From assembly GCF_020085105.1 (NCBI RefSeq), contig NC_058053.1, forward strand, positions 24,413,196-24,477,195: 64,000 bases of DNA, in the 5' to 3' direction. The stretch's first letter is position 1; each line of letters starts with the position of its first letter. Origin of the DNA: Siniperca chuatsi (lineage: Eukaryota). Below the pieces are notes generated by a model. That model did not search any database, had not been told where the DNA came from, and saw only the letters and a program-made list of their open reading frames with translations. Shown one piece after another: positions 1-64,000 of the stretch. The translations under genes and the position numbers were made by a program.

Positions 1-356
1 ATCTTAAATGTTACGATAGGTCTTGAGAATGATTTTGTGTCTTCAAAACTTTAAGAAGGTGGTTTGTGAGAATGTTTTGTGGAATTACAGTATGTCACGA
101 GTAGCATTATGCTAAAACAACAACAGAGAGGCCAATGTTTAATCCATAGTGTTAAAACATGGACATAGTGGTAGGTTTCTTAAGGTTGTTATAAAGCCTG
201 AAGTTGGGATTAAAAGTTGCCACAATACTATCTGCATAAAACCCAAATATGTGCAATGTCGAGCTTGTTTGGAGCTGAAATGGGTCAAGCAGGCACAACA
301 TACTTCGCTTAATATATTCGCAATAGAAACATAAATGTCAAATCAGACTGTTGCAC

Positions 357-646
357 CTTCTGCAGCGAGTCTGTCAGACGCTCCAGGCGAGGACGCAGGC
401 GCACCGAGACCAGCTCTCGGATGCGGTCTCCATGACGATCAATAACATCCCGGGTGGGGCAGCAGCGGTGGTCACGGTGCAGTGTGGCGGCACACTCCAG
501 GCAGACGGGTAGGTCGCAGGGCTGACAGAAGAGCCGGAGCTCCTGGCCGGGGTGGAGGGAGCAGAGGACGGGGCGGCAGAGACGACCGCGAGTCTTCAGC
601 TCCTCCAGACACTGAACAGAGTGAGATGCTGTTCGCTTCTGCCGCC
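357..646 (-). CDS. trim45: TRIM45 exon 2 (B-box type 2 plus start of coiled-coil). The gene continues beyond the left edge of the window. The 3' boundary is uncertain and could run on to 309.
   Basis: Minus-strand ORF 309-677 encodes CSLHPGQELRLFCQPCDLPVCLECAATLHRDHRC (B-box2 C/H spacing) followed by heptad-like DRHGDRIRELV...LERLTDSLQKV. It aligns with human TRIM45 ...LCPVHPAEELRLFCEFCDRPVCQDCVVGEHREH.... The acceptor tgtctgcag|GCGGCAG is at 646 and phase-matches exon 1 (AG+G). A candidate donor AAG|GTGCAA is at 357. Confidence 0.7.
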
Positions 647-1221
647 TGCAGACAGGAGAGAGAGCAGATACAGACATGTCTGCATGTCAGAATAAACATC
701 CAATTCAGCCTCAGATCTGGTAAAAATATAGCCGGAGATCAGACGTTACCTGCTACTGGCTGGAAGAGAATACAACTGAACATAATATAACTTAAACATA
801 AACTTAAAATAGAACTTCACACGTGCTCTCTGTACCTGTGTCAGCACAAAATAGAATAGAGTAGAACTTAGCTCTGAGCTTGACAGAGTAGAAATGAATT
901 AAGCTTTTAAGTGTGAAAGCTCAAAAGAGTTTCTATTCTTCTATTTTCCAGCAAAAATACCAAACACTCGCTGGTTAAGTGTGAAGAGTTGAAGCTTTTC
1001 TTTCTCATGTGATAGCAAACAATGTCACTGGATTTTAGACTGATGGTTGGATAAAGACGAGCAAATTCAAAACACAAAAAAAAATTAATTAACCAAGTCA
1101 ATGAGCTGCAGATTTATTGATGATGAAAATCATCGTTAGTTGAAGCCCTACAACAGAACCTCACCTATCTGAGCATCACAGCATCAGATAGAATAAATTA
1201 AAACAAAACCTACCTGCGAGC

Positions 1222-1335
1222 TTGACAGTGGTAGAAGTACTAATCACACTGAAAATACTCCAGTGCATGTAAAAGTCCTGCATTCAAAACCTTACTTATG
1301 TCAAAGTAAGTATTATCAGCAACATTTAAGTATTG
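1222..1335. mobile_element. Fragment of a TIR DNA transposon family (CAGTGGTAGAAGTAC... with acttaagtaaaag motifs) inside TRIM45 intron 1
   Basis: It shares the terminal motif family with the elements at 7940-8748 and 9478-9952. Confidence 0.3.
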
Positions 1336-1532
1336 AAAGAAGTTATACTATTACATGTTGTGTTTCTGGATTAATATTACTGCTGCGTTAGTGTGTATGT
1401 TGCATTTTATTGCTGTAGATGTTTAAGGTTGAGCTAATTGTAAACTACTTTAGTTACTGTTGGGTAGTTTAATCTACAGCAATGCATCATATTCCACTGC
1501 ATGCAGCGGTGGAAGCCGGACAGACTCTACCT

Positions 1533-1994
1533 GTGCGCCTGACAGCAGAACTCGCACAGGTTGACGCAGCAGACCTCGCAGCGGCTCTCGGCGCCTCCTT
1601 CGCCGCACAGGTCGCATCCCAGCGGGCCGTCCGTCACCAGGGTCTCCAGGAACACTTCGTCCAGCGCCAGGTGGTCGGTGCTCAGCCCATCCGGTCCCGA
1701 CGGAGGGATGTCTACCTCGGAGTCACAGTCGGGACAGAGCACCGTGACGGTGACGGCGACGGCGGGTCGGTCCTCCTCCACCGCTTCGCCTCTGCGCGAA
1801 GACACCGAGAACGGCTCCAGCTGGCCGATACAGTCGGAGCAGAAGGTGTGCAGACATGGGAGGATTTTAGGGTCCCGGAACAAGCGTTTACAAACGTTAC
1901 AAACCGCCCTCGGGTTCACCGAGACTCCGCTGTGCTCATGTTCCGAGACTAACGTTGGCTGCTCCGCGTTTTCTTTTTGGTCAGACTGCGACAT
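1533..1994 (-). CDS. trim45: TRIM45 first coding exon (Met, RING C3HC4, B-box type 1)
   Basis: Minus-strand ORF reads MSQSDQKEN...CNVCKRLFRDPKILPCLHTFCSDCIGQLEPFSV...LCPDCDSEVDIP...TDHLALDEVFLE...CDLCGEGGAESRCEVCCVNLCEFCCQAHR. This is near-colinear with human TRIM45 (CLEQLEPFSV, LCPVCDAQVDLP, TIDHLAVNDVMLE, CDLC...RCQTCKANLCHFCCQAHR). ATG is at 1994-1992. The exon ends CAC AG|GTAGAG, with the donor GT at 1532-1531. Confidence 0.85.
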
Positions 1995-3333
1995 GGTCTG
2001 CTTTCGGTGACTTGTGGTGCCAAAAACAAAACCAGTAAATACCACTCTGAACCCCACCGAGCTCCACAAACCTGCCAGAACTGAAAGAAAACTTTTCTCG
2101 AACTTTCTTCTGCATTAAAACCGCTAATATGAAACTAAACATCCAGTTGTTGCACTGTGATGACAAACAAATATTTTAATTTCACCTCACTGATTAAAAT
2201 CCCACTTTTCTTCGGGAGAAGCAGGCTCCGTTCACTGCTCCATGAGCCATATGCCACCTCACTCACTACCGGGCCAATAGGAAGCCTCTCACGGACTATC
2301 AGGGGTGGTCCAAGGACTCTTTATTCCAGTCTGGGACTCCGACTGCTCCCATCTACTGGCAGGACAGAACATGTTTTCACTAGGACACTTCAGTATTTTT
2401 GTTTACTACAAAGCTGCTCGATAGCAGAAATAATCTTATTTTTGTATACTAATGCTGAGGTCAAGTTTAGATTTTTTTCCCCCTCTAATATTAACTTTAG
2501 AAAAAAAAAAGCACACCAGCACATTAGTGGTAATTAGATTAGCTACTTATATATATATATATATATAAAAAAAAATCGATAGTTGTTTTTTGTGGTGTGA
2601 ACTAATAAAAATATGCAATTTAAAAAATATATATATATATTTTTAATTTTAATTCCCCCCCTCCTTACCTGTAGTGCTGTTTATCCAATTGCCCAGTTTT
2701 GAAGTTATCAGCTTTAGAGATGTCTGCATTTTTGGAATATAATGACTGGATGGCACTCTGCTTGTGGGGCTCAAAGCACTAAAATATATAAATAAATGAA
2801 TAAATAAAAAAAATATAAAAACTTTTAAGATTTGTTGAGCAGTTTCATGTATGAACTATCAGTAGAAAGACAATTCCTACATGAAACTGCTCAACAAATC
2901 TGTGGCTTATCTTGAGTAATCTTGCTGACACTGTTTCATTTTCTCCACAAGGATGAGCGTTCATCCTATTTTATGTTGTACAGAAAGACAAATAAAAAAA
3001 AAAAAACCCAGCTCAAGCTAATTGGAATTAAGAAACGTTTACTGACAAATAATCTAGATGGAGCCTTCACTGAAAACATGATGTACATCTGAGAAAAGTA
3101 AAAAAGAAAAAGTAAACATTGACTGAGAAAATGCACCACAGAGTTAAATGGTGTTACATGGCAACAACACCCACTGTAATATATTAAAAAACAAATAATA
3201 TAATCTTCGGAAATGACTTATGTAGCTACTTTGAATCATCACTCCTGTCGAATTCTGAAAAAAAAAAAAAAAATCCTGTCACTGAATGCAACGCAGGCAC
3301 ACCCAGGTGCAGAGTTTGTGTGTGTGTGTGCGA

Positions 3334-3446
3334 TTAGGTGAGATGATAGATGCAAAGGACGCTGGTCATCATGCTCAGGTAAGTTGATGCCAGCAGAGAT
3401 GATGCAGCACTGTAGGTGAAGTATGTGTTCCCCGGAACAGCAGAGC
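3334..3446 (-). CDS. vtcn1: VTCN1 (B7-H4) terminal coding exon: hydrophobic C-terminal tail plus stop
   Basis: Acceptor ttccag|GC at 3446, phase 1. It encodes (S)AVPGNTYFTYSAASSLLASTYLSMMTSVLCIYHLT*, with TAA at 3336-3334. A hydrophobic tail is the expected GPI-anchor/TM-like end of B7-H4. Confidence 0.65.
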
Positions 3447-4053
3447 CTGGAAGATATGAAAGGTATGTAATACAATCTGCTTATTATTAATTATAATAAT
3501 TATTATTATTATTATAAAAAAATCTTGTATTTTATTATAATTTTTGTCTAGATTTGTTTGGATTGTGAATTTTGATTGTTTATATCAGTGAATATAATTT
3601 AAAGTTTTCCACCCATTTAGTGTTACACTTCCATAAGTTGAGGGACTTGTCAGAGAAACATTAATTAAGACAGGCTCAAAATCAAAGCAGCAGAGTTCGA
3701 GATATTCTGACTTTTAGTCCCTAATATGGGTCATACAAGGGACTTTTAATAATGCAACTCTGTAGTGTCTCATTATACCCTCCCTGCCTGGTAAATAACA
3801 AACGAATAACAAATCTGAAACTAACCTTGAAGATGTCATCAGAGTTATTTTCTCAGACTTTAGAAAGCTCCTTCAGACCCACAGAAGACATTATACAACT
3901 GTTCTCACAGGCTGAGCAGTACTCCTCGTGATGACTAAACTGTAAAATCAGTGAGGTGCCCCTTTAAGTTTCTCTAGCATACCCTGCTTTGGCTTTTTTT
4001 GACATTGAGATCCACAGATATCCATGTAAAAACAAGTTTTCATAAAAGAATAC

Positions 4054-4311
4054 CTGTTATAGTTGCCTTGGAGATGGCAGTCACCAAGTTATTTTCAATC
4101 CTGTAGGTGTAGGTATCGCTGACACTGACATTGACTGACTGTAGTGTGCTGACTACACTGAATATCCCTGCAGAGTTTTGTGTGAAGTTCGTGTTTCCCT
4201 GCAGGATGTTCCCATCAGGGCCCGACCACGTCACGTTTGGTTTAGGGAGCCACCTGCTCGCCTCAGCAGCCAGGATGCCATTTGAGAACTTAAATGTGGG
4301 GGCTGAAAAGG
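4054..4311 (-). CDS. vtcn1: VTCN1 IgC-like domain exon
   Basis: The 258-nt exon is bounded by phase-1 sites (acceptor tctcag|CC at 4311, donor ACAG|GTATTC at 4054). Protein AFSAPTFKFSNGILAAEASRWLPKPNVTWSGPDGNILQG...SDTYTYRIENNLVTAISKATITG aligns with human VTCN1 ...EAPRWFPQPTVVWASQVDQGANF...YSCMIENDIAKATGDIKVT. Confidence 0.8.
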
Positions 4312-4819
4312 CTGAGACAATGGAAAGTGGTAAGTTTAAAAAAATAAAATAAAATCCATGCGGCAATGTAAATTTTCCAAGGCCAGCTTCAGTCAGCTGT
4401 CACATCGTGTAACTTTGCAATCGGTTGTAAAAACAAGATTATAAAGTCCCAAAAAAGAAAATTAATTAAGTCGAAGGAGCAGCAATACGGTTAAAGAGAA
4501 CAGTGGAAGGAACGCTTTTCATATCCGGCCTCAGCCTGTGATGTAGTCTGACTCAACATATAACTCCTCCTGTGAGCACCCATAAGGGAAGGCTGCTGTA
4601 TAAACAGATAATTGATGACAACATAGTAAAACAGTTTCAGTAATATGAATCTTCATTGGAGACATAAATGTTAATACTGCACATAAATAAATAATGTCTG
4701 TATCTGCTTATAACTACATTATAGTGCGTTATGAACCATTCATCAAATGTTAATATACTGCTTGTAAATGCTAAATAGGGAGCAAACACACAGTGAAACT
4801 GGAAAGACGGTCATCCTAC

Positions 4820-5179
4820 CTGCTGTTCTGAGGTGAATGTTGACCTTTCCCCCTGCATCAGACGAGCTGATGCTGCAGGTGTACTCCCCCTCGTCACTAC
4901 TTCTCACAGTCCTCAGCAGCAGAGAGGCGTTCCCTGTGACTACAGCATCAGGGAAGAGCTGAGTTCTCACTTTGAACTGCGAGTTCTGGTCTCCAAGATC
5001 CGGAGCTCCGTTCTTATACTTGTAAACAAGTCCCGTCAGCCCCTTCTTCTCCCAGGTGACTGACACTTGTTGGAGTGTCGCTTGTGCACTTTGTGTGTAA
5101 AGATAACAGCTGAGAAGCTCATCCTCGCCGAGGTTGCCAACGGGCAATGTGTTGGTACTCATCACCGTGGACGACGAGC
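4820..5179 (-). CDS. vtcn1: VTCN1 IgV-like domain exon
   Basis: The 360-nt exon is bounded by phase-1 sites (acceptor ctacag|GC at 5179, donor GCAG|GTAGGA at 4820). Protein ...[14 protein letters not shown]...[66 protein letters not shown]... matches VTCN1 IgV (GNIGEDGILSC, GLVHEFKEG, VIVGNASLRLKNVQLTDAGTYKC). Confidence 0.85.
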
Positions 5180-5628
5180 CTGTAGGATGAAGACACAGGC
5201 ACAGACTCATAATGGAGAATTATTAGCTTTAACATGGGGGTTGTTATTTTAGTCATGTTTCTCGAGAGATTAAATGTAGAACAACAATTTAAGATTTCAA
5301 TGACATTTAGTGGCAAGTGGTTGTTTTTTGGCACAAATCTAAGAACTTTTAAAGGATTTCTTAAAAAGGATAGATTCACATTTTTTTTTCAAATCTGTCA
5401 TAAAGCAAAGCTCTCCTTGCCAGAGATTTACTAGTCACTGTGAATGTTCCTCCTGCTCCATACTGGCTGTGAGGAGATCCCTTCCCAAAGTGACTCCGAT
5501 GTGTCTTTTCTTTACTGTGCCTGCGGCTCAACAAGGAAACACTGTTGAGCTAAAAACAGCCATAACTTTGGAAGATACCGATTTGTGTCAAGCGCACAAA
5601 ACAGGCAAAGGACCCAAACACAGACAGG

Positions 5629-6800
5629 TGCAGTCAATGATTTAATATGGCTTACTGGCAGGTACACTGGTTGGCAGGCAGGCAGCAACAGGTAAGACAG
5701 GCAGCAAGATAGTCACCAGTAACAGGCAGGCAGATAATAGACCAAATGACAGGAAACAAAAACGGCAGAAGCCAACATAGCACTTGACACGAACTGACAA
5801 AAAAGAGGCCAAGCAGAAGACCTCAGGCAGACGGCCTGGAGGCAAGGCAGGTCCGGAGGATGACCAGATGTGTGGAGCAACTCAGGAGGCCGGCAGCAAG
5901 GGCGGAACCCCTTGGGAAGCCGGTGACATGGCTGAACCAGACACCAGTCGCTGGGCAGCTGAGTCTCTGAGGCGCCGGGCAGCAGGGAGGACAAAGAGCT
6001 GGCTCGAGTAGGCCTGGACAAGACAGATATTGTGGCAAGGTGACCCAAGGAGCGGTTTTGTCGTCTGTCATGAAAACCGGAAAACTGGCTGATTACTACG
6101 AGGGGCTGGAACTGGCTCAGGACCTGCAATGCATGCTCACAAAGCCGAGCCTAATTGACTGGAGTGCAGGGTGATTGCTAGCAGGCCGGAGTGAAGGTTG
6201 GCTAGCAGGCAGGAATGACAGCTGAAGGCTAGCATGCTGGGAGTTAGCTGGCTGAAGATTAGCAGGCCATGAAGCAGGCTGGAGGCTAGCAGGCAGGGAT
6301 ACAGGTTGTGGGTCAGGGGTGTCAAGGAAGTCTTTTGACTCCTCAACCAAGAGAGGACGCTTCCCTGCGTGCCATATTCAGAGCAGCCTGTCCTGTACTC
6401 ATTACAAGGGGCCCTCCTCCAACAGTCTTTGATGTGCAAGAGGTTAAGAAAGGTGCAGTCAATGATTTAATATGGCTTACTGGCAGGTACACTGGTTGGT
6501 AAAACAAAATAATCCAAACGACAGGAAACAAAATGGCAGAAGCCAACATAGAAGTTGAGACAAACTGAGAAAGGAATCAATGAGACTGTATTCACAGGTG
6601 AGGGCAGGATAACTAAACACAGGTGAACTTAATTAGGGCAGAGCAAACAATTCAAACTGCTGGGAAGAGCAAACACACATGGGAAGTAAAACTACCAGAC
6701 ACATGAGGCAAGGAGAATATTTCAAAATAAAACTGGAACTAACCAAACACAGACCCTCAAACCATGACAATTTGATTTGACTAACTGTTCTTTGGAATGC
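5629..6800. repeat. Unclassified interspersed repeat with ~150-bp direct terminal repeats (5629-5790 and 6449-6560) and internal ~20-bp tandem ctagcaggc-type units
   Basis: The string gtgcagtcaatgatttaatatggcttactggcaggtacactggttgg occurs at 5629 and again at 6449. caggaaacaaaa(a)cggcagaagccaacatag follows both copies. The tail at 6540-6790 matches 19440-19640. Confidence 0.5.
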
Positions 6801-7744
6801 ATTGATTTTGGATTTACATTGGATTACCATTAGGAAAGGTCTCTTCATGGCAAATATGGAAAAGAGGAGGAATTATTACAGCGACCAATAGCACCTTCAA
6901 ATTTACATATAGAGAAATGAATATTGTATCCAAACAGACTTGAAAAAATGTGAGCCTTTTCTTCAGCTACTACTACACTTAGTACTTAAGCAGAAACTAA
7001 ATCTGAAACATGTCTCCCATGATTGTCATCGAGTGTATTCTGATGCCTGATCTGGGGCCAGATGCAAATAAAAACATTTTTTTTTACTGTGCAGCCATAG
7101 TTGAAGTATGGGCTCTGAGTGTTTTCTAGCTGTTTCTAACTGTTACTTTAATGTAGGAGGTGCATATTGCAATTGAACTTGCTCTCCAAGAGGCACACAA
7201 ATATCCTTGAAATTCTTTGCAGGTGCTGAGTAGCAAATATCTACACTGAAAGATTAAAAAATACACCAACACTGCTTGTTCATTCCCGAATCTTTTTAAT
7301 TCTATGTAGATATGATTGATAAACCCGATAAATGATAACATGATTAATAGTCCTCTGCAGGTGGGGTAAACTAACCCTCCTAACTCCACCTGAAACCTGA
7401 ACCCTACCATCTGTGGTCAAAACATTGTCAACCATGTCATCAAGCGGTGTGCAGCTATTTTTTCCATCTTCCTTACACAAAAGTTCCCATGGATGTCTCT
7501 ACAAAAATAATTTATCTTAGATGGAAATTCAACTACACATTCAAATGCACTGAGAACATCACACGTAAAACTTGACAGACATACAGATGGTTTTAAATAC
7601 TTGGTGGTGTGTTTCATCAACAAGAATAAATGCTTTTAGATATAGACAAACACAGCATGTGCTGAACACACCCATGTATCCCCTCAGGCCTGACAGAGCC
7701 ATCACCAATGAAAGCAGGATCTCACAAGGATCAGTGGGTCTTAC

Positions 7745-7808
7745 TTGAGAATGCCAAGGCTAAGATGAGGATGATGATGGCCGAGAAAAAGATGATGAGG
7801 GTAATCAT
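7745..7808 (-). CDS. vtcn1: VTCN1 signal-peptide exon (start codon)
   Basis: ATG is at 7808-7806. Protein MITLIIFFSAIIILILALAFS is followed by donor TCAA|GTAAGA (phase 1), joining in frame to the IgV exon (A+GC = Ser). The 4-exon structure and the 264-aa total are typical of B7-H4. Confidence 0.7.
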
Positions 7809-8275
7809 GCTACACACAAAGAGAAACACAAACACAGGAAAGAGTAAGGAAACAGGCACACTGCCAACTTGGGCTAAAAACAACTTGCAAATCAACTTCA
7901 CAGCAACCAGGACAGAAAGTTCTTATATAAATATGTAGACACCCAGTGGTGGAAGAAGTATGCATATGATTTACTTAAGTAAAAGCATCATTACAACAAT
8001 CTAAAACTTCTCATTTAGAAGTAGAAGTTTCGTATCTAAGTAAAAGTACAGAAGTATTATCAGCAAAATGTACTTAAAGCATCAAAAGTAAATGTAGTCA
8101 TTCTGCAGAAAAATGACCCCTGTGATCAGATATATTTACTATATATTACATTATTATTAATGTAATTAGTTACTTAATTGTTACTGATGCATCAATGCAT
8201 AAGTAGCATTTTACTTTTGTAGCTACGAGGAGGAGCTAGTTTTAACTACTTCATATAAAGTTTAACAGTGTAGTC

Positions 8276-8424
8276 CAGTGGTTCCCAACCTAGGGGAAGG
8301 GGCCCCTTTGGAGGGTCACAAAATAAATCTGTGGGGGCGTGAGAAGGTTAATGGGAGAGGACGAATAAATATGTTCTGCTAAAGAAATTTGTATTCTTAT
8401 TTTGGACTTTTCTCTCATCTTTTC

Positions 8425-8504
<80 letters not shown>

Positions 8505-8569
8505 ACTGAAATGTGACAAGAGGCCCCTATTAGACATTGCTTTTTGTACGGGCCAAAAAAGTTGAGAAC
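8276..8569. mobile_element. Nested MITE with 17-bp TIRs CCAGTGGTTC(C/T)CAAC and a (TA)n core
   Basis: ccagtggttcccaacc at 8276-8292 is inverted with ggttgagaaccactgg at 8553-8569. The element sits entirely inside 7940-8748. Confidence 0.5.
8436..8510. repeat. (TA)n microsatellite, about 37 units
   Basis: Direct reading of the sequence. Confidence 0.95.
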
Positions 8570-9477
8570 CACTGGTTTAATATTTAACAGTGCATTGTAT
8601 TTTATAATCTAAAATCGGAAAACTAAGTAGTACAGTACAGGAAGTATTGTACAATAGTACAATATTTCCCTATAAAGTAGCATAAGACAGAAATACTCAA
8701 GCACTGAAGAACAGTTCTTGAGTAAATGTACTTTCCACCATTGTAGACAATGTTTTCCCAATTTTAAAAACCATCAGCAGAGAACACATTTAAACCTTAT
8801 GACCTCACCTGTAGAAAATGATCTGCCCGATGGACGCCATGGCTGCTGACAAAACCTCTTGAGAAGAACAAATGATTCGATCCTGTTGCTCAAGTCAAAG
8901 GTCCAGTCATACCATTCCTCCTAAATATCCACAGACGTCTACTTCCACAGAATGGCAGTCTGCTGTTTTGCCTATTTGGCCTCCCCACTGCACTTTAAAA
9001 ACAACACCATGAGTAAATATTACCTTTAAGGCGTGTGCTTCATACATGACTTGTCACAGAAGCTCATTCATCCTATCAAGATAAAGGTGCTTGGTAGTAA
9101 TTTAAATATCGGCTCTAATTCAGCAGCTTGTGTCTCAGAATGACATTTGGTAAGTTTGATATACTGTAAAAAATGTGATGTTTGAAGTGCAAACTTGATT
9201 GTAGCTATGAAATGGGTTAGGTTATTTATGTGACTGTAGTATTGGCTGCTGCGGGCTAACAATTTGAGATAATCAGTATACGTAAAGGCAAAAGAATGAC
9301 AAGTACCCTGGGTTTCCTCCAACGATTTAATCAAGGTGGAGTGAATTTCAATGTGTCAAGGTGGAAAAGCCTCAGAAACGGCAGAAACAGCATGCATTTA
9401 ACAATTAAACTCCTCACTGAAACCCAAAATGTAATTCTTTTAAGTTTAGCAGCTTTTTTTGTGGAAAATGTCCCACC

Positions 9478-9952
9478 ACATACAGTCAGTGATGGAAAAT
9501 AACTACGTACATTTACTCAAGTACTGTACTTAAGTACACTTTTGAGGTACTTGTACTTTACTTGAATATTTCCATTCACTACATTTCAGAGGGAAATACT
9601 GTACTTTTTACTCCACTACATTTATTTAAAAACTTTAGTTACTAGTTACTTTGCAGATTCACATTATTAATACAAAATATAATCAAGAAATTGTATTACT
9701 ATGGATACAGATGAGACGTTATTGAGCCCTAGTGAAATTCATAAGCTACCCAGCAGTATATATAGTAAATAAAGCCCACCTTTACCAGCTGCAACATTAA
9801 AGGTGATGCTTACACATTGAACTTTTACGTAAGTAATTTTTTGAACACAGGACTTTTACTTGTAACGGCATATTTCCACACTGTGGTATACTTTTACTTA
9901 AGTAAAAGTTCTGAGTACTTCTTCCACCACTGCATACAGTATATATCTGGCA
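9478..9952. mobile_element. MITE-like non-autonomous DNA transposon of the same family (right TIR cagtggtggaagaagtactc perfect, left degenerate)
   Basis: 9931-9952 reads gagtacttcttccaccactg. The interior is rich in tacttaagtaaaagt and gtactttactcaagta motifs. Confidence 0.45.
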
Positions 9953-9982
9953 CAAGAAAATAGAAATACATATCTTAAACAG

Positions 9983-10392
9983 TGGGGTGCACGGTGGCAG
10001 AGCGGCTACAGCTCCTGCCTCCCAATAAGGAGATCGTGGGTTCGTGGGTTCGATTCCCGGACCGGACCAACATCACACAATCTCTCTGGGTGGAGTCTGC
10101 ATGTCCTCCCCGTGTTACCGTGGGTTCTCTCCGGGTTCTCCGGCTTCCTCCCACCGTCCAAAGACATGCATGTGTAGGTTAATTGATAACTCTAAATTGC
10201 CCGTATTGAATGAATGTGTGAGTGAATGGTTGTCTGTCCTTGTCTGTGTCTGTGTTCGCCCTGCGACGAGTTGGCCACTGTCCAGGGTGTGCCCTGCCTA
10301 AGGCCCGAAGTCACTGGGATAGGCTCCAGTCACCCGCGACCCCCTAACGGGGACCAAGCGGTAGAAAATGGATGGATGGATGGATCTTAAAC
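9983..10392 (+). mobile_element. tRNA-derived SINE (teleost type) with (GGAT)n tail
   Basis: The tRNA-like head GGTGCACGGTGGCAGAGCGG...GGTTCGATTCCCGGACC has A/B-box-like segments. The conserved fish SINE core ctgcatgtcctccccgtgt...ccggcttcctcccac...caaagacatgcat follows. The tail is gatggatggatgg. Confidence 0.7.
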
Positions 10393-12538
10393 AGTTACAT
10401 TACATAACTAAATAAAAGACGTAAAGCAAAGAAATCATGTCTGTTTTTCTGTATCTGTGTAGGCTGATGGCCAATATCTGGTATTTCACAAAGGCCATAA
10501 CCTCATTGTGTTCGATCCCTTTAGATTAAACTAGCTGTATTTTTTTTCACCCAGAGATGTCATGGTAAATGAAAAAACATGTGGAGAAAAAAAGGGCGAG
10601 TTCAGAGAGTTTTTGCCAGTATATATATGAAATAAAATTACTTCAAATATGTTCAACTCCAGGGTTTAGTACAGTCTAGTTTGACTGCAAATACACTGAA
10701 TATGTACCAGGAGAGAAACGAGACAAACACCATCATCATGGGAAAGCACAAAGAAGCGAAAGAAACCTGGCATGTCCGCTGAAAAATTCTGCCAACCTCA
10801 AAGTCTGCATGTGACAGATGCTATGATATATGCACGAGCAACCACATGAAATAAGAAATAGTAGTATCAGTTTCCATATTATAAACTCAAACATGTGAGA
10901 AAAATTTAATGCAAAGCTAATTTCCAGCACTGGAATCCACTTCTGTTGTCACAGAAGTGGAGAAGGCATTTAGCAGTACATGTTTCTTATCTGTATGGTT
11001 GTTACCCTGTTTTTGCTGGCTTTACATCTTCATAAACCGTTAAATCACATAAAGTACATAGTTTCTGCTGTTTGCTTTGTAGCACACTCACACATATTCT
11101 GAGTGTGCGACAGTGAAATCATTCTCAGTTAGATGTGTGACACAATGAATCAAGAATTTCTTATTTCTTTTTAACATACAGTAGATACCGGATGCAGCAT
11201 TGCAAAACAAGCCTTTTCATTTAATTTTGAGCTCAGGTTTAGATAAAACCTGCTTGAATCCAGTCCATTTTCCCAGTTATTACATATTAAATAGCTCAAG
11301 TAAAACATAAAAGTCAATTATGTTACTACTTGTCAATTGAATTCATTCATTATTCTCTGCATCCCACAGTGTTGAGAGTAAACTACCAGTTTTGGAAAAT
11401 GATACTGCAAAAAAAGTCAGAAGGACCACAGCAACAGAACAACTATAACCATATTTTTCTTTTTAGAAGTCATTCAAAATAAAACACTTTCTGCTGATCT
11501 AACATTGGCAGACCAAGCTAGCATGGTTGCTGTGATGATACGTGTTTTGAAGATTATATTCTAGCATCATTTGTACAACACAGTGATGCACGTGTATGTC
11601 ATGTACTGTTGTGTATAATTGTATGTGTCTTGTCCTTCTTTAGTGTTGTTCCATCATTGTGTGTATGTTTTAACTTTGACCTGCCAAAGGACTGCAGATG
11701 GAAATTAGCTTTCAGCTAACTCAATTCATAAATGGCAACATTTATGTTTAAAGGAATATTTTCCAAGGGCGTAGGTTTAGTCTCGACATTGGTAGGGACA
11801 CAACAACCCACCCCTTACATAATTTGACGTAGCCTCTGGGAGGGCATATCGAAGTTATCTAATATGTCTTCACTCCAAAGATAATACAAATATTGGTAAG
11901 GACAATTCTGTCCTCCCAAAATATTGGTAAGGACATGTCCCTACCGTCCATATGCAAACCTACACCCTTATAGGAAACAGGCCTGCTTTCCTTTTGGGGG
12001 TGACAAAAGTTGACACCACTCTTTTGTCTGTGCATTAAGTACGGAGCTAGAGCCAGAAGGCGGTTAGCTTAGCTTAGCATAAAAATCAGAAGCAGCGGGA
12101 AAAAGTGAAATGATATAAATTATTGATACTATCAACCATGATAATTTGCTTCTTCTTGAACGATTTGGATCCCAAGCTTGAAAATGTATTGTGAAAATGA
12201 CTGGTGGTCAAAATGAGGATCTCTTTGCTTTCTATGACATTTGTCTGGGAAAATCCTCTTTGGTTATTAAGAGAAGTAAAACCACACGGTACCATCATTG
12301 TGAAAGTGCTTAAGGCTGGCACATTGTGATTAATCACTGTATCACTGTCCAGATGTAGACTATTTATAGGTGAAATATGCTTTGTTCATGTAGTTGACAG
12401 TTTTTCCACTCAGCCTGTTTGAACATCTTCTGAGCGGAAAAAAAGAAGATAATTCAACTTTAGCAGCCTTGCAACAGAAGATCTTAATTTTTTTTAATTT
12501 TTTTTTATCATTTTTCAGTCTGACACTCTTCAGCCAGG

Positions 12539-13003
12539 ATGGCTCACTTAAGTCATGATTTTCCTCAAAGACTTGTCAATGTAATAACAAATGCTGTGAG
12601 TATATTTCTGCTGATAGTAATCTTCTACATTGTGCAGTACATATTTGATATGGACTTTGTATGCTCGTGCAGACCAGGTGTACATCTAAATGGTATACTG
12701 TACTTGACTGTCCCTCCTCTGATCCTCACCTGGGTTGTCAACATCACTGAGCCTCTCCACCAAAGGAGGATTTTTTCCAGCTGGCAAAGTCTTTGTCCCA
12801 ACAATTTCTGCAGCATTTTTTTTAAGTTGTTTATAAACTACCTCACTCTGAGTTTTGTATGGGTAGCCACTGTTCTGTTTGATGGAGACTGGTACATTTG
12901 CCTGATGACAAACCTCAACGACTCTCAGACTGGAATTCCTTGCAAAACAAATCTGAGCTACGAGGAGTACCGCATTAAAGCCGATTATAAGACTGCGTCT
13001 CTT
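12539..13003 (+). CDS. CALHM/FAM26-family channel gene, coding exon 1
   Basis: The ORF runs from ATG 12539 and ends at donor CTT|GTAAGT (13004). Protein MAHLSHDF...FLLIVIFYIVQYIFDMDFVCSCRPGVHLNGILYLTVPPLILTWVVN...FVWVATVLFDGDWYIC shows the CALHM hallmarks (F-x-C-x-C-x-PG, TM1-3, W..VA..L.DG..Y.C). Confidence 0.7.
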
Positions 13004-13559
13004 GTAAGTAACAACACACAGCAAGCAAACATGCAAAATTAAACCAAAAACAATTTGGGAAATTACATTGTTTTTTATCTTTATACAAATGCATTTTTTA
13101 ACACAATACGTTTTGTCATATATTGTTTACACGATGCAGAACACTGTACCCAATATGCAGTATGTATCCAACCCAGGACTTAATATAATGGCTGGCTTTT
13201 AAAGAAATGTAATGTTATGTTGTCAGTTATTTTGTAGGAGTAGCTGTCAATCTTCCTGTAGTATCATCTCTAAGAAGTCTTTAACTTACTGATGCAATAA
13301 CTAATACTAACATTAAATCTTGAATTAATCCAATTAAAGAAACAGCAGTTTTTCAAGTTCTCCATGTGTTTAATATTAGGAATAATGATTCATGAACATG
13401 CCACTTCAGAGCCCCCTACGGTCACTAAATCTCAGACCAGAAGAAGTTAAACCTAATTTCTTAATCAGCTTCTATGAGCGATGTGGCTCCACATGAACGC
13501 ACTATTATCTGCCAAAGTTCTTTCTTTTTGTTTTTGTCTGTGCTCTTGGTTTGAAGTGG

Positions 13560-15840
13560 GCGGTGCTTAGTTGGAAAATCAGAATCAGAATCAGAAATAC
13601 TTTATTGATCCCCGTAGGGAAACTCTTTGTTACAGTAGCTCGCCTTTACGTCAGTGCACACAGGAGAAAACGATATTATACACTATAAACAGGTCAGAAA
13701 TAAATAAATTAAGTAACATGTTGGTATAAGTATAAGATAAACTAAGTGTCGAGTACCAAGTGGGTTTACTGGTAGATGGTGAAGTACAGTATAAATACAA
13801 TGTCACTAATTATGTAATAAATAATAGTAAAAGCGGAGGTGCATGTACTGTCGAGAGTAATTGAGGTATATCCGTAACAATAAATAAGAAAAACTAACAA
13901 GGAAAACTAATATTGCACTTGAGGAGTAAACAGAATATTGCACAATTATTATTAATTATGGCGGAGATGTAATGCTCAATGACCAGTTTAGTGACTTAGG
14001 GTCAAACAGACTAATCCTTAGAGGAGGAGTTAAATAGTTTGATGGCCACAGGCAGGAATGACTTCCTGTGGCGCTCTGTGGTGCTCTTTGGTGGGATGAG
14101 TCTTCTGCTGAAGGTGCTCCTTTGTTTAGCCAGCACGTCATGGAGCGGGTGGGAGACACTGTCCAAGATGGCGTGTAGTTTGGCCAGCATCCTCCTCTCT
14201 GACACCACCGCCAGAGAGTCCAGCTCCACCCCACAATGTTACTGGCCTTACGGATCAGTTTGTTCAGTCTGTTTGCGTCCGCTACCTTTAACCTGCTGCC
14301 CCAGCATGCAACAGCATACAGGATAGCACTGGCCACCACAGACTCATGAAACATCTTCAGCATTGTCCGGCAGATGTTGAAGGACCTCAGCCTCCTCAGG
14401 AAATAGAGGCGGCTCTGGCCCTTCCTGTAAACAGCCTGAGTGTTCTTGGTCCAGTCCAGTTTGTTATCTAAGTATACTCCCAGGTACTTGTAGTCCTCCA
14501 CAATGTCCACACTGACCCCCTGGATGGAAACCGGGGTCACTGGTGCCTTGGCCCTCCGTAGATCCACAACCAGCTCCTTAGACTTTGTCGCATTGAGCTG
14601 CAGATGGTTCTGCTCACACCATGAGACAAAGTTCCCCACCGCAGCCCTGTACTCCGTCTCATCACCACCGCTGATACATCCCACCACAGCAGAGTCATCA
14701 GAAAACTTCTGAAGGTGGCAGGACTCTGTGTGGTGGCTGAAGTCCGTGGTGTAGATGGTGAAGAGGAAGGGAGAGAGGACAGTCCCCTGAGGGGCCCCAG
14801 TGTTGCTGACCATGCTGTCTGACACACAGTGCTGCAGCCGCACGTGCTGTGGTCTGCCAGTCAGGTAGTCCACAATCCAGGACACAAGGGGGGCGTCCAC
14901 CTGCATCGCTGCCAGCTTCTCTCCCAGCAGGGCAGGCCGGATGGTGTTGAAAGCACTGGAGAAGTCAAAAACATTCTCCTCACCGTGCTTGCCGGCCTGT
15001 CCAGGTGGGTGTGGATGCGGTTAAGCAGGTAGATGATGGCGTCCTCAACTCCCAGCCGGGCTGGTAGGCAAACTGAAGGGGGTCCAGGAGGGGTCTGACG
15101 ATGGGCCGCAGCTGTTCCAGCACTAGTCTCTCCAGGGTCTTCATTATGTGGGAGGTCAGTGCCACCGGTCTGTAGTCCTTGGAGCCACTGGGACGTGGCG
15201 TCTTCGGCACAGGAACGAGGCAAGATGTCTTCCACAGAATGGGGACCCTTTGAAGACTCAGGCTCAGGTTGAAGACGTGTTGAAGGACTCCACAAAGCTG
15301 GGGGCACAGGCTTTTAGCACCCGGGGCTAACGCCATCGGGGCCTGCAGCCTTGTTCGAGTGGAGCCTCATCAGCTGTCCTCTCACCTGGTCAGCAGTCAG
15401 GCACACAGCAGAAGTTACAGGTGGGGAGGGGGAGTCGTAGGTCTGGAGAGGGCCGTTAGCCTGATGGGGAGGGGGAGCAGAGTACTCAGAGGAGATTGAG
15501 GGCCGACAGCAGCTGAGTTAGAGGGGATGACCAGGAGCCGGTGTGTCGAATCTGTTAAAGAACAGATTCAGTTCGTTGGCCCTGTCCAAGCTGCCTTCAA
15601 CTCCTCTGCTGCCAGTCGGTCTGAAGCCAGTGATGGTCTTCATGCCGCTCCAGACCTCCCTCATATTGTTCTGCTGGAGTTTCCGCTCCAGCTTCCTCCT
15701 GTACTTGTACACTGTAACAGTGATGTCCCGTATTTCTGAGTGCCAATCACAAACATTTAGCAATGTGAATTCAGAATATGATGGCAGTTGGTTGTTTGCT
15801 AATGTTGCCAGGCAAGAAGTCCTCAGAGTACCCAAATGAC
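13560..15840 (-). mobile_element. 5'-truncated LINE (L2/CR1-like non-LTR retrotransposon): RT domain, C-terminal domain and 3'UTR with (TTCTGA)n tail, lying in the CALHM intron
   Basis: Minus ORFs carry RT motifs (PVPKTPRPSGSKDYRPVALTSHIMKTLERLV; ...FADD-region; KELVVDLRRAKAPVTPVSIQGVSVDIVEDYKYLGVYLDNKLDW...). The tail gaatcagaatcagaa is at 13577-13595. There are frameshifts between ORF pieces. Confidence 0.7.
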
Positions 15841-16509
15841 AATATAGTTTGTCATTGTCTTCCAGTGTTTATAAGGACAAAGTGAGTTTTTTTAGTCACA
15901 TTGGCAGCCGCAGTGAATGGGAAGACCGTCCCTAGCTTGGACAGAGCCAGGCTAGCTGTTTTCAGTATTTCTGCTAAGCTAACTGGTGGCTGTCTCTAGC
16001 TTTGTATTTACTATACAAACATGAGTGGTATCAATCTTATTGTCTAATACTCAGCAAGAAAGTGAATAAACGTATTTTCCATTCACTTATTTTCCACAAC
16101 ACTTTGTTAAGTGAAACGGGATAGAAGCCTTAGTTTAGTATCAAAGTCAAATACTTGTACACTCGTCCACCACCGCAAACCTCCACCTTACTTTTCATTG
16201 GGTGATACGATCATCACAATACTTCCTGTTTGAACACAATCATTAATTATTTATGTTACCGATGAACAAAAGAGAGAAAGAAAGGTTGTTAAATGAAGGT
16301 GCTAACGATGTCTGGTTAGCTGAGCTAATTAATAAATTATTCACTGTTCCAAGCGACCCCTCTCAACAGCACAAAAGTACTTTATGTAGGCCTATGTTTT
16401 TTTCTAGATCTCTACTGTTGAATATTCTGTAATGGTAGAAGTGTTGAAACAAATTGGAGCTTGACTGAAACCACAAACATTTTGCTTTCTGTTCCTTGAA
16501 CTACTAAAG

Positions 16510-16923
16510 AAATCTCTAAAGATTACTTTTTTTCTTTTCCATGACATTGGCTTTGGTGCAATCTGTGTTCTTTTCATTTTTTGGAGCACTGTTGAAAGCA
16601 TAAAAGCCTATCATATCAGAAAGAAGACATGGAAAAGAGGCTGCAAGATATTGTGCCCTCCTTACTACAGAGTGGTTTATGAAGGTATTCTGGATGAGCA
16701 AGTGAGTAACCATTTGAGAGACGAGCTAACAAAAATAGCATCAGAAAGAGCAAAAGCAATCTGTAAGCCCTTCCTTCGAGTTATTGAGGAAAACGAGCAT
16801 CCATTTACATGTGATGGCAACGACAACGAAAGCACAGTTTCGGAAGCCTGGGAAAAAATTTCAGCTCCAGATTTCCTCTTGATGGACCATGAGAAGACTC
16901 ACCTGCTGAAACAGAGACGTTAA
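16510..16923 (+). CDS. CALHM/FAM26-family gene, coding exon 2 (TM4 plus C-terminal helix) with stop
   Basis: The frame opens after a TGA at 16462. Phase-0 acceptors lie at 16509 and 16521. Protein ...ITFFLFHDIGFGAICVLFIFW...YHIRKK...YYRVVYEGILDEQVSNHLRDELTKIASERAKAICKPFLRVIEEN...* has TAA at 16921-16923. The segment DELTKIASERAKAICKPFL parallels the CALHM1 segment TEHAKAFAKVCIQQFF. Confidence 0.55.
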   Translation, partial: KSLKITFFLFHDIGFGAICVLFIFWSTVESIKAYHIRKKTWKRGCKILCPPYYRVVYEGILDEQVSNHLRDELTKIASERAKAICKPFLRVIEENEHPFTCDGNDNESTVSEAWEKISAPDFLLMDHEKTHLLKQRR

Positions 16924-17939
16924 CACATGAATGTTAATTGGAGAGGATGGACTCTGATGAGCAAGCAGCGTTCATACTGAAAACTTTATTAATCCTGGAC
17001 AGTTTCATGAGGACGAAACAAGACATCTTTAGGTGGTTTGATGATATAATTATAAATCATTTTCCTTATTATCAGCTGAGTCATGATTTGTAGGTAAAGT
17101 ACATTTCAGATGCCTTTCCCTCTCTCTAGTCTACAATCCAAACTTTTATTCTTTTAAAAGTTTAATGACAAATCATTCAAGTTCTTTTCGTCCCCTCCAG
17201 TTATGATATGGACACAGTCCTCATCCCTGAGTTTGCTCTATGGGGATGTCTTGATACTGCTGTGCGTTTGTATTTTAACAATGTGTCAGCCAGTATTGTC
17301 AGGAAGAAATTATAATACAGCTGTTTATGCAGTATTTTTCAATTCTGGGTTATGCCATTCTGTTCAATGGCATCCCTAAAGCTGTGCTTCTCTTAATTAT
17401 CTGAAATTGTCAAGATCACTTTCTCCTGACTGGAAATGGCAGATAGAAGCCTGATTAAAAAGAACCATGCCACCATCTGGTTGTATTACTGGGTAAGATG
17501 TTGTGGTAGAAAAGTGGTAGAGCTGTTTGTTTGAATCATACTGTATATTGTGAGTGAAAATGTGGTCCATCTGATGAATTTCAATTAAACTGTTTATGAT
17601 CATACTGATTACAGTTATTATATTTGTTGGAAGTTCTGTTCACTGTCAGTCAAACCAATCCAAGCGTGAGTTTCTTCCTTCGTGCAGTTTCATAGGAACT
17701 TCTGTTCAATTAAAATAAAGTCAGAGGATTTATATTTTATATTTAATATTATATGTAAATATACTGTATTTACAACGTTAATATAAACAGCGTGAATGTA
17801 ACTTTGATTCATTAAAATACAATGATTTGTTACAGTAAAAAAACTGATGGTTATTCTGTTTGTGTTTCATTATAAAAAAGGTGTGTTTAGCCTTTGTCAA
17901 GGTCCTGCTTTGCTATCAATTTGTAGCCGTGCTAGCGGG

Positions 17940-18400
17940 ATGGCTCTAGGGACTGTGATGCTGGTCTGTCGGCTGATCCACCACTTTGGTCCAGACTGAA
18001 ATATCTTCACAACTCTTGGATGAATTGCTATGGAATTTTGTGCAGACATTCATGGTGCCCAGAGGATGAATCCTGCTGATTTTGGTGATCCCTGACTTTT
18101 TCCCCTTTAGCTCCACCATGAGGTGGACATTTGTGGTTCAGACTGGAATATCTCGACATCTGTTAAATAGATTTCCATGCAATTTATAGATATTATAAAT
18201 AAACAAATATTCAAGGTCCTTACAGGATACATTCTAACTTATTTGGTGATGATCATTTTTCTTTAGTGCCACCAGCATGCATATCTCAACATATATCCAG
18301 TTGACTTGATGATCCTCTGACCTTTCCTGTAGTCACCATGAGGTTGACTTTTTAGTTCTTTATTGAAATATCTCAAGTGGATGAATTGTAATAACTTTGA
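17940..18400. repeat. Tandem/satellite-like repeat, about 3 units of ~150-180 bp (ccaccatgaggtggacatttgtggttcagactgga...)
   Basis: The blocks ccaccatgaggt[gt]gac, tttgtggttc and gaaatatctc recur at about 18110, 18250 and 18330. Confidence 0.45.
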
Positions 18401-19139
18401 TCCCAGGCTCAGTAGAAAGGAAATAAACTAAACATCCTCCATCCTGCAGGACAAGTTCTTTCTGTAAGAAAAGATGAAACTTTAAAAAAGCAGACAAGAC
18501 TAAGTGCCAAAGAGACAATATGGAGGTTAAAAACATGTATACCTGTCCATCAATTTATACATGCACATATCTAATTATTCATTGTGGCTGCATCATAGCT
18601 TAATATCGCTGCAAGTACAGCAAATATAGTTAGAAAACGTATGTATGTCTCTCTCCTACTTCACTTTATTTCTTTCTCAAACTGTGGGAGGACATGGGCC
18701 TAGATTGTTAAGGACAAATTAAAGTATGAAACTACCATTTCATGACAATGCGTCATGTCACATTTGAGTCTTTGAAGGAGAGTTTAAAATAGACAGATAA
18801 ATTTCTCATGACTAACTTTGTCAACACTTGAAACCTTGTATTACACAAACTTGCGGTTTTCACCACGATTAACAACCCCTACCATCCTGCAACCAGATCA
18901 TGACTGGATGTGGGCACTCTTGCAATTTAGTTGGAACAGAAATATGACGCAAGACAACAATCGTATTAAAGACAAGAACAAAACTATACTCTAGCTGTAA
19001 GCTAGATGCAAATAAGACTAAGGCCTTTAGCTTTTTAGTTTCACTGTGGTAAACTGGTGGTAACAGCAGCAAATGCTGCACCAGTGTTGTCGTGTGGATG
19101 TCAATGAATGTCATGGGAGCAGGGAACACAAGGATAGGA

Positions 19140-19640
19140 CCCAAATGCAGACTTAGAGGCAGAGCAGATGCAGTTCATCAGTTTATTACAGGAAAAGGCT
19201 TACACGTATAGTCAGGCAGGTAGAGGTCCAAATCAGGAGGGCAGCCTAAGACAGGCAAACAAATCAGACAAGGAGCAGGCAATAAACAAAATCCAAAAAT
19301 CCAGGCGAGGGCCAAGCAAAAGCAGAAATAAATCCAAGAGACTCGGGAGAAGCACAGGAAACAAGGCTGGGACACCTGACACCTGACATCTAAACCACAT
19401 ACCACTGCTGCTGCAAATGATCACGACAACTAGCTGACACTGTATAACCGAAAAAACCCGGACTAAATACACTTAAGTAGGGGAGACAACGAGACACAGG
19501 TGCAATTAATCAAGGCGGGGCCAACAATCTAAACTGGAGGGAAAGCAAACTAAGACAAACCACAAGACACACAAGGAGAGGAGAATACTACAAAATAAGA
19601 CAGGAAACAGGACAAACTATGACAAGTGTGTCATTAATTA
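19140..19640. repeat. Copy of the same unclassified repeat family as 5629-6800
   Basis: 19560-19640 (aaactaagacaaaccacaagacacacaaggagaggagaatactacaaaataagacaggaaac) is similar to 6660-6760. Confidence 0.4.
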
Positions 19641-19794
19641 CACCTACTTTTCCTGTTATGACCAGTCAAAATGTCTGCTGTGAACAGGGTCTATTAGGCT
19701 CCACATATTTGACAACATGCCTGTTAACTGTAGATACATTTTGCAGAACTGAGATCTTGCCACATTTATTTTCACCACATTCTGTAGATGAGAA

Positions 19795-19905
19795 TGTTTC
19801 TGTGCATTCCCCACACTTACTCAGCCTGTCCAGCTCTTTAGTCATTTCAATGAGGCTGGCAGCAGGTCTCTCTCTTCAGTCAGGTTGGCTTTGATAGCGG
19901 AGAGT
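19795..19905 (-). CDS. C-type-lectin-like receptor paralog 1, neck exon (approximate bounds). No CTLD exons were found downstream, so this copy is probably truncated.
   Basis: It encodes ...NMTAAKLSAIKANLTEERDLLPASLIEMTKELDRLS with donor GA|GTAAGT. 18400-19790 contains repeats but no W..GEPNN..EDC motif. Confidence 0.35.
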
Positions 19906-20318
19906 TTTGCAGCTGTCATGTTCTAAAATAAACCAAGAGACACTTTTCTGTTTATTAAAGGATCTCGGAATCAGATACCAAATAATTAGAAACAGCATCC
20001 TATGAAGTGCATGTGTGGTATATTAAAAGGTGGTTTGGAAGAAATTTGGGTGTATGTTTTTTGTTTTTTAATTAATAACAAAAGTGGCTATTTGGATTTA
20101 CTACTACACTACTGTGAATCTCCTACTGTAAATTAGTTTTTGTTTTATTAACAATAACAATTGCGATTTTATTCATTAACTGGACCTTCTTCTATGTTAC
20201 TTCTTCATTATACAGTATATGTAGTACTCCATATCTTTAAAGTAATGGCCCTCTTTTAATGCAGAGGTGCTGTATATACATACAAATATACATATATATA
20301 TATGGGATTTAGACCCAC

Positions 20319-20417
20319 AGTGGACACCGAGGCTGATGAGCCCAGCCAGCAGGAAAACACTCAGCAGCCCCAGACAGAGAACAGCTCCATGAAACCTCCT
20401 CTCTGGGCTCCTGGGAC
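20319..20417 (-). CDS. C-type-lectin-like receptor paralog 1, transmembrane exon
   Basis: ttcag|GTCCCAGG ... CCACT|GTGGGT. It encodes GPRSPERRFHGAVLCLGLLSVFLLAGLISLGVH, a signal-anchor segment. Confidence 0.55.
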
Positions 20418-20532
20418 CTGAACACAGAGAAGACCAGTGAATAGTATAATAGTAGTATGCAACAGTAATCAGATGATTACATCCATGCACAGCTCAGTCT
20501 GTCAGCCTCTCCGTCTGACTGAACATTTTTAC

Positions 20533-20593
20533 CTGCCTGATATGTTGAAGGTCGACAGGTTTGGCATTGACATAGATTTCCTCCATCGCTCAT
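20533..20593 (-). CDS. C-type-lectin-like type II receptor paralog 1, exon 1 (cytoplasmic tail). The frame is ambiguous, so this may be a pseudogene.
   Basis: ATGGAGGAAATCTATGTCAATGCC... (MEEIYVNAKPVDLQHIRQ) ends at CAG|GTAAAA in phase 0, which does not fit the TM exon. The alternative ATG at 20593 (MSDGGNLCQCQ..., phase 1) does fit. Confidence 0.4.
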
Positions 20594-23534
20594 AAAGTGG
20601 CCAACTATTTTCTAAAGGGTCAGCTCCGCAGCGAAGACTGCAGCACATGTAAATGATGAAAATCTTGCTGGTTTCAGTTTCTCACTGCTTTAACTTAGGA
20701 AGTCACAAGTTTCAAAGCTGCTAAAAGTAGTTTGTATGACAATGCTCTGCCACTCCCTTGAAGCAGCATTATTATCAGACACACCGTATTACAATTAATA
20801 TACATGTGTTGTATCTGTCAATTGTCAATATGAAAACTTGGGCTGTGTTATTATGATTGATAGCTTGTGCTACGTACACCCTGTATGTAAGATGTTTGTC
20901 TCTGTACCAATCTAACTCATGTAACATCTCAGGCCAGCAGCTGTTCTGCACCATAGACTGCAACTAATTAACAGTTAGATAAGAGAGAGTGGGGGAAGGT
21001 ACAGTGGATATGATAATCCCATGGTGACATACAGAGGTGATTTGGGGTGACAAAGAGTGGGAGGAAATGTATGCACGTGTTGGCAGGCCGGAGCCGACAC
21101 CCTGTCGATATGGGTGGTTTGATCATTGCATGGGGGGTGACTCGCACATCCTCACTGACCAGCCGCTCTGATCACACCCGAGAATGGAATGCAGCCGCCT
21201 GTGAAGATCAATAGGAAGGGGGGAAGTGTGAACTTAGGCATTTACATAGTATTGTGTACTAGGAGGAGCTCAGGCCATATAACCAACTGTTTTTGTACTG
21301 CCTCTTCAGACATAGCGGGGAGATCGCCTGGAGAGGTCTCTGTGTTGTGTCTCCAGATATATCTGTATTGTTTGATTGTTTGTAATATTTGTGGGGATAT
21401 AAATACTAGTTAAAGACATTTGTAGGTCTCCTGTGGATCCCTTCTCATCAACCAACTCGGAGAGAGGTTAGCATACCTCGACACTATCTATCTACAGTAG
21501 ATTCAATGCTTGATTGCCATTTCAACATAGTCGATAGGAATGAGGATTGGTGAGCTCGCACAAAAGTAAAACAACAAGAACCCCACCTCACATAAAGTGA
21601 CCACCTTAGGACTTAAAAATAACTTAAGTAATAATAATAATCCCATGGAGATGCTATCAGTACCACAACCAGCTAGGTTGTATACCATTGCATACATGCC
21701 CTTACAGTGTCTTGGGCAAATATCGGGTGAAAAATCTCTGGTATCAAGAATGTTTATATGACCAATAAGGTGTTTGGGCTGATTTACAGCTTTAAGAATA
21801 ATAAAATTAATTTATTGGCATAGTACTCAATAGGAAATTTGAATAAAGTGAAGAAAAGTGACGATTAGACCCCATCGTGCGCCATATTTTAAGGGGGTAG
21901 TGATGCCGTGAGCTGTACGGGAATATCTCCCTGATGGAGGCTAGACACTGGTGGTGGGTTTAATATTTTTATTCCTGTCAGAAGAGAGGGCTTTGAAACA
22001 GCACTTAAATCTTCATGTCGGGAAATAAAATGGTAAGGCTATATTTTAGAGGCCAGTAGTTTCCTGATAATTTCTTTCAAGGAAGTTTCCTTGTTTACTC
22101 TTGACCTCAGTATTTATTTGTGAAAACTTTGATGACAAATTGATACAATATATCCAGAGACTTAATTTGGATATAAAACCTCAAGCAGCATTCCTTTTCA
22201 TTAACAACTGAGATCACCTGAGTTGTGCAGGTAAATTATTTCAATGGAAGTGAGACAACCTTGTTTATTGATATTAATGGTTCAGTGCTATGGAGAATGA
22301 AGCTGCTCTTTAAATGAAGACGCTTAAAGCATTGAGAATGTATTAAAAAACAAACTGCTTCTCATTCTAGTTGGATATAACTTTAATGCATGATTTTACT
22401 GATGGAAATACATTGAATACATATAAAACATCATTAATAAACTCATCAGTGATATCAAAAATACCATGTCTCTTCACAGCTGTTTAAAATGTAATCTGTT
22501 AATCAGGAGTCGATCCAATTAGAAAGACAAAAAACCAAAGTAACCTCGCTCTTCACGTGACATATCGGTCTCACATGTTTGGACAGTCAGCCATTGTTTT
22601 ACAAATCCTTTGTTGAGCCAATTTTTAGGAGGAACTTTTGGGGCACCTTAAAAGGTCTCACAGCAAGGGACTGAATACTCACTTTCCAGAAGACACCAAA
22701 CCCATATGGATCATTGGTGTACACTGGTGGCAACTGCCACCCCTGGTGTCCCCATGTGCCCTTCCAGTAGAGAAAACGTGATGCTGTGCTATATAGGCTG
22801 CCCTACCTGCTAGAACATTAGTTGGCCTCTACGTGCCTCTAAATGGTTAAATAGTTAACAGTTACCTGTGTTTTTATTACAAAGGTGTAGTAGTTATGCA
22901 TCTGAGTCACATAATAAAACAATTTTAATCTTAATCCAGGAAGTGCTGAACCTGTCAGTGCTCTGGTGAACCAGGTGAAAGCTTGGAACACAAACACAAA
23001 AGTTTCCCGATAGCCAAGAGAAGTACATACACGATATAATTCTCTATAAAACCAAGCATATTGTTACGATGCAAAACAGATCAGGTCCCAGGTAAAAGTA
23101 AAGTCAAGACCCTAATCAGTTGGAAATATCAGTTGGAGTAATAATATTCTTATATTGCAGCCTTATTGCAGTACAGTAATGTAATAAAATGTCATTTCAC
23201 GCAATTACTTCTTTCTAATATAACATAGCCTATATGTTTACTATAGAAATACATAATAATGTACTTATACACGCAACTTAAAGATTTAGATTTTATTGTA
23301 TTTTCAAATAAAGTTTCAATTTTACATGATAAAAGGCTTTGAGGATTAGGATGAACTGATGAGTTTTCAAAGTAACATACATACAATACATATTTACAGT
23401 ATGATTAATGATTGATGAATTCCAATTTTACATTATTCATGTCTACATACAAGAACGGTTATTACTAAAGACCTTGCGTAATCATACAATGTATAAGCAT
23501 GATCACATTTATGATCTCAAAACATACACCAATG

Positions 23535-23682
23535 TTAAGCTATTTTCTTACAGATCCATGGCAGAGACGTTGTACATGACAGGTCATTCCAATTAGTGGT
23601 GAAAGGTCTGATATGTGCACAGTCCTCTTCACCCCACTGTGGATCTCCACCACCATTATCAGGCTGATTCTCCTCCCAGTCT
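23535..23682 (-). CDS. C-type-lectin-like receptor paralog 2, last CTLD exon with stop
   Basis: Acceptor cctgttag|AGACTGG. It encodes (R)DWEENQPDNGGGDPQWGEEDCAHIRPFTTNWNDLSCTTSLPWICKKIA*, matching the CTLD long-loop/WND/C..C consensus (EPN-like motif, EDC, WND..C). TAA is at 23537-23535. The upstream CTLD exons in 23683-24433 were not resolved. Confidence 0.65.
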
Positions 23683-24433
23683 CTAACAGGTTAATGAACA
23701 AGCGAATCATGAATCTGTACATCTCTGACATACACAAAGTTCCTCAGTGGCACATAATGGTCTGTAGGTGAATACATAATAAATGTATGTCTCCTTCCAA
23801 TATTTTTTTTTCTTTTAAGGGCATAATGAGCAGGATTTGTCGGTTGCAGTTTATAATCATACGATTCAAAGTTGGCCCCATGCAGAGAGCGAGAGAAAAG
23901 TAGTGGTCGAGCGAGCTAGAGAGTGAATGAAGAGAGGGAGAGGCATTAGCGAGAACAAAGTAGTGAATCAGTTAAATAAAACGTTATTTTCTGATTGTTT
24001 CACAGCTTGCTACGTCCTGACCTCAGGTTGAAACGTCCCGAACACAGCAAAATAATATGAAAATACAGGCAGAGGGCAGGGTCTCTGCAGATACAGACAC
24101 CGCCACATATTTGTTTGGTCATGAATGTTTGGTCAGTCACCACTGAAGTGAACTGCACTCATCACAAATCCAAGCAGCCTGCAGCCTCTGCTCTCTATGA
24201 AGTTCGAAACAAACTACAAACTTTATACCACCTTCTACAGGGAGTGTGTTTGATACTCAAAACTTAAATTGTTGGTTGACTAAATAATGTTGCAATGCAT
24301 GCACAAATACTGCCAAAACTACAGTAAATACTAAAAATACCATAACACAATGCAGGGTGATTTTATCATTGAAATTCTGAGTAAGAAATGTTTAAAGAAA
24401 CAGCAAGTAAATCTAAATACCACATGCAAATAC

Positions 24434-24612
24434 TCCCTGTTTGGACAAATTCTCAAGCTTTTTCAACTCTTTAGCTATTTCAACGAGGCTGGCATTCAGC
24501 AGGTCTCTTGCTTCAGTCAGGGAAGAAGACCTGTTATCACTGGCCTGGAGATGCTCAGTCTGGTTGGTTGGTGTGGAGAAATCTGCAGCTGAGCCATGTA
24601 TTGAGTTATGGT
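24434..24612 (-). CDS. C-type-lectin-like receptor paralog 2, neck/stalk exon
   Basis: Acceptor tatttcag|AC (phase 1). It encodes YHNSIHGSAADFSTPTNQTEHLQASDNRSSSLTEARDLLNASLVEIAKELKKLENLSKQG, an N-glycosylated coiled stalk. The weak donor GGA|GTATTT is at 24433. Confidence 0.5.
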
Positions 24613-25186
24613 CTGAAATAATCAAGAGACATTTCTCTGAAACACAAGATATCTTCTGCATTCATGTTCTATAGAAACAGCTATTGTATTTCACAAGACT
24701 ACATATTTCCTTATTTTGTCCCACGATTATCAATGATCATACTTAATGAAACTTATGAAATACTGCCATTCAAAGAGTGTAGTGAAACTCTGGCAGTCTT
24801 CAGTAAAGGGAACATATTTGACTGCAGTTTAATTGAACATCAAATGTAATTCAGTGCAGCTGTCAGCAGTAGAAATACAACATGTCACTGCTTTTGTGTC
24901 TTGAAAATGATACTCGTGTAATAAGCAATTAAGTTGATACTGGATAAATGCTGAAATGCACCAATTCAATTTGAACACGTCACAAAAATGAAATGAGGCA
25001 TTGTTATGTTGATTTGGCTGTTTGAGGTTTGATTGTGTACAAAATATTGAAAACAATGCAATCGAAACAAAAAATAAAATTTTTAAAAACAGGTCAGAGT
25101 AAATCATGGATGAAAAGTTAAAGTGAATGATGCTCCTATAATCATGAGTTCAGCTTGACTAACTTCTGAATGTGAACCAGACTCAC

Positions 25187-25288
25187 AGAGGACACCGAGG
25201 CAGATGAGCAAAGCCAGCAGGAAAACATTCAGCAGCCCCAGAAAGAGAACAACAGCTCCATGAAACCTGCTCTCTGGGCTCCTGGGAC
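25187..25288 (-). CDS. C-type-lectin-like receptor paralog 2, transmembrane exon
   Basis: ttcag|GTCCCAGG...CTCT|GTGAGT. It encodes GPRSPESRFHGAVVLFLGLLNVFLLALLICLGVL and is 102 nt, phase 1 to phase 1. Confidence 0.6.
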
Positions 25289-25402
25289 CTGAACACAGAG
25301 AAGACCAGTGAATACAATCAAGAATACAACAGTAATATGACAGATAATAATACACATTTATGCAGAGCTTAGTTTGTCAGCTTATGTGCTACTCATTCTT
25401 AC

Positions 25403-25469
25403 CTGTCTGATTCTGTGACATTTTTGAGTCAGATTTGTCAGATTCAACATTCACATAGATTTCCTCCAT
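25403..25469 (-). CDS. C-type-lectin-like type II receptor paralog 2, exon 1 (cytoplasmic tail with YVNV motif)
   Basis: ATG is at 25469. Protein MEEIYVNVESDKSDSKMSQNQT is followed by donor ACAG|GTAAGA (phase 1), which fits the TM exon. Confidence 0.6.
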
Positions 25470-26299
25470 CGCTCATAAGAATGCCAGATACTTTGTCGAG
25501 GGTCGACTCTGGAGCGCAAGTTTCTCTACATGAAAATGAGAAAACTCTTATTGGGTTCAGTTGTTATAAACTTTAGTTTCAGGAAGTCACATCTCAAAGA
25601 CAGTAAATATAGTTTGTGCGGTAAGTGGTTGTCACCTCACTTGAAACAGGAACTTTCAGAAGCTAGATTTGCTTAATGTTCAGTCACAAGAACAAGTGTA
25701 AAAGGAATAAAGTAACTTAATATTTTACATGTTCCTAAAAACTGTTATAGCCTATACTGTAGACAGAAAACAATGTTATTTCTAAAGAAGAAATAACATT
25801 GGTGTCGGCTAGGACGCACTGAGGTTATTTCCTCGACTGAGCCGGTTTGGTATTATACGGCTTGTTTGAGAGGAATTGCTGCTTGCCTCGAAAGTAGACG
25901 AGAGTAGCCGTTTGCAGTCGGGGGAGGCAGGCCTATTAAAACGCGTGCCTGGAGTCGAACAGCTTGGAGTTGGCTTGACTCGCCTTCAATTAGCGTTAGT
26001 AGCATTAGCGTTATTTGTTGCTGATAAAGTGGTTCCAGTGGAAATCCCAAGTGACTCAAGTGTCTGTTCATTTTAAAACAAATCAATACAGGGGGGTTGA
26101 ATACTGCATGTAAAAGGCATAACCACTTACTTTTCCAAACGATTTTGGTCAGTGGTTTAGACCAGTTTGCATTTATGGAGAACGCACAAAGGCATTTAAT
26201 TGTTAGTGTCAGAAATGTACTCATTAAGTACATGTGTTACTGCTTAAGTTCATGTGGACAAATATTGGGGAATAATGATGAAAAACAATAATGGCATTT

Positions 26300-26720
26300 A
26301 ACGTCATTTAATTGTGCGTGGTGACGTAAAACTTTTTCGGAGCCAATTGGAGAGTTTCATCAATATCACGGGTAAAAACCTCCAATGAGTGCTCAGCTCG
26401 ATCTATTGGCAGGTCGTTTCCCATCAAGTATTTCGCTTCTGCAGCTCGTGGAGAGAAACTGTGGCGTCTAGCTCTCAAAACTGCGAGCGTCTTTGTCCCC
26501 AGAGATTTCCATGTCTCACGCAGAAAAACATCACTAACCGTCATGCGTTTTGCACTCAGCAAGACGCGATCAAAATTGTGCAGGTCTGCATCGGTCAAAC
26601 AAGCCTATAGTGATTTGCCGTGGGACACGAGGCGCGGTGCCAATGTGTTGTGCACTGCAGTCTTGGTGGTAAGAGGGAGTGAGTCTCGCAAGATCTGCTG
26701 CCCACCTGCTCAGCTCAGCT
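26300..26720. promoter_or_regulatory. CpG-rich island with a CRE (TGACGTAA) and CCAAT/ATTGG boxes; putative promoter with no gene assigned
   Basis: 26320-26345 reads gtgcgtggtgacgtaaaactttttcggagccaattgg. CpG density is far above the surrounding AT-rich DNA. Only short ORFs lie here: the minus-strand ORF 26308-26598 and the plus-strand ORF 26389-26610. Confidence 0.3.
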
Positions 26721-28439
26721 CATAATGTTTTGGTCATTTTATTTGGGGAAAACACACACTTCCCTTTAATCACACAAACCATTTTACACACGTTTTGTTC
26801 GTCTTTCCACTTTTATTCGTTACGTTATTCAACCAGCTGACATGTGATCACACAGAAAAAAAAAAAGTTTTATTCCAGTTATGGCATTCATTGCAGACAG
26901 ACAGAATACAGATTATTACCAGCTCTGAAATCCACAAGAGTTAGTCGGCAGCCTATACTGAAGGACTTTGCTCTACTCTGGTGATTCTCTTTCTTTCTCT
27001 GTTCCACCTGCAGTCTGAGAGATGTTGCGCACTGTTAAGCCACAATTACGCAAGGCAGATCCGGGGTTACATTTTGTGCAACAAGCAAATAACTACAGAA
27101 ACCTCAAACTTATCGTTTTTGGTTCATCATTCTACACAGTTGTATACTTCAAATCAACAAGGCTTGACACAGTGAAAACAGTTTACATGGTTCTGTGAAA
27201 AGTGTGGATTTCCTCAAATGTCCCTCTCCACTAATTACTCCCTCAGGGCAGGTCCTGGCCAGGCCTCCACATTTTGAATTACAATACAGGTGTGGCTGTG
27301 ATGAGCAACATGATGTGAAAGAGACTGTTCTGTTCAAGTTTATATCAAAAGACTGTTATTTCTAAAATCTGCGGATCATTTCCAGGATAGCGATTATGTG
27401 GCAATATGAAGATTTGAATATGTAGCAACAATTTCGTTCACAGATTGAGAGCAATTTAAAACTTTAAGTAAAACACTCAAATCTAACTCAATTAAACTTT
27501 AAAAAGAACAAGAACTTGGGAAAAATAAACTAGACTGCATATTGAAGTCTTGTAATGGCTCAGAAAATCCCAAACTTGAACCCAGAAGCTGGACTCAGTG
27601 ACAGACAGGATAAGACAAATCTTTTCATTTCTTATCTAAACCAGGGTCTAGAAAAGCTGCGCAGGTAAAAATAGAAACGCTCTGTCAAAATGTAATAATT
27701 CTTATATTAATAATATAATTCATATAATGATAGTAATTTATAGATATTCTCTACAGCAGACGGGGAGAGTGCGGCAGCAGCATGACAGGGGCCTCCAGAA
27801 ATTAACAGAGCTTGGACCAAAAGTGCCCTTAAATGCTCGTAGTTTATTTTTGTTGCTGTTCTCACTTGTTATTTTTCCAAATAAAACTAATCTTTGTGCA
27901 GCAAATTGAGAATTGAGTGTTTATTTAACAATGTAACATAATAATTATACATTTTTTCAAAGTTTAGTATATGCCCCTAAAAATCAGTTCAAGGGGCAAT
28001 AGGCTACCTTCTGAAAAAAAAGGCACAAGGGCTGCACCTAAAGATTATTTTTATCGATTAGTTGATTAATCTAACAACTAATTGATCAATTATTCTAATG
28101 ATTATCTTTTTATTACTTGATTAATAAAACAATTAATTTACCCAAAATAAATGGCAGAATATTAATATTCATTAATACTCATTAATATTTCAATATTTTA
28201 TTCAATTATTTTCTCTTAAAAACAAATGATAACAAGAAACAAAGTAAGTACTGCAGGGCATTATTCTGCAACAAAAAATATATTTGTCTATTAAAAATAT
28301 TATAATATTTGAAAGAATAAATTAAAATACTACCCTATTTCTAGTAGGTTATTTTTTTTGTTACCATTTTAATTCTACTTAATTCACCACCTTATTCTAG
28401 TGTTTGCTCACAAACTACTTTAATCTGCTCACCTTGCTT

Positions 28440-28561
28440 TTCCCTTCAGTTCTCTTTTTTCCCCCGCGCACACACACACACACACACGCACACACCCCTA
28501 CACCTCTGGTCTCTGCACGCACACACACACACACACACACACACCCCTACACCTCTGGTCT

Positions 28562-28595
<34 letters not shown>

Positions 28596-28610
28596 CTACA
28601 CTTCTGGTCT

Positions 28611-28646
<36 letters not shown>

Positions 28647-28731
28647 CTACACTTCTGGTCTCTCTGCACCTACACCTCTGGTCTCTGCACGCACACACAC
28701 ACACACGCACACACCCCTACACTTCTGGTCT

Positions 28732-28765
<34 letters not shown>

Positions 28766-28822
28766 CTACACTTCTGGTCTCTGCACACACACACACACAC
28801 ACACCTACACCTCTGGTCTCTG

Positions 28823-28880
<58 letters not shown>

Positions 28881-28900
28881 CACCTCTGGTCTCTGCACAC
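28440..28900. repeat. Complex minisatellite: about 9 units of (CA)n + cccctacac(c/t)tctggtctctgcac (~55-60 bp)
   Basis: Direct reading. The 200-aa plus-strand ORF 28404-29006 (HTHTHT...) is a translation artefact of this repeat. Confidence 0.9.
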
Positions 28901-29089
28901 ATTCATCGGCTTGCCCCGCCCAAAAAACACAACTCCCGTGTTGGATTTTTTCACCCGCGGTTCCGTTTTCACAGCAGCAGGTGAGCATGGAGGAGGCTGG
29001 TTGTAAATGACGTCACTTATCGAAACCAACGTGGCACCGAATGACATCGGCACCAACAGGTGCACTTTCTATGGCAGGCCAGTTGCGCC

Positions 29090-29205
29090 TTTATTACCAA
29101 CTTTCTTCTCAGAATATCACCCCCTCCCCCGGCTCCGTATTTTATTTTTTACAGCAATATTATAATCAAAATGTTATTAAAACATACCAGATTACCAGAT
29201 ACCCC
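29090..29205. repeat. ~110-bp direct repeat, copy 1 (the partner is at 32008-32125)
   Basis: ctttcttctcagaatat[ct]accccctcccccggctccgtattttattttttacagcaatattataatcaaaatgttattaaaacat occurs at both places. Confidence 0.7.
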
Positions 29206-31310
29206 GGCATCGGCATGCAACGCCATTCACACCGCCATAACACATCTCCAGACTCAACACCCGAGTGCACTCATATTAATCTCGGGTGACTTCAACCATG
29301 CCAGTGTTTCAACAACACTGACTAACTTCACCCAGTATGTGAGCTGTCCTACTAGAGAGGAGAGGACACTGGACCTGCTGTATGCTAACGTTAAGGACGC
29401 ATACAGCTCCCCCCCCTCCCCCCTGGGTAGGTCAGACCACAACCTGGTTTACCTTAAACCCTGCTATGTGCCTCTGGTTAAAAGGCAGCCTGCGACCATA
29501 AGGACAGTGAGGAGATGGTCAGAGGAGGCCTATGAGACACTGCAGGAATGTTTTGAGGTGACAAACTGGGATGTACTCTGTGAGCCTCATGGAGATGACA
29601 TTGATGGGCACACTGAGTGCATCACTGGCTACATTAACTTCTGTGTGGACTGCAATGTGCCAACCATGGTGGTCCATTGTTATCCAAACAACAAACCGTG
29701 GGTAACAAAAGACATCAAAGACATCCTGAATGCCAAGAGGAGGGCCTTTACTGATAATAGGGAGGAGGTGAGTGCAATCCAGGCCGACCTGAAGGTGAAA
29801 ATCAGGGAAGCCAAGGAGAAGTACAGGAGGAAGCTGGAGCGGAAACTCCAGCAGAACAGCATGAGAGAGGTCTGGAGCGGCATGAAGACCATCACTGGCT
29901 TCAGACCGACTGGCAGCAGAGGAGTTGAAGGCGCATTGGAGAGGGCCAACGAACTTAATCTGTTGTTTAACAGATTCGACACACAGGATCCTGCTCATCC
30001 CCCCTCTAACTCAGCTGCTGTCGGCCCTCAGACTCCTGAGTACTCTGCTCCCCCCTCAACTGGCTATCAGACTAACGGCCCTCTTCACACTAATGACCCC
30101 CCCCCCCCTGCCTGTAACCTCTGCTGTGTGCCTGACTACTGACCAGGTGAGAGGACAGCTGATGAAACTCCACTCAAACAAGGCTGCAGGCCCTGTCGGA
30201 CAGCGTGGTCAGCAACACTGGGGCCCCTCAGGGGACTTTCATGGTGTGAGCAGAACCATCTGCAGCTCAATGCAACAAAGTCTAAGGAGCTGGTTGTGGA
30301 TCTACGAAGGGCCAAGGCACCAGTCACCCCAGTTTCCATCCAGGGGGTCAGTGTGGACATTATTGAGGATTACAAGCACCTGGGAGTACACTTGGACAAT
30401 AAACTGGACTGGGCTAAGAATACTCAAGCTCTGTACAGGAAGGGCCAGAGCCGCCTCTATTTCCTGAGGAGGCTGAGGTCCTTCAACATCTGCCGGACAA
30501 TGCTGAAGATGTTTCATGAGTCTGTGGTGGCCAGTGCTATCCTGTATGCTGTTGCATGCTGGGGCAGCAGGTTGAGGGTAGCGGACGCCAACAGACTCAA
30601 CAAACTGATCCGTAAGGCCAGTGACATTGTGGGGGTGGAGCTGGACTCTCTGGCGGTGGTGTCAGAAACGAGGATGCTGACCAAACTACACGCCATCTTG
30701 GACAGTGTCTCCCACCTTCAGCGGAAGACTCATCCCCCCAAAAAGCACCACAGAGCGCCACAGGAAGTCATTCCTGCCTGTGGCCATCAAACTCTTTAAC
30801 TCCTCCCTCTAAGTGTTAGTCTGTATGACCCTAAGTCACTAAACTGGACATAGATCTTTACATCTCTGCAATACTTGAAACAATCGTGCAATATTCTGTG
30901 TAATACTCCTGTGCAATATTTTAGTTTTCCCTATTTATTGATATTTATATTTGTTCATACCTCTATTAATGCTGTGCAATATCCACCGTCTCATAATAAT
31001 CTTAATAAGCTATACTTAACTTGACAGTACATGCACTATTACTTACTACTTATTACATATATTATTACATTGTATTATTATACCGTATTATCATCATCAA
31101 CCGGTAAACCCACTTGGTACTTTACACTTATTTTATTTTATACTAATACCCACGTGGTACTTAATTTATTTTCTGACCTGTTTTAGAGTGTTTTATATTT
31201 TTTGCTAGTACTTTTTCCTGTGTGCACTGACGTAAAAGGCGAGCTGCTGTAACAAAGAGTTTACCTTCGGGGATCAATATTTCTGATTCTGATTTCTGAT
31301 AAATTGCCTG
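29200..31310 (+). mobile_element. Internally deleted LINE (L2/CR1-like): APE-endonuclease C-terminus, RT N-terminal linker, RT C-terminal domain and 3'UTR with (TTCTGA)n tail. Most of the RT core is missing.
   Basis: ORF 29060-30142 carries ...ISGDFNHASV...LGRSDHNLVYL... (endonuclease motifs) and KYRRKLERKLQQNSMREVWSGMKTITGF (also present in the minus-strand copy at 15.6 kb). ORF 30296-30799 reads KAPVTPVSIQGVSVDIIEDYKHLGVHLDNKLDW...FHESVVASAILYAVACWGS. The tail ttctgattctgatttctga is at 31270-31292. Confidence 0.7.
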
Positions 31311-31648
31311 GTCTGAATCTGATAACGTTAGCCTGTGTGTTTTTTGGCCTTTACATAGTCTGTTGCTTTGCTTGACATTACTGTGTTTATTTCCATAACC
31401 TTGAATGCAAAGAATGGACGGAACGCAACATAAACAAAGGCCTATCTGGGTAGGGTCTCACCCACACGGTACCACTAAATGTTACAACCATAATAGTCTG
31501 ATCAGTGTTACTGAACGCTGGTAGCTTGTCAAAGCAAAGTGAAACCTCCTAACTAACCTTATTTTCTTCTGCTTTGAGCAGCCCCTTCTATTAAATATGA
31601 GCAAAACTATACATGTCCCAAAACTCAGTTGGCTATTTGGTGCAACCT

Positions 31649-31656
<8 letters not shown>

Positions 31657-31694
<38 letters not shown>

Positions 31695-31740
31695 GGCCTA
31701 GGCTACATCAAAAATTTGAAATATTTGATTGTAAACATAG

Positions 31741-31803
<63 letters not shown>
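31657..31803. repeat. Poly(A) run (31657-31692) followed by a (GT)31 microsatellite (31743-31803)
   Basis: Direct reading. Confidence 0.95.
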
Positions 31804-31805
<2 letters not shown>

Positions 31806-32007
31806 AGTCAGCCAGTCATAACATCACCAACACTAATTGAGTGAGTCCAGAAATGAGAAGTGTGCATAGGTCCTCGGGCTAAACAGTCAAAGTCGACATC
31901 CCACACACACATACAAACAAACCCATTGTAACATAATTCACTTCCATGCCATATGATCACTGCCAAATGAAAATTCACTAAAACAGGTTGGAGGCTTGAG
32001 TTTTTTC

Positions 32008-32125
32008 TCTTAAATTTCCGACTTTCTTCTCAGAATATTACCCCCTCCCCCGGCTCCGTATTTTATTTTTTACAGCAATATTATAATCAAAATGTTATTA
32101 AAACATGCCAGATTTTTTGGGGTCC
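32008..32125. repeat. ~110-bp direct repeat, copy 2 (the partner is at 29090-29205)
   Basis: Same string as at 29090. The pair brackets the LINE, the poly(A) run and the (GT)n. Confidence 0.7.
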
Positions 32126-32865
32126 TCAGACACGTACAGGTTGGGGCGTCAGGTGAGGGCTTGAGGAGGAGGGTCCCATTAGGGGAATTGTTCCATCCAA
32201 ACAGAGCAAATGAACATCAGCAGTAAATGCTTCAAGATAAGGATGCTAATGCTAATGATTAGGAAGAAATTTAGTAATAATGGCATCACATGACTGTTAC
32301 TAGTTTATTAAAACTTCCCTTCTCTGATTGGAAAGCAGGAGAATCTATAATATAACAGAGGACATCACAGTCAGATAACAGTGTTCTGCTGTACTCAGAT
32401 CTTTATATAATGAATGTCAAACTTTTTATCAGAGCAGCTTCATCATATTATCACAGATGTTCTGACATCGTTTTATATTTGAAATATATATTAAGTGGTT
32501 GAACAGCATGTGGGTCAGTTTGTTGAATGATGGGAAATTAACTTTTTAAGATGAGCATCTGCCAGCCACTGACAGATTAATGTTCAAATTCAAAAGCCAC
32601 TCAATAATAAATCATTATTCTGTGTCTGAACTCTACCAGCCACTTTCATATCTTACCAGCATTTGGCTAGCTGGCTGCTGCTAATTTCCCAATAAAAACA
32701 AAATCAACTAGCAGCTGCCTTCGGCTCTGCTGGACTGTTAATTACATATATCTGAGTGATAAAGCCTCATTTTTCTTAGCTCTACGCGGATCATCATGAC
32801 AGACAATGCAGATAACAGAAAGTAACGTCATCTGAAACACACACCGACCAACTTACAGCTGTGCA

Positions 32866-32960
32866 TTAGCCATGCTATTAGCTTGGCAGTGCTATTAGCT
32901 TAGCCGTGCTATTAGCCTAGCCGTGCTATTAGGTTAGCCGTGCTATTAGCCTGGAGTACA
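32866..32960. repeat. 18-bp-period minisatellite (gccgtgctattagc[ct]tag), about 5 units
   Basis: Direct reading. Confidence 0.85.
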
Positions 32961-33521
32961 GAGTTGAATAAAACGGTTTAAACAGCATGAATTAGCTGGC
33001 TAATACAAAGCAATGATAAATAGTTTATATAATAAATTCCTTAGAGTAACATTCAAGTTTGACATTTTAAGACCTAGTTCATAAAGCTCCGGCAATAATG
33101 CTAACTTTATGCTGTAACATCGAGCACTCAACTATTTCACAAAGTGCCTTAAAACACCTCGGTTAGCTAACTATAACTAATGTCATTCAGAAATATGAGT
33201 GTTTAACGTGTTTCCCACAAATACTTAATAATAATAATTCATGAATATTTGACTTACCAACTCTTCTGCATCAGCTCCGCAGTCGACTGTCCGATGAGAG
33301 CGGAGAGACGCTGCGGGAGGTGAGCGGTTCGATCCCCGGCTCGGGCAAAGACGGAGACGCGCTTCAGTGGTTGTAAGGCTGTTTAACTGAGACATAATGG
33401 CTGTAGAATAGTGTGGGGTTTTACTAACTGATGTAGTAGATTAGCAAATAGTAAACATAGTATTCAAACAACACTATAAACAGTGAGAACTTCTTCTTCT
33501 TTTCCTTTCGGCTGTTCCCTT

Positions 33522-33893
33522 TCAGGGGTCGCCACACTGAATCATGTGCCTCCATCTAACCCTGTCCTCTGCATCCTCTTCACTCACACCAATTAACTTC
33601 ATGTCCTCTCTCACTACATCCATAAATCTCCTCTTTGGTCTTCCTCTAGACCTTCTGCCTGGCAGCTCCAACCTCAGCATCCTTCTGCCAATATATTCAC
33701 AGTCTCTCCTCTGAACATGTCCAAACCACCTCAATCTGGCCGCTCTGACTTTATCTCTGAAACATCTAACATGAGCTGTCCCTCTGATGTCCTCGTTCCT
33801 GATCCTGTCCGTTCCTGACCCCAAGCCCCCTATATATATATATATATGTGGCAAACTTAACACTCTGGGCCGATCATATCGGGAGGAAATCAA
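33522..33893 (-). mobile_element. LINE ORF2 C-terminal fragment (RWFGHV...GRPKRRFMDVV...IRCGDP-type domain)
   Basis: The minus-strand ORF carries IRNEDIRGTAHVRCFRDKVRAARLRWFGHVQRRDCEYIGRRMLRLELPGRRSRGRPKRRFMDVVREDMKLIGVSEEDAEDRVRWRHMIQCGDP. Confidence 0.6.
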
Positions 33894-34540
33894 ATGCTAC
33901 TGCTCTGCGTCAGCAAAAACCAAGGAGCTGATCGTTGATTTTCGGGGAAAAGAGGCAAAAACACCCCCTCCTGTCTACATCAGTGGAGCTGAGGTGGAGC
34001 AGGTGAACAGTTTTAGGTTGCTGGGAATCAGCATCACAGAGATTGTGACATGGTCATCTCACATATCCAAAGCTGGTAAAGAAAGCTCAGAAACGGCTGT
34101 AAGAAGGCAAAATTCCTGTTAACTTTTACAGAGGAGCAATAGAAAGCATCCTGACTGGAAACATCACAAACTGGCATGGGATGCGCACGGCCCAGGACAG
34201 GAGGGCTCTGCAGCGGGTGACTAAAACCGCTCAGCAGATCATTGGTACCGACCTACCGAGCATCAGTGGTATCGGGGAGGTGAGGCGCCTGCTCAGAGCC
34301 CAAAGGACACTGAAAGACAGTCCCCAGCCCAGCCACAGCCTGTTCACCCTGCTGCTGTCTGGCAGCCGGACCACCACACTGCAGAGCAGCTTCTTCCCTC
34401 AGGCTACGAGACTGCTGAACTCATCCCCAGCACTCCAGCGTGTAAAATATATATATATTTTTACTTATTTATTCACTGCTCTACTGTATATCATTTTTGT
34501 ATGTGTGAGTTTCTGTGAATAGAAAAAAAGGGAACTGCAA
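33894..34540 (+). mobile_element. LINE RT C-terminal fragment (same L2-like family as 13.9-14.9 kb), abutting the previous fragment in opposite orientation
   Basis: The plus-strand ORFs carry KELIVDFRGKEAKTPPPVYISGAEVEQVNSFRLLGISI and ...ALQRVTKTAQQIIGTDLPSISGIGEVRRLL...SFFPQATRLLNS. Confidence 0.55.
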
Positions 34541-35339
34541 CTGAATCTCATTTTACACCCGTGTTGTAAAATGATAAATAAATAAACCTTGAATATGTAT
34601 GTGGTCATCAGAGCAGGACAGCCTGAGCTTCGTGGTCCACGCCAGCATTCAGCAGAGACACCCTGTCCCAAATATATCCAGAAATGAAGATGCTGCTGAT
34701 ATACAAGCTTCAGCTTAATGTGTATTTATCATATAAAGACTACTAACAGCTGTTTGGAGCATTAAAGCTCTAATAAGATGATTTAATGGTGTATTTTTGG
34801 TATAATTTTGCATATATAGATAGAGCTTCAAATTAGTTCTGTTATTAATTTTCATTATTTTACACATTTGACTGCTTAGATTGTGACCTTTGAACCCTTA
34901 CAGTGTGTCAGCAGCAGCATGAGTCATCCATGTTGTGTTTTATTGACTAGTGTTGCAGTTAAATGTCATGTTTACATGTTAGAAGTTGAGTAAGGCATTA
35001 CAAATAATAAAGCTTCCAAATAAAGTGCAGACTGCAGAGTTTTTCCTTTTATTTAATAAAAGCTCTAAAAACCCACAGTACAGCTCAACCTCAGACTGAC
35101 ACAGTTAGTGACCAGCTGGTGAACGTAGTGAACATTTAGCAGCTAAAGAGCCAGAAATTCCCCTCAGGAGTTGGTAGAGACCAAAAACAGAGCTAAAAGA
35201 GAGAGAATATTGAATTTACATTTATCAGGTGACACAAACATGACTCCACATGCAACAAAAAATGAATAAAAAAAAGTGGTAAAATAAAAAAATATAGATT
35301 TTTAAATCATAAAAATGGTATAAAAATAATTAAATTAAT

Positions 35340-36562
35340 GAAGATAGAACAAAATGATAAAATGTCCCTCAGTCCCCCGCTGGCCTCCTCTTCATTTCCT
35401 CCCTCCACTCATCCACAGAGAGTGGCCAGTGTCGATCCTCTCGGGCTGGCCACACCTGCTGCAGATCTACTGCGATGTCTGCCGCCAGGTTTGGCTCCCC
35501 GGCATCAACCTGGGGCTGGCCAGCACTCCCTCTCTAATGGCCACGTAGTCCGTGAGGATGAGGGACCACTGAGTCCTCCTGATCCCGTCAGAGCTGGCTG
35601 CAAATGGGCTCCACCAGGCGGCTGGCACTGGGCCAGTTTGCAGAGCCCAAGTTCAGTCCGAGAAGGCAGCTGAAAGAGGAAGTCATGGAGAGGACAGTGA
35701 GGGTTAACGTACAGCAGATATTTACTAGAGAAAATAGCAATATTTGAAATTAATCTTACCGTCAGAGACTCTCCTTCCCAGGACAGGAGGTGTCCTTCCC
35801 GTGTGCTTCCTTGAAGGGTAGACAACTCGCTGTTTGTCCTGCTCTGGCAGGCGATGCCAGAGCACGATGAGTGTCCACTCTCCTGTCAGAAAGCCCCTGA
35901 AGGCTCCGTGCTTCCAGCAGGGCCTGGGCCGGCTTCAGGACATGCTGATATCCCGGCTGGCCGTCACGACCCTGCATCTCCTCCTGAGAGGAAACACCAG
36001 AAAGGAAGAGAAGGAGGGACGAACATCACCATTATCATCATCATTAATTAATTATTATTATTAGTAGTAGTTTCTTAGCGAACTTACCTCAGAGTCAGAG
36101 GAGGACTGCTGGGGAGCAGGAGTCTAAACCTCAGGGGCCTCAGAGAGGGGCATATTGGTCAGGGTGACCAGACCGGACGGCTCAGACCTGGGTGCGTCAG
36201 CTGGATCACCTGACCGGGCCGCTGTGCTGGTGGGCTCGAAGACAGTAGGGTCCTCAACGTCCTCCTCGATACCCTCATCCACCTCCTCGAGCGACTGGAT
36301 GGCAGCAGCCTCGTCCGGAGTGCGGCACTTCAGTTGTGCAATCGCCCTCAGATCACAGGACAGCACAAACATTAAATACAGCTTTGTCACCACATAAATA
36401 CATCAAATTAATATATTCAGCTCACCGATGAGCCGAGGCCTCCCCCAGCTGTCCCTGGTAAACAGCCCGACTGATCCGCTGCTGCTGCTCCGCAGTGAGA
36501 GCTGCCCGCCAGGACTCAGGCAGCAGCTGGAGAGAGAACCAGAGGAACATACAGATGGCATA
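35340..36562 (-). pseudogene. Diverged, compacted, inverted partial paralog of the tandem-array ORF-bearing unit (it corresponds to exons 7-10 of the unit at 44.84-46.56 kb)
   Basis: Minus-strand ORFs carry ...FTRDSWGRPRLIGELN..., IQSLEEVDEGIEEDVEDPTVFEPTSTAARSGDPADAPRSEPSG and MQGRDGQPGYQHVLKPAQALLEARSLQGLSDRRVD. These mirror the plus-strand unit sequences at 44.9, 45.2 and 45.6 kb. Nucleotide homology starts within 25 bp of the exon-7 acceptor and then diverges, with deletions. Confidence 0.6.
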
Positions 36563-36605
36563 GTACTCCTAGATCTCTGGCCTGGCTGACCATATTTCAC
36601 CTGTT

Positions 36606-46650: not shown

Positions 46651-47142
46651 ACGTCAGTCCAGTCTTCTCTCTGTTCAGTTCTGTGGGTTTTTACATATTG
46701 TTGTAAATAAACTTTCTGCACAATCTGCACTTTGTTTGGAAGCTTTATTATTTCTGATGCATTACTCGACTTTTGACACGTAAACATGACATTTAACTGC
46801 AACACGTCAATAAAACACAACATGGATGACTCACGCTGCTGCTGCTGACACACACTTCACAGGTTCAAAGGTCAAAGCTGTCTAGTGAGTTCTCAAATGT
46901 GCAAAGTGATGAAAAGTAAACAAACATGTCATTTATTAACATTAATAACAGAACTCAGTTGACTCTTTCAGCTCATGTGAATTAGAACAAAACACACCAT
47001 TAAATCTTCTCGTTGTTACACCTTTAATGCTGCAAATATGTTCTTGAAACATGATAAATACACACAGTGACGAAGCCTGTATATGAGCAGCAGAGTCTTT
47101 AATTGCTCGGGATTGTCATCAGAAATATATATATAAACTACG

Positions 47143-48112
47143 GAGGGCCAAGGCACCAGTGACCCCAGTTTCCATCCAGGGGGTCAGTGTGGACATTGTT
47201 GAGGAAGTACCTGGGAGTACACTTAGACAACAAACTGGACTGGGCCAAGAACACTCAAGCTCTGTACAGGAAGGGCCAGAGCCGCTTCTATTTCCTGAGG
47301 AGGCTGAGGTCCTTCAACATCTGCCAGACAATGCTGAGGATGTTTCATGAGTCTGTGGTGGCCAGTGCTGTCCTGTATGCTGTTGCATGCTGGGGCAGCA
47401 GGTTGAGTGTAGCGGACGCCAACAGACTCAACAAACTGATCCGTAAGGCCAGTGACATTGTGGGGGTGGAGCCGGACTCTCTGGCGGTGGTGTCAGAGAG
47501 GAGGATGCTGGCCAAACTACATGCCATCTTGGACAGTGTCTCCCACGCACTCCATGACGTGCTGGTCAAGCAAAGGAGCACCTTCAGCGGAAGACTCATC
47601 CCCCCACAATGCACCACAGAGCGCCACAGGAAGTCATTCCTGCCTGTGGCCATCAAACTCTTTAACTCCTCCCTCTAAGTGTTAGTCTGTATGACCCTAA
47701 GTCACTAAACTGGACATTGATCATTACATCTCTGCAATACTTGAAACAATCGTGCAATATTCTGTGTAATACTCCTGTGCAATATTTAGTTTTTCCTATT
47801 TATTATTCATACCTCCATTACTGCTGTTGCACTACTACTTATTACTTATATTATTACATTGCATTATTATACCATATTATCATCATCAACCGGTAAACCC
47901 ACTTGGTACTGCACACTTATTTTATTTTAGACTTATACCCACCTGGTACTTAATTTATTTTCTGACCTGTTTTTATAGTTTTAGAGTGTATTGTATTATA
48001 TTTTTTTGCTAGTACTTTCTCCTGTGTGCACTGACGTAAAGGCGAGCTGCTGTAACAAAGACTTTCCCTTGGGGGATCAATAAAGTCTTTCTGATTCTGA
48101 TTCTGAAAAAGA
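47143..48112 (+). mobile_element. LINE 3' fragment (RT C-terminal domain, 3'UTR and (TTCTGA)n tail) forming the 3' end of unit A
   Basis: ORF 47187-47678 reads ...YLGVHLDNKLDWAKNTQALYRKGQSRFYFLRRLRSFNICQTMLRMFHESVVASAVLYAVACWGS.... The tail ttctgattctgattctga is at 48090-48107. Confidence 0.75.
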
Positions 48113-48139
48113 GCCAACTGAGTCAATGAACTGTCGCCT

Positions 48140-48368
48140 CAACTCTGGCCAATGGCCTTCTCGGAGATGTCCCGCCCCTTCCAATCACCGCACAGTATTT
48201 GTTCCCGTTAGGCAAAACACACAGCCAATCAGATGGCTGAATTTGTTCCAATTGCGAGAATCAATGTTTTTGGCATCCAATGGGAGAAGCGGATTTGTTC
48301 CAATTTCTCTCAGTGATCCCGCCTCCTGCAAGCGGACTTTTTACTGCCGCAGAGACAGAAGCAAGTCG
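48140..48368 (+). promoter_or_regulatory. CCAAT-dense module S1 (unit B)
   Basis: Duplicate of 41228-41456. The donor is at 48369. Confidence 0.5.
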
Positions 48369-49126
48369 GTGAGTGAAGCATTTGTCAATTATTATGAAGT
48401 ATTGGACGGAAAACATGTTAAAAACTTATAATTCCGTCTGACATTAGTCATACTGAGCTAACCGAGGTGTTTGTATGTTGTGAAATAGTTGAGTGACGGA
48501 TGACACAGCGTAAAGTTAGAGCATTATTAGTTCTTACAATGTCAGACTTTAATTTTACTGTAAGGAATTTATTATATAAACGTTTTTATAAATTGCTTTG
48601 TTTTAGCCAGCTAACGTTCATGCTGTTAAAACCATTTTAAACACTGTACTGCAGGCTGATAGCATGCTAACACACCCACCGCTGTCGGCTGGTCGGTGTG
48701 TTTCATACTGCTTATGTGATTAACAGTCCAGCGGAGCTGAAGGCAGCCGGCATGTTTTATGGGGAAACTAGCAGCTGGTCGAGTGGCTGGTGGATTCCTT
48801 AAGCCTTTCTGTTCCACCAGGAGAGAAAGTGCAGCTCCTCACCTTATGAATATTCAATTAGCCATGCTGCCAGGAAGGTAAACAGAGGCGGAGCCTGCCA
48901 TAGGCAACAAGCGGAGAGAAACAACAGTCAAAAGGTCTCTTTTATTTACAGTTTTTACAATGTACAAAACATCTACTAAGACTCCACACTCTTCTGCAGT
49001 AATTCTGCCTCGGTTAAACTGTTTTAATACCCCCTGAAGCGCTTCTCCAGCTTTGCCACAGCCGGGGATCGAACCGCTGACCGCTGAGCCCCCTCCTCTT
49101 TTTACTCAGTCAATGAACTGTCGCCT

Positions 49127-49355
49127 CAACTCGGCCAATGGCCTTCTGCGGAGATGTCCCGCCCCTTCCAATCACCGCACAGTATCTGTTCCCGTTAGGC
49201 AGAACACACAGCCAATCCGATGGCTCAATTTGTTCCAATTGCGAGAATCAATGTTTTTGGCATCCAATGGGAGAAGCGGATTTGTTCCAATTTCTCTCAG
49301 TGATCCCGCCTCCTGCAAGCGGACTATTTACTGCCGCAGAGACAGAAGCAAGTCG
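49127..49355 (+). promoter_or_regulatory. CCAAT-dense module S2 (unit B)
   Basis: Duplicate of 42215-42443. The donor is at 49356. Confidence 0.5.
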
Positions 49356-49976
49356 GTGAGTGAAGCATTTGCCAATTATTATTAAGTATTGGACGGAAAA
49401 CATGTTAAAAACTTATAATTCTGTCTGGCATTAGTCATAATGAGCTAACCGAGGTGTTTGTATGTTGTGAAATTGTTGCCTGATGGATGACACAGCGTAA
49501 AGTTAGAGCCGGACCAGAGCGTTATTAGTTCTTACAATCTCAGATTTTAATTTTACTGTAAGGAATTTACTATATAAACGTTTTTATAAATTGCTTTGTT
49601 TTAGCCTGCTAACGTTCATGCTGTTTAAACCATTTTAAACACTGTACTGCAGGCTGATAGCATGCTAACACACCCACCGCTGTCGGCTGGTCGGTGTGTT
49701 TCATACTGCTTATGTGATTAACAGTCCAGCGGAGCTGAAGGCAGCCGGCATGTTTTATGGGGAAACTAGCAGCTGGTCGAGTGGCTGGTGGATTTAAAAA
49801 AGTCAATCTAAATATAGATTCTCCTGCTTTACAGAGTAAAAAACGTAAGTTTTAATAAACTAATAACAGTGACATGATGTCATTACTATGTCATTTCTTC
49901 ATAATGTTAGCATTTCCCGTTCCTTTCCCTTTAAAAGGAGGGCCCTAAGGTTTAACTTGTCTTTGTGAACTTGCAG

Positions 49977-52900
49977 GACGCCTTCACCCGCTACTCCTCA
50001 GCGTACCCTGACTTTGTGGAGGCAGTCAGGTTCCACCGGGCGTTTGAGGAGGCCCAGCAGAAGTCCCTCCAGCCCGGTCAGGAGGGACAGGCCCTTGTTG
50101 GCTTCGGGGACTTCAAATTCGAGACCCTGCAGAGCCTGTACGAGTCTGAGGACCCCAAAAAGATCCGGTATGTTGTAACAAAATGTGGATTATAATGTAG
50201 CTGCTGTACTGACCGGCGGTGATAAGAATGAAATGACAAACTGTCTGATTTACTTAGATTTGTCAACTACCTCCGGAGGAAGGCGCCAGCTCCCGACACG
50301 CAGATGGAGAACGCCGTCCGCCACGTCAGGAGCAGAGACAGGCAGAGAGCTGCTGCTGCTGCAACCGCCACCACTACGCTGCCGCAGCCGTTCCAACCAG
50401 CAGCACCACCACCACCACCACAGCTGCAGCCACCGGCAGCAGCACAGCCTCTGTCTCGCCGCAAGCCAGGAGCCGGGAGTGCATCACAGCACGTGTTTTA
50501 TGTTAAAGCGGTCTGAGTTCGAGGAACCTGGAGGACCTTTCTGAAGACATGTCAGTGTTTGTCGTGTTGTTACATTATATATGTTGTGTGTACTTTTGTC
50601 TTGTTACAGGTTTGCGGCCTTCGCCTCTGGGCGGCGTTCTCTGTCTGCGGTGGAGATGCAGGCAAAGATCAAGAAGCCGGTGCTGCCTAAGCCTGCGTCT
50701 CCAGGTGAGTCCAGCCTGAAGTAAACACACAGTTAAACTTCATCGGATTTCTTGTGCTCACATTTTTTGTTTCTTGTCTCTCGTCGGGTGATTACAGCTT
50801 CCTTCAGACCAGCTCCTCCCTCAACACCATCCGAGGAGCCTTCAGATGAAGAGCTGGTCAGGGCGGCAGTTGACGTCGAGCAGTGTAAGTAAAAAGTATT
50901 ACATATTCATGTAACATGTTGTTAATAACAGAAAGACTTGAATTCATGTTTGACTCCCCTTTTTATTTTGCTTCATAAATGTTTCCGTAATCAGAAGGAC
51001 AGGAAATGTCAGGGTAAGTTTGGTTAAATGAAAACCCTGTAGCTTCTGCCTGTCTCTAATCACTAACCCACACGCCGGCCAATCACCTGTCAGAACATCA
51101 CTAACGAGCGCACCCTGCAGAGTCACAGTTTCTTCATCATCCCGTCACCTGCGTAACTCCTCCAGCTGCTGCCTGCTTCCTCAGCGAGTCTAATGTGTTT
51201 CTCATAATTTTGTCTCACCTCGCTTTCTCTCTTGAACCGCCTTCTCTGCTCCTGCGGTGTTCATGCAGCTTGGCTGAGCGTCTGCCCGTCGTTCACTGTT
51301 AACACACAAATCTAATTCTTTCCTGTTACCGAAACATTTTATTTCTCTTTAAGCCCCAGATGTACAGCCCCCTCTCTCGCTCCTGCAGCATCCACCTCCC
51401 GCCACCACCTCAGCAGCGCCACAGAAGGGGGCCGGTGTCTCTGCTGTGCTGGACGAGCCCACAGACGAGGAGCTTCTGGAGGACACACTGGAGCGAGACC
51501 ACCCCCTGCGACCTCCAGCAGCCCTCGTCAAGGTCCAGCCTGCAGAGCCACCAGCTCCCTCACTGCAGCTGCCACCGCCTGCTCCTGCCCCGGAGGAATG
51601 ACGACAGGAGGAGTTGCCCGGGCCAGCCTTCCTCCCTCCCCCGCCACCTGCTGGCAGTGCTGAGGTAAGGCTGTTTGTCTAACAGTAAACTTTACTCATC
51701 CGGCCTCAGATGTCACTGCTGCCCTGAGATATTAAAGGACCCTGCGTGTTCCTCTGGTTCTCTCTCCAGCTGCTGCCCGAGTCCTGGCGGGCAGCTCTCA
51801 CTGTGGAGCAGCAGCAGTGGATCGGTCGGGTGCTGTTTACCAGGGACAGCAGGGGGAGGCCTCGGCTCATCGGTGAGCTGAATCTCTGGTGGTACCCCCC
51901 CAAACCCGGCCGATCTACCACCAGCCTCCCACGTCCCCCGACCCCTTCTTTGCATGTCGGCTGTTCTTCTGGATGCCACACCGGATCTGGCATCTGCAGC
52001 TGACATGCCCCCAGCCTTTGTCATGGACCCTGTGCACAAAGGCTGGGGGAAAGGAGCACTTAACAAATCCTCTGCTTCCTGTTTTTGCTCTGTGACAGGA
52101 GAGCTCATCGGGGTGGAGTTCCTCTACTGGCAGATGGGCAGAGTGCTTGAGGACGTCAGCTTGGACCCTGACACTCCGGACGAGGCTGCTGGCATCCAGT
52201 CGCTCGAGGAGGTGGATGGGGGTATCGAGGAGGACGTTGAGGACCCCACCGTCTTCCAGCCCGATACCCCGTCCACCAGCGCAGCGGCGGCACCCTGGTC
52301 AGGTGATCCAGCTGACGCACCCAGGTCTGAGCCATCCGGTCCGACCGCCCCTGACCAAGATGCCCCTCCCGAGGCCCCTGAGGTTCAAGCTCCTGCTCCC
52401 CAGCAGCCCTCCTCAGACTCTGAGGTAAGTTCACTAAGAAACTACTACTGATGATGATGATGATAATATTGATAATAACAACAATGTTCGTCCCTCTTTC
52501 CTTTTCTTTTCCTCGTTTCTGGTGTTTCCTCTCAGGAGGAGATGCAGGGGTCGTGACGGCCAGCCGGGATATCAGCATGTCCTGAAGCCGGCCCAGGCCC
52601 TGCTGGAAGCACGGAGCCTTCAGGGGCTTTCTGACAGGAGAGTGGACAGACTCATCGCAACGCCTGCCAGAGCAGGACAAACAGAGAGTCGTCTACCCTC
52701 CCAGCCCGAGGTTGATGGCTCAGACCGAAATCCAGCTCTTTGAGCTGAACCAGAGGACCCTGTCCCGATGGTGAGTTTAACAGGCAGCTGTGTCGATGTG
52801 CTGTAATTGGTACTGTGACTGAACGTTTAATAAAAGCTGAAGAGACTAAAAACGGCCTGTTTGTCTTTCAGGTTCTCTCGACGCCAGAAAAGAGAGGGGA

Positions 52901-53560
52901 GGGCTGTGCTGGAGCAGGGAACTGGTGTCGTCCCTGCTCCAGCTGTTGTTGCTCCAGCCTCTCCTCCAGCGAAAGGGCTGTCCTCTGTGCAGGTGGGACA
53001 AGGACAGCCCTTTCACTTTGACGCCCCCGAGGAGCAGCCGGGACTGTCTAATTGGGGTCTGCTTCCTCGCCCTCCCACTCCAGATGAGGAGCTGCCCGGT
53101 CCCTCACATGGTGGCCTTCTCCCTCCTCCTCCAGCACCGCTCCACCCACCGACACCGTCACGTCTGCCCCTGCTGCTCAGCCTCCTCCTCTTCCTGCAGC
53201 CCAGCGTGTGCCCAGGACCACGGCATACAGGAAGAGAAAGGCGGCCCAAGCGGCTGCTGCTGGGGGTCACGCTGCCCGGCAGACGTTACAGTACACCTGC
53301 AGCAAGTGTGGCCAGCCCTAGAGGATCGACACTGGCCACACTCGCATTGCAGGTGTGTCTTACTGTGCGGCTGTCGGAGGGAAAACTGTGGAGGACTGTA
53401 TGGAGGAGATGAAGAGGAGACCAGTAGGGGACAGAGGGGGACTGAGGGACTTTTTAATTATTTTATTTGTTTATTTCATACATTTTATAGGACATTTTTA
53501 CCTGGTTTCCTTTTTTGGTTGGATGTGGAATCATGTGAGTGTTGGTGTCACCTGATGAAC
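49977..53560 (+). pseudogene. Array ORF unit copy B (exons at 49977-50167, 50258-50488, 50610-50704, 50798-50884, 51354-51664, 51770-51872, 52099-52424, 52536-52770 and 52871-53560). Disabling differences relative to copy A are present.
   Basis: Exon 3 has three separate 1-nt deletions and the donor is changed from GT to GC (catcacagCacgtg). Exon 9 has +1 G, producing an early TGA. It shares the exon-6 in-frame TGA (51599-51601). Confidence 0.5.
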
Positions 53561-54050
53561 GTCAGTCCAGTCTTCTCTCTGTTCAGTTCTGTGGGTTTTT
53601 ACATATTGTTGTAAATAAACTTTCTGCACAATCTGCACTTTGTTTGGAAGCTTTATTATTTCTGATGCATTACTCGACTTTTGACACGTAAACATGACAT
53701 TTAACTGCAACACGTCAATAAAACACAACATGGATGACTCACGCTGCTGCTGCTGACACACACTTCACAGGTTCAAAGGTCAAAGCTGTCTAGTGAGTTC
53801 TCAAATGTGCAAAGTGATGAAAAGTAAACAAACATGTCATTTATTAACATTAATAACAGAACTCAGTTGACTCTTTCAGCTCATGTGAATTAGAACAAAA
53901 CACACCATTAAATCTTCTCGTTGTTACACCTTTAATGCTGCAAATATGTTCTTGAAACATGATAAATACACACAGTGACGAAGCCTGTATATGAGCAGCA
54001 GAGTCTTTAATTGCTCGGGATTGTCATCAGAAATATATATATAAACTACG

Positions 54051-55022
54051 GAGGGCCAAGGCACCAGTGACCCCAGTTTCCATCCAGGGGGTCAGTGTGG
54101 ACATTGTTGAGGAAGTACCTGGGAGTACACTTAGACAACAAACTGGACTGGGCCAAGAACACTCAAGCTCTGTACAGGAAGGGCCAGAGCCGCTTCTATT
54201 TCCTGAGGAGGCTGAGGTCCTTCAACATCTGCCAGACAATGCTGAGGATGTTTCATGAGTCTGTGGTGGCCAGTGCTGTCCTGTATGCTGTTGCATGCTG
54301 GGGCAGCAGCAGGTTGAGTGTAGCGGACGCCAACAGACTCAACAAACTGATCCGTAAGGCCAGTGACATTGTGGGGGTGGAGCCGGACTCTCTGGCGGTG
54401 GTGTCAGAGAGGAGGATGCTGGCCAAACTACATGCCATCTTGGACAGTGTCTACCACGCACTCCATGACGTGCTGGTCAAGCAAAGGAGTACCTTCAGCG
54501 GAAGACTCATCCCCCCACAATGCACCACAGAGCGCCACAGGAAGTCATTCCTGCCTGTGGCCATCAAACTCTTTAACTCCTCCCTCTAAGTGTTAGTCTG
54601 TATGACCCTAAGTCACTAAACTGGACATTGATCATTACATCTCTGCAATACTTGAAACAATCGTGCAATATTCTGTGTAATACTCCTGTGCAATATTTAG
54701 TTTTTCCTATTTATTATTCATACCTCCATTACTGCTGTTGCACTACTACTTATTACTTATATTATTACATTGCATTATTATACCATATTATCATCATCAA
54801 CCGGTAAACCCACTTGGTACTGCACACTTATTTTATTTTAGACTTATACCCACCTGGTACTTAATTTATTTTCTGACCTGTTTTATAGTTTTAGAGTGTA
54901 TTGTATTATATTTTTTTGCTAGTACTTTCTCCTGTGTGCACTGACGTAAAGGCGAGCTGCTGTAACAAAGACTTTCCCTTGGGGGATCAATAAAGTCTTT
55001 CTGATTCTGATTCTGAAAAAGA
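54051..55022 (+). mobile_element. LINE 3' fragment forming the 3' end of unit B
   Basis: Duplicate of 47143-48112. Confidence 0.75.
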
Positions 55023-55049
55023 GCCAACTGAGTCAATGAACTGTCGCCT

Positions 55050-55278
55050 CAACTCTGGCCAATGGCCTTCTCGGAGATGTCCCGCCCCTTCCAATCACCG
55101 CACAGTATTTGTTCCCGTTAGGCAAAACACACAGCCAATCAGATGGCTGAATTTGTTCCAATTGCGAGAATCAATGTTTTTGGCATCCAATGGGAGAAGC
55201 GGATTTGTTCCAATTTCTCTCAGTGATCCCGCCTCCTGCAAGCGGACTTTTTACTGCCGCAGAGACAGAAGCAAGTCG
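55050..55278 (+). promoter_or_regulatory. CCAAT-dense module S1 (unit C)
   Basis: Duplicate. The donor is at 55279. Confidence 0.5.
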
Positions 55279-56036
55279 GTGAGTGAAGCATTTGTCAATT
55301 ATTATGAAGTATTGGACGGAAAACATGTTAAAAACTTATAATTCCGTCTGACATTAGTCATACTGAGCTAACCGAGGTGTTTGTATGTTGTGAAATAGTT
55401 GAGTGACGGATGACACAGCGTAAAGTTAGAGCATTATTAGTTCTTACAATGTCAGACTTTAATTTTACTGTAAGGAATTTATTATATAAACGTTTTTATA
55501 AATTGCTTTGTTTTAGCCAGCTAACGTTCATGCTGTTAAAACCATTTTAAACACTGTACTGCAGGCTGATAGCATGCTAACACACCCACCGCTGTCGGCT
55601 GGTCGGTGTGTTTCATACTGCTTATGTGATTAACAGTCCAGCGGAGCTGAAGGCAGCCGGCATGTTTTATGGGGAAACTAGCAGCTGGTCGAGTGGCTGG
55701 TGGATTCCTTAAGCCTTTCTGTTCCACCAGGAGAGAAAGTGCAGCTCCTCACCTTATGAATATTCAATTAGCCATGCTGCCAGGAAGGTAAACAGAGGCG
55801 GAGCCTGCCATAGGCAACAAGCGGAGAGAAACAACAGTCAAAAGGTCTCTTTTATTTACAGTTTTTACAATGTACAAAACATCTACTAAGACTCCACACT
55901 CTTCTGCAGTAATTCTGCCTCGGTTAAACTGTTTTAATACCCCCTGAAGCGCTTCTCCAGCTTTGCCACAGCCGGGGATCGAACCGCTGACCGCTGAGCC
56001 CCCTCCTCTTTTTACTCAGTCAATGAACTGTCGCCT

Positions 56037-56265
56037 CAACTCGGCCAATGGCCTTCTGCGGAGATGTCCCGCCCCTTCCAATCACCGCACAGTATCTGTT
56101 CCCGTTAGGCAGAACACACAGCCAATCCGATGGCTCAATTTGTTCCAATTGCGAGAATCAATGTTTTTGGCATCCAATGGGAGAAGCGGATTTGTTCCAA
56201 TTTCTCTCAGTGATCCCGCCTCCTGCAAGCGGACTTTTTACTGCCGCAGAGACAGAAGCAAGTCG
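56037..56265 (+). promoter_or_regulatory. CCAAT-dense module S2 (unit C)
   Basis: Duplicate. The donor is at 56266. Confidence 0.5.
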
Positions 56266-56887
56266 GTGAGTGAAGCATTTGCCAATTATTATTAAGTATT
56301 GGACGGAAAACATGTTAAAAACTTATAATTCTGTCTGGCATTAGTCATAATGAGCTAACCGAGGTGTTTGTATGTTGTGAAATTGTTGCCTGATGGATGA
56401 CACAGCGTAAAGTTAGAGCCGGACCAGAGCGTTATTAGTTCTTACAATCTCAGATTTTAATTTTACTGTAAGGAATTTACTATATAAACGTTTTTATAAA
56501 TTGCTTTGTTTTAGCCTGCTAACGTTCATGCTGTTTAAACCATTTTAAACACTGTACTGCAGGCTGATAGCATGCTAACACACCCACCGCTGTCGGCTGG
56601 TCGGTGTGTTTCATACTGCTTATGTGATTAACAGTCCAGCGGAGCTGAAGGCAGCCGGCATGTTTTATGGGGAAACTAGCAGCTGGTCGAGTGGCTGGTG
56701 GATTTAAAAAAGTCAATCTAAATATAGATTCTCCTGCTTTACAGAGTAAAAAACGTAAGTTTTAATAAACTAATAACAGTGACATGATGTCATTACTATG
56801 TCATTTCTTCATAATGTTAGCATTTCCCGTTCCTTTCCCTTTAAAAGGAGGGCCCCTAAGGTTTAACTTGTCTTTGTGAACTTGCAG

Positions 56888-57310
56888 GACGCCTTCACCC
56901 GCTACTCCTCAGCGTACCCTGACTTTGTGGAGGCAGTCAGGTTCCACCGGGCGTTTGAGGAGGCCCAGCAGAAGTCCCTCCAGCCCGGTCAGGAGGGACA
57001 GGCCCTTGTTGGCTTCGGGGACTTCAAATTCGAGACCCTGCAGAGCCTGTACGAGTCTGAGGACCCCAAAAAGATCCGGTATGTTGTAACAAAATGTGGA
57101 TTATAATGTAGCTGCTGTACTGACCGGCGGTGATAAGAATGAAATGACAAACTGTCTGATTTACTTAGATTTGTCAACTACCTCCGGAGGAAGGCGCCAG
57201 CTCCCGACACGCAGATGGAGAACGCCGTCCGCTACGTCAGGAGCAGAGACAGGCAGAGAGCTGCTGCTGCTGCAACCGCCACCACTACCGCTGCCGCAGC
57301 CGTTCCAACC
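56888..57310 (+). pseudogene. Array ORF unit copy C (exon 2 at 56888-57078 and the start of exon 3 from 57169), truncated at the junction with the anomalous block
   Basis: Exon 2 is identical to copy B. Exon 3 matches the copy-A variant. The sequence is cut after gccgttccaacc. Confidence 0.5.
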
Positions 57311-60300
57311 ATATTCATAAGATAAGTTAGTTAGCTAAGAAGAAACAGTAGTCAAGTCAGGTATGTTAGTGACAGGAGAGAAACAAAGTTTAGTTTGTCT
57401 ACTTGAATATAACTTTAAAGCATAGCTTTTATGACTAGAATAATTATAACTGTTTAGTACGCTTAACTAAAGTAACTTTAATGTAATTAGAATGTTCAAT
57501 AGCATTGTGGCAATAAATAGACTGTGAATTGTAGTTCAACTTACATCGCTTATGCGTGAATCCTCATGTGCCCATTCCAATCACCTTTGCAGACATGATG
57601 TTCACGTTGCATGCAATCCGCTCCATCAAGAGCATGGATTTTCCGTTGAATACAATGGATCGATGTCTCAATGCGATTGTCAGCAATTCAGACGAATTTG
57701 TCATTCTACGATTTGACATGGCGATGTCGCTATGACCAGATTCAGTTATGCATGAAGATCTGTCTAGAGTTAATTAAATTGACTGAATTTATATAGCAAA
57801 TCAGTAATTTATTTACATTTGAGTATAGTTAACGTGTTGAGTAGTGTTAGTTAACGTAGTTAGATTACTGTACGAAGTTAGATATGTATGAATTACTTGT
57901 AGACTTATCATTTATTTAAGATGCTTTTATGTAAATTAATCATGTTTAAGCATTAAGCTGATGACTAAGTTAAACATGTACAGCTACGCGTCGTGATTCA
58001 CATTGTGTGGTATATAGCAGGACTTATCAGCGAGCTAGCAGCGCTGTTGTGGTAACTGTAATGGCTTGATAACTTAGTCCACTATGATTCAGATGCAGTT
58101 CTACCTGTATATTAGTCCTGAGACAGCGATTCATTCCTGTAGCAGGAAGCACAGGTAGGTATCAGTAGCATGCTCACGTACTAAGCTCAGCCTCTAGTCG
58201 TCAGGTTACTAGTTTTAATACTACTCAGCCAGTAGCCACAACACTACGCTGACAGCTACCCCTTCGATGTTATTCTAACTGCTTGACCACTGGAGACGTT
58301 CGCTCATGACCAGACTTCCTTGACCGATCGAGTTGACCATGCACATGTTTCCAGCTGATGTGCCAATCTTCAGACGCATCGAGCCGACTATCGTAACGCC
58401 GTAAGCAGCACATGCATTTCGTAGAAACTAGCAAGTGCCAAGCATGTAATTACTGTTCCATTAGCACAAGCGAATCAGAGTCATATTGTCGATTGCCATA
58501 TTAATCGTTACAAGTTAGCTGTAAAGCGTTGTTAGTGCTCATGTCATGCAATCATTATAGGTATAGCATTAGTCGCTTCTGCAGTCGCTGAGCATTGACA
58601 GCGTTCAATGTGTAACCTGATGAAATTAAGTCTGAACTTGAGACATTGTCATAGTATCGGGTATGACTAGTTAATAGCCACTAACTATAGTTCTATGAAT
58701 CGATTACAGTATTAAAAGTCAATACTATAGATCTTACTATTAGTTTTAATACTTTCTTTACATGAACTTAGCTTTACTTTCTATATGCTACTGCATTCGA
58801 CATTCCGCTGCAAGGTGCTCGTGCTGTCGTTTGTTACAGCTACTGCGAGGCAGTCAGGTACTAGCGTCTGTGGTTACGGTATTAGAATCCGTCAGACGTG
58901 CTGTAGTCCTGGCTCTATGTCAGGTAAAGAAGTGTTATGAACTATCAAATTAATATGCATTCTACTGTCTCATATAAATAAGTTAGCTAATACGCGTGAT
59001 TTCTAGTTAAAGTCAGCTTACTATTAGTTAACTTTGAAGCAGTTCATACCACCGCTACTTCGCAGTCAGCCGCTCGTAGCAGCGTGTGCTCATCGGCACG
59101 GCCTCTCTGCGGACCACCCAGACAGACACAGGCTGGACGGCCTGTGTCATGACGGTTCAACGGTTAGTGACGCGACGCTGATACTGAGAGCACTAGACGG
59201 GTAGCTTGAGACTGCAATGTGGTCTGACGTGTGTTGGCTCATGTCATGATCGTGTCTCTAGCAGAGTCACTAGCGTCGATACGTAGTCAGGTAACAGTCG
59301 CTAATGACTGCGCCTACGCTGCAGATGTGAAGTACCGACAGTCTCATCGTAGTTCTAAGCCAGTAGATGCGACTTCTTCAACTGCAGCCTCTCACACCAT
59401 CTCCGTTCACGTCAGCACTTGTCAGCCTAGATTACAGCGCAGTCAGCCGCGCAGAAGCTTCGACTGCTGAGACAGGATGACAATTCGTTAGCTTCTCAGT
59501 GTCCTGATACAGTCGTTACTCACTGCTTGCCTGTTCGAGCTGACCAGTAGTTCGTTCGTAATGGGTAACTGCGTATGCATGCCGGACCTGAGCAGTCGGC
59601 GCTGTCGGAATGCTAACGCACCTGTCAAGTCTACTCAACAGCCTCGTCACTAGCTCAAGTCCCATCTACTCCTAGTGACTCAAGTCGCTTCCGATCTGAT
59701 TACGTGTCTTTAAGTGCCTCAGTCCTCCTGAACGCACTGCCTGCCTACAGCTCACGCATGTACACGCTCATGTGCGCGTGACCATTCACTTTAAGCACAA
59801 GAACCTTCCTTATCAGCCTATGACCTGCAGAGTCGCTCCTACGACATGCTCTCGCTCATGGCGATTCAGGCGTAGTTGTTAGCTGAGCGCACTGACGCTC
59901 TGCTGCGAGACCACTGTCAAGCCGTCGACCTGCCAGGCACGTCTCAGCTGACGCCAATCCCGTGACTTCCGCTCTAGCGACATGTAATCTGAGTGAGCTT
60001 CTGCATGCCTGCTCGTCCTCCTGCATCCTCGCACTGGTCATCGTAGCTGGTTCACTGCGTGCTGCGCTCTCGTCTCAGTAAGTCCCTCGTAAGTCCTGTC
60101 TTGTACACCACTGCTAAGCCCTCCTGGTTTCTGGCCTCCTTCAGCCAGCATGCTGCTCCGTAGCACGGACAGGATCGCGGGTTCAGTGCGCGGTACGCTA
60201 CTCCTGCTCCGAGACCGCCTCACCCAGACCACCCTGCCGCCAGCATGCCTTCTGCAGCGCGAGCTCAGGATGCAATGCATGCTGACAGCCCCAGCTGCAA

Positions 60301-63300
60301 GTCACCGCAGCTCCACTGCTGTCTGACCAGCTGGACGACTGGCTAGGATTGCGCAGTCGCTGCAGGATGTCTGTGGAGTCTAGGATGCGCGTGTCTCGGT
60401 ATGTTGATCGCTGACTGCTGTCCATGCGCAGTTAGCGAGCCAGCTCGCGTCGTCCCGTACCGTACGCTCGATGTCTGCACCACTGCATGCAGGCTCCGGC
60501 TCGGTACCCTCCCGTGCACGGCCAGCTGACAGTCAGCTCCTTCAGCTGCCCTACAGTCGACCTACTCAGTCCTGTGCAGCTCCCTACTTGCAGCCGTCGT
60601 TGAGCTCGTCAGTCTGATGTAATCTCTGCATTACGAAGTTGGTCCACCTGTATCGCGCGTTACTCGACTTGTCTGCCTGGTCCCAGCACGGATCTAGGCT
60701 GCCAGCGTGCCCCGGCTTCTCGGACTGCCTGACAGGCCACGAAGCTGCACTCGCTCAGCCTAGCAGTGCGCTCGACAGGTGCACTAGCCTGGAGGCGCCT
60801 GCAGATCGCAGTGCTGTCTGCGACTGACGTCTGCTCGCGACGTCTGCCGCGATCAGCTGCGAGACTGAGCGAGCTAGCCAGCTCGCAGCTGACAGACGCA
60901 GCCGTGGCGTCCTGCCGAGTCACGGCGACGTTCAGGAGGCTCAGACCCTAAGCAGCCTGGACTGCAACGATCTCTCCGAGGAGCTCACGGCAACTCTGTC
61001 ATGTCGCCCTCACACTGTTCTGCTACCTCCTACCGAGGACACGTGCTCCAGTCTGCTCCATCGTCTCACTCTCGCCGTGACGTCTGGCAGGCTGCTGGAG
61101 CTCCTCGTCTCGCTACGTGCCACGACCAGTCTGTGCGTCCTAGGACAGCCAGTCCAGGCCTCCAGGTCTACGGAAGCAGCGCGACTCCGTGCCCACCATG
61201 GCTCGCCTGTCCACCACTGCGAGCTGCGATCTTCTCGCTCGCGTGCGCTAGCGACTGCATGACGTCTGGATCATGGACTGAACGTGTACAGTAGACAAGA
61301 GGATCAATCGCATGTTCAGTCATCTCGGCTTGACGTTAGCTGGACTGAGCTTGGACAGGAATGTGCTCCCTGTTCAGTGCTCTACGCGCTCTCGATGTGC
61401 TACATTCTTATGGCAGACTTGAGCATTGCTCTGTGACGTCGACTTAGGGAGCTAAGCCTGACAGGCTGAGGCAATGCTCTGCAGTGCTCCGTCCATGTAG
61501 TATGGAAGTACGTCTATGGTGCTCTCTCCGACAGCTGTGCCAAGTGACACAACGATGACCTATCACGCTCATGCCGATCAGTAGCCGTTACATGCTCATG
61601 TCTAGAACATAACTCAGCCACTCGAGCACTCACCGTTCGAACGTCCAGTATTTCCTAGCGATCAACCGTTGGACGACAGAACGACACTGATGCACTGTAA
61701 GCTGTGACTCAGCTCTGCTTGAAACTTGCCTGCCAAGATATCTGTACCTAGAGTCTGCTGAGTCCACAGTCATGGGATACTAGAAGTGACTGCTCAACTC
61801 TGAAGCCATACTCCTTCAGACAATTTATCCTAGCATGAATACTGATCGCTTAGGCTGCATTGTATGCAGATGCGTGTAGTGTACCTGTACATATGTTCAC
61901 GACTGGCAGCTCTGGACGGATCCAGACTGGGCTGCAGTTGCGCATGTGAAGATGGCCAAACTAGCACAATTCTCATGTTCATGACGTGAGGACGTCTGCA
62001 CTGCTCTGATAGTTTGACACGAGTCTGCAGCTGCACTTGCTACTCCGACATAGCTGTGACAGCTCTAAACTAACTAGTCATCTTCTAGCATCTGAATGCT
62101 GATATTTGATAAACTGGCATTTATAGTACAACTATGAGCACGACCTTGCTGTCACTCATTAGTACTAGCGACTTTGCAATATTATCACTACGAACAGTGT
62201 GACACTATGTCTTACGTATCACGTGCAATCTGTTTGCAGTGAAGCTTAATGTAAATACGACATTGTACTCGTAAGCTCTGGTAGCAGTTTCAGACCTTAA
62301 TTCTCATTCTGTCTTGAATGATGAAGCGACGTGCACTGATCTCATGACTTAACAGCATGTCATGCCATCTACCGTCACGTTGCATGCCAATAGTGCATTC
62401 CATGTCTATATCATGTGAGCCATCATGAAGTTCCAGATTTTCACTGTCTGGCTAGCGGTCTAAGACTGGACAATTGATCAGATTGCATACTGACTGAGTA
62501 CTTAACTCGTCGCAGCCTGACAGTTCAGCTGGAGTGTACTCGTCTAGGCGATGCTGCATTGCAGCAGCTCACGAGCTGGTTCAGCAGGAGCATGCAAGTC
62601 ACTATGACAAATCTGTAAGTCACTTAGCTGACTATCGAATCGTAACTCTCTAGTGAGTCTAGACTCAGCTACTGGCATTCTCACACTGCTTGACGTAATC
62701 AACTGATGATTTCTAGGAACTGCATGTGCTGATCTGGTTCCTGGCTGACATGGTATCCAGAGTATGCTAGGATACTCTCATTAACTATTCAGATTAGTCT
62801 TCTGACAGTAGTAACATGCTGGTCATTACACGTTTAGACAATAACTTATTTGACAGTTATGACACCTGTAACTATATTCTATTAATCTACGCTCCACGTT
62901 ACTGCTAAGCTATGTATTACGTCGCTAGCACTGATCATCTATAGACCTTCGATATGATCTCGCTGCTTCTGCATAAACTTACTAGATTCATTCTGACAGA
63001 GCAACGTAGCTAATTCCATGGAACTTGGACAATGTACCATGTTGATTAGTTCTTCTATCATATTGTCCAGAAGCATAGCCAGATCTCTTTCAGACATGAT
63101 GGACTGTATCTAAGCTATTGTCACATTGAAATTCGTCTGTTGTGAAATTTGCTGATATTTGCTGATAGAGCACAGACTTTGACTTAGTACGTTCTACTGA
63201 AGCCGAATTGTGATTAGTACGTTTTAATATAAATGTACAAGTAATCATTACTATAATTTCTCGTTACATGCTGAAGTCATGTAATACGCATTCGCTGATC

Positions 63301-64000
63301 AGTTTTATAGCAATACGTGTGACTGTTGCAACTCATTAGAGTGATAGCAGAGTGAACTAAGGCTGAGTTTAGGCATGAACTGTCTCAAGATTCGAGTTAA
63401 AGCAACTTCAGATGTCATAGTGATTGAGATAAAGCATCGTTGAGATCACTGAGAGGCTATTCATTTACTGTAAGACACCGACTTCGTGTAATTTCACTGA
63501 CCTAAAGCGTACTGCTGGATGCTTGCATTACGACTGAGACTGTAGAGATCTACTGATCGTTCACTGTGCTTGATCTAGCCGGTGAGTGCTCTCACTCGAT
63601 GACTTTAGCAACGACTGACATTGCGCAGTAGTACCGACGCCTGGTCTATATGTAATCAAGTAAATCTATGTAACTAGCCTGCAGTAGACATTGCATAGAC
63701 TACACAATGAGACATCTCGATGTCGTATGCAGTCGATAGACTCTCTGAATGAGCCACTACTGTGCTGATACGCATCCATACGCGAGACTCCTACCTGGAC
63801 TGCAGCAGAGCACCGTGGACTCAGCCACTAGCATCATTCCTGCCAGTAGACGTCATTCGAGAACAGTTAAGCTGCCACTGCTTGGATACTACTGTAATCT
63901 AGTATCTGTAGTTACTAATGACTTGTAACGTTTGCTTGAACAACTTACGTGCTACTCTTCGAGTGTCTCCTGACTGATCTAAGCTTCTGTACTGCTGTCT
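57311..64000. other. Compositionally anomalous block of unknown origin (random-like or foreign). It has no repeats or microsatellites and no ORF over 100 aa. CpG is not depleted, and GC rises to a maximum near 59-61.3 kb.
   Basis: The junction at 57310/57311 is abrupt and falls in the middle of an exon of unit C. There is no poly-N, no simple repeat and no TE homology to the rest of the window. CG dinucleotides are frequent (acgcgtcgtg, cgatcgagttgacc, cgctcgtagcagcgtg), whereas the rest of the non-exonic window is CpG-poor. Homopolymer runs of 5 or more are essentially absent. The longest ORF is 97 aa. Confidence 0.6.

Follow-up and report, generated by a model that had tools for sequence, protein, structure and literature searches.

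The third unit of a tandem gene array breaks off within an exon in the 64,000-nucleotide stretch of Siniperca chuatsi DNA analysed here (the window), raising the question of what the 6.7 kb that follow it are and how they came to be joined to it. The original prediction described this terminal block as foreign to its context, devoid of any assignable biological function and possibly artificial, and every test that we ran agrees. Of the three candidate explanations that it offered (an assembly chimera or contaminant join, a recent insertion of non-vertebrate non-coding DNA, and an artificial or synthetic segment), the last fits best: positions 57312-64000 are very probably generated pseudo-random filler, most likely non-biological, that has been joined to real S. 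chuatsi sequence.

The junction within the tandem array

Two features define the point at which fish sequence ends:

56000..57311, plus strand: start of the third tandem unit of ~6.9 kb, real fish sequence, ending mid-exon (...AAAAVPT/)
57311..57312, no strand: junction between real and anomalous sequence, placed by the alignment of units 1-3 and by the end of the BLAST match

BLAST aligned unit 3 to units 1 and 2 (counterparts at 42178-43486 and 49090-50399) with 99.6-99.7% identity as far as window base 57311, the last shared bases before divergence being ...CCGTTCCAACCA, and the match to both units stops at query base 1312 (57311 in window coordinates). A three-way alignment showed units 1-3 to be identical up to ...TCCAACCA and to have zero similarity downstream, and continuity of the block with the paralogous units is absent beyond 57311. 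The junction had been predicted at 57310/57311, which is correct to 1-2 bases, an uncertainty that arises because the final 'CA' can be assigned to either side. The exon peptides of this part of unit 3 are 100% identical to the S. chuatsi proteins P0024 (a gp1-like protein) and P0029 (LOC122885820), in which the exon runs on past the break point as ...AAAAVPTSSTTTTTT..., and the reading frame in the window encounters a TAA four codons past the break.

A break at such a site could stem from an assembly artefact in which a contig end in the 99.6%-identical tandem array was joined to a junk read or contig that survived polishing, for example base-called noise or a long read that was chimeric or of low quality. 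Near-identical 6.9-kb tandem arrays are typical sites of assembly failure, and the exon of unit 2 differs from those of units 1 and 3 by 1-bp indels, which may point to an imperfect consensus in this region; moreover, the block encodes nothing and matches nothing in the collections searched (see below). Like assembly chimeras, contaminant joins and padding, it changes within a repeat array, abruptly and at a defined base, into sequence that has no relation to the host. However, what a real contaminant join brings in can normally be recognised as bacterial, vector, mitochondrial or other-species DNA, is natural in composition and has database matches; the block has neither a natural composition nor a match in the collections searched, and 6.7 kb of junk would be unusual for an annotated chromosome-level reference. 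We therefore regard an assembly artefact as unlikely, a view to which the composition of the block contributes further evidence.

Composition and short-range memory of the block

The block divides into four segments that differ in GC content and in the strength with which homopolymers are avoided:

57312..57750, no strand: part 1, AT-rich (27-42% GC), loosely intron-like, mild homopolymer avoidance
57751..59040, no strand: part 2, AT-rich and moderate-GC patches in alternation, intermediate homopolymer avoidance
59041..61280, no strand: GC-rich core (58.6% GC), homopolymer avoidance at its strongest, non-coding
61281..64000, no strand: tail, 36-51% GC, statistics as in the rest of the block, continuing past the window end

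GC content amounts to 0.35-0.46 between 57.3 and 59 kb, 0.52-0.64 between 59 and 61.3 kb and 0.36-0.51 thereafter, such that the trend of the predicted rise and fall holds but not its smoothness, the profile being bumpy at the 100-bp scale (0.27-0.66 over the block; 0.29 to 0.52 within part 2). Along the same path the observed/expected ratio (o/e) of homodinucleotides drops from ~0.88 through ~0.67 to ~0.53 (~0.82-0.91 in part 1, 0.64-0.70 in part 2, 0.45-0.59 in the core and 0.47-0.70 in the tail). Over the entire block all four homodinucleotides are depleted (AA 0.69, TT 0.71, CC 0.58, GG 0.43) and TpA is undepleted (1.00). A dinucleotide o/e of 0.78-1.23 is the usual non-significant range, and TpA is generally under-represented in natural DNA (PMC11282364).

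Homopolymers of 5 or more had been reported as nearly absent, and indeed there are 0 in 57312-64000 versus ~26 expected from local shuffles, while at least 28 are present in any 6.7-kb segment of the fish part. Runs of 3, 4 and at least 5 number 104, 12 and 0 in the block versus 245, 66 and 26 in local shuffles, and relative to dinucleotide-preserving shuffles the runs of at least 3, at least 4 and at least 5 are depleted with z = -4.2, -3.9 and -2.9, respectively. The avoidance reaches beyond adjacent bases: same-base identity has an o/e of 0.60, 0.81 and 0.95 at lags 1, 2 and 3 and of ~1.0 further out, compared to 1.01-1.10 at every lag in fish DNA. The most diagnostic property of the block, absent from the original prediction, is that it is less repetitive than random sequence.

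The description of the block as low-order-Markov random sequence has to be abandoned on the same grounds. In addition to the deficit in runs of 3 or more (z = -4.2), it contains fewer distinct 6-mers than dinucleotide-preserving shuffles (z = -5.0) and more stop triplets (z = +4.2), and its lag-2 identity is 0.209 versus 0.272 +/- 0.005 in these shuffles (z = -11.7), which rules out a first-order Markov chain. The block does share with first-order Markov simulated DNA its conditional entropies (1.90-1.94 bits at orders 1-3, near those of fish control segments) and the lack of long repeats, but the lag-2 deficit together with the depletion of runs of at least 3 requires at least second-order memory. 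Natural DNA yielded no counterpart: none of 183 control windows of 6.7 kb approached the statistics of the block, with homodinucleotide o/e values of 0.84-1.1 and TA values of 0.34-0.87 versus 0.62 and 1.00 in the block, in a small panel of four sources (the fish part, E. coli K-12, phage T4 and mycobacteriophage L5) that spans 34-62% GC.

CpG had been thought to be as frequent as GpC, whereas we counted 321 CpG versus 492 GpC (o/e 0.86 and 1.31; 0.90 and 1.25 in the core). What stands is the difference from the host, as CpG depletion is far weaker in the block (o/e 0.86, with 0.68-0.97 in sub-blocks and 0.68-0.75 in the tail) than in the remaining 57.3 kb (0.48), and positions 57312-58000 have a CpG o/e of 0.97 at 33% GC versus ~0.4 in AT-rich fish DNA. 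These values also bear on the assembly artefact considered above, since homopolymer under-calling would neither lift the CpG o/e from 0.48 to 0.86 nor abolish every resemblance to units 1 and 2. Known artefacts of sequencing noise are usually of low complexity, homopolymer-rich or homopolymer-truncated, and the combination of graded avoidance at lags 1-3, kilobase-scale drift in GC and splice-like motifs would not be expected of them.

These motifs comprise GTCAGGTA at 57356 in part 1, which resembles a splice donor, and the donor-like CAGGTA, which lies at 58152, 58855 and 58921 in part 2 and occurs 5 times in the first 2 kb of the block versus 0.42 expected, for a motif picked post hoc. Ten 12-mers occur twice versus 3.3 expected, a modest excess, rotations of ACTG (ACTG, CTGA, TGAC and GACT) are common with 54-75 copies each, and CTAG has a density of 6.7 per kb compared to 1.4 per kb in the host. 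The kilobase-scale GC structure, the repeated short words and the CAGGTA excess amount to structure beyond noise that is compatible with an imitating generator, without proving one.

Several other origins were discarded. Shuffled, reversed or complemented fish sequence would have preserved the run lengths of the host, from which those of the block differ, and shuffles would also have preserved its dinucleotide content, which differs as well. A homopolymer-compressed read does not account for the remaining runs of 2-4, the different CpG level and the loss of all similarity to the tandem units, whereas a decayed (ACTG)n microsatellite is at odds with a lag-4 identity of just 1.01. Finally, an excess of palindromic hexamers, considered as a signature of design, was non-significant (z = 1.8).

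Coding content, repeats and database matches

Simple repeats are as scarce as predicted, with 2 weak TRF rows in the block versus 105 in the first 57.3 kb, and the sole repeat of the tail is one 10-mer in 2.5 copies. That the block resembles no other part of the window, as predicted, was likewise confirmed, the top BLAST match being 34 nt long at chance level (E = 0.008), and inverted and direct matches sought as terminal or internal repeats were only of chance size (22-34 nt; the 3' end of the block lies beyond the window). The longest start-to-stop ORF has 97 aa, in agreement with the claim that none exceeds 100 aa, and the longest stop-to-stop frame spans 144 codons versus 155 +/- 32 in shuffles. 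The 3-base periodicity signal is 0.7-2.0 across the block (0.8-1.3 in the core) versus 5.9-6.2 in exon-rich host DNA. A Pfam search of six full-length frames with stops masked found no family, and a search with the 10 longest ORFs of the block returned only RE_HaeIII at chance level (E = 0.056, 13 bits versus a cutoff of 25), whereas in the host part Pfam detected a LINE-type ORF. Random-length ORFs, the lack of periodicity and 0 Pfam families thus bear out the exclusion of bacterial or viral coding DNA.

At the nucleotide level, Rfam returned 0 matches to the block at E <= 1 and ARAGORN 0 tRNA genes, which speaks against rDNA or another structured RNA gene; blastn of the whole block found no match among phages or 72,556 plasmid records, and megablast none in 5,426 E. 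coli genomes. Five exact 20-24-mer words were found in none of the metagenome, prokaryotic-genome or viral contigs scanned, although such scans are weak tests because each requires an exact word. The nucleotide collections searched were without eukaryotic genomes, and the null matches are compatible with an unsampled eukaryotic source.

Such a source is part of a further explanation, namely that natural foreign or mobile DNA interrupts the unit 3 exon, either as a recent non-coding insertion or as a contaminant from an unsampled organism. The sharp boundary, the lack of host similarity and the undepleted CpG resemble an arrival from a non-methylating genome, and terminal structures would be only partly visible with the 3' end past the window. 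However, the 5' end of the block lacks TIRs, LTRs, poly-A and target-site features, its six frames contain no remnant of a transposase, RT or integrase, and neither ORFs above random expectation nor periodicity were found. A natural non-vertebrate insertion is disfavoured above all because the composition violates near-universal properties of natural DNA: TpA under-representation, homodinucleotide o/e values of at least ~1 and positive short-range autocorrelation are all broken, and the CTAG density is far from that of the host. Taken together, this evidence makes a natural foreign origin highly improbable.

Physical man-made DNA, such as a stuffer or spacer, a spike-in or a data-storage-style sequence present as a contaminant or as a chimera with fish sequence, would explain part of the statistics. 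Sequence-design and DNA-storage rules impose homopolymer constraints, and the block, like homopolymer-constrained synthetic DNA, has a maximal run of 4, penalises same-base repeats, and has no repetitive structure, no coding content and no natural match in the plasmid, phage, E. coli, metagenome, prokaryotic or viral searches. Yet design codes keep GC narrow, whereas here it is unbalanced, with 100-bp values between 27% and 66%, and constraint-coded DNA has a hard cap, whereas the runs of 2-4 in the block are thinned by degrees. The block is free of address or primer blocks and of recurring primer, index or adaptor words, none of its ORFs is of vector, marker or promoter type, and the 0 matches in the plasmid records also argue against this origin, which we judge to be very unlikely. 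A physical presence of the block in the fish genome or in co-extracted DNA, be it as a new class of natural non-coding DNA from which some process removes same-base neighbours or as an engineered integrant in the tandem array, is extremely improbable.

Likely generator and practical use

The artificial reading is preferred because negative recency at lags 1-3, four depleted homodinucleotides and a TpA o/e of 1.00 coincide with the lack of any database match. The junction, the statistics and the missing matches are direct observations, whereas the identity of the generator and the place of origin of the block (in silico, or already in the deposited assembly) are inferred. Filler of this kind could have been produced by a generator with local memory that avoids the bases at the two preceding positions and, weakly, the one before these. 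Such 'negative recency' would be typical of subjectively random output, and candidate generators include a person, a text or language model and a homopolymer-penalising design routine. Subjectively random strings are known for negative recency or alternation bias, a general description with which the block was compared in place of reference strings. As in such strings from humans or language models, the symbol just used is avoided at the last 1-3 positions, long runs are missing and the vocabulary of short words is below chance; unlike the block, the output of a naive random typist would not be expected to have a slow drift in GC or donor-like motifs. The generator may have let its base composition shift gradually, AT-rich at first, GC-rich in the core and AT-richer again afterwards, with the first ~2 kb loosely mimicking gene structure through AT-rich stretches and CAG/GTA donor-like motifs. 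Farther from the junction this putative mimicry would fade and homopolymer avoidance would grow, as might be expected of an autoregressive continuation that drifts off its prompt.

No biological mechanism, function or significance attaches to the block, and the last 6.7 kb of the window are to be left out of biological interpretation. Its practical value lies in quality control: same-base identity at lags 1-3, the run-length spectrum, the TpA o/e and a comparison with dinucleotide-preserving shuffles together offer a simple way to flag fabricated or junk stretches in genomic data without alignment. If the block is present in the public assembly, the record is mis-joined inside a tandem gene array and an annotated gene family member is truncated. 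If instead the S. chuatsi record goes from ...CCGTTCCAACCA to GCAGCACCACCACC... and on through the remaining 6.9-kb unit, the block was added afterwards as in-silico filler.

The opposite end of the window was considered as a similar anomaly and rejected, its first 2 kb being ordinary exon-bearing fish DNA (homodinucleotide o/e 0.87-1.0). This region has few homopolymers and a CpG o/e of 0.80.

The tandem array and the break at 57311

The first 57.3 kb of the window (the fish part) is genuine percomorph fish DNA. Towards its end lies an array of ~6.9-kb units, each carrying exons of an uncharacterised percomorph protein family that is of low complexity and rich in Ala, Thr, Ser and Pro. The exon translations are 100% identical to the Siniperca chuatsi proteins P0024 (annotated 'vegetative cell wall protein gp1-like') and P0029 (LOC122885820) and 96% identical to a third, P0002; relatives are present in many percomorphs, and no Pfam domain was found in the family.

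Features of the array and related sequences (window coordinates)
42178-57311: head-to-tail array of ~6.9-kb units, starts near 42178, 49090 and 56000 (BLAST within the window)
43380-43640: unit 1, region aligned for exon indels
50293-50553: unit 2, region aligned for exon indels
57205-57311: unit 3, region aligned for exon indels
56014-56704: ~690-bp segment, compared with the next two
48117-48796: copy of the ~690-bp segment
41227-41884: copy of the ~690-bp segment
32073-33235 (about 32-33 kb), minus strand: unit sequence in inverted orientation, an older copy (77-84% identity)
54095-54589, plus strand: ORF of 164 aa matching Pfam ALKBH8_N (E = 3e-11)

The units are mutually 99.6-99.7% identical over the 1.3 kb compared, and a three-way alignment revealed that they are essentially identical through ...GCCGTTCCAACCA, which ends at 57311, beyond which unit 3 has nothing in common with units 1 and 2. 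The BLAST match to units 1 and 2 likewise stops at query base 1312, that is, window base 57311, so that the junction coordinate of the original prediction was right to within one or two bases. The cut falls in mid-exon, because the exon of the real protein carries on past the break as ...AAAAVPT SSTTTTTTAAATGSS..., while the window frame reads ...VPT-IFIR and then stops.

Relative to unit 1, the unit 2 exon harbours 1-bp indels at alignment columns 85, 195 and 206 (unit 3 is comparable at column 85 only) that shift the reading frame; either this copy has become a pseudogene or the consensus is faulty here, the array being hard to assemble. Each unit also contains a ~690-bp segment that recurs at ~95% identity in the preceding unit, ~1 kb upstream, and these duplicates, together with the inverted copy, suggest that the locus was duplicated in several rounds. 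The ORF at 54095-54589 presumably represents the C-terminal end of the reverse-transcriptase ORF of a LINE-type element, a retroelement relic inside a tandem unit.

Composition and short-range memory of the terminal block

The final 6.7 kb (57312-64000, the block) is highly non-random, and its composition is unlike all natural DNA compared, not merely unlike fish. In 183 control windows of 6.7 kb from four sources (the fish part, E. coli K-12, T4 and mycobacteriophage L5; 34-62% GC), the observed/expected ratio (o/e) of homodinucleotides was 0.84-1.1 and that of TpA 0.34-0.87, versus 0.62 and 1.00 in the block. Every homodinucleotide is depleted (AA 0.69, TT 0.71, CC 0.58, GG 0.43), the conventional non-significant range being 0.78-1.23 (PMC11282364). 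Homopolymer runs of 3, 4 and at least 5 number 104, 12 and 0, versus 245, 66 and 26 in local composition-preserving shuffles, which bears out the near-absence of runs of at least 5 noticed earlier. CpG o/e is 0.86 (0.68-0.97 by sub-block) versus 0.48 in the fish part, and GpC is enriched (o/e 1.31); with 321 CpG versus 492 GpC, the two are not equally frequent as had been claimed.

Only five 500-bp windows of the fish part have a homodinucleotide o/e below 0.85. The lowest (0.46), the sole fish spot as low as the block, is the (CA)n array at 28469-28877, a compound microsatellite with interspersed minisatellite units of 47-49 bp (maximum TRF score, 586). The stretch at 1-2000 is CpG-rich (o/e 0.80), with few homopolymer runs and a GC-rich, exon-like segment at ~370-700; it was rejected as a second anomalous block, as its homodinucleotide o/e of 0.87-1.0 is that of ordinary fish DNA.

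Same-base identity in the block, relative to local composition, is 0.60, 0.81 and 0.95 at lags (distances between compared bases) of 1, 2 and 3 and ~1.0 from lag 4 onward, versus 1.01-1.10 at every lag in fish DNA. Rare self-transitions in a first-order chain predict higher, not lower, lag-2 identity. The observed value was 0.209, whereas shuffles that preserve dinucleotides gave 0.272 ± 0.005 (z = -11.7), and with lags 1-3 avoided the block is not the low-order Markov random sequence originally proposed. Against the same shuffles, runs of at least 3 (z = -4.2) and distinct 6-mers (z = -5.0) are scarce, stop triplets are in excess (z = +4.2) and ten 12-mers occur twice (3.3 expected); all four ACTG rotations rank among the commonest 4-mers. 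Thus, the generator remembers at least the last two to three bases and avoids them, re-using a limited vocabulary. The block may in this respect be likened to subjectively random strings, of which such 'negative recency' is typical.

Searches for biological content

The best match between the block and the rest of the window was 34 nt (E = 0.008, BLAST); within the block we found no self-similarity, only direct and inverted repeats of chance size, and TRF returned 2 weak rows versus 105 in the fish part. The longest ORF is 97 aa, and the longest open frame (144 codons) compares with 155 ± 32 in shuffles. The original prediction had thus correctly described a block lacking simple repeats, resemblance to other parts of the window and ORFs above 100 aa. 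Three-base periodicity is 0.7-2.0 versus 5.9-6.2 in a fish exon-rich control. The block yielded no tRNA genes, no Rfam match at E ≤ 1 and no credible Pfam family (ten longest ORFs; all six frames with stops masked), the fish part serving as positive control through the ALKBH8_N match (E = 3e-11) of its presumed LINE-type ORF. No nucleotide match was found in 72,556 plasmids, 50,697 phages and 5,426 E. coli genomes, and none of five 20-24-mers had an exact match in contigs from metagenomes, prokaryote genomes or viruses, negatives of limited scope because these collections contain no eukaryotic genomes. As a source, natural DNA of foreign or mobile origin is hardly credible: the composition and the lack of element hallmarks both contradict it. 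Physically real designed DNA, with which homopolymer avoidance would fit, is very unlikely, as GC is unbalanced and primer/index blocks and vector parts are missing.

Origin of the block and its internal gradient

Composition and missing matches support the cautious earlier reading of the block as foreign to its context. It is most probably non-biological, generated filler joined to truncated real sequence, an artefact and not biology, and its use is as a quality-control flag. A junk join already in the deposited assembly is unlikely: the break does lie inside a 99.6%-identical array, exactly where assemblers fail, and the unit 2 exon also has 1-bp indels, but no known artefact at the read level accounts for the CpG level, the repulsion at lags 1-3 or the GC drift.

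Generated filler from an autoregressive generator continuing from real sequence would fit a block whose opening loosely imitates intron/exon texture before drifting into an ever more homopolymer-averse regime. Homodinucleotide o/e falls from ~0.88 (57.3-57.75 kb) to ~0.67 (57.75-59.0 kb) and ~0.53 in the remainder. Very AT-rich patches alternate with moderate-GC patches in the first 2 kb, where the donor-like motif CAGGTA occurs 5 times versus 0.42 expected (reached in 0/1000 shuffles), an enrichment of modest weight because the motif was chosen after being seen; beyond the first 2 kb of the block it does not occur. GC climbs to 0.52-0.66 at 59.0-61.3 kb and then drops again, a rise and fall that had been foreseen as smooth and is bumpy at the 100-bp scale.
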